Below are positions 1 through 64,000 of a stretch of DNA of 64,000 nt, piece by piece. Position 1 is the first letter of the stretch, and each line of letters starts with the position of its first letter. The stretch is from Cryomorphaceae bacterium (GTDB taxonomy: Bacteria; Bacteroidota; Bacteroidia; Flavobacteriales; UBA7430). The stretch lies in the NCBI GenBank assembly GCA_019649675.1, contig BOWN01000001.1:354868-418867 (forward strand). The letters are read 5' to 3'. Both the position numbers and the translations under genes were made by a program. The notes under the pieces are model-generated. The model made no database searches, was not told where the DNA came from, and saw only the letters and a program-made list of their open reading frames with translations.

Positions 1-1077
1 TCAACAGATGATTATCAAGAAACACTTCACTTCTTAAAATCTCAAAAAGGTGCCACCACTATAGAGCAAAGAAAAGCCTATGCATCTAAAGCTTTTAATA
101 TCTCATCACATTACGACACTGCGATCTTCAATTATTTTAATGATGGATTGACTCCTGTTTTAAAACAGAGTATCCAAGAGCACAAAACACTTCGCTATGG
201 AGAAAACCCACATCAAGAAGGTATATTCTTTGGAAAACTAGATGATATCTTTGAGCAATTAAATGGTAAAGAATTATCATATAACAACCTTCTTGACGTA
301 GACGCTGCCGTTCATTTAATGGCTGAATTCAAGGAAACAACATTTGCTGTTCTTAAACATAACAATGCTTGTGGTTTAGCCTCAAGAGAAAAACTGATTG
401 ATGCATGGAAAGACGCTTTGGCAGCAGATCCTGTATCAGCTTTTGGAGGAGTGTTGATAACTAATCGAAAAGTGGATATTGAAACTGCTGAAGAAATTCA
501 TAAATTGTTCTTCGAAGTGATTATCGCTCCAGCTTACGATAAGGCTGCTTTAGAGTTATTTAAAACAAAGAAAAATCGCGTCGTTCTTTTACAAAAAGAG
601 ATAGAGATGCCTACTAAAACCGTACGAACAATATTAAACGGCGTTTTAGAGCAAGACAAAGATGTAAAAAGTGATACAATTTCAGAAATGAGAGATGTTT
701 GCCAAGTCCGAGCCAGTGAAGAACAAAAAATAGATTTAGCTTTTGCTTCTAAACTTTGTAAAAATACGAAATCGAACACGATTGTTTTTGCTAAAAACAA
801 ACAATTAATCTCAAGTGGTGTAGGACAAACATCAAGAGTTGATGCTTTGAAACAAGCTGTAGTTAAAGCGAAAGCTTTTGGATTTGACTTGAATGGGGCT
901 GTGATGGCTTCAGATGCTTTCTTTCCTTTCCCAGATTGTGTAGAGTTAGCAAACAATGAAGGAATTAAAGCCGTTATTCAACCTGGAGGATCGATTAAAG
1001 ACCAATTATCAATTGATTATTGTAATGAACATAAAATGGCAATGGTTTTTACAGGAACAAGGCACTTCAAACACTAA
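1..1077 (+). CDS. purH: bifunctional AICAR transformylase / IMP cyclohydrolase PurH, 3' part (5' end outside window)
   Basis: Frame 1 is open from base 1 (STDDYQETLHFLKSQKG...) into the 148..1077 ORF. PurH-type C-terminal half: KHNNACG, ADPVSAFGG, MASDAFFPFPD, ending MVFTGTRHFKH. Confidence 0.93.
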   Translation, partial: STDDYQETLHFLKSQKGATTIEQRKAYASKAFNISSHYDTAIFNYFNDGLTPVLKQSIQEHKTLRYGENPHQEGIFFGKLDDIFEQLNGKELSYNNLLDVDAAVHLMAEFKETTFAVLKHNNACGLASREKLIDAWKDALAADPVSAFGGVLITNRKVDIETAEEIHKLFFEVIIAPAYDKAALELFKTKKNRVVLLQKEIEMPTKTVRTILNGVLEQDKDVKSDTISEMRDVCQVRASEEQKIDLAFASKLCKNTKSNTIVFAKNKQLISSGVGQTSRVDALKQAVVKAKAFGFDLNGAVMASDAFFPFPDCVELANNEGIKAVIQPGGSIKDQLSIDYCNEHKMAMVFTGTRHFKH

Positions 1078-1156
1078 AATTGAATATAATATTTTGAAAC
1101 GAATGTACACAAATGACTTCGTTATATATTTTACTAATACACAAAAATAAAAGCTC

Positions 1157-2182
1157 ATGGGATTGTTTGACTTCATGACACAAGATATTGCCATTGACTT
1201 GGGTACCGCAAATACACTCATCATACATAATGATAAAGTAGTTGTAGACCAACCATCGATTGTTGCTGTTGACCGAAAAACTGAAAAAGTTATTGCTGTT
1301 GGAAAAAGGGCACAACAGATGCATGGAAAGTCTCATGAAGGAATTAAAACAATACGTCCACTTAAAGACGGTGTAATAGCCGATTTCGGTGCTTCAGAAC
1401 AAATGATTCGCGAGTTGGTTAGAACCATCCCAAACCTGCATTATAAATTCTTTTCACCATCGCTTAGAATGGTTATTTGCATCCCTTCTGGAATTACGCA
1501 AGTAGAAGAACGTGCTGTAAAAGATTCCGCTGAACAAATTGGTGCTAAAGAAGTCTATTTAATTCACGAACCTATGGCAGCTGCTATTGGTATTGGTATA
1601 GATGTTCTTGAACCTAAAGGAAATATGATTATTGATATAGGTGGAGGAACTACTGAAATTGCAGTATTAGCTTTGGGAGGTATTGTATGTGATAAATCAA
1701 TTAAAGTTGCAGGAGATGTATTTACGAGCGATATTGTATATTATATGCGAACACAACATAATCTATATGTGGGTGATCGAACTGCAGAAAAAATTAAAAT
1801 TCACGTAGGTTCTGCTACAGAGGAACTAGATAATCCACCTGAAGATTACCCAGTACAAGGTCGAGATTTGATGACTGGTAAACCAAAACAAATTACTGTT
1901 TCAAGTGGCGAAATCGCAAAAGCTCTCAACAAGTCTATAATTCAAGTTGAAGATGCAGTTATGCAAGCACTCGCTATGACGCCTCCTGAACTTGCTGCAG
2001 ATATTTATAATACTGGTATTTACTTAGCTGGAGGAGGATCAATGCTTAGAGGTTTAGATAAACGAATTTCAAAGAAAACTGAGCTTCCTGTATACGTTGC
2101 AGAAGATCCACTTAGAGCTGTGGTAAGAGGAACAGGTATTGCTCTTAAAAATGTAGAATCATTTAGTTTCTTAATGAAATAG
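1157..2182 (+). CDS. mreB: rod shape-determining protein MreB (actin-like ATPase)
   Basis: 341 aa. N-terminus DIAIDLGTANTLI, then IDIGGGTTEIAV and GIYLAGGGSMLRGLDKRI. Followed by mreC/mreD/mrdA/rodA. Confidence 0.97.
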   Translation: MGLFDFMTQDIAIDLGTANTLIIHNDKVVVDQPSIVAVDRKTEKVIAVGKRAQQMHGKSHEGIKTIRPLKDGVIADFGASEQMIRELVRTIPNLHYKFFSPSLRMVICIPSGITQVEERAVKDSAEQIGAKEVYLIHEPMAAAIGIGIDVLEPKGNMIIDIGGGTTEIAVLALGGIVCDKSIKVAGDVFTSDIVYYMRTQHNLYVGDRTAEKIKIHVGSATEELDNPPEDYPVQGRDLMTGKPKQITVSSGEIAKALNKSIIQVEDAVMQALAMTPPELAADIYNTGIYLAGGGSMLRGLDKRISKKTELPVYVAEDPLRAVVRGTGIALKNVESFSFLMK

Positions 2183-2198
2183 AACATCCAAAACTCTC

Positions 2199-3002
2199 AT
2201 GCGCAACTTATTTGCATTTTTCTTTAGGTATCACGTTTTTTTCTTGTTTATACTTTTGGAAATAACCGCTATAGGAATGTTAATTCAAACTCATCATTAC
2301 CAATCTTCGCGTTTTGCAAGTTCATCAAATAGATGGTCAGGTAAAATATTAGAACAATTTAATAACATAACAGATTACTTTTCGCTGAAAAAAATAAATG
2401 ATTTACTTGCAGAAGAAAATGCACTCATTAGAAACAGAAGCCTCCAACTACCTCCTCTTGAGGAAAACATCTATAAAAATCAACATGAATATATTTCTGC
2501 CAAAATAATTAAGAACTCTTACAACAAAAGAAATAATTATTTAACCATCAACAAAGGATCAATGCATGGTATAGAAAATGGGATGGGGGTAATTACTGAA
2601 GATGGTGTAGTGGGAATTATTCGTGATGTAAGCCCAAACTATGCAACAGTAATGAGTCTGCTCAATAAAAATACTATTATTAGTGCCCGTTTTATTAAAT
2701 CAAATCATTTTGGAGAGCTCATTTGGGATGGAAAATCACATCAATTTGCGCAATTGAATTCAGTTGAAAAATATGTTCCTGTAAATATCGGAGACAGCTT
2801 GACCACGAATAGTTTTTCTAATATTTTTCCAGAAGGAATAGCACTTGGAACTGTAAATAGATTTGAAAGAGACGAAAATAAAAACTTTTATACCTCAATT
2901 GAAGTTGCACTAAGTGTAGACTTTAGCAACCTCAATTATATTTATGTCATAAAAGACAAACTAAAAGACGAAAGAATGAAACTTGAATCTAAAAATGAAT
3001 GA
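2199..3002 (+). CDS. mreC: rod shape-determining protein MreC
   Basis: 267 aa with an N-terminal TM helix and a size typical of MreC. Sits directly after mreB and overlaps the next gene. Confidence 0.85.
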   Translation: MRNLFAFFFRYHVFFLFILLEITAIGMLIQTHHYQSSRFASSSNRWSGKILEQFNNITDYFSLKKINDLLAEENALIRNRSLQLPPLEENIYKNQHEYISAKIIKNSYNKRNNYLTINKGSMHGIENGMGVITEDGVVGIIRDVSPNYATVMSLLNKNTIISARFIKSNHFGELIWDGKSHQFAQLNSVEKYVPVNIGDSLTTNSFSNIFPEGIALGTVNRFERDENKNFYTSIEVALSVDFSNLNYIYVIKDKLKDERMKLESKNE

Positions 3003-3504
3003 CATACTACAACATACAATACGTTTTTTTATACTGGCAAGCATTCAAATTTTAGTCTTAAACAATATTCAGATTAGTGGCTATATAAACCCGTTTGTAT
3101 ATATTTTATTTATCATATTACTCCCACCTAAAATGCCAAAAGCAATTGTATTAATCTTGGCATTTATTATGGGATTTACAATCGATGTCTTTTCTGACAG
3201 TTATGGCATTCATTCGTCTGCATCTGTTTTGTTAGCCTTTTTACGCCCAAGAGTATTAGCATTAGTTTCGGTTAAAGGAGGGGAAGACCTAGAATCAATT
3301 GGCATTAAACAACTTAGAATTAATAGGTTCTTCACATACTCAGGTATTCTGTGTTTAATTCACCACTTCACCCTATTCTACCTAGAAGCTTTTCGGTTGA
3401 ATGAATTTTTCGATACATTTTTACGTGCATTATACAGTAGTGTTATCAGTATATCAATGATGCTATTAATTGAATCACTCTTCTCTAATAAAAAAAGCAG
3501 ATGA
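2995..3504 (+). CDS. mreD: rod shape-determining protein MreD (polytopic membrane protein)
   Basis: Very hydrophobic ~170 aa ORF between mreC and mrdA. ATG at 2995 overlaps the mreC stop (ATGAATGA), and its stop overlaps the mrdA ATG (ATGA at 3501). The call rests mainly on position. Confidence 0.7.
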   Translation: MNDILQHTIRFFILASIQILVLNNIQISGYINPFVYILFIILLPPKMPKAIVLILAFIMGFTIDVFSDSYGIHSSASVLLAFLRPRVLALVSVKGGEDLESIGIKQLRINRFFTYSGILCLIHHFTLFYLEAFRLNEFFDTFLRALYSSVISISMMLLIESLFSNKKSR

Positions 3505-5333
3505 ATAGGAATAAATATAAGGATCGGAGACTTTTCTTTTATTTTTTATTTGGAGCAAGTATACTCATCCTATTACTGCGCTTAGTAAATATCCAAATCA
3601 TTGATAGTTCATATAAATTATCGGCAAACAATAATGTCATTAAAGCGGTAAAAATCTATCCTGAAAGAGGTTATATATACGATAGAAATGGTAGGCTTTT
3701 GGTCTCAAATCAAAGAGCATTCGACCTTATGGTTATTCCCCGACAGGTAAAAAAAATGGATACACTAGCCTTCTGTCGTATCATTGATGTAGAAAAAGAC
3801 TATTTCGATAATCAGTTGAAGAAAGCAAAGCGATATTCAAAAAATAGAGCTTCATTATTTATAAAGGAAGTTTCTAAACAAACCGCTGCTAGAATACAGG
3901 AACAACTTTACCAGTTTTCAGGTTTTTACTTACAGGAAAGAACCATGCGAGAATATCCAGAAAAATCTGCGGCTCACTTATTGGGTTACGTAAGTCAGGT
4001 GCCAGATTACATTCTCGAAAAAAACGATTACTATAAAAAAAATGACAACTATGGCATGACTGGAGTTGAAAATTCCTACGAAAAAGAACTTCGTGGGACT
4101 CGAGGGGTTAAATATGTTATTCGCGATGTTTGGAATTCACCAAAGGGCAGTTTTCAAAATGGGAAATATGATAGTATTGCTGTTAACGGCAAAGACTTAG
4201 AGCTAACTATAGATAATGAACTACAAAAATATGCAGAACAATTAATGCAAAATAAAAAAGGAAGTATTGTTGCAATTGAACCAGGTACTGGAGAAATTTT
4301 AGCTTTAGTAAGTAGCCCATATTACGATCCAAATTTATTGATTGGTAGATCTCGATCGCCAAATTTTAACCGCATGTATAAAGACTCAAACAAACCTCTA
4401 TTCGATCGGAGTTTACTAGCAGAATACCCTCCCGGCTCAACTTTTTAAACTACTCAATGCGCTTATTGGTTTACAAGAAGACGTTATCTATTCTGGAACA
4501 CGTTTTTCTTGTGATATGGGCTGGCGTTTTAGTCCAAAATTAAAAATTGGCTGCCACGCCCACGACTCTCCTCTAAACCTTACTGAATCAATTGCTCAAT
4601 CATGCAATGCATACTACTGCAAAACCTTTAGACGCATTATTGAAAAATATAATAACGCAGAAAAGGTTACGATAACTGGAGAAATCACATTTTAAGTTTT
4701 GGGTTGGGTAATTTCTTAAATAACGATTTATACACCGGAAGAAAAGGAAGGGTACCAAGTGTTGATTTTTACAACCGACAATATGGAAAAAAAAGATGGA
4801 AAGCACCAACTGTTATTTCACTTTCTATTGGTCAAGATGCTTTGGTGGTCTCCCCAATCCAAATGGCAAATATGTGTGCAGCCATTGCCAACCGTGGATA
4901 TTATTTCACACCTCATGTTGTTCGTAAAATAGGCGGCAAAGCACTCACCGACAGTTCTTACACAGTTGCAAAACATACATCAATTGAAGAAAAACATTTC
5001 AAGACCATTATTAAAGGGATGGAAAAAGTATACACAAGTAATCATGGTACAGCAAAAAATGCTCGAGTTAAAAATATAGAAATATGTGGCAAAACAGGTA
5101 CCGCAGAAAACCCACATGGTGAAGACCATTCTATTTTCATCGCATTTGCACCTAAGAGAAAACCTCAAATTGCTATTGCTGTATATGTTGAAAACGGAGG
5201 CTGGGGTTCAACTTGGGCAGCTCCAATTGCCAGCTTAATGATTGAACAATATTTAACTGGGCAAGTTAATAACACTGAAAGAGAAAACTTTATTCTAAGT
5301 GGAAATCTAATAGATACAGAGAATGAGAAATAA
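3501..5333 (+). pseudogene. mrdA: penicillin-binding protein 2 (MrdA transpeptidase), frame interrupted twice; probably sequence error
   Basis: ORFs 3501..4448 and 4704..5333 are in the same frame. The first ends inside the catalytic SxxK motif (PPGSTF-stop; T5 at 4442-4446 where T4 gives STFKLLNALIGL). The frame returns at A4 4661-4664 (A5 gives NAEKGYDNWRNHILSFGLG). KTGTAE motif in the distal part. 1833 nt = 611 codons. Confidence 0.9.
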
Positions 5334-6584
5334 TAAAAGTTTATTTGCAAATATTGACTGGACATTAGTTTGCATCTACTTATTAATGTTATTTTTTGGA
5401 TGGTTAAACATATATGCTGCAAATTATGGAGAAGGTATTCATGACCTAATGACAATGTCTTCAGAACCAGGTAAACAATTTTTCTGGATTGGATCCTCCT
5501 TTATATGGATCCTACTCATTATAATTCTCGACGGTAAATTTTATACTACTTTCTCTTACCCAATATACATCCTGACAATTTGCCTTTTGATAGGTGTACT
5601 ATTAGTTGGTAAAGAAATAGGTGGTGCCAAATCATGGTTCGATCTTGGAAGTTTTAGTATGCAACCATCAGAATTTGCAAAAATTGGAGCTTTATTAGCA
5701 CTTAGTAAGTTTTTAAGTCAGCTAAATGTAAATCTGCAAAAAAAGAAAACTCAAGTAAAGGCCTTTTCAATTATTGCGCTTCCAATCATTTTAATTCTGC
5801 TTCAACCAGATGCAGGCTCTGCAATCGTATTTATATCTCTTTTACTGGTATTATTTAGGGAAGGTATTTCTAACACTTATCTTATTGTTTCGTGTAGTGC
5901 AATAGTTTTATTTATTATTACATTAAAATTTGAGCCCCAAACTACAATGCTAATCGTGTTGGTGATATCAATTATTTTGGGATATCTTCTCAAAAAAAAT
6001 AGACAATCAATTAAGCCAGCTCTTATTGGCTTGGTCTTAGCTATAGGATTTACACAATCAGTAGATCATATTTACTCTGAAGTTCTACGTCCACACCAAA
6101 GAAGTAGAATTGATCTTATCTTGGGTAAAATTGAGGATATACGTGGCGTAGGATACAATCTTCACCAGTCTAAGATAGCAATTGGTTCTGGAGGTTTTTT
6201 GGGAAAAGGATTTTAGGTGGAACTCAAACTAAATTTAATTTCGTACCCGAACAAAGTACCGACTTCATCTTTTGTACCATAGGAGAGGAATGGGGTTTTA
6301 TAGGATCAGTAATAACTATTGGTATGTTTTCATTATTGTTGTTTCGGCTGATCGTATTAGCCGAAAGGCAGCGCTCTGTTTTCAGTAGAGTATTTGGATA
6401 TGGCGTTGCCTCCATCTTATTTTGTCATTTCTTCATTAACATCGCCATGACTGTTGGTATCGTACCTGTTATAGGAATCCCACTTCCATTCTTTAGTTAT
6501 GGCGGATCTTCTCTGTGGAGCTTTAGTATTTTACTCTTTATCTTTATAAAACTAGATGCTTACAGAATGGATATCCTTCGCTAA
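5323..6584 (+). pseudogene. rodA: peptidoglycan glycosyltransferase RodA (SEDS family), one frameshift; probably sequence error
   Basis: ORFs 5323..6216 and 6324..6584. Adding one T to the T4 run at 6211-6214 gives [36 protein letters not shown], the conserved SEDS motif. Distal part has PLPFFSYGGSS. Confidence 0.9.
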
Positions 6585-7783
6585 ATAAAGCTAAAAATGG
6601 CTTTTTCAAGGATAACGCCAAGCGTTTAAGTAAATGTCCTTTTCTTCCGGAAATAGAGCCTTTTTTATAACCATCAAACCAGAGTTTAGTGTAAACAAAT
6701 GCATATCCTGCACAGGTAATGTGATCAATTTGATTCCCAACCTTGCGAAGATATAACTGTTTACTCCCATTTTCCTTCATCATATTAAAAGCTGTAATAG
6801 AGTTTTCTTTTAGAACTCTTTTGTCTCGAACACAATAACAAAATTGTGTAGGCACATCTGTTTTCCAATCAATTAAATTATTTTCCTCCAATGCAAGTTT
6901 AAATTTGAAGTTTGGATTGTTTAAATATTGATCAACCAAATATGGTTGCACCACATCTACAGGTATTTCAGGTAAATAGTCATTAATCTGAAAAAGATCT
7001 AGTTCACCCTTATATATATTAGGGATAATAGTATCATAAGGTGCTATAAAAGACTAGATGAGTTATCATCTGTAATTTTATAAACCTCGTTATATGACAT
7101 TAACAAGTAAGGCAAATATGCCGGATCAGGATAAGGGAAAACATTACCGAAGACTGCGCTCCCGACATGTCATATGAACCAGACATGGGTGATGATGCCG
7201 TAATCTTAATTTCTGGGAAAGTCTCCTGAAGCTTTTTATGAGTTGCCAAACAGGCATGTCCTCCTTGAGAATATCCAGTAAGATAAAGCTGTTCACTTGT
7301 TTTTTGATTTAATTTTTGATTGAGCTGCTGAACAGCAAAATACATGTCGATAGCTGCATCAGCTTCTGAATTTGAATGCTGATAAAGATGTGATTTATCT
7401 CCTTTGCCTAAGCCGATGTAATCGGGCATAATAACCGCATAACCATCGACTGAAAATCCAGCACAAATAGCTTTTTCTCGACAAATATCGAAATTCCGTT
7501 CAATCATTATTTGTGTGCCATGATGATAAATAAGTTGTGGAATAGATGCTGTATTTGTTACAGGTAAAAAATACAATCCCGAAGCATTTATTTTAGTCCC
7601 ATCGTGCCACTTTGTTGAGTAAATTACTTCATATAAATCAATAGGATTTGAAATATTAACTATAAACTTAGGCATCCCGTTTGTTTTCCATGCTTTTTTT
7701 AAATCGGATTTATTTAGACTAGAAACTTTAGTATATGAAATAAGTTCTTGAGAGTAAGATGCCGAAATACTTAAAAACAACAA
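6544..7783 (-). pseudogene. secreted alpha/beta hydrolase (secretory-lipase-like), fragmented by at least 2-3 frameshifts
   Basis: ORF 7100..7783 carries the nucleophile elbow GYSQGGHA. Reading across 6955-7150 in the other frames gives ...PDPAYLPYLLMSYNEVYKITDD...APYDTIIPNIYKGELDLFQINDYLPEIPVDV, joining to ORF 6544..6954. The true stop may be at 6581 after another shift. The N-terminus is hydrophobic. Confidence 0.6.
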
Positions 7784-7937
7784 AAGTGTGCCAAAGAAAT
7801 TTTTATGAATGCAAAAAATTAAATATTTAATTACACTACAATATGCAACTTATACCACAAACATTCAAATTTTGAGACAAATAGATCAAAAAAAAATGTC
7901 TTGATCAGATAAGTGCTGCGTTCATAAAATTGCAGAT

Positions 7938-9761
7938 CTAAAGCACTATAGCATCGAGAGTTTGTATAGTAACCGTATGGTAATTATCTCGAGCTTTTTT
8001 ATAAATTCTCTTAGCTTTTTCTGGATCTTTTTTATACAAAGCTTCGTATAGAGGTTTTAAAAACTTTCTTCTTCCAACTGTCAATAAAAAACCTTCTAAA
8101 TCTTTATCGGCTTGCATGTAACCAGAAGGAATTGTAAGTTGAAACCAAGCATTTAATACTTCAGAATTTCCACTTGAAGTAAATCCAAAAGCCTGATCAA
8201 GTTTCTGTAAATCATTTCGATCTAAATCTTTAGGTAAATGCCTCAAAAAATGGAGCCACTCATGCGACGACCACCCTTGGGTTTTAATATTTTCTAGTGG
8301 GTAACCTTTTAAAAAGGATTTAATGGCTCCCTCTACTGCATCAAATTTGATGGAATTTACTTTAGGGCAATTATCGGGAATTCCTGAGCTATAAATCCAC
8401 TCTTCAAGACGAATTTTCTCCTTTAATTTCGGTTGACTATTCAATAAATTATTATTAATGTAAGTCACAAAAGCCTCAGTGTCGATAACTTTAAAAGCAT
8501 GAGTGGTAAAATATTTTTTTAGAAAAAAGTCAAACTGTTTCCTGCCAACTGTTTCTTCAATCAATCTAAGTAAAAAGAAGCCTTTTTCATAAGCAATATC
8601 TGTAAAGCCATCATCAGGGTCACGACCTGATAGATCTAATTTAAGGTGGGTGTCTTTATGAGAATGACCTAGTGCTGAAACTTCATGCTCAAGGTCTTGC
8701 TTCCCTAATAAAGAAAGCATATCAGCATATTCCCTACCCTCTAATTTCTCCATAATGCGGCGTTCAAAATAAACCGTAAAGCCCTCATTAAGCCAAAAGT
8801 CATCCCAGGTTTTATTGGTCACTAAATTACCCGACCATGAATGTGCTAACTCGTGTGCTACAAGAGAGGTAAGTGAACGGTCACCGGCTAAAATGGTTGG
8901 AGTAACAAAGGTTAACCTTGGGTTTTCCATTCCTCCGAATGGAAAACTAGGAGGCAGGACCAACATATCATAACGGTCCCAAGCATACTTACCATACATC
9001 ATCTCCGCAATCTCCAACATCTTTTGAGTTTCACTAAACTCATAACTTGCTTTTTTAATAACACTAGGTTCTGCATATACTCCGGTTTGTTCACCTAAAG
9101 ATTCAAAAACTAAATCTCCCACACCTAGAGCCATTAAGTATGCAGGAACAGCCTGATTCATTTTGAATTTATACTCACCATCTGTTATTTTTTCTGTTGG
9201 ATTTTCAGCACTCATTATTGCTAACAAATCTTTTGGCACTTTTACTTTAGCTGTATAGCTAAAGCGAACACCTGGAGAATCTTGACAGGGCAACCAAGTT
9301 CTAGCAAGAATAGCCTGAGATTGAGTAAATAAAAATGGGTACTTCTTTCCAGCAGTTTGTTTTGGATTAAGCCATTGTAATGCTTTGGCTTCAGCACCCG
9401 TTTTATAGAAAATTGAAACGGCTTTCGTGTCTTCGTCAACATCTATAATTAAGGGCTGACCTAAAATAGAATCTTGATATCCTAATTGAAAGGAACTCAC
9501 TTTATTATCTATAGTAACCTTGTCTATTTCAAGACCATTTACATCTAAAACAAGTTGATTGTGACCAGTTAAATTTTTAATCTCATAACGGGCTTTTCCG
9601 GAGATAATTTCTTTCTCAAAATCAACTTCCACATCTAAATCCAAATGAGTTGTTACCACATGGTGTGGTTCTGAAAAGCTATGCAAATCAACTCGCAGAT
9701 CTTCTTTTGAATTACATGCTGATATAAAAAGCGTAAAAAGTATAGTTATTATCTTGTTCAT
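7938..9761 (-). CDS. M1-family zinc aminopeptidase (leukotriene A4 hydrolase-like), lipoprotein
   Basis: 607 aa, intact. Gluzincin motif HELAHSWSGNLVT...WLNEGFTVYFE preceded by GGMENP. Signal peptide with Cys (LFISAC). Confidence 0.9.
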   Translation of the reverse strand: MNKIITILFTLFISACNSKEDLRVDLHSFSEPHHVVTTHLDLDVEVDFEKEIISGKARYEIKNLTGHNQLVLDVNGLEIDKVTIDNKVSSFQLGYQDSILGQPLIIDVDEDTKAVSIFYKTGAEAKALQWLNPKQTAGKKYPFLFTQSQAILARTWLPCQDSPGVRFSYTAKVKVPKDLLAIMSAENPTEKITDGEYKFKMNQAVPAYLMALGVGDLVFESLGEQTGVYAEPSVIKKASYEFSETQKMLEIAEMMYGKYAWDRYDMLVLPPSFPFGGMENPRLTFVTPTILAGDRSLTSLVAHELAHSWSGNLVTNKTWDDFWLNEGFTVYFERRIMEKLEGREYADMLSLLGKQDLEHEVSALGHSHKDTHLKLDLSGRDPDDGFTDIAYEKGFFLLRLIEETVGRKQFDFFLKKYFTTHAFKVIDTEAFVTYINNNLLNSQPKLKEKIRLEEWIYSSGIPDNCPKVNSIKFDAVEGAIKSFLKGYPLENIKTQGWSSHEWLHFLRHLPKDLDRNDLQKLDQAFGFTSSGNSEVLNAWFQLTIPSGYMQADKDLEGFLLTVGRRKFLKPLYEALYKKDPEKAKRIYKKARDNYHTVTIQTLDAIVL

Positions 9762-9798
9762 GGGTCTTATTTACTGAAGACTAAAGTAGTAAATACTT

Positions 9799-10380
9799 TT
9801 ATTTTAAATAATCTGTGAGCTCATCATATCTAAAACAATCTATCGTATGGTCATTTACCATACCAGTTGCCTGCATGTATGCATATACTATGGTGGGACC
9901 AACGAATTTGAAACCTCGTTTTTTTAAATCCTTACTGAGTATGTCTGAAATCTCTGTTGTGGCAGGAAGCTCTTTCGTTGTTGCCCAATGGTTTTGAATT
10001 GGAGTACCGTCTACAAAAGACCATATATATTTATCAAATGAACCAAATTCTTTTTGTACTTCCATGAAGGCTTTCGCATTAGATACTGCCGCCCTAACTT
10101 TTAATTTATTTCTTACAATACCAGTATCTTGAAGTAATTCTTGAATTTTAAACTCATCAAATAAGGCTATATTATTATAGTCAAAATGATCAAATGCATT
10201 CCGAAAGTTCTCTCTTTTACGAAAAATAGTGATCCAGCTTAATCCAGCTTGAAAGGTTTCTAAAAGCAAGCATTCAAATAATTTTTGATCGTCATGAACT
10301 GGAACGCCCCACTCCGTATCGTGATATTTGATATACGAGGGGTCTTTTTCACACCATTTGCATCGACAAGGTGTACTCAT
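9799..10380 (-). CDS. tag: DNA-3-methyladenine glycosylase I
   Basis: 193 aa. N-terminus RCKWCEKDPSYIKYHDTEWGVP and FQAGLSW are typical Tag sequences. Confidence 0.9.
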   Translation of the reverse strand: MSTPCRCKWCEKDPSYIKYHDTEWGVPVHDDQKLFECLLLETFQAGLSWITIFRKRENFRNAFDHFDYNNIALFDEFKIQELLQDTGIVRNKLKVRAAVSNAKAFMEVQKEFGSFDKYIWSFVDGTPIQNHWATTKELPATTEISDILSKDLKKRGFKFVGPTIVYAYMQATGMVNDHTIDCFRYDELTDYLK

Positions 10381-10383
10381 TGT

Positions 10384-12309
10384 TTAGGATGAAGGCGCGA
10401 CCCAATCGCCATTCATTTTAATTAAATCAATAAGTGCATTAACAGCATCTTCTGAGGGAATATTTCTTTGAACCACTTCCTTTTCTTTATAAAGGGTGAT
10501 TTTTCCAACACCTGTGCCAACGTAGCCATAATCAGCATCAGCCATTTCGCCAGGCCCATTAACTATGCAACCCATAATACCAATTTTCAAACCTTTTAAA
10601 TGACTTGTTTTTGAACGAATTTTGCGGTGGTTTCTTGTAAATCAAAAGTGTTCTTCCACAACTTGGGCACGAAATGTATTCTGTTTTGGAAATACGTGTA
10701 CGCGTGGCCTGAAGAATACCAAAAGCGGTTTGCATCTTCATTTGCTCATTTCCAAATTTGTAGCTCTTAAAATACGCCATCCCTAAGCCATCAAGCAAAA
10801 GTGCCCCCAAATCGGTTGAGGCTTGTAATTGAAATTCTTCCTCACTTAAGTTTTCGTAATCCCGACCAATAATGACAGGAGTATCACAATTGGCATTCAT
10901 TAACTTCATGAATAACCTGCGTTGCTCAGCCATACCGTGTTTATTCTTGGTTTTAATCATTAAAACAACAGTGGTATCTGCTTTTAATTTTGAAATAAAC
11001 GCATCATTAAAATCATTTAAACAAACTTGAATGATGTTCAGTTCTTTAGATAATTCCAACTCGCTCAAATACGTTTTTACATCTACTAATGGGTAGCATC
11101 GCTCCCTTTATTTTCTATCCAGGTTTTGTAATTGTATACAATACCTAATGTGCCAGGAATGGCAAAATCAACAATATTATTGCCGGCAAATATATAATCA
11201 CAAGCCATATCAGCAATGTTCCATTTATCTAGTGGAACAGAATAATTATAACCCAATGCAAAAAGACTTGCCGCTGTAATTTTATTTTTCTGACTAAAAT
11301 CAGCCATCACAACGGCACCTGTTTGCCCCCTATGTTAAAGACTTCTTTAGTTTGTCTTTTCTTGTATTCAAAAGGATTGATTGGATTTACATCAATAGAT
11401 TGAATTTCATCATGAGGCAATCTTTTTGAATAGCGTTCTACAAGAGTTTTAGCTCAGGTATTTCAAATTCTGGCTCTTCAGTTAATGAAACACGAACAGT
11501 ATCACCAATACCATCCTCCAACAATGCGCCAATACCCACAGCCGATTTAATGCGGCCATCCTCCCCTTCTCCAGCTTCGGTAACGCCTAAATGTAAAGGG
11601 TAGCTCATGCCTTCATTTTCCATCTTATTAATCAGCAAACGATAGGCCTGAACCATGACTTGTGGATTGCTGGCTTTCATGGAAATAATGACATTATGAT
11701 AATCTAAAGATTTACAAATACGCAAAAATTCTAGAGCCGATTCTACCATCCCTATTGGCGTGTCTCCATACCTACTTAAAATACGGTCTGAAAGTGAACC
11801 ATGATTGGTTCCAATACGCATCGCTGTGCCTTCTTCTTTACATATTTCTACCAATGGCGTAAAGCGTTTGGCAATACGTTCTAATTCCGCTTGATAACTT
11901 TCCTCGGTGTACGCAATCTCCTGAAATTTCTTTTGTCGGCATAATTGCCAGGATTTACCCGAACTTTTTCTACAATTCTTGCCGCAATTTCAGCAGCCAC
12001 AGGGTAAAATGAATATCGGCTACTAATGGTGTATCGTAGCCCCTTTATGAGCTCATTTTTTATGTTTAGAAGATTTTCTGCTTCCCTCTTACTGGGTGCA
12101 GTAATTCGAACAATTTCACAACCCGCATCAATCATACGAATAGATTGTGCAACAGTAGCATCAGTATCCATGGTGTTTGTGGTCGTCATAGACTGCAAAC
12201 GAATAGGATTATCACCACCAACACCTATAGATCCAACTTTTACTTCGTGGCTTCTATAGCGTTGATATGCCGTAAGGCTAGCACAATAGTTATGATTTGT
12301 ATTCATCAC
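10384..12309 (-). pseudogene. ispG: 4-hydroxy-3-methylbut-2-enyl diphosphate synthase IspG (long Bacteroidota form), at least 7 frame changes; probably sequence error
   Basis: Five ORF fragments (11881..12309, 11438..11854, 11086..11310, 10559..11068, 10384..10590) read as one IspG: [66 protein letters not shown]. Example lesion: A4 at 10644-10647, where A5 gives [32 protein letters not shown]. 1926 nt = 642 codons. Confidence 0.9.
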
Positions 12310-12364
12310 TCAAATTTCGGCATTTCTAATTAGATGTCAAGAATATTACAATAAATACTTTTCT

Positions 12365-12689
12365 CTACCTTTTTGTCAATTTAGCAATGACCAAATTATA
12401 GGAATGGTCTATAAGTTTATATAGAGCTTCTTTAGGTATTTCACCATTTACCTCAATAGTATTCCAATGCTTTTTATTGAATGATAACCTGGACGAACAG
12501 ATTCGAAGCGTTCTCTCAGGTCAATGGCTTTTTCAGGATCACATTTTAGATTTAGCTAAGGATATGAAGCTAAAGCAGCTAAAGCAAATATTTTGCCTGC
12601 CACCTTAAAGACTAACGTTTTATCATCAAAAGGCATCACTTTGTACAGCTTTTCGAAATACAGTACATTCTAATACTTTCAATATCCAT
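12365..12689 (-). pseudogene. MmcQ/YjbR-family DNA-binding protein, degraded reading frame (not in ORF track)
   Basis: Minus strand from ATG 12689 reads MDIESIRMYCISK..., then in other frames MPFDDKTLVFKVAGKIFALAALASYP-TAG-LNLKCDPEKAIDLRERFESVRPGYH and NKKHWNTIEVNGEIPKEALYKLIDHSYNLVIAKLTKR-stop (12365). This matches my recollection of the YjbR/MmcQ consensus. Confidence 0.55.
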
Positions 12690-12736
12690 GAAATATTTTT
12701 TTATAAATTTAGCATCTAAATTTAGTGACTAAATAT

Positions 12737-13150
12737 GAAAGCATGAACCAATTAAATAATATAAAAAAGCTCAATCTTGAACAACTAAGAGAAAAAATTG
12801 ATTTGAATTATAGAGCAATCAAAACAACTCGCGCAGTTACTTATGTGTTTGACATTTTAATATTAATGATTGCAGGGCTTTATATCTTTAACATTGACTT
12901 TGCGAAATGGCTTTTAATTCCTGCTTCAGGCTCAGTATTACTTCATTCAAGGCTTTCAAACTTATATGAGCAACAATCTTTACTCAAGGAGCAAGAAGTC
13001 ATTGTAGAGCTCAAAAAAATAAGGCGTATTCTCACCGATAAAAAAGTTACAGCTACTTTCTGTAATAATTCATCTCATCAATATATTCCCAAACATTTTC
13101 TGGAAGCATTGCTCGAACGTCTATCTGTTCTTTTATTGCATTACGAATAA
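12737..13150 (+). CDS. hypothetical small membrane protein
   Basis: ORF 12725..13150 with its first ATG at 12737 and one or two TM helices (VTYVFDILILMIAGLYIF). The last ~100 nt overlap the nadD 3' end, so the true stop may be earlier (an A6 run at ~13043 could hide a shift). No recognisable family. Confidence 0.3.
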   Translation, partial: ESMNQLNNIKKLNLEQLREKIDLNYRAIKTTRAVTYVFDILILMIAGLYIFNIDFAKWLLIPASGSVLLHSRLSNLYEQQSLLKEQEVIVELKKIRRILTDKKVTATFCNNSSHQYIPKHFLEALLERLSVLLLHYE

Positions 13151-13639
13151 ATGAAGAGGAAATCTGCATAATTGGAGCGCCTATTAAATTGATCTTTTCA
13201 TGATTATCTAGAGAGCTCTTAGTACTTGTCAATCTGGGGTAAACGTATAATTCATGATTCTGTAAAATGAGCTCGTGGTTTTCCACTTGTGAAAAGAGTT
13301 TAAATTATCACCTCCCATAATTAATGCAAAGTCTTTGTTAGAATATTTCTCAGTTATATAAACTAAAGTATTTATTGTATAAGAGGGTCGAGGTAATCCA
13401 AACTCGATATCTGACACCCTTAATTTATCATAGCCTTTAATTGCTCTATATACCAATTCTAAACGCGCATAATTATCAAGTAAAGTTTTCTTTTTCTTAA
13501 ATGGATTTAGGGGACTAACAACAAACCATACCTCATCTAAGTCAGTGTAATTAACCATATGATTGGCAATAATTAAGTGCCCAATATGTATGGGATTAAA
13601 TGTACCAAAATACAATCCTATTTTTTTATTATTAGCCAT
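13053..13639 (-). pseudogene. nadD: nicotinate-nucleotide adenylyltransferase NadD, one frameshift; probably sequence error
   Basis: ORFs 13229..13639 (GLYFGTFNPIHIGHL) and 13053..13286. Plus-strand T4 at 13279-13282 should be T5, giving HKWKNHELILQNHELYVYPR. 587+1 nt = 196 codons. The start overlaps the gmk stop (ATGGCTAA). Confidence 0.9.
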
Positions 13640-14198
13640 TGATAAAGTCCATTACTTTTTGATAAGCTTGCTCTTGGGCTATTTCCAAATCGTCGTTTAC
13701 AATAACAACATCAAAATATTTAGCATAGGCCATTTCACTTTTGCCTTATCTAATCGCATATTTAAATTCTCATTATCTTCAGTATTACGAGCCATTAATC
13801 GTTGTTTTAAAATATCTATAGAAGGTACTTTTATAAATACTGACAAGGCTCTTTCTCCGAATTGTTTTTTAAATTTAATCCACCCTCAACATCAATATCA
13901 AAAACAACATGCTTTTCATTTGCCCATATTCGATCGACCTCAGCTTTTAGAGTCCCATAATAACGATCTGGATACACTTCTTCCCACTCTAAAAAAGCTT
14001 TTGATTTGATCTTTGATTTAAATTCTTCACTAGATAAAAAATAATAATCTACACCGTTTTCCTCTCTGCCTCGAGGTGCTCTATTGGTTGCTGAAACAGA
14101 AAACTCAATGGGGACATCTTTTGTTATAAGATGACGGACAATAGTGGATTTACCGGAACCAGAAGGAGCAGAAAAATAATGAGTTTACCCTGATTCAT
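13632..14198 (-). pseudogene. gmk: guanylate kinase, three single-base deletions; invisible in the ORF track
   Basis: Minus strand from ATG 14198 reads MNQGKLIIF, then the P-loop [15 protein letters not shown] after adding a base to A5 14172-14176, then ...[20 protein letters not shown]...[13 protein letters not shown]...[27 protein letters not shown] (T6 13865-13870 should be T7), then ...RLDKAKSEMAYAKYFDVVIVNDDLE...ING-stop 13632 (T4 13739-13742 should be T5). Confidence 0.85.
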
Positions 14199-15067
14199 TA
14201 CAAGACATTTAATACTTGTTCTTTAATTTTCTCTAATGAATCCTTCATCTGAACAACAAGTTTTTGAATTTCGGAGTGATTTGCTTTAGAACCCATAGTA
14301 TTAATCTCTCTACCCAATTCTTGCAAAATAAAGCCTAATTTCTTTCCATTATTATCTTGAGAATTGATAGTTTCAATAAAATAGACACAATGATTTTTTA
14401 AGCGAACCTTTTCTTCAGAAATATCTAGCTTTTCAATAAAATAAATCATTTCTTGCTCTAATCGATCTCGATCAAAGTCCACAGATTCTAAAACATCATT
14501 AAGTTTAGTAGAAATACGTTCTTTAATAGTCTCAATTCGCTCTTGCTCATATTTTGGGACTTGATCATGAAGTGAATCAATTGCTTGAATCTGCATTTTA
14601 AGATCTTTTTCAAGTGACAAGCCTTCTGCTTTACGATAATCAATTAAAGCCTCAACAGCTTCTCCAATAGTTTTCATAATAGCATCCCATTCCTCTTTTT
14701 CTATTTCTTCACGCTCCAATTTCATAGCGTCAGGAAGCTTCATCGCAATGGCCAATAATTCTCCATGAGGCACCATATTATCGCCAAATTCCTGAAGAGA
14801 TTTGATATATGCTTCAACCAAATCTTTATTGATTTTATATGTCGATTCTGAACCAATATTTTCAACAAAAACAGACAGTTCTATCTTTCCTCGACGAAGT
14901 GATGAAGAGAGAAAAGAACGAATACTTAATTCTTTCTCTTTATATACAGATGGAATACGAATGCTAACATCGAGCTGTTTGGAGTTTAAACTCTTAACCT
15001 CTACTGTAATTTTCTTTTGTGGAAGCATTAATACAGCTCTTCCAAAACCGGTCATCGATTGAATCAT
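14198..15067 (-). CDS. yicC: YicC-family stress-induced protein
   Basis: 289 aa, intact. N-terminus MIQSMTGFGRA and C-terminus EINTMGSKAN...VVQMK...EKIKEQVLNV are typical YicC. Its stop overlaps the gmk ATG (TAATG). Confidence 0.9.
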   Translation of the reverse strand: MIQSMTGFGRAVLMLPQKKITVEVKSLNSKQLDVSIRIPSVYKEKELSIRSFLSSSLRRGKIELSVFVENIGSESTYKINKDLVEAYIKSLQEFGDNMVPHGELLAIAMKLPDAMKLEREEIEKEEWDAIMKTIGEAVEALIDYRKAEGLSLEKDLKMQIQAIDSLHDQVPKYEQERIETIKERISTKLNDVLESVDFDRDRLEQEMIYFIEKLDISEEKVRLKNHCVYFIETINSQDNNGKKLGFILQELGREINTMGSKANHSEIQKLVVQMKDSLEKIKEQVLNVL

Positions 15068-15116
15068 AAATAACTATTTGTTGTAAAAATACGGAAATTT
15101 GTTGGTGTACAAGATG

Positions 15117-16013
15117 CTAACGCTCTTCTGTTTTTGGATTCCTTCCCACAAGGTATACACCTGTAAATATAATTAGAGATGCAAGAATCTTAATGGCATC
15201 TAATTTATCTGAACCCAAGATTAAAGCAATAATGGTTGCGAGAACCGGCTGTAAATAAATATAGAACCCTACTGTGGATGCACGCAATCTTTTTAATGCA
15301 TAGATATTTAACATATAGGCTAAAAATGAGGTTCCTATAACTACAAAAGCAATTTCTGCCCAAATTTTATTGGAAATTCCTGCCCATTCTACTACCAATA
15401 CATCACTGTATCCAAAAGGTAAAACAGCAAAAAAACCAACTGTGAAAACCCATTTCATTATGGTTATAAAATGATACCGATCCATTAATGGTTTTACTAT
15501 AGTAAGATATAGGGCATATGAAAAAGCATTTATCAATACAAACAAATTTCCAAGCGCCAAATGGGGGTTACCTATTTCAAATTTTCGACCATAAACCGCT
15601 AGTATTATCGCACCAATAGCTCCCAACACAACACCCACAATTCGATGAGGTGATTTTTTTTCGCCATGAAAAATAACAGCTAAAATAAATATAATAATAG
15701 GAGCAGAAGTCATAGTTACAGCCGCATGAATAGGCGTTGTATAGTTTAAGCCTAAAAAGAAAAAACTCATATTTATAGCCACACCAAAAAGCCCACATAA
15801 AATCAAAATAAAATAGTCTGAGCGTTTCACCTTTTCTCTAACCATTATTAAATGTATCAAATGAAATAATACCATAGCCCCAGTTACCCTGAGTAGAATA
15901 AACCCAATGGGTGAAATGGTATCTGGCATCACATCTTTAGCCAAAGTAAAAGTGAGTGCGTAAATAAGATTAGCAAAAAACAATGCCAAGTGTGAAGTAA
16001 AAATCTTATTCAT
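15117..16013 (-). CDS. EamA/DMT-family transporter
   Basis: 298 aa with ~10 predicted TM helices in two similar halves, the usual EamA duplication. Confidence 0.8.
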   Translation of the reverse strand: MNKIFTSHLALFFANLIYALTFTLAKDVMPDTISPIGFILLRVTGAMVLFHLIHLIMVREKVKRSDYFILILCGLFGVAINMSFFFLGLNYTTPIHAAVTMTSAPIIIFILAVIFHGEKKSPHRIVGVVLGAIGAIILAVYGRKFEIGNPHLALGNLFVLINAFSYALYLTIVKPLMDRYHFITIMKWVFTVGFFAVLPFGYSDVLVVEWAGISNKIWAEIAFVVIGTSFLAYMLNIYALKRLRASTVGFYIYLQPVLATIIALILGSDKLDAIKILASLIIFTGVYLVGRNPKTEER

Positions 16014-16359
16014 TTTCTAAGCACTTTTTTAAGGCATCGATGGTCTTCTTTGAATTGCCAACAAAAATCTCATGATCAACAATAAATACTGGGCGTTTAA
16101 GAAAAGTATACTCCTCTAGAATTAGGTTTTTAAAATCTTCTTCTTTTAAGTTTTGATATTTCAAGCCCATACTTTTATACTTTCTAGCTCTTTTACTAAA
16201 CAAGGCTTCATAAGAATTGGTAAATTGATACATCTGATCTATTTGTTCCTCTGTAATAGCATCAAATTTTATATCTTGAAGCTGAAAATGATGATCTTTC
16301 ACTTCTTTGAGTATTCTATCGCAAGTAGAGCAAGAAGATAGGTAATATGCTTTTTTCAT
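16006..16359 (-). CDS. ArsC/Spx-family (arsenate-reductase-like) thioredoxin-fold protein
   Basis: 117 aa. N-terminus YYLSSCSTCDRILKEV and C-terminus LKRPVFIVDHEIFVGNSKKTI resemble ArsC/YffB family members. Confidence 0.7.
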   Translation of the reverse strand: MKKAYYLSSCSTCDRILKEVKDHHFQLQDIKFDAITEEQIDQMYQFTNSYEALFSKRARKYKSMGLKYQNLKEEDFKNLILEEYTFLKRPVFIVDHEIFVGNSKKTIDALKKCLENE

Positions 16360-16478
16360 AATCTAATATAACCTGAAATTTTATCACAAATATACTTAAA
16401 GCAATCTACCTGATTAATGAACAGGAATTAATTGGAGGTCAGATCAGTAGAAAAATCATCGGACTGCAAAAATATTTT

Positions 16479-16486
16479 TACATTTG
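16479..16486 (+). promoter_or_regulatory. Bacteroidota sigma-A -7 box (TAnnTTTG) upstream of trkA
   Basis: TACATTTG lies 23 nt upstream of the ATG at 16509, in the divergent intergenic region. Confidence 0.4.
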
Positions 16487-16508
16487 TATGAACAAATAAT
16501 ACTTGATT

Positions 16509-17209
16509 ATGTCAGATCAACGCTTTGCCGTGATCGGTCTTGGTCAATTTGGATCGGCCATCGCCAAAAACTTATCTAATCGTGGTGCTGAAGTTCTAGC
16601 TATAGACTCATCACTTGAAATAGTAGAAGGTATTAAAGAAGAAGTCTCTCATGCTGTAGCACTCGATGCTACAGACAAGAAGGCGCTATTGTCACAAAAT
16701 ATTCAAGATGTAGATGCCGTAGTCGTAGCAATTGGCGAAAATTTCCAAGCCCTACTCTTATGTACCTTTCTTTTAATTGAACTTGAGGTAAAACGCATTA
16801 TTACACGATCTATGGGTAATGATCAAAGACGGATTCTAGAAAAAATGGGGGTCACAGAAATCTTATCTCCAGAAGATGAGGTAGGTGGAAATGTTGCTGA
16901 GATGCTTATTAACCCTAATGTAGTAATGTGCATGCAACTTCCAGATGACTACGAAATTGTTGAAGTTAAAGCACCCTCTGCTATTTTCGATAGAAGTCTT
17001 GGAGATATTGGCTTGAGAGAAAAATATAAACTCAATCTGGTTACCATTCTTAGAAAAAAGAGGGTAGCTCGGAAGAAAATGATAATAGCACCAATGATTA
17101 TCATATTATTGGGGTGCCTGATTCGAATACGATTATTCAAAAAACAGATATTGTTATAATATTTGGGCTTACAAAAAATATCGAACGGTTTCTCGAGATT
17201 AATAATTAA
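16509..17209 (+). pseudogene. trkA: TrkA/KtrA-type potassium uptake protein (RCK N+C domains), one frameshift; probably sequence error
   Basis: MSDQRFAVIGLGQFGSAIAKNL Rossmann motif. A6 at 17054-17059 should be A7, giving LVTILRKKEGSSEENDNSTNDYHIIGVPDSNTIIQKTDIVIIFGLTKNIERFLEINN-stop 17209. Confidence 0.8.
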
Positions 17210-17251
17210 AATCTTAGAACAAGTATCTAAATGTAAATTTTAGGGTGAACA

Positions 17252-17886
17252 ATGAGGGGGTTTATTATTACAGGTACCAGTAGTGGCATTGGGCATGAGC
17301 TCTGTAAACTGCTTTTAGAGAATCCAAACTACAGGGTTATTGGTATTGGCAGAACTCAAAATATTAAGCACACAAATTACCATCACTTCGCGTTAGATCT
17401 CAATAATATTTCGGAAATAGGAAACATTGTATTTCCTGAATGGACAAATGCAGAACAAATCAGCTTGATTCAAAATGCAGGATGGATTGGACCCATACAA
17501 AAAATAGGTAATCAAGAACTTGGCGCTATTTCTTCCGCGTACATCATTAATTTAGTTGCCCCAGCAGTATTGTCAAATCAATTTATCAAGATGTATAAAA
17601 GTTCAAAAGCGCAAAAAGTAATTCTAAGTATTAGCTCGGGGGCTGCTCATACTGCTATTGGGGTTGGAGTACATACTGTTCTTCAAAAGCAGGATTAGAT
17701 ATGCTTAGCAAATGTATTGATGAGGAATATCAAGAAATCATTAATCTTTCAATCGCTCCGGGTAAAGTAGATACCCCAATGCAAAATGACATTCGATTTG
17801 CTGATGAAAAAGCCTTTCCTCGTCTAGCAGAATTCCAGAAGTATTACAAAGAAGGTGAACTCAAAGATGCAAAAGAAGTGGCTTGA
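17252..17886 (+). pseudogene. short-chain dehydrogenase/reductase (SDR), frameshifted; probably sequence error
   Basis: TGTSSGIGHE cofactor motif. G4 at 17660-17663 should be G5, giving SSGAAHTAIGGWSTYCSSKAGLDMLSKC (catalytic YxxxK). The tail may continue to ~17950 after another shift (...QKVLQNPRSFLQINRVSEV). Confidence 0.75.
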
Positions 17887-17956
17887 AATACAAAAAGTAC
17901 TTCAAAACCCTAGAAGCTTTCTTCAAATAAATAGGGTTTCGGAGGTCTAAAGTAGT

Positions 17957-19186
17957 TCAGTAAAAGGAAATCGAATCCAATATTTGAGTTAAGCTATCTC
18001 TATAAAATTCAAAATAAATTCTTGATGAATCACTAATTGGCTCAGATGGAGGCAATTTAGTTTTAAAAGGATCTACCTGAACACCATTTTTCCAAAAACG
18101 ATAACATACATGTGGTCCTGTAGCCAAGCCTGTACTACCCACATAGCCTATCGTTTGGCCCTGTTTTACTTGTACGCCAGGACGAATACCCTTTGCAATT
18201 TTAGACATGTGTAAATACTGAGTTGAATAAGTCCCATTGTGTCTTACCTTCACATAATTCCCATTAAACTTATTATAAGTAGCAGCATCTATTACCCCGT
18301 CGGCAGTTACCCAAATAGGTGTACCTCTTGCTGCTGCGTAATCTGTTCCTTTATGCGATTTCCAGCGTTTTTGAACTGGATGAAAACGATTTTTAGAGTA
18401 CCTGGAGGAAATCCGACTATTTTTAACGGGCGTTTTAAGGAAAAACTTTCGTAAGTTTTTACCATCCTGATCAAAATAATCATCAAATCCAGTATCATTA
18501 TATGGAAAAGCATAAAAATCAGCTCCTAAGTGGTTAAAATAAGCAGCTTTAACTTCGCCAACACCAACGAATTCTCCACTTAAGTACTTGCTTCATAGAG
18601 TACTTTAAAACGATCTCCAGGCTGTACATTTCTAAAATCAAGAGTCCAACAATATATCTCGTCTGATATAATTTCACACAAGCGATCTGACATGCCAATT
18701 GCAGCTCCTGTTAAAAAAAACTAGATCCTTTTTCTATAATACCAGCATCTTCAATTAACTTAACCTCTACAGGCTTTTGAGCTTGATAAACTTTTAGGGT
18801 ATCTCTAAAATCATAGACTACATAATTAATCTTATCTTCCTCGTACACAAAAATTTTGGCATTTTCTCTTCCTGCCGTATCTAAAACACAAAACATAGCA
18901 TAAAGATGACCTGCTTTTAAATTACGAACATCGTATTCAGTTCTAAAAGTTTTACGAGCAATTTTATCAATTTGAGCATAGGAAACACCAAAGTCACTAA
19001 GGATTTTCCCCAAAGATTGTCCTGATTGAATTTTATTTTTAATCACCAAAAAGGTGTCTACATAAAAACCATATTCTATAGTTGGATCAGGCGCGAAATT
19101 TTCAGAATTTTCAGAATCTTCTAGGGAAGAGTTACAACTAAATAAAAACAATAAAAAATAAATAGCGTAATATTGCGATACTCCAT
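17957..19186 (-). pseudogene. M23-family peptidoglycan DD-metalloendopeptidase lipoprotein, fragmented by at least 4 shifts
   Basis: C-terminal fragment 17957..18253 holds the LytM motifs (YLHMSKI..., GYVGSTGLATGPHVCYRFW). N-terminal fragment 18711..19151 holds an OapA/LysM-like segment (GQSLGKILSDFGVSYAQIDKIARK). An upstream ATG at 19186 gives MEYRNITLFIF-LLFLFSCNSS (lipobox) if one base is added in a T-run. Confidence 0.75.
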
Positions 19187-19329
19187 AACTAAAATTCTAA
19201 AGTAAAAAATTTATTACAGCTCGAATTTATGAATTTTTATATGTGATTTTTACCTTCAAGCTATTATATATTAACAAAATAATTAAAGTATAATAAGCTT
19301 AACAAACATAGATTTATTACAAATAAAAA

Positions 19330-19349
19330 GGGCTCCGAAATCGGAGCCC
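19330..19349 (-). terminator. rho-independent terminator downstream of the giant gene
   Basis: Perfect 8-bp GC-rich stem GGGCTCCG / CGGAGCCC with a 4-nt loop. Flanked by A5 (19325-19329), which is a U-tract on the minus strand, and by TTT on the plus side. It lies 22 nt after the stop at 19372. Confidence 0.8.
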
Positions 19350-19371
19350 TTTATAAATATTTAAGTATGAA

Positions 19372-22300
19372 TTACCTAACAAATTGTTCTACAGAACCAT
19401 CATCGTATACGTTGAATAGAACTGTTCCTTTGAATGGCTCATCATCCAAGTTTACTTCTTGTCCTAATACGTTGATTACTTTTACCAATACTCGCTCTGT
19501 AGTATTTAGCTCTGTAATCGTATTATTAGTTTCAATAGTAGAAGCTACGCTAATACCATTTACTTGGTAAGAAGAAGAACCTTCAATCCATTTAGAAACT
19601 GTAAAGTCACTAACTTCATTTGTGTTCCATACTTTGAATGATACTGATTCTGAAACAACCATACCATCTTTAGATGTTGTTGTTGCATCATCACCCCATA
19701 CTGTAACAACTGTTACAGGACTAGAGTAGATTGCAGACCCAACCATGTTACCATCCTTATCAAACGCTGCAATCTCAGCTCCTTCTGTTGGAAGAATGTC
19801 CCAAGCAGCATCTTCAATAACAACAGTCATGTTGTTATCTGTAGGAGCTACTTTAGAATAGTGAGATACATTGTTTTCTGTAACTTCAGTAGAAGACATT
19901 CTGTAAGAATCTCATTAGATAAGTACTGAAGTACATCTACATTGTTAGTTTTCAATTGGTAACCTTGACCAGGGAACATATCACCGATACCGTTAAAGTT
20001 CCATTCTGGAAGATAAGCAGCACCATTGTAATCCTTAGCAATAACTAAGTTACCTGTAGCATTGATATCACCTAATACAGCATCTGCTGCAGCTGGTTCA
20101 GTACGTAAGTAACCAACCATATTCCAACCTGCGGTAAGATCTACAGGGTTCTCTTCTGGGAATGCATAAGCACCAGAAACTTCTAATTCAACAGCCTCAG
20201 TAGTCTTGATTTGGTAACCTTGACCTACAAGTAAATCACCAACACCGTTGAAATTCCATTCAACTAAGTAAGCAGCACCAGAATTATTCTTAGCAATGAT
20301 TACATTGTCAATGATTGGAGAAAGTACAGATGCCATATCCATATCGTCAGCAATCATATAAGTAGAGAACATAGACCAACCTGAAGGCAATTCTAACATT
20401 TGAGATGAAGGACCAGCTGGTACTTCAGAAATACTCGCCACAAATGTCAATCCATTTGTAGTGAACACATCAGGACCATTAGAATATGTTGCTTCACCAG
20501 CAAATACATTACCGTTACAGTCAGCAATTAACCATACTAATGCTTCACCAGCAACAAGACCGTCTACTTCATCAGTAGTAGTATCATCACCCATAGCAGC
20601 GATCTGTACAGTTTCGTTTGGTGTAATTTCTGCACTACCTGCACATACTAAATCACCATTATCATTAGTATAGAATACACCAACATTTGCGTGTTCTAGT
20701 ACAGTACCTTCAGCCATTTGTGGAAGAACTCCCGCAGGTATCATAATAGTGTGATTAGAACCTGTTACAGTAACTGCCCAATCTGCAGGAGCTGGACAAG
20801 TTGGACCAACATCACCACCACAAGTAGCATCGAAGACAACAGTTCCTGTATCACCCGAAGGAAGATCTCCAGAAGCTATCGAGTCACAAGCTGCAACAAC
20901 TGCAAAAGAACCACCGTTCCATCCATCACCATAGGAGTCCATCATAACCATTGTATATGAAGCACCTTCAACTAAACAAACATCAGTAGAATAAACTAAA
21001 TCATTAGCGTATCCAGAGCCTGAAGCAACTGATATACCTGATTCATCTAAAGATCCCATGACATTTCAGATGCATATAATGCTGTAGATATATTAACAGT
21101 TGCATCGAAACCATTACAAGGATAAGTACATGACCCATCATCTGCTGTGGCAACAGCATCGTAATTTAATGCTGACTCATCCGTACAACCAAAGATGTCT
21201 CCACAAACTGCCATAAACTCTTCTGACATAGTTGACACATCAGTCATTGGAACAAATCCAGTTAGAGATTCTTGACAAAGGAAGATTTCATATCCACCAT
21301 TGAATATACCATCACCCCAAGTATCAGTTAATACAAATTCTATATCTGAACCATTATCAACACAATAAGTAGTAGTAACAGTAGTGATTTGATCACTTGA
21401 AGTCAAGTTAACACTAGCAGCTAATAGTCCATCTACATATAAAGCAAATGAATTTTCAGAACCTGAGTAAGTATCTGTAGTTACTAGGATATCAACTTGA
21501 GCTTGCCCATCATCACATGAATAATAACATGAGCCATTTCTGCGTTTGCAGAAGGATCAAGTTATCTGCACCAGGATCAGTACAACCATAAACAGTTGTA
21601 AAGCAGCTACCATCATCATGGGTTTTGCATTAGGGTCATAGTTATCTGCACCTGGGTCAGTACAGCCAAAGACTGCAAACTCACATTCACTATTAAGGTT
21701 AAAGTCAGCAATAGCTTCAGAACCCGAATCAATAGTAGCATCAAGGATAACTTCGCCATTTGAAGTTAAAACAGCTGAAGCACCATTCCATCCATCACCA
21801 TATGAATCGAACATTTGTAATGTATAACAACCATCTTCAAGACATAAATCATATGTTCCAGCAATACCTGAGTTCTCACCGAGAGTCCATGAAATTTCAC
21901 CATCCCAAGTTCCACCACAACTTCTAAGGTAAGAGGATTACAAGTTCCAAGGAATGTTGCACATGAACCATCATCAACCTGCGCATCTGGTTAAATTCTG
22001 CATAATTAGAATCTGTACATCCCATTACACAGATCCCATCATATCTGGAATACTACCAGCACCACCTTCGAATACAATTTCGCCTGATGGATTCATAAGT
22101 GAGAACGATGTTTCATACTCGAATGAACCTGAATTCCAACCAAACATGATACAAGACTCAAGATCTACATCTACACAAACTGTTGCAGACACACCATCAT
22201 CATTAACACCATCAAGTGTATAAGCTGTTCCATTGATAATTAGCTCATTACCATTCCATGAATCACCAAATGAATCATTCATAGTTAAAGTAAATCCAGA

Positions 22301-25300
22301 TTCACAAGGGTATTCACATGAACCATCATCATCAGTAGCCATTTCATCGAAATTCAATGCAGTTGAATCGGCACAACCAAAAACTTGAGAAATTGTCAAA
22401 GTAATAGCATTTGCACCATTAAAGTAAGAAGACTCTTGCGTACTGTAAGGTAGTTGTCTGGAGACACCCACCAATATAACGTGAACTCATCTCCTGCACC
22501 ATAACCTGAATCTAAGTAAAGATCTTCTAAAGCACCTGTATCAGTCCAATTCAGTGAGTCAGTTGCTGCACTAGGGAAAAATTGTCATAGAGCCTTCTAA
22601 GTCATTACTATCTGTTGAGAAGTAAATATAGTAGAATCCTTCCACCAACTAATGAAGATGGGTATAATGGCTCCCACGTGAATGTTAGAGGATTAAGAGA
22701 ATCTATTTCAGACAATGCAATAACAGACCCAGAGGCTGGCTCTAGCATTGAAGGAACATAATACTCACACAATCCATCATCATGAGTTGCAGCTGAATCA
22801 TAATTTAATGCATTTTCATCAATACATCCAGGTACTATATCATCACACGAAGTAAGTGTAAATGGATAGTCTTCACCTGATCCAGCTGGCATTCCACTAG
22901 CTTGGCTTACACCACCTTCGATAGCATTAGGGCAAGAAGTGATAGCAAAAGTACCACCATTCCATCCATCACCCCATGAATCTTGAGTAGAGAAAATAAA
23001 TTCTTCACCAATAGGTAAACAAATCTGGTGTTCATATGAAGTATTATTTGTTAATGGACCATCTAATACATCAGATAACAATTGAGTACTATCAGAATCA
23101 ATAAGTTGCCATGTAACCTCACCAGCATATAAACCAGTAGTAACATTTACAGTTTACATATTCACCATCACATCCATAAACACATTCTTCGGGTTATTAG
23201 TGTTATCAAACATCGAATTTAATGCAGTTTCATCAGTACATCCGTATAAAAAATGGAACACAGTTTCCTCTGTTACATTAGCGTCAGGGTTATAGTTAAA
23301 CGCTTTCATCCTACATCCAGGAATTTAACCCATCACATGGAACTAATGAAACTTAGATGACTCTAAATAATAGTCACCGGCAACAACAGTTGAATCGTTT
23401 GCAGGGGGAAGCTCCACCATTGTTTGCAACTACATATGAGAATGCAAGAGAATCTTCTCCACAAGTGGTTGAGATTGAATAAGTAGAACCATTCCATCCG
23501 TCACCAAATGAATCATAAGCATTCATAGTGTAGCTATGACCTTGATCTAAACATAAAGGTACATCAACTACATCACCAGTAGAATAGCCTGTACCAGATT
23601 CTAAAATAAGACCAGTCGAATCAATAAGTTCCCAATATAGTTCAGAACCATAGGTGTTTGCATCGATAGTCATGATAGCAGAGGTTGCTTCACAAGGATA
23701 TAAACACTCTTCACCTTCTACATTTGCATCTGCATTGTAGTTATCTGCATATTCATCCATACATCCGGCAACAACATCAGCTGAATTAACGGTTAAATCA
23801 AATTGTAAGCCATTGCAAAGAGAGACGTTTGATTAACATTAGTAATATGTCCGCTTCTACAGAACTCAAAAGCAAGAGCTGTATCTCCACAGCTTGCATA
23901 AATATTTACCTCAGCAGAGAGAAGTGTAACTACCTACAATAGATACAGTAACATATTGAGGGTATCAAATGATACTGAATACCATCATTATCAAAGTAAT
24001 ATCCAGTTGCGGTTGAATCCATAGCAATAGCCTCTTCACAAGTTTCAGAAGAAGGATATTCACAAGAACCGTCATTTGCTACTGCTAATTCGTTGTAATT
24101 AGTTGCCATCATATCTGTACAACCTAATAATTGTGAACAATCATCGTCAGTTGATAAACCAAATGTTGAAGCAGTGTTGTCACCACCACCATTTGCAACA
24201 GAGACACCATTATATTCAGTTGAAACTGACCATGAAGTCTCTGAAATATATGAACCGCCATCAACCGAAATTGCATAACAGCCAGCAGGAACACAAAGAA
24301 CATCAGCTCCTGACTCAGACTTTCACATTGAGCAAAGGATTTTGATCTTCACTGTAATCTGGACAATCAGCATTGGTTAACCCCCCAGTAGCAACAACTT
24401 CTCCGGAAGCATTCACTAAAGTGTATAAGTTACCATTCCATCCATCACCATATGAGTCTTCCATTGAGATGAAAACCTTCTAAACCTTCATCACAAGAAA
24501 TTCCCTGTGATACATGAACCATCATCAACATTTGCAGTTTCATCGTAATTTGATGCTGTGCTATCCATACACCCTGCTACTATTAATGTAAGACATGAAC
24601 CATCACCCGTCATTAGCATTTTCGTCATATTCCAAATAATCTGCTGATGACAACCAGGATATAAACATGATGCATCATCTGAATTAGCATCAGGATTAAA
24701 GTTTGAAGCTAGAGAATCTGTACAACCAAAAATGTTGTACCCAATCTTGGATAGAAAAAATCAATAGATGCCTCGCCCAGTTTCAAGTCCTCCTGAAACT
24801 GCAACTAATGAACCATCACATGTAGTGACAGAGAGCTACCACCGTTCCATCCGTCTCCGTATGAATCTGATAAGTTTGCGGTGTAAGCATTAGCATCAGA
24901 CAAACATAAATCAATTGTTTTATTCAGTATCATTAGATAATGAAGTACCTTCATCTGGTAATGATGCTAAGACTTGGTTTTTTAAATCAGTAATTGTGAA
25001 GCTAATTTCACTTCCCATGAAAACAGTTGTTAGGGTAAGCTGAGCTGCTGTTTGAAAGACATTTACGAACTGACATGAACCATCTTTTTGAGTTGCAGCA
25101 GGATTGAAGTAATCGCTGAAGCATCTGTACAACCTAAAACATACTCACACGAGCCATCATCGTTGGTTGCAGAAGGATTATAATTTTCTGCTATCACATC
25201 TGTACAACCATAAATATATTCACAAGATCCATCATCTACAGGTAGCAACGTCACTGAAGTTTGCAGCACCAGAATCAGTACAACCTAAAATCACTACTTC

Positions 25301-27148
25301 AATAGAAATATTGTAATCTACATCCCCGATTTCAGGAACTGTTTGAACAACATTTAAAAAATATGTACCTGCCTGTAAAGAATCAGCAGAAGCAACCAGT
25401 ACCATCACAATCAGAATAAACTGTAGTTTCGATAAACTCAGGGAAATCTGTGACTGCAGATACATTTACATCCGCAGAACCAGCAGCAACCATTTCAAAT
25501 GAGAACCATGACATACCACCAGTATTAGAAGAATCAGATCCTAATAAAGAGGATGCGTATTGACAAGAGAATGGATATTCACATAAACTATCATCTACAA
25601 TATCTGCATTAGGATTAAAGTTAACTGCAGTAGAATCTGAACATCCAGATTCACAATTTCCAAAGAATCCATCTGCATCTGCACCTGATGCTAATTCTGC
25701 ACCTAATGCATCTGTAATTGACCAACTATTCTCGTAAGACCATGCATCTGTTGGTTCATAAATTACTGTGTTACACGCTGATAAATCAACACAAGCAGTA
25801 GTTGCAGAAGAAGAACCAGAGTTAGTAGCTGTTACACCACCTACTGTTACAGCTCCACCACCGTCTCCGTATGAATCGAACATGTTGATTGTCACTGCAT
25901 CACCTGATAAACAGTTCCCATCACAATCTAATCCTGAAGCAGGACTTCCACGACCCATCATCTGTTGTTGCATCTGCATTATAATTGCATGCTAAAGAAT
26001 CAGTGCAACCAGTAACACCAAAACACCGAATGATCCAGTTCCTGATCCGCCTGCACCTGAAAGTGTGTCAACTGACCAAGATGTTTCACCATCCCATGCA
26101 CCTGGTGTCCATGATACTGAATTACATGCTGCTAAATCAATACATGCTGTATTAGATGAACCTTCAAGCACAGTGAAATCCAACCATTAATTGTCAATAC
26201 CGCACCATTCCATCCATCTCCATATGAATCAGTCATTGTTAATAATTCACCAGATAAACAGTTACCACCCAGTCTAAGCCTTCAGCAGAAAAAATCATGA
26301 ACCATTATCTTGCTCTGCGCTGCACCCAGTTTCAATTCTCTTTACATCCTTGAATGGGGTATCACAAATGAATTATCTACTATATCACATTGCGTTATAA
26401 TTCTCACCCAATGAGTCTGCCAAAGCTACAATCCCCCAAATAACCATCTTCAGCTCCTCCTGAAGCTAAAATCGTACTATCTAAATCTGTAATGAACCAA
26501 CTATTTTCATAAGACCATGAATCTGTTGCTTCATAATCTACTGCATTACATGCTGTTAAATCTACACATGCTTCAGTGACTGAAGAAGAGCCAGAATTGG
26601 TAGCTGTTACGTCACCAACTGTTACTGTTCCACCACCATCACCTATGATCAACCATGTTGATAAAAACAACATCCCCCTCATGGAAAGGACCCTTACAGC
26701 TTGTTTTTTCATCACCAGAATCTTCAGAACCTCCAAGAACCTGCCTACATACCTGGGAATCCATTTTTCCCCAATATTTGCCTTTTTAATAAACCCATCG
26801 CACAATCAGGCTAAAAGCATTTCCTTTGCGCTGTTCCATCACATAAGGGATTACCACAAGTTTTTTTGATATCTACTCCTGTTGAACATGAACATCCCTG
26901 AACATCCCCCGAGTCACAAAAGGCCTGATCCCAAAGCTGGAAACCTTTTTTTAAAAAATTTACTAAAATCTTCATCAAAAAACCATCTGCACAATCAGCT
27001 GGCCAAAAAGCATTCCCAAAAGCGCTGTTCCTCACAAAATCCCCATGTTACAGGAGTTAATTACAACACCTGTCGAATCATCTTGTGCATTTACAGTAAG
27101 CGAAATCACACAAAATAATGAGAAAAGAAATAATGTAATTTTCTTCAT
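19372..27148 (-). pseudogene. giant (~2,590-codon) Cys-rich repeat surface/secreted protein with T9SS C-terminal sorting domain; heavily fragmented reading frame
   Basis: Signal peptide MKKITLFLFSLFCVISLTVNAQDD from ATG 27148. Fifteen minus-strand ORF fragments of at least 60 aa all share DS[YFW]GDGWNG modules and GCTDxxAxNYxxxAxxDDGSCxY knots. The C-terminus (19372..19899) ends ...VLVKVINVLGQEVNLDDEPFKGTVLFNVYDDGSVEQFVR, a typical T9SS type-A CTD. Terminator at 19330. Confidence 0.8.
20900..26810 (-). repeat. coding tandem array of DSxGDGWNG / ExSW modules separated by ~24-aa Cys knots (divergent at DNA level)
   Basis: The reverse-complement signature ccattccatccatcacc (GDGWNG) or close variants recurs near 20917, 21311, 21784, 22249, 22953, 23489, 24431, 24841, 25855, 26207 and 26629. 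DDGSC knots recur near 21126, 21521, 21600, 21957, 22320, 22765, 23165, 23690, 24040, 24503, 24590, 24660, 25063, 25140, 25215, 25590 and 25965. Confidence 0.75.
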
Positions 27149-27418
27149 AATTAAAAAATTTAGTTAATGTTACCCCATTATTTGCTGCAAATACAACACT
27201 CGGGGGAAAATGCTGATTGCAATAGATTTGAGGGCTGCAGAATACTTTAGCCCTTTTTTTAAAAGAGTTTAGTCCGTAAATATAACATAATTTATTCTTA
27301 ATTACGCTAAATGTGACAACAAATTTTATGTAATATTAGGTCAACTTAAAACATAATTTTATCAATCAAATATCCTGAAGTGAATTTTAATGTTTGTGTA
27401 TGTCTAATTAATTAAAGA

Positions 27419-27426
27419 TATATTTG
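27419..27426 (+). promoter_or_regulatory. Bacteroidota -7 box (TAnnTTTG) upstream of the PfkB kinase gene
   Basis: TATATTTG ends 18 nt before the ATG at 27444. Confidence 0.45.
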
Positions 27427-27443
27427 TAAAAAATTTATACACA

Positions 27444-28361
27444 ATGAGCTTACTTATAGTTGGTACAGTGGCATTCGATAAAATTGAGACACCACTAGGT
27501 AAAACAGAAAAAATACTTGGTGGAGCAGGGACTTACATAGGATTAGCTGCGTCATACTTTACCGAAAAAATAAATATTATTTCAGTAGTTGGAGATGACT
27601 TCCCAAATAAATACCACCAAATCTTTCATGACCACAAAATTAATACTGAGGGGATTCAGATTGTTAAAGGAGGTAAAACCTTCTTTTGGGAAGGTAAGTA
27701 TCATACTGATATGAACAGCCGAGATACACTAATAACTGAATTAAACGTGTTAGCTGAATTTGATCCAAAAATCCCTAAAAAATATCAGAATTGTGAATTC
27801 TTAATGCTTGGAAACTTAGAACCAAACATTCAAAGAAAAGTTCTCAGACAATTAAAAAAACGACCTAAAATTGTTGTCTTAGACACAATGAATTTCTGGA
27901 TGGATATTGCATGGGACGCCCTTATCGAAATAATTAGCATAATTGACATACTAACAATAAACGAGGAAGAAGCACGTCAAATGTCAGGAGAATACTCTTT
28001 GGCTAAAGCAGCACGTAAAATTTTGACTATGGGACCTAAATATCTAATTATTAAAAAAGGTGAGCATGGCGCCCTTCTTTTTGACAAAGAAAAAAACTCA
28101 TTCTTTTCACCAGCTCTTCCTTTGGAAGAAGTATTTGATCCAACAGGAGCCGGTGACACATTCGCGGGTGGGTTTATTGGATATCTTGCAAAAACTAAAG
28201 ATCTCTCATTTGAAAATATGAAACGTGCCATTATCTATGGTTCGGCTTTGGCATCTCTTACTGTTGAAAAGTTTGGAACAGAAAACATCACATATCTTCA
28301 TTCATCTGAATTAAATGAAAGAATAAAAACATTTAAAGATTTAGTTGAAGTAGACATTTAA
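27444..28361 (+). CDS. PfkB-family carbohydrate/nucleoside kinase
   Basis: 305 aa, intact. GGAGTY near the N-terminus and the C-terminal DPTGAGDTFAGGFIGYL signature of the ribokinase/PfkB family. Confidence 0.85.
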   Translation: MSLLIVGTVAFDKIETPLGKTEKILGGAGTYIGLAASYFTEKINIISVVGDDFPNKYHQIFHDHKINTEGIQIVKGGKTFFWEGKYHTDMNSRDTLITELNVLAEFDPKIPKKYQNCEFLMLGNLEPNIQRKVLRQLKKRPKIVVLDTMNFWMDIAWDALIEIISIIDILTINEEEARQMSGEYSLAKAARKILTMGPKYLIIKKGEHGALLFDKEKNSFFSPALPLEEVFDPTGAGDTFAGGFIGYLAKTKDLSFENMKRAIIYGSALASLTVEKFGTENITYLHSSELNERIKTFKDLVEVDI

Positions 28362-28438
28362 CAAATATAATTTAGTAGAGAATAATCTATATAATCAACA
28401 CAATCTAAATACTATACATTCAAGTTAAATTAACTGAT

Positions 28439-28960
28439 ATGAAAAGTAAATCGTTCAATAATAAAGTGAAAAAAATAATTTACTTTCATATATATTCTTT
28501 TGTACTTTTTATTGGTAACCAAAGTATAATTCAAGCCCAAGACAAAATATATCTCAAAGATGGAACAACGGTTTCAGGTAAAATTAGCGAAATACAGGAC
28601 TTCATTTTGTATGCTGAAGTTGATGATGACCCATTTTTAGCAACTTTTTTTGCCGACGATGTTTCACATTTAGATATTAACCCCAATAATAGCCTTATAA
28701 TCAGAGAACTAAAACAAGGTGTAAAAGAAGCTATGTTGTTTTCAAACCCCATAGAAGATAATCAACTATATGGCTTTTATTTTGGTATGCCATACGACTC
28801 TGTTTATACAAGATCTAAAGTTTTATATCAAAAAGATAGTTTAGGTAATCCTGTTTTGGTTCCTTACGACCCAATGAATACAACTTTTTCTGAGCGCTTG
28901 AAAAGCGTCAGAAAAAGTTTAACTGGTAACACATTATCGCGGTTAATAGGAGCTCTATGA
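28439..28960 (+). CDS. hypothetical secreted protein
   Basis: 173 aa ORF with an N-terminal hydrophobic signal-like segment (IIYFHIYSFVLFIGNQSIIQAQD). No family recognised. Confidence 0.4.
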   Translation: MKSKSFNNKVKKIIYFHIYSFVLFIGNQSIIQAQDKIYLKDGTTVSGKISEIQDFILYAEVDDDPFLATFFADDVSHLDINPNNSLIIRELKQGVKEAMLFSNPIEDNQLYGFYFGMPYDSVYTRSKVLYQKDSLGNPVLVPYDPMNTTFSERLKSVRKSLTGNTLSRLIGAL

Positions 28961-28963
28961 GAG

Positions 28964-29467
28964 CTACTCTAACTTAATTAAGATCTGATTTTTTTGAACT
29001 GTGTCAGCCTTTTCAACTTCAATAGATTTCACAAAACAGTCAACTGGAGTTCTTATAATATTTTCCATCTTCATTGCTTCCAAAATAATTAACCCATCCC
29101 CTTTTTTAACCGAATCTCCGGGCTTAACCATTACATCTATCACTAAGCCTGGCATAGGTGCTTTAATATCATTTAGTTTTTGACTGTTAATATTATTCAT
29201 ACCCAATTGATTAAGAAGTAAATCAAAACTATCTTCTACACTTACTACATAACTATTGTTATTGACCTGAATAACGCATGTTTTATCTTGATAATCAAAA
29301 CTAACTATACTAACCTTGTATGATCCATATTTGTGTATCAAATGATGAAAGTTACCTTTTTTCGCAATGTTCATTTTAAAAGCCTCCCCATTTACGATTC
29401 CTTCTAATAATTTTTCATCTGAAAATTCAAACTCAAAGGTCTGATCTCCTACTTTTGCTTTAAACAT
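28964..29467 (-). CDS. biotin carboxyl carrier-type protein (biotin/lipoyl attachment domain)
   Basis: 167 aa. The C-terminal domain has the biotinylation motif EAMKMEN. No carboxylase partner is adjacent. Confidence 0.8.
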   Translation of the reverse strand: MFKAKVGDQTFEFEFSDEKLLEGIVNGEAFKMNIAKKGNFHHLIHKYGSYKVSIVSFDYQDKTCVIQVNNNSYVVSVEDSFDLLLNQLGMNNINSQKLNDIKAPMPGLVIDVMVKPGDSVKKGDGLIILEAMKMENIIRTPVDCFVKSIEVEKADTVQKNQILIKLE

Positions 29468-29534
29468 ATTTTGTCAACTTTTATTCTATGTGCTAAAGAT
29501 AATCTATTTTAGCTCACACATTCAAATAATAAAG

Positions 29535-30275
29535 ATGGCGCTCCAAGAAGAACTTATCGAACAAGGAAACAAATTATTCAAACACAGATCTAACCTTCCT
29601 GTTCCGTTTGCGGTTTTGGGGTTAATAATTTATCTCTACAACATACATTTTTTGGATAAAGAAATTCATTCAATTTCTTTCGAGATTGGTTGTTTATCAA
29701 TTGGTTTACTGGGGCAATTAATTAGAGGAATTACTTTAGGATATACCCCAAAAGGGACCTCGGGTAGGAATACCCGAAGACAAGTTGCAGATGAACTAAA
29801 TACTAAAGGGATGTATAGCCTTGTGCGAAACCCATTATATTTGGGTAATTTTTTTATGTGGTTTGCAATCGTATTATTTATCAATATACATTGGTTTAGT
29901 ATTTTATATATAATGTGTTTTTGGATATACTATGAACGTATTATTTTCGCAGAAGAAAATTTCTTACGGAATAAATATGGTCAAACCTACACTGAATGGA
30001 CTGAAAAAACACCTATCTTTATTCCTCGACTAAAGGGCTGGAAACAACCTAATCTTGCCTTTTCAATTAAAAATATTCTCAAAAGAGAATACAACGGGTT
30101 TTTTGCGCTCTTCTTTACTTTTGGACTCTTTGACTTATCAGAAAACTTCATTCGATACGATAAGTTATATCTTGATGAATTCTGGGCTTACTCTTTATGT
30201 ATTTCTGGAACCATCTTCCTGGTATTAATGACTTTAAAAAAGAAAACAAAAATTCTAACTGTAAAAGGAAGATAA
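29535..30275 (+). CDS. membrane methyltransferase of the ICMT/PEMT-like family
   Basis: Polytopic membrane protein with GMYSLVRNPLYLGNFFMW, resembling the isoprenylcysteine carboxyl / phospholipid methyltransferase family. First ATG at 29535 inside ORF 29490..30275. Confidence 0.6.
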   Translation: MALQEELIEQGNKLFKHRSNLPVPFAVLGLIIYLYNIHFLDKEIHSISFEIGCLSIGLLGQLIRGITLGYTPKGTSGRNTRRQVADELNTKGMYSLVRNPLYLGNFFMWFAIVLFINIHWFSILYIMCFWIYYERIIFAEENFLRNKYGQTYTEWTEKTPIFIPRLKGWKQPNLAFSIKNILKREYNGFFALFFTFGLFDLSENFIRYDKLYLDEFWAYSLCISGTIFLVLMTLKKKTKILTVKGR

Positions 30276-30494
30276 TTTATAATGACCATTGAAATCGATA
30301 AAAAGAGGCTTTAGAATAAAAAAAATCTCTTTTTTGAAAACATTGAAATGTAGTACCCAGGATTGGTTGTCAATACAATTGAAACTGATTAAATTGTCCA
30401 ACAATAAATTATTAAGCATCTTTTCTCCCAATCAAACAACTTTAAAAACATTATATATGTTGTAAAAACATAAAGGATATAATACAAGTATTCT

Positions 30495-31472
30495 TTATTC
30501 TTTATCAATCCTATTAGCAAAATCACGATGTGCCTTGATAAGCACTTGAGGATTATCAATACTGCTAGCATGTCCTGCATTTGGAATCTCAACATAATCT
30601 ACATCGGAAACAAAAGATGCTAACCTTTTTACTGTTGAAGGGCGAGCCTCATCATACTCTCCAGTAGTAAAGAGAACAGGAACAAGTATTTTACTTAAAG
30701 CTTGATGAATATCATAATTAATTAATGTCCCCGTAGGACTAAATTCACTTGGTCCCCACATGTAGTTGTATATAAAATTATTACCTCTGACATCCATATT
30801 CCGGAATGAATTATCAAACAACTCATAACCGGGAATACTGTCCCAATTTACATCAATTGATCTAATCATAAAATTTTGATAAAAAACTCTCATTGCATTC
30901 TGATAAGTTCTAGTGTTAAATACATTTATTTTTTCAGCTATTTCAATGTGCTGTTGAGTAGTATCCGGTAATTGAGTAATAAGAGTATCACAATCAGCCA
31001 CCCAAATAGAAGTTGAGAAGTAAGGACTATTAAACACAATTCCTTTTACGCCCTTAGGATATTTAAGATAATATTCTAACGCCAATGCCGTTCCCCATGA
31101 ATGTCCAGTTAGATAAAATTCATTTAAATTCAATTTATCAGTTAATGCTTTTACCTGATCAACAAAATTTTCAACTTTAAGAAGTGAAGTATCTTCATGG
31201 TATGTTGACAACCCACTTCCAAGCTGATCCATTAAAATAATAGGTCGATTCTCCGAGATAGCATTCAAATAAGCCCCTCCTTTGCTCTTTCCTCCTGGCC
31301 CACCATGTAGATAAAGATATGGTGGCTTATCTCCTTCGCCTAATATACCATACCATATTTCACCTCCCTTAACATCAACATAACCAAATCCACTATTTAA
31401 ATATGGATTGGAATTTTTTGAGGACCCACAACTAATTATAATAAGAATGAAGAAGAAAATTAATCTCAACAC
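30495..31472 (-). CDS. S33-family alpha/beta hydrolase (proline iminopeptidase-like), lipoprotein
   Basis: 325 aa. Oxyanion motif LHGGPGG, nucleophile GHSWG, lipobox-like IISCGSS. Confidence 0.8.
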   Translation of the reverse strand: MLRLIFFFILIIISCGSSKNSNPYLNSGFGYVDVKGGEIWYGILGEGDKPPYLYLHGGPGGKSKGGAYLNAISENRPIILMDQLGSGLSTYHEDTSLLKVENFVDQVKALTDKLNLNEFYLTGHSWGTALALEYYLKYPKGVKGIVFNSPYFSTSIWVADCDTLITQLPDTTQQHIEIAEKINVFNTRTYQNAMRVFYQNFMIRSIDVNWDSIPGYELFDNSFRNMDVRGNNFIYNYMWGPSEFSPTGTLINYDIHQALSKILVPVLFTTGEYDEARPSTVKRLASFVSDVDYVEIPNAGHASSIDNPQVLIKAHRDFANRIDKE

Positions 31473-31494
31473 AATGTTTAATTAACGTAAAAAA

Positions 31495-31502
31495 CAAATA
31501 TA
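31495..31502 (-). promoter_or_regulatory. -7 box (TAnnTTTG on minus strand) for the S33 hydrolase gene
   Basis: Plus-strand CAAATATA is TATATTTG on the minus strand, 23 nt upstream of the start at 31472. Confidence 0.4.
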
Positions 31503-31828
31503 GTATTTAAGTGTTTCATCAACAACTTGGTTTACTATTTTACTGAATATAAAAGATTTCAAAAAGAGTATTTTGTAGGCTAACATAAAATTCAAAAAAG
31601 TGAATTCTTAAACAAAAATAAACCTTAAATGACTAAAATAAAGTTCTTATTGGTTAAAAAAAGGAAAAAGTTATAAAAAAGATATTTTCAATATGTTATC
31701 AATTTTGAACTCAATTTAAAGCATGTATTCTGAACAATGTATATCAAATTTTCACACAAATGTGTACAATAATTTATTATTAATATGAATCTAACTGACA
31801 TATAAAACTATTCATAATCTAAAAATTG

Positions 31829-31836
31829 TATTTTTG
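31829..31836 (+). promoter_or_regulatory. -7 box (TAnnTTTG) upstream of the dCMP deaminase gene
   Basis: TATTTTTG lies 29 nt upstream of the GTG start at 31865, at the end of a 390-bp AT-rich intergenic region. Confidence 0.4.
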
Positions 31837-31864
31837 AAAAAAATGATTTTAGCAATTACGAAAA

Positions 31865-32308
31865 GTGAATCAAGACAAGCAGTTAAAATATGATAAAGCC
31901 TACTTAAAAATGGCTGCAGAATGGGCTAAACTATCCTATTGTGAACGTAAACAAGTAGGTGCACTAATCGTCAAAAATCGCATGATTATTTCTGATGGTT
32001 ACAATGGGACACCCTCAGGTTTTGAAAATGTTTGCGAAACCGACTCTGGGCAAACAAAATGGTACGTATTACACGCAGAAGCAAATGCAATTCTTAAAGT
32101 TGCCCGATCAACTCAAAGTACTGAAGGAGCTACTTTATACCAAACACTCTCGCCATGTAAAGACTGTAGTAAATTGATCTATCAATCGGGTATAAAAAGA
32201 GTAGTATTTAGCAACAAATATAAAGATACAGAAGGCATCGAATTTTTAACGAAAGCTGGTGTAGAAATTTCTCATATTCCAATTGAAAAAAATACTGATG
32301 CAGAATAA
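31865..32308 (+). CDS. deoxycytidylate (dCMP) deaminase
   Basis: 147 aa. Zinc motifs HAEANAI and PCKDCSKLI. Confidence 0.85.
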   Translation: MNQDKQLKYDKAYLKMAAEWAKLSYCERKQVGALIVKNRMIISDGYNGTPSGFENVCETDSGQTKWYVLHAEANAILKVARSTQSTEGATLYQTLSPCKDCSKLIYQSGIKRVVFSNKYKDTEGIEFLTKAGVEISHIPIEKNTDAE

Positions 32309-33914
32309 AAAACCATATATCAAAAACCGATTTTTAATCCTTTTTTCGCTTATATTAGGTATCTATATTGGTAAACAAATTAGCGTTCCAAATCAATATA
32401 TTCACATTAGTGACAATGCCTCCGGTAAATTCCCGAAGCTTTTAGAACTTCTCAACTATCTAGAATTTAATTATGTAGACTCAATAAATCTTGACAGTCT
32501 TCAAGAAGAAGTAATTGCTTCTACTTTAGAAAGTCTTGATCCACATTCAAGTTATATACCAATTGATGAACTTCAAGACATTACTGAAAGTATGCAAGGT
32601 AATTTTGAAGGAATTGGCGTGCAATTTCAAATTATTAAAGACACCATTGTTGTAATTAGCCCTATCTCTGGAGGTCCTTCTCAAAAAAAAGGAATTCAAG
32701 CAGGTGATAAAATTATTAAAGTCGATAGCATGAATGTTGCTGGCGTAGGCTTTACCAATAAAGATGTTTTAAAAACACTTAAAGGCGACAAAGGGACTCA
32801 AGTATTATTATTTATAAAAAGAAAAAATGTAGATCGCTTATTAGAATTTGATATCACACGTGATAAAATCCCTATCACCAGTGTAGATGTTTCCTACATG
32901 GTAAATAATCAAGTCGGCTATATTAAGGTAAACAGATTTTCAGGAACAACAGAAGAAGAATTTATTTCAGCATTGAACGACTTAAATAGTAAGGGTATGA
33001 ATAAACTTATACTCGACTTACGTTCAAACCCAGGTGGGTATCTATCTGCAGCTATCAACATGGTAGATGAATTCCTACCTAAAGGAAAAACTATTGTTTA
33101 CACAGAAGGCGCCTTCCGAAATAAACAGATTTATAAATCGTCAAACTACGGTAGATTTAAAAAAGAAAAACTCATCGTGTTGATTGATGAAGGATCAGCC
33201 TCAGCAAGTGAAATTGTTGCAGGCGCTATTCAAGACCATGACAGAGGAGCAATTATAGGGCGAAGAACTTTTGGCAAAGGGCTAGTTCAGGAACAAAACC
33301 AAATGAGCGATGGAGCGGCATTTCGTTTAACAACTGCCAGATATTATACACCTTCAGGAAGATGTATTCAAAAACCATATACAAAAAACTCTGATGATTA
33401 CCATAAAGAATCATTAGAGCGCTATTCGAATGGTGAACTTTATCACAAAGACAGTATTAAAATTGATAATTCACTCAAATTTTACACCCATGAAGGCCGA
33501 GAAGTATATGGTGGGGGCGGTATTTCTCCAGACTATTTTATTCCACTCGACACAACAGGTCGATCTGACTGGCTTTTTAATGTCTTAGCTGAAAATATGA
33601 TTAACACCTTTATATTTGACTACGTAGATTTGCACAGAAAAGAGCTGAGCAAGTATTCATCTGCAGCTGAATTTGACGATAAATTTAAAATAAACGAACG
33701 CATCTTTAACAACTTTGTTGAATTAACAAAAAAACAAGGAATTAATGGTTCAGCATCTGAAATAGAAATATCAAAAGACTGGATTAATATGCGTATAAAA
33801 GCTCTTATTGCCAGACAACTATGGAACGATGAAGGTTTTTACAGAGCTATAAATAATCATGATCGTATGATAGTAAAAGCTCTAGACTTATTTAATAATA
33901 AAACACAATACTAG
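32298..33914 (+). CDS. S41-family C-terminal processing (tail-specific) peptidase
   Basis: PDZ segment (GIQAGDKIIKVD), catalytic region IDEGSASASEI ... TFGKGLVQ. ATG at 32298 (the ORF track starts at TTG 32283) overlaps the upstream stop. Confidence 0.85.
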   Translation: MQNKKPYIKNRFLILFSLILGIYIGKQISVPNQYIHISDNASGKFPKLLELLNYLEFNYVDSINLDSLQEEVIASTLESLDPHSSYIPIDELQDITESMQGNFEGIGVQFQIIKDTIVVISPISGGPSQKKGIQAGDKIIKVDSMNVAGVGFTNKDVLKTLKGDKGTQVLLFIKRKNVDRLLEFDITRDKIPITSVDVSYMVNNQVGYIKVNRFSGTTEEEFISALNDLNSKGMNKLILDLRSNPGGYLSAAINMVDEFLPKGKTIVYTEGAFRNKQIYKSSNYGRFKKEKLIVLIDEGSASASEIVAGAIQDHDRGAIIGRRTFGKGLVQEQNQMSDGAAFRLTTARYYTPSGRCIQKPYTKNSDDYHKESLERYSNGELYHKDSIKIDNSLKFYTHEGREVYGGGGISPDYFIPLDTTGRSDWLFNVLAENMINTFIFDYVDLHRKELSKYSSAAEFDDKFKINERIFNNFVELTKKQGINGSASEIEISKDWINMRIKALIARQLWNDEGFYRAINNHDRMIVKALDLFNNKTQY

Positions 33915-34160
33915 TTAGCTTAATCGCTTCTCCATGCAACCACAAAAATGTTAACTTACTAACAACCTAATTAGTAACTTATATTTTGACTGTATTTAGC
34001 AAGTGCATCACATTTAAATAAAGATTAATACATCCTTCAACTAAAAATAAAGTACGAACTAATCAATAAAAATTTAATCATAAAATAACATTAGCTATTG
34101 CTTCATGTAAAAAAAGCCATTCTCTAAGATCACTTTCTTGCTTTTAATACTATATTAAAT

Positions 34161-34637
34161 CTAAAAAAGACTCTTTTTTTCTCTGATAATATCTTCATAA
34201 CCCACATCAAAAAGAAGGTTCTCCTTCTGATACGCACTAACTGCTAGTGCATCACATCTTTCATTCTCGGGGTGATTATTGTGTCCTTTCACCCATTCAA
34301 ATTTAACCTTGTGCTTAGGATAAATTTTCAAAAAACGTTTCCACAGATCTGAATTCTTCTTTCCTTTAAATCCTTTTTTTACCCAGTTAAACACCCACCC
34401 CTTATCAACAGAATCAACCACATATTTAGAATCTGATGTCACCAAAACATCAGAACCGTCGCTTTTAATTTGCTCTAAAGCAACAATAACAGCTAACAAC
34501 TCCATTCTATTATTTGTAGTGAGTCGATAGCCTTTAGCAAGTTCTTTACGATGCTTTCCTGCAATCATCACTATCCCATAACCTCCAGGCCCAGGATTTC
34601 CACTCGCAGCACCATCTGTATAAATATAAATTTTCAT
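34161..34637 (-). CDS. rnhA: ribonuclease HI
   Basis: 158 aa. IYTDGAASGNPGPGGYG, TNNRMEL, WVKGHNNHPENERCD. Confidence 0.9.
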   Translation of the reverse strand: MKIYIYTDGAASGNPGPGGYGIVMIAGKHRKELAKGYRLTTNNRMELLAVIVALEQIKSDGSDVLVTSDSKYVVDSVDKGWVFNWVKKGFKGKKNSDLWKRFLKIYPKHKVKFEWVKGHNNHPENERCDALAVSAYQKENLLFDVGYEDIIREKKSLF

Positions 34638-35197
34638 GGAATAATAGATTCTATAACGTTAGGGAAATGGCATAATTCTAATGCCTGCACCTTCCTCTTA
34701 ACATCCTCTGGTAAATCGTGCTTGTCTATATCGCATTTTGCCTGAAAAATAATGTCACCCTCATCATAATTTTCATTGACATAATGAATTGTAATTCCCG
34801 ATTTTTGCTCATTATTTTCTACTACAGCTTTGTGAACATTCATTCCATACATACCTTTCCCACCAAACTTAGGTAAAAGAGCAGGATGAATATTTAATAT
34901 AGAATTTGGATAAGCTTTGATCATGCATAATGGTATTTTAAGCAAAAACCCTGCTAAAACTATCATGTTTGCATTGTAATCTTTTAACACTTTATGCACC
35001 TTAGAGCACTCATTAAGGTCGTTTTTGGTAAAAATAAAAGTTGGAACATTGTGGGATTGAGCACGGATTAAAACTCCTGAACTCGCCTTATTTGAGAGAA
35101 CTAAAACAACTTTAACGTTTTCTTTTTCAGAAAAATAACGAATAATGTTTTCTGCATTTGAACCTGAACCTGAAGCGAAAATTGCAATTCTTGTCAT
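34634..35197 (-). CDS. purN: phosphoribosylglycinamide formyltransferase
   Basis: 187 aa. IFASGSGSNAENI, NIHPALLPKFGGKGMYG. Its stop overlaps the rnhA ATG (ATGA). Confidence 0.9.
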   Translation of the reverse strand: MTRIAIFASGSGSNAENIIRYFSEKENVKVVLVLSNKASSGVLIRAQSHNVPTFIFTKNDLNECSKVHKVLKDYNANMIVLAGFLLKIPLCMIKAYPNSILNIHPALLPKFGGKGMYGMNVHKAVVENNEQKSGITIHYVNENYDEGDIIFQAKCDIDKHDLPEDVKRKVQALELCHFPNVIESIIP

Positions 35198-35326
35198 AAA
35201 ACAAAAGTAATTAAGATTTAAATAACTGTGCTAAAGAGTAATACTTAATTTCAAGATTGAAAAATTTGGCTATTTTTAAGTTTATATCTTTCTTTGCATG
35301 AAAATATTAACCAAAATTTAAAAAAC

Positions 35327-35557
35327 ATGTCTGACGTAGCATCTAAAGTAAAAGCTATAATAGTTGATAAACTAGGAGTTGATGAAAGTGAAGTAACAAA
35401 TGAAGCAAGCTTCACTAACGACCTAGGAGCTGACTCATTGGATACCGTGGAATTAATTATGGAATTCGAAAAAGAATTCGATATTCAAATACCAGATGAC
35501 CAAGCAGAATCTATTGCAACTGTAGGTTCGGCAATTGAGTACATCGAAAAAGCCTAA
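35327..35557 (+). CDS. acpP: acyl carrier protein
   Basis: 77 aa from ATG 35327. Phosphopantetheine site [16 protein letters not shown]. Confidence 0.95.
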
Positions 35558-35568
35558 ATAAATTTATA

Positions 35569-36825
35569 ATGATGCAACTGAAAAGAGTTGTTGTAACTGG
35601 ATTAGGAGCTTTAACCCCTATAGGAAACAATGTCTCAGAATACTGGGCAAACCTGTTGTGTGGTAAAAGTGGTGCAGCACCTATAAAACAATTCGATGCA
35701 TCAAACTTTAAAACTCAATTCGCTTGTGAGATTAAAAATTTCGATGTATCCGACCATTTAGATCGCAAGGAAGCACGAAAACAAGATCCTTACACGCAAT
35801 ATGCAGTTGTAGCCACAGCGGAAGCTATGCAAGATTCTAAAATAAATCTTGACTCTATTAATTTAGATCGCGCTGGCGTCATTTGGGGCTCTGGAATTGG
35901 AGGTATCAAAACTTTCTATGATGAGGTCTCAACTTTTGCTAAAGGTGATGGAACTCCAAGATTTAACCCCTTTTTTATACCTAAAATGATCTCTGACATT
36001 GCTGCTGGAATTATTTCCATAAAATATGGGTTTAGAGGTCCTAATTTTACTACTGTTTCTGCTTGTGCGTCTTCATCAAATGCAATTATAGACTCCTTTA
36101 ATTACATACGTCTAGGAAAAGCAGACATTATAATTACTGGAGGATCAGAAGCATCAGTTAACGAAGCAGGTGTAGGTGGTTTTAATGCTATTAAAGCACT
36201 TTCTACTCGTAATGAAAGTCCCGAGAAAGCTTCCAGACCCTTTGACAAAGATCGTGATGGCTTTGTGTTGGGTGAAGGTGCGGGAACTTTAATTTTAGAA
36301 GAATATGAGCATGCAATAAAAAGAGGTGCTAAAATTTATGCTGAAGTAATAGGAGGTGGTCTATCTGCTGATGCACATCATATTACAGCGCCTCATCCAG
36401 ATGGTCTAGGGGCAAAAAAAGTAATGCAAAATGCATTAGAAGATGCCTTAATGAAACCAGATGAGATTGACTACATCAATGTTCACGGTACTTCAACACC
36501 ACTTGGCGATATTTCTGAAGTTAAAGCAATCAAAGAAGTGTATGGGAAACACGCCTACAATTTAAACATTAGTTCCACCAAATCGATGACAGGACATCTT
36601 TTAGGTGCAGCTGGTGCTGTAGAGGCAATTGCTTCTATATTAGCCCTTCAAAAAAATATAGTTCCACCTACCATCAACAATGAAAATTTTGATGATCAAT
36701 TAGATGCAAAATTGAACTTTACACTAAATAAAGCTGAAAAAAGAAATGTAAATGCCGTTATGAGCAATACATTTGGTTTTGGAGGGCATAATGCATCTAT
36801 CATTTTAAAAGCCTACTCCAACTAA
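35569..36825 (+). CDS. fabF: beta-ketoacyl-ACP synthase II
   Basis: 418 aa. Active-site SACASSSNAI, HGTSTPLGD, FGFGGHNASI. Confidence 0.95.
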   Translation: MMQLKRVVVTGLGALTPIGNNVSEYWANLLCGKSGAAPIKQFDASNFKTQFACEIKNFDVSDHLDRKEARKQDPYTQYAVVATAEAMQDSKINLDSINLDRAGVIWGSGIGGIKTFYDEVSTFAKGDGTPRFNPFFIPKMISDIAAGIISIKYGFRGPNFTTVSACASSSNAIIDSFNYIRLGKADIIITGGSEASVNEAGVGGFNAIKALSTRNESPEKASRPFDKDRDGFVLGEGAGTLILEEYEHAIKRGAKIYAEVIGGGLSADAHHITAPHPDGLGAKKVMQNALEDALMKPDEIDYINVHGTSTPLGDISEVKAIKEVYGKHAYNLNISSTKSMTGHLLGAAGAVEAIASILALQKNIVPPTINNENFDDQLDAKLNFTLNKAEKRNVNAVMSNTFGFGGHNASIILKAYSN

Positions 36826-37523
36826 TGTTAAAATGGCTTAAGGAGCTTTCTAGAGCAAAAAGCACCTTCTCTGATGAACTCTATTCAATTTTAGGCTTCA
36901 TTCCAAATAAAATTGAATTATATCATCAGGCATTCTGTCATAGTTCTATTGAGCATCAGAAATACGGCAATAATGAACGTCTCGAATTCTTGGGCGATGC
37001 TATTTTTAATGCTGTAATTACTGAGTATTTATATCAAAAAATGCAACAAAAGGATGAGGGTACCTTAACAGATTTTCGGTCTAAAATGGTAAGTAGAAAA
37101 ACACTAAACCTTTTAGCAAAAAAAATTAAGATCGATAAAATGGTTCGAACTAATCTAGGAGACAAAATACCTTCATCAGTTTACGGAAATGCCTTCGAAG
37201 CACTTATTGCTGCAATATATCTAGATAAAGGATCTGTATTTTGTAACAAATTCATTATCAAAAGAATAATTGAACCATACTTCTCTCTAAATGAATTAGA
37301 AACAGAAATCAGTAGCTATAAAAAGTACTTTATACATTGGGCTCAAAAAAACAACAACAACTATAGCTTTACACTTCTTAGTGAGACCGGAGAAGCACAC
37401 AATAAAAATTTTGAGGTTGGACTCTTCCTAAAGGATGAAATCATAGCAACTGCATTTGCAAGATCTATAAAAAAGGCCGAGGAAGCTTCTGCAAAAAAAG
37501 CTTGTCAAGCACTTAAAATTTAA
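36825..37523 (+). CDS. rnc: ribonuclease III
   Basis: 232 aa. RNase III signature ERLEFLGDA and a C-terminal dsRBD. The start overlaps the fabF stop (TAATG). Confidence 0.9.
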   Translation: MLKWLKELSRAKSTFSDELYSILGFIPNKIELYHQAFCHSSIEHQKYGNNERLEFLGDAIFNAVITEYLYQKMQQKDEGTLTDFRSKMVSRKTLNLLAKKIKIDKMVRTNLGDKIPSSVYGNAFEALIAAIYLDKGSVFCNKFIIKRIIEPYFSLNELETEISSYKKYFIHWAQKNNNNYSFTLLSETGEAHNKNFEVGLFLKDEIIATAFARSIKKAEEASAKKACQALKI

Positions 37524-37580
37524 ATAAATTACAATTACTTTTTTGGCTATATTTGAAATGAACATTGATTATATTAAAAT

Positions 37581-38081
37581 ATGGTGAAAAAAAGTTATAG
37601 TATAAACTTTGAATACGATTATGACTTTATTCTCATTGGAATATGTAGCCCTCTCAAAGACTATCATATGTGTTATAAGATTAACAAAGAACTTGGTACA
37701 TCATTATCTAGAAGTGCGATTGACATAAGTATGGATTTCTTTGAAGGAATTGAAAAAGGGCAATTTTCTTTGTACGAATATTGGGATAAGCAATATGAAA
37801 ATCAATGGTATTTATTATCAAATAAATGTCAATTAATTTGCGACGAACGACTCCAAAATGAAGGAACTATTTTTGACGGAATAATTCAAAATGAAGAAAA
37901 AACAAAATATCTCGTTCCTGAAAATTCAATAGTAGACTTCTACCTACAAGTACATGGAATTCTCAGCGAGAACTCAAAATTAAAAATAATTAAAAAAATA
38001 AGAAAACTCAATCGTGTCGTAAGTGCATATGAAATATGTATCAATAATATCGCTTCGAAAGATAACTTAATTATAAAATGA
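37581..38081 (+). CDS. uncharacterised Bacteroidota protein, IPExxxVDY-family-like
   Basis: 166 aa containing VPENSIVDFYLQV, which fits the IPExxxVDY pattern. I recall this family sitting between rnc and pyk in Bacteroidota. Assignment is from memory. Confidence 0.55.
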   Translation: MVKKSYSINFEYDYDFILIGICSPLKDYHMCYKINKELGTSLSRSAIDISMDFFEGIEKGQFSLYEYWDKQYENQWYLLSNKCQLICDERLQNEGTIFDGIIQNEEKTKYLVPENSIVDFYLQVHGILSENSKLKIIKKIRKLNRVVSAYEICINNIASKDNLIIK

Positions 38082-39496
38082 ATAATACAAAAATCATTGG
38101 AACAATTGGGCCATCCTCTTACAATAAATCCATTTTAAGAAAAATGTTTGCCGAGGGCCTTAACGTAGTTCGTATCAATTTTTCCCATAGTGATCACAAA
38201 AAAGCTCTGCAGATTTATAAATGGGTACAAGAATTAAATGAAGAAGAAAATCGTAATGTCGCAACACTTGGAGATCTACAAGGCCCTAAACTTCGCATTG
38301 GAGATGTTAAAGAAAATCAAACCTTAACAAAAGGTAAAACAATTACAATTACCACAGAGGAATGCTTAGGTGATACATCAAAAATACACATTACTTATCC
38401 TAATTTCCCAAAAGATGTGGAAGTAGGAGATAAAATCATGTTAGATGATGGGAAACTGATCCTTAAAGCTGAAAATTCTAACAAAAAAAATGAAGTTCAG
38501 GCAGTTGTCATTCAAGGCGGTGAATTAAAATCAAAAAAAGGAGTAAACCTCCCTAACACCAAGATATCTTTACCCTGCTTGACAGGTAAAGATCTTATTG
38601 ATTTAGAGTTCGCTTTAGAGACTGGAATCGAATGGATTGGCTTATCTTTCGTAAGGTCTGTAAATGACATAAAAAAATTACAAAAAATCATTTCAGAGAA
38701 AAAATCACCTGCTAAAATAGTCGCAAAAATTGAAAAACCAGAAGCCATTCAACAAATTGACGCAATTATAAAAAAATCTGATGCAATAATGGTGGCCCGT
38801 GGAGATTTGGGTGTTGAAGTTCCGATGGAGCGTGTTCCTAACCTTCAAAAAATGATCACCCGTAAATGTATCAAATATTCAACACCTGTCATTATCGCCA
38901 CACAAATGATGGAGTCAATGATGAAAAGTTTAATCCCAAGTAGAGCTGATGTAAATGATGTTGCCAACGCAGTACACGATCGTGTTGATGGTGTTATGCT
39001 TAGTGGTGAAACTTCTGTTGGCATGTATCCTATTGAAGTGATACGAGCTATGAGTAAAGTATTGAGGAGTCAAGAAAATTATGCAAATCTAGAGATGGAA
39101 GAATTTCTCCCAGTTGAAAAGAATGATGGAAGATATATTTCTGATATAGTTTGCTATAATGCCTGTAAAATTGCAGAGCAAGTAGATGCTAAGGCAGTAA
39201 TGACCATGACCCATTCTGGCTACAATGCTTTTAAAATATCTAGTTTCAGACCGCCTAGCAAAATTTGCATTTTCACCCATAATCGTAAAATCTTAAACAC
39301 GTTAAGTTTACTATGGGGGGTTAGAGGATACTACTACAATAAATTTGAAAGTACAGATGATACAATTACCGATATTAAAAAAATTATCAAAGAAAATAAC
39401 GTAGTACAAAGCGGAGACATGGTTGTAAACATTGCAAGTATGCCAATTACAAATAAAGGCATGACAAACATGTTAAAACTAAGCATGATCGAATAA
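38078..39496 (+). CDS. pyk: pyruvate kinase
   Basis: 472 aa. TIGPSS, NFSHSDH, MVARGDLGVEVP, ATQMMESM. Confidence 0.95.
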   Translation: MNNTKIIGTIGPSSYNKSILRKMFAEGLNVVRINFSHSDHKKALQIYKWVQELNEEENRNVATLGDLQGPKLRIGDVKENQTLTKGKTITITTEECLGDTSKIHITYPNFPKDVEVGDKIMLDDGKLILKAENSNKKNEVQAVVIQGGELKSKKGVNLPNTKISLPCLTGKDLIDLEFALETGIEWIGLSFVRSVNDIKKLQKIISEKKSPAKIVAKIEKPEAIQQIDAIIKKSDAIMVARGDLGVEVPMERVPNLQKMITRKCIKYSTPVIIATQMMESMMKSLIPSRADVNDVANAVHDRVDGVMLSGETSVGMYPIEVIRAMSKVLRSQENYANLEMEEFLPVEKNDGRYISDIVCYNACKIAEQVDAKAVMTMTHSGYNAFKISSFRPPSKICIFTHNRKILNTLSLLWGVRGYYYNKFESTDDTITDIKKIIKENNVVQSGDMVVNIASMPITNKGMTNMLKLSMIE

Positions 39497-40548
39497 TGAA
39501 AAAACTAAACACAGACCTGTTGACTTCCATCTGCGAGATAGCCGGTGCACCTGGTTTTGAACAAAGAGTAAGAGACCTTGTCATTAATGAAATTAAAGAC
39601 ATAGTAGATGAATACCAAATTGATAACTTAGGGAATGTTATCGCAATTAAAAACGGTCAATCATCCGATAAAAAAGTGATGATTGGTGCACATATGGACG
39701 AAATTGGGTTTATTGTAACTCATGTTGATGATAAGGGATTTGTACGTTTTCATACACTCGGTGGTTTCGATCCAAAAACACTAACAGCACAAAGAGTCAT
39801 TGTTCACGGCAAAAAAGACCTCATTGGGGTTATGGGTTCCAAGCCTATTCATGTTATGAGTCCTGAAGAGCGAATAAAAGTGCCGAAAACGACAGACTAC
39901 TTTATCGACATGGGTATGTCGAAAAAAGAAGTCGAAAAATACATCTCTGTTGGCGATTCTATAACACGACAACGTGAGCTAATTGAAATGGGCGAATGCG
40001 TCAATTGCAAATCAATAGACAATAGAGTATCTGTTTTTATCTTAATCGAAACACTTAAAAAACTTGAAAAATTTCCTTACGATGTGTACGGTGTATTTAC
40101 AGTACAAGAAGAAGTAGGAATTCGTGGCGCTCAAGTTTCGACATTACAAATTAAACCTGATTTTGGCTTTGGTTTAGACACCACCATCGCTTATGATGTA
40201 CCTGGGGCTCCAGAACATGAAAAAATAACAGAACTAGGAAAAGGGGCGGCCATAAAAATTATGGACTCACAAACCATTTGTGATTACAGAATGGTAAATT
40301 ACATGAAAGAAGTTGCCAAAAAGAAAAAAATCACAACACAATTAGAAATCCTTCCTGCTGGAGGAACAGATACCATGGGTATTCAAAGGAGTACGCCTGG
40401 TGGTTCAATAGCAGGTGCTGTTTCAATTCCTACAAGACACATCCATCAGGTGATAGAAATGGCTCATAAAAATGACATTCACCAATCTATTGAGCTTCTA
40501 AAAGCATGTATTGAAAACCTCGATCAGTACGATTGGAGCTTTAAATAG
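39496..40548 (+). CDS. M42-family glutamyl aminopeptidase / FrvX-like peptidase
   Basis: 350 aa. GAHMDEIGF and FTVQEEVGIRGA motifs. TAATG overlap with the pyk stop. Confidence 0.85.
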   Translation: MKKLNTDLLTSICEIAGAPGFEQRVRDLVINEIKDIVDEYQIDNLGNVIAIKNGQSSDKKVMIGAHMDEIGFIVTHVDDKGFVRFHTLGGFDPKTLTAQRVIVHGKKDLIGVMGSKPIHVMSPEERIKVPKTTDYFIDMGMSKKEVEKYISVGDSITRQRELIEMGECVNCKSIDNRVSVFILIETLKKLEKFPYDVYGVFTVQEEVGIRGAQVSTLQIKPDFGFGLDTTIAYDVPGAPEHEKITELGKGAAIKIMDSQTICDYRMVNYMKEVAKKKKITTQLEILPAGGTDTMGIQRSTPGGSIAGAVSIPTRHIHQVIEMAHKNDIHQSIELLKACIENLDQYDWSFK

Positions 40549-40572
40549 AAAACCCTAATTCTATAAGTCTGA

Positions 40573-42137
40573 ATGGTATTCTTTATAAAAAAAATTAGCG
40601 CTCAACTAAAATATACTTTCTTCTGTTTTATAAGTACAGTTCTGTTGTTGCAATGTGCCAGCATTCAAAGCCCAAGTGGGGGTAAAAAAGACACAAATCC
40701 ACCTACCGTATTAAGCTCTATACCAAAACAAGCTGAAACAATGGTTAAACCTTCGATGATTCAAATTCAATTTGACGAATTCTTTGTGCTAAAAAACTTA
40801 GCCAATGAGCTGTTAATTTCGCCACCGCTTAATGAAGCGCCAATCATTTCACAAAAAGGAAAAAGCCTGTTCATCGAACTTCAAGAAGAGCTAAATAACA
40901 ACAGTACTTACACACTAAATTTTGGAAAAGGAATTGCCGATTATCACGAAGGAAATGTACTTAAAGATTATGCCTTAGTCTTTAGCACCGGCGCCGAACT
41001 TGACTCACTTGAAATACAAGGAAGTATAGCTGCTTGTCCAGATAAAACACTCCCAGAAGACCTTATCGTTGGAATATACCAAACAGACAGCCTAACAAAA
41101 GACTCTACAATTTATCTAAACAAGCCCGATTACTTTAGTTTAATAGATGAACAAAATCAGTTTCACATAAAATACATCCGAGATGGGAACTATGAGCTTA
41201 TCGCATTCAAAGATGTAAATGCAAACTACAAATACGATGGTGCTTCTGAACAAATTGCTTTTCACGACAAAATCATAAATATAAACGATAGTGTAACCTG
41301 TAAAATATGGTTATTTTCAGAAGAAGATACATTAAAATTACTCGACAATAAAGATAATGGGCGCATACATTGGACCTATAATAAAGAAATAGATACTGCT
41401 ACTTTTCACGCAGATACAACACTTAAATACTTTAGTGAAATTAAAAAAGACAGTCTATTTCTATGGCCTTATAATATGAGTTCGGACTCTGCATATGTAT
41501 GGGTAAAAGTGGGTCAACGATGCGATTCTATTTTAATAAAAAAAGACAGTCTAAAAAGAAATATAAACATCTTAACACTTTCATCGGATTATATAAAAGA
41601 TTCGGAAAACATACATTTAAAGACATCTGAACCTATTACCAGTATAGATAGCTCCAAAATTGAGCTTGTAACAGATTCAATTAAAATCGATTTCACCCCA
41701 ATCAAAGGTGATTTCACACTTGACATAGAATTCGAGTATCTTGTAAATAAAGAATATAATCTCATTATAAATCAAGGGGCAATAAAAGGCCTCAACAAGA
41801 GTGAAAATGACAGCACTAATATTTCCTTCTACACCAAAAGCGAAAGTCTTAGCTGTACTTAAAATAAACACAACATTACAAGACACTGTTTATTTTATTG
41901 AACTTCTTAAAGATGGTGATATTATAGAAACCATAGATTCTGGAAAATCACTTTATTTTGAAAAACTTTTACCGGGCGCTACGAAATGCGACTTATCGTC
42001 GACTAAATCAAGATGGTAAATGGACAGCAGGAAACTATTTTGAGAATGTTCTTCCAGAAAAAGTTTATTATTATCCGGAGCTCATCAACCTAAGAGCCAA
42101 TTGGGAATTAGAAGTAGATTGGGAAATTAATCCCTAA
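40573..42137 (+). pseudogene. Ig-like (SbsA/Big_5-type) domain lipoprotein, three frameshifts near the 3' end
   Basis: Lipobox LLLQC followed by SPSGGKKDTNPPTV. ORF 40573..41862 continues in other frames as ...TPKAKVLAVLKINTTLQDTVYFIELLKDGD...LLPGRYEMRLIVD-LNQDGKWTAGNYFENVLPEKVYYYPELINLRANWELEVDWEINP-stop 42137. Confidence 0.6.
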
Positions 42138-42905
42138 TCTTAAAGGTATCTCGATCCGATAAAAAGGGTGCCGTTTGCGACATTCTATAAGATAATTCTT
42201 AGACAAGGTCACTTCTACTAAACCAACTTCGTATTCAGGAGCCATAGAAATACGGTCGCCCTCAGGGTCTAAAACTTGCGAATGGCCCGGATACTGAGCA
42301 TTAAAACCATCGGTCCCTACACGGTTAAGACCAATAACATAAGCTTGATTTTCTATAGCGCGGGCTTTTAAAAGTGCATCCCAAGCAGAAATTCGTGTGT
42401 TTGGCCAATTTGCTACAAATAAAAGCAGATCATAATCCACATCGTTACGCGCAAATACTGGAAAACGCAAATCGTAACAAATCATAGGGCATATTTTCCA
42501 GCCTTTATACTCAATAACCAATCGCTTAGTACCTGCAGTAAAATACTTGTCTTCTTCAATCAAACTAAATAAATGTCGCTTATCATAGTGAAGCACTCGC
42601 CCATTGGGCTCCACCCATAAAAGACGATTAAAAACATGCACTTTATCTTTAATCATGACAGAGCCACATAAAACCGCTTTTTTCTTTTTGGCTAAAGCCT
42701 TCATCCAAACAACTGTTTCACCATCCATCGTTTGAGCCAAATGTGTCGAAGCTACAGAAAACCCTGTGCTGAATAGCTCAGGCAAAAGAATAATATCTGC
42801 ACCTGTCACCTCTGCTAAATAAGCATCAATCTCAGCTCTATTTTTCAGAGCATCTTCCCAGTGCAAATCACATTGCAACAAACATATATTTAGAGCTTTC
42901 TTCAT
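42108..42905 (-). CDS. carbon-nitrogen hydrolase (nitrilase superfamily, omega-amidase-like)
   Basis: 265 aa. LPELF (catalytic Glu), catalytic Cys in ICYDLRFPVFARN. The last ~15 codons may be out of frame: the alternative reading PFLSDRDTFKIRD-stop at 42127 looks more family-like. Confidence 0.85.
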   Translation of the reverse strand: MKKALNICLLQCDLHWEDALKNRAEIDAYLAEVTGADIILLPELFSTGFSVASTHLAQTMDGETVVWMKALAKKKKAVLCGSVMIKDKVHVFNRLLWVEPNGRVLHYDKRHLFSLIEEDKYFTAGTKRLVIEYKGWKICPMICYDLRFPVFARNDVDYDLLLFVANWPNTRISAWDALLKARAIENQAYVIGLNRVGTDGFNAQYPGHSQVLDPEGDRISMAPEYEVGLVEVTLSKNYLIECRKRHPFYRIEIPLRLGINFPIYF

Positions 42906-42959
42906 GTTATGTTTATTAAAAAATCTTAGAACATTAAAGATTAGTAGCTTTTAGCTTTC

Positions 42960-44189
42960 CTATTCAATCAATAAAGGCTTTCGTATATTTTGATGTTCAG
43001 TTTTTATATCCAGAATATAAAACCCTTTATCCAGACTAGTCACATCCAGTTGAAGGTCATTAACAGAAGCTAAAGATGGACATTTAACTTCACAACCAGC
43101 AGTATTAATCAATCTGAAATCATGTATTTGAAGCTCTGTTTTAACGATTAAATTCGAAGAGCTTGGATTTGGATAAATTTCAATATTAGCCTCTTCTGAG
43201 AGGTCAGGTACAGACAATTCAACGCCAGAAATTTTAGTAACACCCGTACTTGTCGCAACCCATACATTGTTTTGAGAATCTATGGCCAAATCTCTTACCA
43301 CAGGGCCTACCAAACCATTGAGCGCCCTCAACATAATCGTAATCGGTCCAAGAAGTACCATTCCAAACCGCCAAGCCACCAACACTTATCAAATAATCCA
43401 CATAAATTCCAGCCCAAACATTCCCATTCGAATCCAAAGCAACATCAACTACAGGGTTTAAGGTGTCGGGTGGTGGTAAAAGCAACATCATGGTATGGTG
43501 GTCGGAAATCATATTGTCTGTGTCTAAAACACTAATTCCTTGACCTGTAGCAACCCATTTATTGTCTGCTTCATCTAAAGCTATAGCGCGAACATTATTA
43601 TTAATTAAGCCAGAGGTTGTATTAAATATTGTGAAAGTTGTATCGTCAAAATGAACCACCCCAAAAATACTGCTGGCCAACCATTTATCGCCATTCGAAT
43701 CAAAAGTAACGTGATTAATACCTCCAAAAGGAAGACCATCAGCAGTCGTAAATGCTGTCCAAGCTTCACCATCAAAAACACTTAAGCCATCCTTTTCTCC
43801 AACCCAAATCCATCCGTTTGAATCTTCATTGATATGATTAATGCGATTGTCTCCCAAGCCATCTTCATCAGTATAACTTAAAGGAGTTGTTCCATCGTAC
43901 ACGGTCAAACCAAAATCTGTTCCTACCCATACGGAACCATCACTTGAGGTATAAATAGCCTTAACACATTATCAACTAATCCATCGTCAGTCGTATAGGA
44001 TTCCCAAGTAAAGCCATCAAAAAAAGCAACCCCGCTATTGGTCCCAAACCAAACATGATCATCAGCATCTACAGAAACACAATTCACCGAATTGTCAAGT
44101 AAACCATCTACCTCCAAATAATTTGTAAAATATTGAGCTGACAATGTGTAAGAAAAGAAAATAAGAATGTAAAATTTAAGCAACTTCAT
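42960..44189 (-). pseudogene. secreted beta-propeller protein with two-component-regulator-propeller (Reg_prop)-type repeats and T9SS CTD; 2-3 frameshifts
   Basis: Signal peptide MKLLKFYILIFFSYTLSAQ. Repeats of the form DGLxDNxVxxIxxDxxGxxWxGTxxGxxxFDG run across fragments 43923..44189, 43234..43908 and 42960..43385. C-terminus IEIYPNPSSSNLIVKTEL...GFYILDIKTEHQNIRKPLLIE is a T9SS CTD. Confidence 0.7.
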
Positions 44190-44200
44190 ACCTATTTATT

Positions 44201-46471
44201 TTAACGTTTAACCATTTTTATTGACATCAGATCATCATTCGACCTTACCGAAACTACATAAAGCCCCGCATTCAAATCTAAAACGGATAATTCGCCCGTA
44301 ATAATCCCTGCCGAAAGATCGGATTTAAAAACAACCCGACCTAATACATCTATAATTTGAATCTTAGAATTAGACTGAGATTCTATTTCAAAATAAAGCA
44401 CATCTAAAACTGGATTTGGATACAAGTTAAAAACAAGAGCATCGTCTAAAGGAATTAAATTGGCACCATCATTTGTTTGTTTAAATGTCGGAGAAAGTAA
44501 TGTAAAATCACCAAAGCCATTAGGCATTCTTCCGTAAGAAACATTTTCTATCTGTTCAGGAAACAAAACAGAATCAATCAACACCTGGTGTGCATCAGAA
44601 AGAAAAAGAGACTCTCCGGCCGATGAAAGCTTAAAGTTGGCATGACTTGATCCTTGGGCATCTTCTGAATCTGCCCAAATAATAAAATATGAACCAGCTG
44701 GAAGCTCCTGATTGGGAAGCGCCCATTTAGATAAATTAGTGGCATCATCGCTAAGATATAAGCCCCCTAAAGACAATTCATTTTCAGTGGTATTTAAGAG
44801 TTCAATCCAATCTTCATAGGATCCTTCTGCATCAGCAACCACATCCACATTCGAAGCCATCAATTCGTTAATCACAATATCTCCAGCATTCAGCTGCCCT
44901 TCTATTGAAAAATATTCATAAGCCGCTCGTTGGGGCGAAAAAGCACCAGCAGAATCGTTTTCAGCATAAATATAATAATCCACATCACGACCTTGAAATA
45001 AAAATTGTGATGAAAAAATACCGTCACCAGCAAGCACATCTCCACCGATTCCTTCATCATTCATGAGCAGCTCTTCGAATACGATGTCAGGCCTTGTTCT
45101 GTAGAATAAAATAACCTCTGATGCATTTGATGCCTGAACAGTAATAACAAGCATATCGTTTGAAACAGGCGCTTCAGGAAAAACACTAACATTCTCTATA
45201 TCGGGTGGCCCTTGAAAACCCAGACTAGTGCTTAGATAAGCAGCCCTGCCCTCCATGAGATCAACAATGCCTGGATAATCAATAAAATCGCTTACCGTTC
45301 CATACAAATTGTTTTGAAAATCGGCATAGGTATAAAACTTATTGGCATCATTTTGCACACTCTCATCGATAAGCTGATGGAGTGTTTCTGCACGGGTAAG
45401 ATACGCTTGATTTGATATGTTTTCTTGTACTATCGTTCGGATGTGGGCCAAATACATTTTTCTGTAACGGCTCGTATTAAATAGCTTTCGAAGCAAAGGC
45501 CTAGGGAAAACAGAAAATTCATTATAATGACTCAATGGGTCTAATGTTTTAGCTTGTTCTATGCTAAAGCCATCAAAATAAACTGAGGCATCTGTTAAAC
45601 GAAAACTCCCAAGAGACATGTTTAAATCCCAGATAATTGGGTTAAATCGTCCCGCCTTATCTTGATACAGGTAGTAATTCTGAGCATAACCCACATAACT
45701 GTCAAAATTAATAAGGGTATAGTTTAAAGCATGCAGCCACAGAGCCTGATCTACATTTAAAACCTTATCTATGTCGGCTTCATGATTGTTTAAAGTATCG
45801 ATGAAATTATACAAAGCAGTCCAGCCATAATCCGACTGCATAGAATAAAGTAAGGTATATGCTAAAGAATCCATGCCTGGCGTTTGGCTTAAATTTGAAT
45901 TTTCGCCGAATAGGTCAACCGTTTCTGGGTTACCTTTTACTAAAACATTGTCTGCAGTAGTGAAGTGTTTTTCTAGAAACTCATTGTTCACAGCCTCTAC
46001 ATTTGAATACAAACCTAACAAAGTATCATTTACATAAACATTCGCAAAATTGGACTCTGATGCAGGCATATACTTTCGGGCAATTTGATAAGACAAAACT
46101 TCTCTAAGAAAGGATGGATCTTGAATAACATTACTCAATTTTATTTTATCAATGCCTTGATGATCTTGCCCCTCAATAAGGTAATTTAATTTAATATTAA
46201 ATGGGTTTTTTACACGATCTACACTCGCAGAACTATAGCCTTTATAACGCACGCCAACACTATCGTACTGAATACCATCTATAAACAAAGTAGCTTGCAT
46301 GCGCCCTTTATCTCCGGCCACATACAAGCTGTCTAATATTTCATCCCAGTTGCTTTGAGCAAAGGTTATTCTTATATCGCGAATCGTATCTGTACTGTAA
46401 AATCCCTCTTGAGCAAACAACATCATAGAGGAGAAAAATAATAGGATACAAAGTATGGCCCTACAAATCAT
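44201..46471 (-). CDS. CotH-family (atypical kinase fold) protein with lamin-tail domain and T9SS CTD
   Basis: 756 aa, intact. CotH-like core (NVYVNDTLLGLYSNVEAVNNEFL, NYYLYQDKAGRFNPIIWDLNMSLG), LTD (IVINELMASN...EDWIELLNT...ANFKLSSAGESLFLSD), and CTD (LYPNPVLDVLYFEI...GLYVVSVRSNDDLMSIKMVKR). Confidence 0.8.
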   Translation of the reverse strand: MICRAILCILLFFSSMMLFAQEGFYSTDTIRDIRITFAQSNWDEILDSLYVAGDKGRMQATLFIDGIQYDSVGVRYKGYSSASVDRVKNPFNIKLNYLIEGQDHQGIDKIKLSNVIQDPSFLREVLSYQIARKYMPASESNFANVYVNDTLLGLYSNVEAVNNEFLEKHFTTADNVLVKGNPETVDLFGENSNLSQTPGMDSLAYTLLYSMQSDYGWTALYNFIDTLNNHEADIDKVLNVDQALWLHALNYTLINFDSYVGYAQNYYLYQDKAGRFNPIIWDLNMSLGSFRLTDASVYFDGFSIEQAKTLDPLSHYNEFSVFPRPLLRKLFNTSRYRKMYLAHIRTIVQENISNQAYLTRAETLHQLIDESVQNDANKFYTYADFQNNLYGTVSDFIDYPGIVDLMEGRAAYLSTSLGFQGPPDIENVSVFPEAPVSNDMLVITVQASNASEVILFYRTRPDIVFEELLMNDEGIGGDVLAGDGIFSSQFLFQGRDVDYYIYAENDSAGAFSPQRAAYEYFSIEGQLNAGDIVINELMASNVDVVADAEGSYEDWIELLNTTENELSLGGLYLSDDATNLSKWALPNQELPAGSYFIIWADSEDAQGSSHANFKLSSAGESLFLSDAHQVLIDSVLFPEQIENVSYGRMPNGFGDFTLLSPTFKQTNDGANLIPLDDALVFNLYPNPVLDVLYFEIESQSNSKIQIIDVLGRVVFKSDLSAGIITGELSVLDLNAGLYVVSVRSNDDLMSIKMVKR

Positions 46472-46474
46472 AAA

Positions 46475-48033
46475 CTATTTTACTAGAGAAATGCGCTGTG
46501 TGTTGGTGTTGCCTTTTTCGTCAATTACAGTCACAAAATACAAACCATTCGCACAAGTGGTAAGATCAATCTTTTTGAGGTTTGCTCGGTAATAAGTACT
46601 CCAGAAGCATTTGTAACTTGAATCATAATATCTTCCGACTCGAAGCCTCGAACTTCAAAAAATCTGTTTGAAGGATTCGGGTAAATTGAAAGCTTCTGCA
46701 AAACTTGCTCTGAAAGTGCTGTTTCATCTTCACATGGGTTATCTAATAAAATAGCAATTCCTGGATGCTTACACTCGTATCTAAAAGCTTTTGGTGTTCC
46801 ATTACCACCTGCATTGTATTGCCATACAATATTTCCTAAAGAATCTTCTTCATACATATATCCTGCACCGCCTTGACCACCAGATAAGTTTACAAAAACA
46901 TTTCCATTGGACATCCGATTCGAAGCAGACTGACCACTCGCATAACCATTACAAGTGTGTCTCCAAGAAAAAGTTGATGGCCCATAAGCCTGACCAGGTT
47001 CGAGGGTATAATTATACCCATCTAAAGGAGTTTCTATCGCATCAACGGTAGAGGTATTATTTCCGCCACCATTGTTATTAAAAAATTGCAAGAATCCGCC
47101 GTTAGGTCTACCATCGTTTGTAATCCATCTAACATCATGAACTGCAGAAGGGATTTGCTGTGAACCCGGTGCGCCATAATTTGATGGATTTCCCCAACGG
47201 TAAATAATATCTCCACCCATACCCGTATTTCCTCCAGTATGTCCAGCAGCTTCAGCTGATGTGGTACTGTGGTCTATAATATAAACCTCACTGGCATGTC
47301 GAGATGAAAAAGCAATTTGATCTAATTCGGCATTGTAATTAACACCATTTACATGAAACCAATCGCCGCTTGATCCACCAGGCCCGCCACCGCCAGGACC
47401 ACCGCCACCAGGACCACCGCCGCCACCAGCTTGAATCATATTTATGTCTATAAGCTCAGGATGGTCTGCAACCACACCATAATTGTCTTTTGTTTCATCA
47501 TGATCTTGAATGAGATGATCCCAAATATGCCACTCCCAAACTATTTCTCCTCCACCTGAACCATCATGAGCAACTTCTACAAAGTGGGTTGGCCATTTTT
47601 CTGTAGTGGCACCATCATAACCAGCCTGAGTTAACTGGTTTGTCGATTTCACTTCCCAAGCCGTTAATAACACATTATCATTCACAAGTGTTATATCGTG
47701 GTGTGAAAGATGGGTATTATCAGAATAGGTAAATTCCCAAACTATATTTCCATCCGGATCTATTTCTTGAACCCTCCCGCCTTGTGCAGCACCTGTTAAT
47801 TGATTCCCAGGATTAACAGCTCCTCTAACAATATTTCCATTATTTTTCAATAACACTGTATAGTTACAATTCAAATCACAATTCCATGTATGGGCTATAT
47901 CCCCTTCTTTATCTATCAAATATGTGGTATTGTTATTTTGGGCATTGTATAATGCAAAGCCATCAAATTCTGACTGCGCATAAATGCTTTGAGCTATAAA
48001 TCCAAAAAACAAAGTAAGTAGAGGTGTTTTCAT
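46475..48033 (-). pseudogene. arylsulfotransferase (ASST)-like beta-propeller protein with Gly/Pro insert and T9SS CTD; one frameshift in the CTD
   Basis: Signal peptide MKTPLLTLFFGFIAQSIYAQ. HHDITLVNDN, IVWEWHIWDH and DWFHVNGVNYNAELDQIAFSSRHASEVYIIDH resemble ASST family proteins (from memory). The ORF ends at 46531, but shifting frame near 46575 gives KKIDLTTCANGLYFVTVIDEKGNTNTQRISLVK-stop 46475, which completes a T9SS CTD. Confidence 0.6.
47374..47427 (-). repeat. GC-rich imperfect 15-nt x3 tandem repeat encoding GGGGGPGGGGPGGGGPGG
   Basis: Plus strand reads ccaggcccgccaccg / ccaggaccaccgcca / ccaggaccaccgccg. It lies inside the ASST-like gene and is conspicuously GC-rich against the AT-rich background. 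Confidence 0.85.
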
Positions 48034-48161
48034 TTAAATCTTTTTAAGAGGCAAAAGCCATTATACTTAATTACTTAATCATCTTTCAGTGAGAAAGATC
48101 ACCAAAACAAAAATAAATCTAGACCAAAGCTAATGAATTTAAAAGTAAAATATTGAAACTA

Positions 48162-48189
48162 AAAAAGCCATCATTAATGATGGCTTTTT
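48162..48189. terminator. bidirectional rho-independent terminator between hppA and the T9SS cargo operon
   Basis: Perfect 28-nt palindrome AAAAAGCCATCATT|AATGATGGCTTTTT (core stem GCCATCA/TGATGGC, loop TTAA) with an A-run on one side and a T-run on the other. It lies 23 nt after the hppA stop. Confidence 0.75.
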
Positions 48190-48211
48190 AGAGTATATAT
48201 CTAAAATCTAA

Positions 48212-50478
48212 CTAAAGAACAAAGTCTTCTTTAGTCTCAGTTACTTCAGTATCAAGAACTTCAATAGTTGTCGTGTTTTCTTCCATCTCTAAATTCGAAG
48301 TATGATGCGAAGCACCACCTAATATTGGTGCAATAACAAGACCTATTAAACAAGTTAGCTTAATTAAGATATTCATAGAAGGACCAGAAGTATCTTTGAA
48401 AGGATCTCCAACTGTATCTCCAGTTACAGCTGCTTTGTGAGCATCAGACCCCTTGTAAGTCATTTCTCCATTGATTTCAACTCCGGCTTCAAAAGATTTC
48501 TTAGCGTTATCCCAAGCACCTCCAGCATTGTTCTGGAAAATTGCCCATAAAACACCACTTACTGTAACACCAGCCATATAACCACCTAACATTTCAGCAA
48601 TTGCTTTATTATCCATTCCAAAAATCATTGGAACAAATGCAATTACCAAAGGGAATCCGATTGTTAATAAACCTGGTAACATCATTTCTTTTAATGAAGC
48701 TTGTGTAGAAATTGCCACACACTTATCATATTCAGGCTTCTCTGTTCCTTCCATAATGCCAGCAATTTCTTTAAACTGACGTCTTACCTCATGTACCATT
48801 TCCATGGCAGCTTTACCTACAGCATTCATTGCTAATGCAGAGAATACTACAGGAACCATCCCTCCAACAAATAGCATAGCTAAAACAGGTGCTTTAAAGA
48901 TATTAATCCCATCAATACCGGTAAAAGTAACATAGGCAGCAAATAAAGCCAAAGATGTTAATGCTGCAGAAGCAATAGCAAACCCTTTACCAGTTGCAGC
49001 GGTTGTGTTTCCTACTGAATCTAAGATATCTGTTCTTTCTCTTACTATAGGATCTTGCTCACTCATTTCAGCAATACCTCCTGCATTATCAGAAATAGGG
49101 CCAAATGCGTCAATTGCTAGTTGCATAGCTGTGGTAGCCATCATTGCTGATGCCGCTAAAGAAACGCCATAGAACCCAGCAAATGCATAAGAAGACCAAA
49201 TAGCACCGGCAAATAATAATACTGACGGGAATGTGGAAATCATCCCTGTAGCTAAACCAGCGATGATATTTGTTCCAGCTCAGTGCTAGATTGTTGAACG
49301 ATTTTTAAGATTGGTGATTTTCCTAATCCTGTATAGTATTCAGTTACTGAAGAAATTACAGCACCTACTACTAGCCCTATTAGGGTTGCGTAGAATACAC
49401 TCATTCTAGAAACTTCTTTCACTCCTTCGCCAAAGAACTCCATATTCATCGTTTCAGGCAACATGTAGTAACACAATCCAAAACAAGAAACAGCTACTAA
49501 AATAATAGAGGTCCAGTTTCCTATGTTTAAAGCATTCATTACCTGAGCTTCTTTAGCATCGTTACTGTTAATTTTTACCAGCATGGTACCAATGATTGAA
49601 ATAATAATTCCAGCACCAGCAATTGCCATTGGTAGTATAATTGGTCCAACTCCTCCAAAGGCATCAGAAATACTTCCACCCATGTCTTTGATAACATAGT
49701 TACCTAATACCATTGCAGCTAATACTGTAGCAACATATGAACCAAATAAATCGGCACCCATTCCAGCTACATCACCTACGTTATCACCAACATTATCGGC
49801 AATTGTTGCAGGGTTACGAGGGTCATCTTCAGGAATACCAGCTTCTACTTTACCTACAAGGTCAGCACCTACATCGGCCGCTTTTGTGTAAATACCACCA
49901 CCCACACGTGCAAATAATGCAATTGACTCAGCCCCTAAAGAGAATCCGGCTAAAGTTTCCAGAACGACAGTCATATCATGCGTATTGGTCCATTCACCAC
50001 CCATAAAGAAATTATAAAAGACAATAAAGAAAGCAGTAAGACCTAAAACGGCTAAACTAGCAACACCAAGTCCCATTACGGTTCCACCTCCAAATGATAT
50101 TTTGAGTGCATTAGGAAGAGAAGTTCTTGCTGCTTGTGTTGTTCTTACATTTGTTTTCGTTGCAATCTTCATTCCCATATTTCCAGCCAAAGCCGAGAAA
50201 AAAGCACCAACCACAAATGAAATCACAATCATCCAGTGTGTAGAAGGCACTATTGTAGATACAACAAATAATAAAACACTAACAGCAACAACAAATAAAG
50301 TTAACAGTCTATATTCAGAATTTAAAAACGCTAAGGCACCTTCATAAATGTGATCTGAAATTTCTTTCATCTTACCATCTCCCGCATCTTGCTTCAAAAT
50401 CCAAGATTGTTTGACCATCATATATAGTAGGCCAATAAGCGCCATTATAATTGGCAAATATATCATCATTGATTCCAT
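48212..50478 (-). pseudogene. hppA: membrane-bound (V-type) inorganic pyrophosphatase, one frameshift; probably sequence error
   Basis: ORFs 49252..50478 and 48212..49243. Doubling the single C at 49281 gives ...VQQSSTGAGTNIIAGLATGMISTFPSVLLFAG. Motifs GNTTAATGKG and [14 protein letters not shown]. 2267+1 nt = 756 codons. Confidence 0.92.
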
Positions 50479-50510
50479 AATTTTCTATGCATTTTTGTTA
50501 TACAAGGTGG

Positions 50511-50518
50511 CAAATATA
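50511..50518 (-). promoter_or_regulatory. -7 box (TAnnTTTG on minus strand) for hppA
   Basis: Plus-strand CAAATATA is TATATTTG on the minus strand, 33 nt upstream of the hppA ATG at 50478. Confidence 0.45.
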
Positions 50519-50693
50519 ATAACATGCGTAAATATATTCGCACTATTTTATAAAAATGTCCCCATTAACAACAAATAAAAAAATTAAATTTATGCTCTAA
50601 TTAAGCTCATTTAGATTGGCCATTAGCTATATAATATTTAAAAATATAGCTAATAATAAAATTGATGCATGAACAAATTAAAGGGCATTTATT

Positions 50694-51860
50694 ATGATTC
50701 AAAAAGCAGATCGATTAAGCAATGTTAAAGAATACTATTTCTCTAAAAAATTAAGAGAAGTCGCTGCTTTGCGAAAAAAAGGAAAGGAAATTATAAACAT
50801 GGCTATTGGGAGCCCCGACCTTCCGCCCCCAGATGCTGTAATTAAAGCATTAAATGAAACGACAAACACTAAAGGAGCACATCAATACCAGAGCTACCAG
50901 GGTATTCCTGAACTTAGAGAAGCCATTGCTAATTTTTATTTAAAACATTATCGTGTATCGCTCAATCCATACCGGGAAATTTTACCCCTAATGGGATCAA
51001 AAGAAGGCATCATGCACATCTCTATGGCCTTTTTAAACAAAGGCGACTCCGTTCTAATTCCAGACCCAGGCTACCCTAGCTATGCATCAGTATCAAATCT
51101 AATGCAAGCAAATATCATTTCTTACAATCTAAACGCATCCAACAACTGGCTTCCAGATTATAAAGAAATTGAAAAACAAGACTTATCAGGCGTAAAAATG
51201 ATGTGGCTAAATTACCCAAACATGCCCACGGGCACAAACGCCACGAAAGAACAATTCACAAAAGCTGTTGCCTTTGCGAAAAAACATGATATTATGCTTG
51301 TAAATGACAATCCTTACAGTTTTATATTAAATGACAATCCGTTAAGTCTTTTAGAAACGGAAGGTGCTCAAGACGTCGCAATAGAATTAAATTCTTTGAG
51401 TAAAACCTTTAATATGGCAGGATGGAGAGTAGGAATGGTTGTGGGTAAAGGTGAAATTATCAAAAGTATTTTGCAGGTTAAAAGCAACATGGATTCAGGA
51501 ATGTATTTAGGTATTCAAAAAGGAGCTATAGAAGCACTTTACAGCACTAAAGAATGGTTTAAAGAACTCAATAAAATCTATTTTAAAAGACGAAAAATTC
51601 TCTGGGAAATATTTGATATCTTGGACTTGTATTACAACAAAGAAAGTACTGGTCTGTTTGTTTGGGCTAAATTACCCAAAGGAAGAAGTGATATTGAATT
51701 TACAGATCAACTCTTAAAGGAAAAAGATATATTTATCACACCAGGAAGTATCTTTGGAAAAAATGGAAAAGACTATGTTAGAGCTTCTCTTTGTGTTTCT
51801 GAAGCAGATTTAAGTACTGTATTAAAACGTTTAAAAGGTCAAAACAATAAGAATGAGTAA
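50694..51860 (+). CDS. class I/II pyridoxal-phosphate aminotransferase (aromatic amino acid cluster)
   Basis: 388 aa, intact. PLP-lysine context NSLSKTFNMAGWRVG. Overlaps the start of the prephenate dehydrogenase gene. Confidence 0.85.
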   Translation: MIQKADRLSNVKEYYFSKKLREVAALRKKGKEIINMAIGSPDLPPPDAVIKALNETTNTKGAHQYQSYQGIPELREAIANFYLKHYRVSLNPYREILPLMGSKEGIMHISMAFLNKGDSVLIPDPGYPSYASVSNLMQANIISYNLNASNNWLPDYKEIEKQDLSGVKMMWLNYPNMPTGTNATKEQFTKAVAFAKKHDIMLVNDNPYSFILNDNPLSLLETEGAQDVAIELNSLSKTFNMAGWRVGMVVGKGEIIKSILQVKSNMDSGMYLGIQKGAIEALYSTKEWFKELNKIYFKRRKILWEIFDILDLYYNKESTGLFVWAKLPKGRSDIEFTDQLLKEKDIFITPGSIFGKNGKDYVRASLCVSEADLSTVLKRLKGQNNKNE

Positions 51861-52716
51861 GCTCGCGATAGTAGGTTTAGGACTTATTGGTGGTTCCATG
51901 GCTTTAGATTTAAAAAAGCGATTGAAATACCAGATTTTTGGCATCGACAAAAACCCTGAGCACATCAAATCAGCTATAAGATTGGGTATCATAGATAAAG
52001 AGGCCAATTTTTCTGATCTAAAAGACATTGAAGTCGTAATTGTTGCCGTACCTGTAAATCACATCGCAGAAGTGAGTCAAAAAGTATTAGATAACATCTC
52101 TGATGGGGCGCTAGTTTTAGATGTTGGATCTGTAAAAAAACAATATTTGTGAGGCTTTAAAAAAACACCCTAAACGTAAAAACTTCGTTGCTGCTCACCC
52201 TCTAGCAGGAACAGAATTTTCCGGCCCTGAAGCAGCAATTGAAAACTTGTTTGATGAAAAAGTAACCATCATATGCGAGTCCGAAAAAACAAATTGGAAA
52301 ACCTTAGATAAGGCAATTAGCCTATTTAAAAAATTAAATATGCGAATTAAAATGATGAACCCTGTTGAGACGACAGACATGTTGCCTATGTATCTCACCT
52401 TTCGCATGTAAGCTCTTTTATGCTTGGAAAAACGGTTTTGGAAATTGAAAAAAACGAACAAGCTATCTTCGATATGGCAAGCACAGGTTTTGCCTCTACC
52501 GTAAGACTTGCAAAAAGTGCTGCTAATACCTGGACCCCTATTTTTCTAGAGAATAAAACAAATATCATTAAATCTCTAGATGAATACATAAAAAATTTAA
52601 AAGAATTTAAGTCTTTTATTGAAACAAACGACAATAAAATGCTGGACAAAACCATGAACAGCACAAATTACATTAAAACGGTTTTAGATGGCATAAAACC
52701 GAATAAAAATGAATAA
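51853..52716 (+). pseudogene. tyrA: prephenate dehydrogenase, two frameshifts; probably sequence error
   Basis: IVGLGLIGGSMALDLK Rossmann motif. After the A7 run at 52134-52140 the middle frame reads NNICEALKKHPKRKNFVAAHPLAGTEFSGPEAA...MMNPVE. A missing base near 52366 restores HDRHVAYVSHLSHVSSFMLG into ORF 52420..52716. 864 nt = 288 codons. Confidence 0.85.
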
Positions 52717-52722
52717 ACGCGC

Positions 52723-53799
52723 ATGAAAATGGAAATAACAAAAGAAAACAGAACATGGTTAGACAATCTAGGGTTATCACATCCGATTGTTATTGCAGGA
52801 CCTTGTAGTGCAGAAACAGAAGAACAAGTTCTAAAAACAGCGCATGAACTGAAAGACACCGACACCAACATTTTTAGAGCCGGTATTTGGAAACCAAGAA
52901 CGCGTCCTGGTGGTTTGAAGGCGTTGGAGAAAAAGGTTTGCCTTGGATGCAAAAGTGCGCGAAGAAACCGGATTAATGTTACCACTGAAGTAGGAAATGC
53001 AGAGCATGTTGAAAAAGCATTAAAGTACGATATAGACATCTTATGGATTGGCGCAAGAACAACCGTAAACCCATTTGCAGTTCAGGAAATTGCCGACGCA
53101 CTAAAAGGGGTTGATAAGCCCATATTGGTAAAAAACCCTGTTAACCCAGACTTAGCTTTATGGCTTGGAGGTGTAGAGCGAATTAGAATCTGCAGGCATC
53201 AATCAACTTGGGGTCATTCACGAGGATTTTCATCGTACAAAACCCTCAACTACAGAAACAAACCAAAATGGCACATTGCCATTGAACTTAAAAAAGAATT
53301 TCCTGACCTACCTTTAATTTTGGATCCTTCTCACATTTGCGGACGTAGAGATACCATCCTAGATGTTTCTCAAACAGCTCTTGATCTAAATTATGATGGA
53401 TTTATGATCGAAACTCATATTACCCCAGACGATGCATGGAGTGATGCAAAACAGCAAATCACACCTTCTCGTCTTAAAGAAATATCAAAGACTTAGTAAT
53501 TCGAAAAAAAGCAGTTCGAAAGAAACCTTCCAACAAAAACTTAACATCTACAGAGATGATCTAGATAAATTAGACAACCACTTACTTGCAATATTAAAAA
53601 GTAGAATGGACATATCTGAACAGATTGGACTGTTAAAACGAGCTGAAAACGTCGCAATCTTCAAAGTGCAAGATGGGAAGAAATTTTAAAATCCATGCAT
53701 AATGAGGCTAAGAAAAAAGGCTTAAATCAAGAATTTATTACTGAAATATTCAAAGCCATTCACGTCGAATCAATTAATACGCAACAGCAAATAAAATAG
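52723..53799 (+). pseudogene. bifunctional 3-deoxy-7-phosphoheptulonate (DAHP) synthase type I-beta / chorismate mutase, at least 8 indels
   Basis: IAGPCSAE, WIGARTT, DPSHICGRRD. The C-terminal chorismate mutase (LDNHLLAILKSRMDISEQIGLLK ... RWEEILKSMHNEAKKKGLNQEFITEIFKAIHVESINTQQQIK-stop 53799) is recovered across shifts at A3 ~53488, A7 53504-53510 and ~53665. Hidden out-of-frame stretches at 52914-52978 and 53181-53221. Confidence 0.85.
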
Positions 53800-53803
53800 C
53801 AAA

Positions 53804-53827
53804 CAAAAAGCACAAATTGGGCTTTTG
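53804..53827. terminator. probable bidirectional terminator between the DAHP synthase/CM gene and lysS
   Basis: CAAAAAGC ... GCTTTTG stem (one-base bulge) with loop ACAAATTGG, followed by GTTTTTTTATT on the plus strand and preceded by an A-rich run. Confidence 0.5.
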
Positions 53828-53889
53828 TTTTTTTATTCTACCAAATCAATAATACCCCTTCCGTTTTAGTTGCTTTTGTGAGGCCTAAT

Positions 53890-55536
53890 TTAGACAAAGC
53901 CTTTAACCTTTATCCCACTTTTATTACTGAGACCTGAAAGACTTTTAAGGGCATTAACATCCATCGATTTTTCTTCACTTAAGATGTCAAAAATCACTTT
54001 CTCATGATCTTTTAAATCTAAAGAAGCCCTAGAATCAAATTTCTCAGGACGCATTTGAGGGAAAAATAAGACTTCTTGAATCGAGGTTTGATTAGTTAAA
54101 AGCATTGTAAATCGATCTATTCCTATCCCCATTCCAGATGTTGGAGGCATACCATATTCCAATGATCTTAAAAAATCCTGATCAATAAACATCGCCTCAT
54201 CATCGCCTTTGGCAGATAAAGCCATTTGCTCTTCAAAACGAGTACGCTGATCTATTGGATCGTTAAGTTCAGAATAGGCGTTGGCAATTTCCTTACCATT
54301 AATCATTAACTCAAAACGCTCAGTTAAATTAGGGTCATCGCGGTGAACCTTACATAGTGGCGACATCTCTATAGGATAGTCAGTAATAAAAGTAGGCTGA
54401 ATGTAATGAGCTTCGCACTTTTCACCAAAAATCTCATCTATTAACTTCCCTTTACCCATTGTATCATCAACTTCTATGTTTAAACTTTTACAAGCAGCTC
54501 GTAATTGCGCCTCATCCATACCAGAAATATCTATTCCGGTATGATTTTTAATCGCATCGGTCATTGTAACACGAGCAAAGGGAGCCTTAAAGCTGATCTT
54601 ATTTTCACCAAAAGTAACTTCAGTTGTATCATTGACATCCATCGCAACGCGCTCCATCATTTGCTCGGTAAAATCCATCATCCAGTTGTAATCCTTATAG
54701 GCAACATAAATCTCCAACATGGTAAATTCTGGATTATGAGTGCGATCCATCCCTTCATTTCGGAAAGCTTTGGCAAATTCATACACCCCATCAAAACCAC
54801 CAACAATCAATCTTTTGAGATACAACTCATTGGCGATTCTCAAATACAGAGGAACATCTAAAGCATTGTGATGGGTAATAAAAGGCCGTGCTGAAGCACC
54901 ACCAGGTATTGGCTGAAGTATAGGTGTTTCAACTTCCAAATAATCGCGCTCATTAAAAAAAGAGCGCATGCTGTTAATCAACTTAGTACGCTTCTTGAAA
55001 GTCTCTTTTACATTATCGTTTACAATCAAGTCTACATAACGCTGACGGTAACGTAATTCTGCATCATTAAAAGCATCGTAAACATTTCCATCATCATCTG
55101 TTTTAACGACAGGAAGTGGCTTCAAGGACTTCGATAAAAGCGTAAAGCTTTTAACCATGACAGATATTTCCCCAACCTGGGTTTTAAAAAGCTCTCCCTC
55201 TACACCAATAAAATCACCCATATCGAGTAATTTTTTAAACACTTCATTGTACATGGTTTTATCTTCTCCAACACAAATTTCATCACGATTAAAATACACC
55301 TGTAAACGACCTTTTGCATCTTGAAGCTCGGCAAAAGAAGCCTTTCCCATAATTCGACGACTCATCATACGCCCTGCCAAGCACACTTGCTTTCCTTCTT
55401 CAAAATTTGCCTTACAGTCTTTAGTATAGGTATTTACTTTATAGGCTTTAGCAGGATAAGGCTCAACACCAATTTTTCTTAACTTTTTTAGAGATTCTCG
55501 TCGAACCAATTCTTGTTCTGATAACTGTCTACTCAT
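53890..55536 (-). CDS. lysS: lysine--tRNA ligase (class II)
   Basis: Real start MSRQLSEQELVRRESLKKL at ATG 55536 (the ORF track extends upstream artefactually). FRNEGMDRTHNPEFT, GMGIGIDRFTMLL. The C-terminal extension may continue to 53838 (…SNKKWDKGLKALSKLGLTKATKTEGVLLIW) if two homopolymers are each one base short. Confidence 0.92.
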   Translation of the reverse strand: MSRQLSEQELVRRESLKKLRKIGVEPYPAKAYKVNTYTKDCKANFEEGKQVCLAGRMMSRRIMGKASFAELQDAKGRLQVYFNRDEICVGEDKTMYNEVFKKLLDMGDFIGVEGELFKTQVGEISVMVKSFTLLSKSLKPLPVVKTDDDGNVYDAFNDAELRYRQRYVDLIVNDNVKETFKKRTKLINSMRSFFNERDYLEVETPILQPIPGGASARPFITHHNALDVPLYLRIANELYLKRLIVGGFDGVYEFAKAFRNEGMDRTHNPEFTMLEIYVAYKDYNWMMDFTEQMMERVAMDVNDTTEVTFGENKISFKAPFARVTMTDAIKNHTGIDISGMDEAQLRAACKSLNIEVDDTMGKGKLIDEIFGEKCEAHYIQPTFITDYPIEMSPLCKVHRDDPNLTERFELMINGKEIANAYSELNDPIDQRTRFEEQMALSAKGDDEAMFIDQDFLRSLEYGMPPTSGMGIGIDRFTMLLTNQTSIQEVLFFPQMRPEKFDSRASLDLKDHEKVIFDILSEEKSMDVNALKSLSGLSNKSGIKVKGFV

Positions 55537-55551
55537 GAATTCAAATTTGAA

Positions 55552-55559
55552 CAAATATA
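55552..55559 (-). promoter_or_regulatory. -7 box (TAnnTTTG on minus strand) for lysS
   Basis: Plus-strand CAAATATA is TATATTTG on the minus strand, 16 nt upstream of the lysS ATG, which implies a short leader. Confidence 0.35.
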
Positions 55560-55631
55560 CCAAACTTTTAAAAGATAAATTGTTACTTTGTGAGCAGTAA
55601 TTATATAGTAAATAAAACAAGAAAATAACAC

Positions 55632-56613
55632 ATGAAAGATTTAATCGTTGGCTTTGGAAATCAGCTGAGACATGCATTAGAAATTGGAGCAAATGCTTCA
55701 CTTAAACAAAACAATAAAGACATTCATAATGTTATGATTACTGGGCTAGGGGGGTCAGGAATTGGCGGAACTATCGTATCTGAATTAACGGCACAAGAAT
55801 GCACTGTACCAGTATGCACAAACAAAGGCTATGATTTACCTGATATATAAATGAAAATACTTTGTTATTTGCTCTTCCTTTTCAGGAAATACCGAAGAAA
55901 CACTTGAAGCTTTTGAAAAGGCAAAAGCAAAAAATACTGAAATTGCATGTGTAAGTTCTGGAGGTAAACTAATTGAATTGGCAAAAGCGCAAAACCTAAA
56001 TTATATTCAATTGGCTCCCGGAGATTCTCCTAGAGCTATGATGGGCTATTCCATTACTCAATTACTCTACATACTAAACCACTATGGTTTAATTAGCGAT
56101 GGGTTTAAAAATAAACTTAATGAAACAGCAAGCTTAATTGATGAAATGCAAAAAGAAATTCAAGCAGATGCAGAAAAGATAACAAACCATTTATTTGGTA
56201 AAATTCCAGTGATATATGCTTGTGATGGCTACAAGGGTATGGCTGTTCGATTTACCCAACAGCTAGCAGAAAACTCTAAAATGCTTAGCTGGCACAATAT
56301 TATTCCAGAAATGAACCACAATGAATTGGTAGGTTGGAGAACAAAAAATGAAAATCTAGCTGTTATCTTCTTCCGAAATGAAACTGACCACAAGAGAAAT
56401 CAAAAACGAATAGAAATAAACAGCGAAGTGGTTTCGAAATACACGTCTTCAGTCATGGAGTACTGGTCAAAAGGAGATTCAATGATCGAAAAAACTTTTT
56501 ACCTAATTAATGTTTGTGATCATGTCTCATTCAATCTATCAAAACGAAATAACGTTATTGTAGAAGAGATTGAGGTGATTAACCATCTAAAAGGAGAATT
56601 AGCAAAATTTTAA
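55632..56613 (+). pseudogene. bifunctional phosphoglucose/phosphomannose isomerase-family SIS protein, about 2 frameshifts
   Basis: ORF 55632..55850 (ITGLGGSGIGG SIS motif) continues in another frame as NENTLLFALSFSGNTEETLEAFEKAKAKNTEIACVSSGGKLIEL into ORF 55978..56613. Confidence 0.75.
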
Positions 56614-56664
56614 CGCTTTAAAAACAGGCATTATTGATGTAATTTTACAAACAACTATAAGATA

Positions 56665-57369
56665 ATGCAAGAGGTAAAATTCATCAACTTAGGTCTTATT
56701 GACTACAAAGAAGCCTGGATGTTTCAAGAAAAACTGTTTCAGGCCATCATTGACGTCAAACGCGCCAACAGAAAACGAGAAGATGCCGGAATAGCTTTAG
56801 AGTCAATCCAAAGCAAACTTATTTTTTGTGAGCACCCTCATGTATTTACACTTGGCAAAAGCGGGCAGCAATCACACTTATTAGTAAACAAAAAGCAGCT
56901 AGCAGAAAAAGGCGCCAGTTTTTATAAAATAAATCGTGGGGGCGACATCACCTACCATGGCCCTGGTCAATTGGTTGGCTATCCTATTTTCGATTTAGAT
57001 CATTTCTTCACCGACATTCACAAATACCTCCGATATTTAGAAGAAGCTATTATCAGAACGCTAGCCGAATATGGTATTAATAGTGGACGAATAAAGGGTT
57101 CAACAGGTGTATGGTTAGACTGGGACAATGCTAAAGCAAGAAAAATTTGTGCACTAGGTGTAAGATCTAGCCGTTGGGTAACTATGCACGGATTTGCATT
57201 TAATGTTAATTCTGATCTCAATTATTTCTCAAACATCATCCCCTGTGGTATTAGCGATAAGTCTGTTACCTCATTAGAAAAAGAAATGGGACAAACTATA
57301 GAAATGCAAGAAATACAGGAAAAAGTTAAAAATCATTTACAAGAACTCTTTGAAATGACACTCGTTTAA
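56665..57369 (+). CDS. lipB: lipoyl(octanoyl) transferase
   Basis: 234 aa. RGGDITYHGPGQLVGYPI, KICALGVR. Confidence 0.92.
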   Translation: MQEVKFINLGLIDYKEAWMFQEKLFQAIIDVKRANRKREDAGIALESIQSKLIFCEHPHVFTLGKSGQQSHLLVNKKQLAEKGASFYKINRGGDITYHGPGQLVGYPIFDLDHFFTDIHKYLRYLEEAIIRTLAEYGINSGRIKGSTGVWLDWDNAKARKICALGVRSSRWVTMHGFAFNVNSDLNYFSNIIPCGISDKSVTSLEKEMGQTIEMQEIQEKVKNHLQELFEMTLV

Positions 57370-57468
57370 AGAATATAAAAACCAAACAGCGAATGACATG
57401 TTTTATATACCTTGCATATTAATTTATAACTTAATATTATGTACCCTCATTAACCGTTATTATTATAA

Positions 57469-58629
57469 ATGAAATACATCTCACTATTATTTAAAACACT
57501 TCTATTCCTCTTCATAGGGATAAATGCCTACATTATTATTAGCGGTAAAACATACGTGTATAAAGCTGTTAAAATTGGATACATCCGGGGCCATAACACA
57601 GCAACTATTGAAGATGTACAATTCTTTGAAACAAGAATTGTGGCAAGCAAAAATGGACAACAATGGCCAGAAGCCTACAATTACAATAAAACAAACATTA
57701 CAGACAAACTTAGATCTCGCCTCGTAAAAAATCAATCCATTGCCTTTGTAATCATTCAAAATGACAGCATTCGATTCGAAGAATACTGGGGTATTGGATC
57801 GCGCAAATCGCGGACAAATTCTTTTTCAATGAGTAAATCTATTGTAAGCATTCTCATCGGAATTGCCATTGATGAAGGCTACATAGAAAGCGTTGACCAA
57901 AAAATTATTGACTTTATACCCGAGTACAAAAGAGAAGGAGAAAATTTCAATAAAGATGTTACCATTAAGCACTTACTTACCATGAGTAGTGGAATGAATT
58001 GGCAGGAAGACTATTACAATCCATTTGGTGTTACGGCCGAATCTTATTTTACCAAAAAATTAGAAAAGCTCATGTACCATATTGATTTTGACAAAAAACC
58101 TGGTGAAACGTGGAATTACCAAAGCGGTAACACACAGCTCATGGGTATCATTTTAGCACGTGCTACCGGAAAAGCATTGAGCGAATATGCATCCGAAAAA
58201 CTTTGGATTCCGATGCAAGCAACAGATGATGCAAAATGGATGATAGATGACACAAATGGCACAGAAAAATCTTTCTGTTGCCTCAACTCAAACGCCCTAG
58301 ACTATGCGCGCTTTGGACAACTTTTTATTGACAAAGGTAACTGGAAAGGACAACAACTTATAGACTCAGCATACGTAGAAGCCTCTCTAAGTACTGATCT
58401 AACAGATCATTACGGTTACTCCTGGTGGCTCTATAACACACAGTACAAATACCCTGTTTTTTGCATGAGCGGTATAAATGGCCAGTACGTTATTAGCATT
58501 CCAGAACTCGATTTGGTAGCAGTACGATTAGGACATAAAGATGAAAAATACGTAAACAACACTACCACCGACCTCAAATATTATATTAAAGAAATTATAA
58601 AACAATACGAAAATTACATTGAGCTCTAA
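57469..58629 (+). CDS. serine hydrolase of the beta-lactamase/transpeptidase-like (class C) family
   Basis: 386 aa. N-terminal TM/signal segment, SxxK motif in FSMSKSIVSILIG, family-like YSWW and GINGQY segments. Confidence 0.8.
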   Translation: MKYISLLFKTLLFLFIGINAYIIISGKTYVYKAVKIGYIRGHNTATIEDVQFFETRIVASKNGQQWPEAYNYNKTNITDKLRSRLVKNQSIAFVIIQNDSIRFEEYWGIGSRKSRTNSFSMSKSIVSILIGIAIDEGYIESVDQKIIDFIPEYKREGENFNKDVTIKHLLTMSSGMNWQEDYYNPFGVTAESYFTKKLEKLMYHIDFDKKPGETWNYQSGNTQLMGIILARATGKALSEYASEKLWIPMQATDDAKWMIDDTNGTEKSFCCLNSNALDYARFGQLFIDKGNWKGQQLIDSAYVEASLSTDLTDHYGYSWWLYNTQYKYPVFCMSGINGQYVISIPELDLVAVRLGHKDEKYVNNTTTDLKYYIKEIIKQYENYIEL

Positions 58630-58888
58630 TTCCAATGAACCATATAGACCTGTAAAAAATTCTTTTTAGAGATCGAGACGCCAAGTGTCTAGCCCAACTT
58701 TGAACGACTCAATTGAGACATGCGGCAACTATGGACCTACAAAACCAAGTGGCAGTGCAAAGTAGACACTAGAACTAAAGAATACTATCAAAGATAGAAC
58801 AGGTATACTAGCTGAATATAAAACAAATTCTAGCAGCTGTACTTTTCCTTTCCTATATAATCTTTACCACAACATTAAAAATTAGGCT

Positions 58889-60641
58889 ATTAGCAAACCT
58901 ATCTTACATATTAAAAACCTGTCACTTTCTTTTGGCGAAGGTACACAAAGGAAGCGTGTGCTGCACTCGGTAAATTTGTCTTTGCATCAGGGCGAAATGC
59001 TTGCTTTGGTTGGAGAGTCTGGCTCAGGAAAATCTATTACCAGCCTAAGTAGCATGCAGCTTATTCCACGAATGGCACAACAAATAGACAGCGGTGAAAT
59101 TTGGTACAACAAAGATGGGGAACAGATTCCCCTTCACAGCCTTTCCAACAAAGAAATGCAGTCCTTTAGAACCAAGGAAATTGCCATGATATTTCAGGAG
59201 CCGATGACGGCATTAAACCCTTCTATGACCTGTGGCAAACAAGTCTATGAAGCCATAAACACACATCTGAGCTTAAATTCTGAGACTATAAAAAAGCGCT
59301 GTCTAAAGCTGTTTGAATCTGTAGAACTTCCCGATCCTAAACGCATTTACGACAGCTATCCACATCAGCTTTCTGGAGGACAAAAACAACGCGTCATGAT
59401 TGCCATGGCTCTTAGCTGCAATCCTAAAATCCTGATTGCAGACGAGCCCACCACGGCCCTCGATGTTACCGTTCAGAAAGAAATTTTAGAGCTGATTAAG
59501 CGCTTGCAGAAAAAGAAAATATGGCCTGCTTGTTCATCAGCCACGATTTGGAGCTGGTTCGCGAAGTTGCCCATCATATTGCCGTGATGCAACATGGAAA
59601 GATTGTAGAAAATAAAAGTAAAGCGGCGCTATTTAAAAACCCGAGCACCCGTACACAAAAGCCTTATTGGCCTGCAGACCCAACATTCATAAAAGCCTAA
59701 AACGATTGGCCACCGTAAGCGACTTTCTTGAGAATGAAGCTTTAGATGCGGCGGAATTTTACGCGCAAAACGAATGTGAGCCAGAGCAGGTAAAAAAATC
59801 AAGGGATGCATACTACAGCCAAGCACCCATTATGGAGGTAAAAGCACTTTCAAAAACATATATCGACAAGGGTTTCTTTGGAAAGGGAACAAAAGTTAAA
59901 GCCCTAAATAAAGTAAGCCTTGAGTTGTTTAAAGGAGAAAGTTTAGGTATTGTAGGTGAGTCTGGTTGTGGGAAAAGTACCTTAAGCAATTGCTTGGTTC
60001 AGCTCGAAAAACAAAACGAAGGAAGCATTTTATATAAGGGCACCAACATTAAAGAGCTGCTCTCCTCTGCCCCACTAAGCTATAGAAAAAAAGTGCAGAT
60101 GATTTTTCAGGATCCGGCAAGTGCGCTAAATCCAAAAATGCGCGTTGGTGCTATTTTAATTGAAGCAATGAAGGTGCACCATATTGGAAATAACCGCACT
60201 GAACGTATGGAAAAAGCATTAGAGCTACTTGAAAAAGTAGGGCTGGAAGCAGAGCATTTTAACCGCTACCCGCACGAATTTTCGGGCGGCCAAAAGCAAC
60301 GCATAGGTATTGCCAGAGCCTTGGCCTTAGAGCCAGAAATTATAATTTGCGACGAATCGGTTTCTGCACTCGATGTTTCTGTACAAGCACAGGTGCTTAA
60401 CCTCTTAAATGAATTGAAAGAGCGCTTTTCGCTAAGCTATATCTTCATCTCGCACGACCTGAGCGTGGTGAAACATTTTTGCGATCGTATTGTTGTGCTT
60501 AATCAAGGGTGTATAGAAGAAATAGGTTTTCCGGAAGATTTGTTTGAGAAAGCCAAGTCAGACTATACACGCAAATTAATTGAGGCAATTCCAAGGAAAG
60601 TAAAAGACCTCTACTACAATTCTTTCATCACCTTTTTTTGA
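58889..60641 (+). pseudogene. duplicated ABC transporter ATP-binding protein (peptide/nickel DppD-DppF-like fusion), two single-base deletions and no canonical start
   Basis: Two ATPase halves: GESGSGKS...LSGGQKQRVMIAMAL...IADEPTTALD and GESGCGKS...FSGGQKQRIGIARAL...ICDESVSALD. A5 at 59510-59514 should be A6 (LQKKENMACLFISHDLELVREVAHHIAVM). A5C3 at 59635-59642 is one base short (FKNPEHPYTKALLACRP). The conserved N-terminus SKPILHIKNLSLSFGEG starts right after an in-frame TAG, at ATT 58889. 1753+2 nt = 585 codons. Confidence 0.85.
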
Positions 60642-61207
60642 AAAATGACCATAATGGCAACGCCTATAGAGATGGCAGAATCTGCTATGTTAAATACAGG
60701 TCTGAAAAACACAAAATAATCGCCACCACAAAAAGGAATCCATTCTGGTAAGTAGCCCTTAAATATTGGGAAATAAAACATGTCTACAACCTTACCAAAA
60801 AACAGCGGTGCATAGCCCCCAGCTTCAGGTAAAAAAGTAGCAAGCTGGCGGTAACTTTCAGAAAACAAAATACCGTACAAAGTCCCATCAATAATATTCC
60901 CGATGGCACCAGCAAGGACCAATGATAAGGATACAATAAGAACCTTGTCGGCGTTTTTTCGAATGAGCTTTAAAAGAAAAGAAGCCATAAATACAACGAA
61001 AACAATGCGGAATAAGCTGAGGCCAAGCTTACCCCAATCACCACCGAATTCCATGCCAAAAGCCATGCCGTTGTTTTCTGTAAAATGAATGTAAAACCAA
61101 TCAAAAATCTGATACTCCTGACCCAAATACATATGGGTTTTAACCCATATCTTTAAAGCCTGGTCAAGTACTAAAGTGGTTAGTACAATCCAAATCGATC
61201 TTTTCAA
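60614..61207 (-). CDS. lspA: lipoprotein signal peptidase II
   Basis: 197 aa. NNGMAFG and FNIADSAISIGV motifs with 4 TM helices. The 3' end overlaps the convergent ABC gene by 28 nt. Confidence 0.9.
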   Translation of the reverse strand: MKRSIWIVLTTLVLDQALKIWVKTHMYLGQEYQIFDWFYIHFTENNGMAFGMEFGGDWGKLGLSLFRIVFVVFMASFLLKLIRKNADKVLIVSLSLVLAGAIGNIIDGTLYGILFSESYRQLATFLPEAGGYAPLFFGKVVDMFYFPIFKGYLPEWIPFCGGDYFVFFRPVFNIADSAISIGVAIMVIFQKKVMKEL

Positions 61208-61212
61208 AAGAC

Positions 61213-61599
61213 TTATTTATTGTTTTTCTGCATTTTCGCCTCAATACTCAAAGTGGCATGAGGAACTAATTTTAAACGCTCCTTATTGATAAGTTTTCCG
61301 GTAACTCTACAAATGCCATAGGTTTTATTTTCAATGCGAATTAAGGCATTGTTTAGATCGCGGATAAATTTTTCTTGTCGTTGTGCTAAAATAGAATTTG
61401 ACTCTTTAGAAAGGGTTTCAGATCCTTCTTCAAAGGCTTTAAAAGCAGAATACGTGTCATTGGTCCCATTTCCTGCTCCCTGAGTAATAGAATCTCTTAA
61501 ACGCTTTAGGTCTTTTTTAGCAGAGGTGATTTTATCTTGAATTAAAGTTTTGAACTCTGCCAAATCTTTGTCTGAATATCTTTTACTGGTTTCTATCAT
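61213..61599 (-). CDS. DksA/TraR-family zinc-finger-type regulator
   Basis: 128 aa. Coiled-coil N-terminal part and C-terminal YGICRVTGKLINKERLKLVPHATLSIEAK. Sits between ileS and lspA, as I recall for Bacteroidota. Confidence 0.8.
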   Translation of the reverse strand: MIETSKRYSDKDLAEFKTLIQDKITSAKKDLKRLRDSITQGAGNGTNDTYSAFKAFEEGSETLSKESNSILAQRQEKFIRDLNNALIRIENKTYGICRVTGKLINKERLKLVPHATLSIEAKMQKNNK

Positions 61600-61632
61600 A
61601 ACTATTATAATTTATGTGGGGGGGCTTATAAT

Positions 61633-64000
61633 CTATTTTGTAAATGCAATATAAGTTTTTATCTCATCAAATTCAACGGGTACAGCATTTTTAGGCTCTG
61701 GCATGACAAATAAGAATATCATCAGCAAGTGTTTCACCGCAAATATAAGTTTTGTTTGATGCAATAGCTGACTCTATTTTATCATTATGAGCAATGCTTA
61801 AAGTAATGCGATCGGTAACTTCCAATCCGGCATCTTTTCGTATGTTTTGAATGCGGTTAATCAATTCTCTAGCAATACCTTCTTCCAGTAATTCCTCATT
61901 GATACTCACATCAAGCGCCACAGTCATGCCTTTATTGTTTGCCACCAATAAGCCAGGAATGTCTTGTGAGCTAATAAACACATCATCTTTAGAAATTTCT
62001 ATTTCGGTGCCATCAGCATCTATACAATAGCTGTTTTCTTTTTCAAGCTTCATTATGTCTTCCTGATTAAAGGCAGAAATAGCGGCGGCAATGGCTTTCA
62101 TGTGTTTACCATACTTAGGGCCTAAAGCCTTGAAATTGGCCTTAATTTCTTTCACTAAAATTTCCGAATCTTCCGACATAAACTCTAATTCTTTCACATT
62201 TACTTCCGAGAGAACCAAATCTTTAATGGGCATTAATCTGTGCTTTCATTTTTGCATCAGAAGCAGGAATCATTATTTTTTGAAGTGGCTGACGCACTCT
62301 TAATTTCTCTTTCTTTCTTAAAGAAAGAACCATAGAAGTAATGTTTTGTGCCATCTGCATACGCATCTCCAAATCCTTATCAATAAATCGCTCATCTGAT
62401 ACAGAAAATTCAGATAAATGAACAGATTCTTCCATAGTAAGCTCAGTAGCACCCAATAGATCTTTATACAATTTATCTGTAAAGAACGGTGCTATTGGAG
62501 AAGACATCTTCGCTATGTTAGCCAAACAGGTAAATAGTGTTTGGTATGCAGATATCTTATCCTGGGCATAGTCGCCTTTCCAAAATCTACGACGGCATAA
62601 ACGAACGTACCAATTACTTAGGTTCTCTGTAACAAAGTCTTGCAACAAACGTCCTGCACGTGTTGGCTCATAATCATTGTAAGCTTTATCTACGGCTTTC
62701 ATCAAAGTGTTTAATTCCGATAAAATCCAACGGTCAATTTCCGGTCGTTCTTCAATGGCAATATCTGCTTCAGAATAAGTAAAACCGTCAATATTAGCAT
62801 AAAGACTAAAGAAAGAGTATGTATTGTAAAGTGTACCGAAAAATTTTCTTTGCACTTCGGTAATGCCGTCCAAATCAAATTTTAAGTTATCCCAAGGTTG
62901 CGCGTTGGTAATCATATACCAGCGTGTTGCATCGGGTCCATATGTCTTCAAAGTTTCAAATGGGTCTACTGCGTTGCCCAATCGTTTCGACATTTTTTGA
63001 CCGTTTCTATCGAGAACCAAGCCATTAGAAATCACATTTTTATAGGCTACAGAATCGAAGCACATTGTCGCAATGGCATGAAGTGTGAAAAACCATCCAC
63101 GGGTTTGGTCTACACCTTCTGCAATAAAGTCTGCAGGGTAGGATGTTTGCCCATCAATCAGCTCTTTGTTCTCGAAAGGATAGTGCCATTGTGCATAAGG
63201 CATAGAGCCTGAATCAAACCAAACATCTATCAGGTCAGATTCTCTGTGCATTGGTTTACCACTGTCAGATACCAATACAATTTTGTCTACGTAATTTTTA
63301 TGTAAATCTATTTTGTCGTAATTCTCTTTCGACATGTTACCCGGATCAAAATCTGCAATAGGATTTTGCGCCATCATACCTGCAGCAACAGATTTCTCAC
63401 ATGCCTTGTAAAGTTCTTCTACAGAGCCAATACAAATGCGCTCATCGCCTTCTTCAGTTGACCATATAGGAATAGGTATTCCCCAGTAACGAGATCGAGA
63501 CAAATTCCAATCGTTTAAATTCTCTAACCAGTTTCCAAATCTTCCTGTACCGGTAGATGCAGGCTTCCAATTGATGGTTTTATTAAGTGCAATCATTCGG
63601 TCTTTCATCGCCGTCGACTTAATAAACCAAGAGTCTAATGGGTAGTATAAAACCGGTTTATCGGTTCGCCAACAATGCGGGTAAGAGTGTTCGTATTTTT
63701 CAACCTTAAAGGCTTTGTCTTGCTCTTTTAATTTAATCGCAATTTCTACATCAACAGATCTTTCTGGTGCTTTGCCTTCGGCATAGTATTCATTTTTCAC
63801 ATACATGCCAGCAAATTCTCCCATTTCAGGCACAAACCTTCCTTGGAGGTCTACAAGAGGACGCGGGTTGCCATTTTCGTCAAGCACCAACATCCCCGGA
63901 ACATCGAAATTTTTAGCCACCAAAGCATCATCTGCACCAAAAGTAGGTGCGCAATGAACAATACCAGTTCCATCTTCTGTCGTTACAAAATCTCCCGAAA
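61633..64000 (-). pseudogene. ileS: isoleucine--tRNA ligase, 3' part (5' end outside window), two frameshifts; probably sequence error
   Basis: The frame is open from the window edge (…SGDFVTTEDGTGIVHCAPTFGADDALVAKNFDVPG…). KMSKS loop GQKMSKRLGN. Break at ~62230 (…AQINA / PIKDLVLSEVNVKELEF…). The last part shifts near 61700 to …FVMPEPKNAVPVEFDEIKTYIAFTK-stop 61633. Confidence 0.93.

Follow-up and report, generated by a model that had tools for sequence, protein, structure and literature searches.

A conserved gene trio for predicted type IX-exported CotH, ASST-like and Reg_prop proteins, a predicted and undescribed cell-surface enzyme module of aquatic Bacteroidota

Animals offer familiar examples of secreted kinases (Fam20C, Fam20B), whereas bacterial ones have received little study; the CotH kinase of Bacillus spore coats works inside the mother cell. 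B. subtilis CotH is inactivated by either of two substitutions, D228Q and D251A (PMC7821199). An association of CotH with a polyphosphate polymerase and a DUF4956 protein has been noted beside Gram-positive pel operons (PMC7112168; bioRxiv 10.1101/2024.04.20.589940). Among the PAPS-independent aryl-sulfotransferases (ASSTs), E. coli AssT (3ELQ) is a periplasmic, Dsb-dependent enzyme, its gene being followed by dsbL and dsbI (locus L087), while the AST-type Cpz4 of Streptomyces (9KF4) transfers sulfate to a hydroxyl group of a sugar (PMC13426309). Reg_prop β-propellers serve Bacteroides hybrid two-component sensors (BT4663, BT3049, BT4673) in glycan recognition, BT4663 being a heparin sensor. 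The locus analysed here encodes relatives of all three protein types side by side. No description of a combination of CotH, ASST-like and Reg_prop proteins was found in the literature, in agreement with the original prediction that no system of such composition had been described, and nothing to the point emerged on CotH in connection with type IX secretion (T9SS), arylsulfotransferases or flavobacteria.

The window, a stretch of 64,000 nt from a Cryomorphaceae bacterium, carries the trio on its minus strand (Table 1). The prediction of three back-to-back genes holds for their coordinates and for the gaps of 3 nt (46472-46474, genes 1 and 2) and 11 nt (44190-44200, genes 2 and 3), but not for their being single open reading frames: as written, the window contains three single-base frameshifts in the trio, of which gene 1 has one and gene 3 two; they had passed unremarked when the frames were read as continuous. 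The 3-nt gap holds only for the frame-corrected stop codon of gene 1, with one base restored. A hydrophobic N-terminal leader ending at an A/Q boundary was read by eye, directly from the sequence, in all three products, and all three match TIGR04183 and Por_Secre_tail (PF18962); these and the other Pfam matches of the trio lie above gathering cut-offs. By signal peptide plus above-cut-off C-terminal sorting domain (CTD), 3/3 proteins are T9SS type-A cargo, as had been proposed for each, genes 1 and 3 only once frame-corrected. With both a cleavable signal peptide and a type-A CTD on every product, all three should be exported by the T9SS and then released or tethered on the cell surface.

Table 1. 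Positions, within the window, of the trio, its domains and candidate residues, its frameshifts and nearby signals.
Feature	Residues (aa)	Position (nt)	Strand	Description
Hairpin		48162..48189	n/a	Perfect palindrome between A- and T-runs; intrinsic-terminator-like
TAnnTTTG box, TATTTTTG		48108..48115	(-)	75 nt upstream of gene 1 ATG; matches Bacteroidota -7 box
Gene 1		46475..48033	(-)	Predicted exported ASST-like six-bladed propeller with T9SS type-A CTD
Gene 1 signal peptide	1-19
Gene 1 propeller	~25-445	46699-47961
Gene 1 H112	112	47698-47700		Active-site candidate
Gene 1 Gly/Pro-rich insert, GGGGGPGGGGPGGGGPGGSSG		47365..47427	(-)	Just before WFHVN active-site motif
Gene 1 H227	227	47353-47355		Active-site candidate
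Gene 1 N229	229	47347-47349		Active-site candidate
Gene 1 R245	245	47299-47301		Active-site candidate
Gene 1 H299	299	47137-47139		Active-site candidate
Gene 1 CTD	from 450	46686 downward
Gene 1 frameshift		46572..46576	(-)	Base missing in or next to A-run; one-base gap relative to L001 at 46574
Gene 2		44201..46471	(-)	CotH + LTD protein, 756 aa, reading frame intact
Gene 2 CotH kinase-like domain		45296-46252
Gene 2 D257	257	45701-45703
Gene 2 N265	265	45677-45679
Gene 2 D282	282	45626-45628
Gene 2 middle β-sandwich		~44912-45199		Partial choice-of-anchor-X match
Gene 2 lamin-tail domain (LTD)		44567-44890
Gene 2 CTD		44204-44425		T9SS type A
Gene 3		42960..44189	(-)	Predicted exported single Reg_prop-type β-propeller with T9SS type-A CTD
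Gene 3 frameshift 1		43963..43966	(-)	One G missing relative to L001; gap at 43965
Gene 3 frameshift 2		43319..43323	(-)	One extra T relative to L001; gap at 43321

Conservation had been put forward as one check on the prediction, and the trio is indeed widespread: essentially all of ~80 species-level genomes with a long enough contig carry it with order and strand unchanged. Among the 85 loci fetched by that stage, CotH was present in 81, ASST in 77 and Reg_prop in 75, with order and strand constant, and the absences inspected fall at contig ends. The genes flanking the trio vary between lineages, and the median gap in 53 complete trios is 3 nt at both junctions, many of which overlap. Look-ups seeded with any one of the three proteins recover the same trio, and the pairwise distance matrices of the three correlate (r 0.72-0.87). 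Two loci (L003 and L020) have a second, diverged set in another order (ASST, Reg_prop, CotH). Carriers are all aquatic Bacteroidota, mostly marine, and include uncultured aquatic Flavobacteriales and Saprospiraceae as well as the Crocinitomicaceae genome CP121319.1 (locus L086); the closest genome-contig match to the window has 63% identity. The trio is a single cluster, conserved and tightly coupled, and very probably an operon; the keeping of the same gene order in ~80 aquatic Bacteroidota species indicates that it constitutes a real, previously undescribed cell-surface enzyme module.

Upstream, the hairpin predicted to be a strong terminator lies just past the stop codon of the H+-PPase gene and folds with a ΔG of -15.9 kcal/mol (z -4.2, 0/200 shuffles folding equally well); it would shield the trio from upstream transcription. 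The TAnnTTTG box is present as predicted, but carries no weight as promoter evidence, because the motif occurs at about chance frequency both in the window (77 found, 93 expected) and upstream of the orthologous genes (6/51 loci against 3.5 in shuffles, barely commoner and not conserved); it is a possible promoter element only. Scans of the window for sigma-70 promoters and terminators gave fewer sites than in shuffles, and neither the sigma-70 scan, the TAnnTTTG counts nor the orthologous upstream regions yielded a convincing promoter for the trio. Rfam gave no match in the window. Downstream, no hairpin or terminator lies in the 54 nt between gene 3 and the C-N hydrolase gene that follows it, so the transcription unit here may exceed the trio.

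Profile searches returned all four predicted domain types (ASST, CotH, LTD, Reg_prop) above cut-offs, and fold searches also supported ASST and Reg_prop. Gene 2, which begins with a signal peptide, matches CotH (PF08757) at 3.4e-39 (135.7 bits, cut-off 23.8, residues 74-392), and also Por_Secre_tail (3.5e-10) and NF041940; the lamin-tail domain proposed for the CotH protein lies within the same product (LTD, 8.9e-15). The gene 2 family profile matches B. cereus CotH (5JD9), whose sequence was retrieved via a B. subtilis query, with an E of 8.5e-13; 5JD9 was reached neither by single-sequence search nor by the CotH family profile against the PDB, where only sorting domains matched. In the alignment to B. 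cereus CotH, D257 falls on the NFD motif, N265 on HNY and D282 on PWD, and the three residues are conserved in 97/97, 97/97 and 96/97 family members, respectively. The two aspartates, in NFD and PWD, stand 23 residues apart, matching D228 and D251 of B. subtilis, which probably fall in the same motifs. Gene 2 is, on these alignments, a predicted CotH-family kinase-fold protein that keeps both aspartates essential in B. subtilis and continues into two β-sandwich domains, one of them the lamin-tail domain.

Gene 1 matches Arylsulfotrans (PF05935) at 3.9e-16 (59.5 bits, cut-off 24.2). Its AF2 model (pLDDT 77.5, pTM 0.82) found its best PDB match in the AST-type sulfotransferase Cpz4 (E 4e-12, TM 0.54). 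Similarity to E. coli ASST, the sequence of which was obtained via a back-translated BLAST query, is slight: phmmer gave an E of 0.014 to 3ELQ, hmmsearch with the ASST-like family profile aligned only the HVN...SSR segment, and the same profile missed 3ELQ among PDB sequences, matching only sorting domains. H112, H227, N229 and R245 nevertheless align with the sulfuryl-binding residues H252, H356, N358 and R374 of the E. coli enzyme, while H299 (AVHDVRW) is one column off H436 (TQHTAW) in a MAFFT alignment and the Thr501 region is unalignable; all five gene 1 residues are invariant in 70/70 orthologues. The Gly/Pro-rich insert is coded by a 15-nt tandem repeat (3.4 copies), and its length differs among close relatives, with in-frame indels at 47397-47413 relative to L001, a related locus; a Gly-rich stretch is also present in the family consensus. 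The subfamily comprises 1,387 representatives of 50%-identity clusters at E<=1e-30, some with several matched stretches per protein. Profile and model together place gene 1 as a remote member of the PAPS-independent ASST propeller superfamily.

The corrected gene 3 protein matches Reg_prop at 2.5e-23 and Por_Secre_tail at 8.1e-9. In the AF2 model of a 95%-identical protein, P0241 (pLDDT 87.5), the propeller found its best PDB matches in the sensor domains of BT3049, BT4663 and BT4673, then in PorZ (E 6e-15 to 3e-12), and would be a single ligand-binding propeller of the type with which Bacteroides hybrid two-component sensors recognise glycans. The prediction that this sensor-type propeller is free and secreted fits the sequence: Y_Y_Y, kinase and regulator domains are absent and the CTD is present. 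Two other assignments were rejected: PorZ, since the NCBIfam equivalog NF052228 scored 49.8 bits against a cut-off of 260 and matched only in part (model positions 465-681), and a hybrid two-component sensor, since the 409 aa contain only Reg_prop repeats and the CTD.

The explanation that we favour, tentatively and at rather less than even confidence, is that the trio is a surface module, exported by the T9SS, through which anionic groups are added to a polymer outside the cell. All three proteins would work there on a single polymeric substrate, whether a glycan or a protein, of the surface or of the environment, held by the Reg_prop propeller and the β-sandwich domains; the CotH domain would add phosphate, and the ASST-like propeller would add or exchange sulfate from aryl-sulfate donors, with no need of a nucleotide cofactor. 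Extracellular modification by a kinase and a sulfotransferase, as originally proposed, is what we infer, and it is strengthened by the invariance of the catalytic residues. Against the kinase reading, a kinase exposed on the surface is not known to have ATP at its disposal, and Bacillus CotH acts within the mother cell. Against the sulfotransferase reading, the relationship to ASSTs is remote and the nucleophile histidine aligns only with a one-residue shift.

An unlikely competitor is that the trio processes substrates for nutrition or detoxification rather than decorating the surface, with sulfate removed from, or shuffled on, algal aryl sulfates or sulfated glycans, dissolved or particulate organic matter from outside as the target of the CotH protein, the propeller serving in capture and the products being taken up. 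Bacteroidota are known degraders of algal polymers, and the carriers' habitat and the resemblance of the Reg_prop propeller to glycan sensors would suit such a role, as would the retention of the trio even on a 1.95-Mb contig that is possibly a whole small genome. ASSTs, moreover, accept many phenols, alcohols and sugars with aryl-sulfate donors (PMC13426309). However, genes for SusC/SusD, glycoside hydrolases, sulfatases or transporters do not consistently accompany the trio, no gene family outside it being common to more than 17/85 loci, and a kinase has no obvious catabolic role.

Somewhat less probable still is that the module is decaying in this genome, the frameshifts being real, gene 3 a pseudogene and gene 1 without its sorting domain. 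The indels are indeed present in the window as given, and not every one sits in a long homopolymer. In three-frame translation the last ~35 residues of gene 1, most of the CTD among them, lie in another frame and the ORF ends at 46531, while gene 3 as written falls into three ORFs (43923-44189, 43234-43908 and 42960-43385). Restoring one base gives a gene 1 product of 519 aa and regains Por_Secre_tail; correcting both shifts gives the gene 3 protein of 409 aa. The 94%-identical relative L001 lacks the three frameshifts of the window but has different ones of its own, and in metagenomic relatives of 92-96% identity the proteins are full length. Beyond each shift the frames are still ~95% identical at the protein level, and dN/dS against L001 in the three segments of gene 3 is 0.19, 0.10 and 0.35, all below 1, albeit from few substitutions. 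Elsewhere in the window, a single-base indel also interrupts the neighbouring H+-PPase gene, and what should be one giant gene at 19.3-27 kb lies in more than ten fragments. The absence of the shifts from L001, the breakage of these two other genes and the low dN/dS downstream all make sequencing error likelier, and the frameshifts in genes 1 and 3 are most likely errors rather than biology.

A non-catalytic adhesion or binding module, in which the CotH-like protein is a surface ligand and both propellers are binding proteins, strikes us as improbable. Mucorales CotH proteins are reported to be invasins that bind host GRP78 (PMC6561750), gene 2 has its two β-sandwich domains, and all three products are expected to be surface-tethered. 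The catalytic residues of both enzyme families, though, do not vary among 70-97 orthologues whose overall identity is only ~50%, which would not be expected of a purely structural role. T9SS cargo genes are numerous and frequently clustered in Bacteroidota, but a chance adjacency of three unrelated ones is extremely improbable, being already contradicted by the recurrence of order and strand among differing flanks with median 3-nt gaps, by the rearranged second copy that retains all three families and by the reciprocal look-ups.

The favoured reading of joint modification of an extracellular polymer can be extended by the company that the trio keeps. A VTC polyphosphate polymerase / DUF4956 module directly adjoins it in 21 related loci, in three arrangements, and the set of VTC, DUF4956 membrane protein and DUF2490 protein (identified at 8.8e-23, 2.3e-55 and 1.1e-21) accompanies the trio in about one quarter of related loci; VTC and DUF4956 genes are missing within 10 kb of the trio in the other three quarters, and had no match in this 64-kb window. 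Such an association points to a possible link between exported polyphosphate and the CotH kinase. A bolder version, to which we give little credence, makes the trio the outer catalytic part of an envelope-spanning, polyphosphate-fuelled extracellular modification system. Polyphosphate would be made and exported by the VTC-type polymerase together with two partners, the DUF4956 membrane protein and a DUF2490 protein that is possibly an outer-membrane barrel. The surface-tethered CotH kinase, perhaps held in place by its lamin-tail domain, would take phosphoryl groups from it rather than from ATP; environmental aryl sulfates would be the sulfuryl donor for the ASST-like propeller, and the polymer recognised by the Reg_prop propeller would be phosphorylated and sulfated jointly. 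If true, this would amount to nucleotide-independent, post-export modification on the surface of abundant marine Bacteroidota.

Whichever chemistry applies, the trio offers a defined, widely conserved and easily cloned case for how kinases could work outside bacterial cells, pairing a predicted T9SS-exported CotH kinase with an intact active site with propellers of cofactor-independent sulfotransferase type and glycan-sensor type. Were the enzymes active, they would represent a surface or matrix chemistry of a new kind, in bacteria through which a large share of algal carbon in the ocean is processed, and would lend a function both to the large, uncharacterised ASST-like subfamily and to the association of CotH with VTC and DUF4956 that streptococci and clostridia had already shown.

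Compared with described systems, gene 3 shares Reg_prop repeats, and its best structural matches, with the Bacteroides sensor propellers and PorZ, but has one propeller rather than two and, unlike the hybrid two-component sensors, no Y_Y_Y domain, membrane anchor, kinase or regulator parts. Gene 1 shares PF05935 with the PAPS-independent ASSTs and a propeller fold nearest that of Cpz4; equivalents of E. coli H252, H356, N358 and R374 are invariant in its family, as is a histidine beside the H436 position, and like AssT the family is predicted to be extracytoplasmic and has conserved cysteines. It differs from AssT in being very remote in sequence, a separate subfamily, in its Gly/Pro-rich insert before the HVN motif and T9SS CTD, and in having no N-terminal β-sandwich, the propeller starting ~5 residues past the signal peptide; the β-sandwich is a feature of the E. 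coli enzyme that may not define the whole ASST family. Gene 2 shares with Bacillus CotH (PF08757; 5JD9/5JDA) the CotH domain, both catalytic aspartates and the HNY asparagine, but is predicted to be T9SS-exported, whereas Bacillus CotH acts in the mother-cell cytoplasm; at 756 aa it adds a β-sandwich, a lamin-tail domain and a sorting domain, and no CotB/CotG-like Ser-rich substrate gene lies near the trio. The CotH-like kinase of Gram-positive pel operons (PMC7112168) is likewise secreted, and like gene 2 it has the catalytic residues and, C-terminally, a β-sandwich domain. Its VTC and DUF4956 partners, absent from this window, are the same that adjoin the trio in the 21 Bacteroidota loci. 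The trio nonetheless differs from the Gram-positive module (PMC7112168; S. intermedius preprint 10.1101/2024.04.20.589940): it is without pel genes, and to the kinase it adds predicted T9SS export and the ASST-like and Reg_prop propellers, which those reports do not mention.

The genes at 42960-48033 belong to a conserved, tightly packed three-gene unit that encodes, in transcription order, an ASST-like propeller (gene 1), a CotH-LTD protein (gene 2) and a Reg_prop propeller (gene 3). In a survey limited to a single genome for each species, 359 stretches encoded relatives of gene 2, and the best 80 of these all came from uncultured aquatic Bacteroidota (Flavobacteriales and Saprospiraceae). 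The Flavobacteriales among these 80 included bins assigned to Cryomorphaceae, Crocinitomicaceae, Vicingaceae and Parvicellaceae; a few of the 80 bore other labels. When 85 loci were compared by tblastn and ORF clustering, CotH was detected in 81/85, the ASST-like gene in 77/85 and the Reg_prop gene in 75/85. Order and strand were identical throughout this comparison, while the flanks varied between lineages and no other gene family was common to more than 17/85 loci; in those partner-less loci that were inspected, the CotH gene lay near a contig end. Among 53 complete trios the median gap was 3 nt at both junctions, with frequent overlaps, and the pairwise distance matrices of the three proteins were correlated (r 0.72-0.87). 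Searches begun from ASST-like proteins (P0160, P0218, P0225) or a Reg_prop protein (P0330) recovered the same trio. A second, diverged set had the order ASST, Reg_prop, CotH (loci L003 and L020), so the three families stay together even where their order is altered. The ASST-like protein of this second set has 1,312 aa, with PKD/Ig domains. In four loci (L028, L029, L063, L088) the CotH gene is preceded by a tandem pair of ASST-like genes.

Coordinates of the trio and associated features. Pfam was run on frameshift-corrected proteins, and every match listed for the trio was above its curated cut-off.
Feature	Position	Strand	Details
Gene 1, ASST-like	46475-48033	-	ORF as written ends at 46531, final ~35 residues in another frame; Arylsulfotrans 3.9e-16, Por_Secre_tail 5.5e-10
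Gly/Pro-rich insert, gene 1	47365-47427	-	15-nt tandem repeat; GGGGP-type loop just before WFHVN active-site motif
Gene 2, CotH-LTD	44201-46471	-	Intact ORF, 756 aa; CotH 3.4e-39, LTD 8.9e-15, Por_Secre_tail 3.5e-10
Gene 3, Reg_prop	42960-44189	-	Three ORFs as written (43923-44189, 43234-43908, 42960-43385); Reg_prop 2.5e-23, Por_Secre_tail 8.1e-9
C-N hydrolase	42108-42905	-	54 nt downstream of gene 3
TAnnTTTG box	48108-48115
Hairpin	48162-48189		-15.9 kcal/mol, z -4.2
H+-PPase	48212-50478	-	Two ORFs (49252-50478, 48212-49243)
Giant repetitive exported-protein gene	~19300-27100	-	>10 ORF fragments
VTC/DUF4956/DUF2490/lipoprotein set	L022 13527-18476		Example locus
Second, diverged set	L003 1-5806; L020 451-7581		Order ASST, Reg_prop, CotH

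All three genes of the original prediction are present on the minus strand, but genes 1 and 3 are frameshifted as written. Three corrections (one base added in the A-run 46572-46576, one G added near 43965 and one base removed near 43321) gave proteins of 519 aa (gene 1) and 409 aa (gene 3), and the claimed gaps of 3 nt and 11 nt were then both obtained. The 3-nt gap depends on the stop at 46475, which, with most of the sorting domain, falls in the out-of-frame end of gene 1. The closest related locus, a metagenomic contig (L001), had 94.2% identity to the window across 12 kb, with flanking genes identical in kind; it lacked all three indels, and its gene 3 was intact (409 aa). This contig, which is pilon-polished, carries other frameshifts, within gene 1 and towards the gene 2 terminus (L001 ~7168-7171 and 10183); their sites differ from those in the window, which fits technical errors in both assemblies. 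Elsewhere in the window, the H+-PPase gene lacks one base near 49281, which splits it in two, whereas in L001 it is one 757-aa gene; and the giant gene, whose modules repeat 'DSYGDGWNG' and 'CTD..A.NY...A..DDGSCEY' and whose GC content exceeds that of its surroundings, reflects either many indel errors in the region or decay. Relatives at 92-96% identity had full-length proteins, and the gene 3 segments 3′ of each shift showed dN/dS of 0.10-0.35 against L001, albeit from few substitutions. True decay of the module in the window's strain is therefore less likely than sequencing or assembly error.

The predicted hairpin upstream of the trio is a real palindrome, directly following the H+-PPase stop. 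The TAnnTTTG box is also present, but 93 such motifs would be expected across the window and 77 were counted, and 20-120 nt upstream of gene 1 orthologues the motif was found in 6/51 loci against 3.5 in shuffles; the box is not evidence for a promoter. No hairpin was found in the 54-nt spacer between gene 3 and the C-N hydrolase gene, which may be co-transcribed with the trio in the window's lineage. This neighbour recurs in L001 but is absent beside the trio in genomes further removed, and so lies outside the conserved unit.

Pfam agreed with the predicted CotH, LTD, ASST-like, Reg_prop and T9SS sorting domains in the corrected proteins. NCBIfam placed a type-A sorting domain in 3/3 trio proteins, and a partial choice-of-anchor-X match between the CotH and LTD domains of gene 2. 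Each protein also has an N-terminal hydrophobic leader ending Ala-Gln, the Gln being invariant in all three family alignments, so that all three carry predicted signals for T9SS export.

By alignment, genes 1 and 2 encode members of two enzyme families with invariant predicted catalytic residues. For gene 2, the family profile was aligned (E 8.5e-13) to B. cereus CotH (5JD9; sequence taken from the PDB alignment), matching INFD(257)SY...QN(265)YYLY...IIWD(282)LN to NFD...HNYALY...PWD. The NFD and PWD aspartates of B. cereus CotH are 23 residues apart, equal to the D228-D251 spacing in B. subtilis, where mutants D228Q and D251A are inactive (PMC7821199). D257 and N265 were conserved in 97/97 CotH sequences from the loci, paralogues included, and D282 in 96/97. 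The E. coli ASST active site comprises H252, H356, N358, R374, sulfo-histidine H436 and T501 (PMC13426309); H112, H227, N229 and R245 of gene 1 aligned with the first four, and H299 (AVHDVRW) fell one column off H436 (TQHTAW), T501 having no placeable counterpart. These five gene 1 residues were invariant in 70/70 orthologues. When the propeller's AlphaFold model (pLDDT 77.5, pTM 0.82) was compared with the PDB, the nearest structure was Cpz4 (E 4e-12). This AST-type sulfotransferase, which resembles other ASTs little in sequence, sulfates a sugar hydroxyl (PMC13426309). Classical ASSTs are remote (E 0.014 to 3ELQ); the gene 1 protein is without their N-terminal domain, and its HVN motif is preceded by a Gly/Pro-rich insert of variable length. 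A Gly-rich loop occurs family-wide, and in-frame length differences separate the window, L001 and P0121. The subfamily is large and separate (1,387 representatives at E<=1e-30). Four giant proteins of 1,800-3,300 aa (P0377, P0384, P0385, P0423) contained three to six matched ASST-like propeller stretches, indicating that tandem arrays of the domain exist.

The modelled gene 3 protein (pLDDT 87.5), a single propeller with a sorting domain, is predicted to be of the glycan-sensor type: its top PDB matches were the sensor domains of BT3049, BT4663 (heparin sensor) and BT4673, then PorZ. Orthology to PorZ was rejected (NCBIfam 49.8 bits, cut-off 260). Its propeller resembles those of Bacteroides hybrid two-component systems, whereas all signalling parts are missing.

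Synteny, domains and invariant catalytic residues support the original reading of the trio as a functional extracellular unit, and we infer that its products jointly act on a single polymer at the cell surface. Binding of this polymer would fall to the propeller and beta-sandwich domains, CotH would add phosphate, and the ASST-like enzyme would add sulfate from aryl-sulfate donors. Substrate processing for nutrition or detoxification is an alternative role for the trio; non-catalytic adhesion is disfavoured by the invariance of the catalytic residues. Public automatic annotations read 'spore coat protein CotH', 'aryl-sulfate sulfotransferase' and 'ligand-binding sensor domain-containing protein', and our literature search found no paper describing the trio or any T9SS-exported CotH. 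As a gene-cluster context for secreted CotH kinases, the trio is widely conserved and undescribed.

The main difficulty of the surface-modification reading is the phosphoryl donor for an extracellular kinase. At 21 related loci all or part of a four-gene set directly adjoined the trio on the same strand; the set encodes a polyphosphate polymerase with a VTC domain (8.8e-23), a membrane protein with DUF4956 (2.3e-55), a DUF2490 protein (1.1e-21) and a small lipoprotein (138 aa). The set followed a second CotH-LTD-CTD paralogue (CTD, type-A sorting domain) in most of the 21, came straight after the Reg_prop gene in L024, L027, L055 and L057, and lay upstream of gene 1 in L038. None of the four was found in the 64-kb window, and L001 also lacked them within 8 kb. 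The repeated occurrence of VTC/DUF4956 genes beside the trio points to polyphosphate as a putative donor, an idea to which the window's genome lends no support. CotH, polyphosphate polymerase and DUF4956 have been noted together as accessory genes of Gram-positive pel operons (PMC7112168; bioRxiv 10.1101/2024.04.20.589940), and the same grouping is found in the trio-linked loci.
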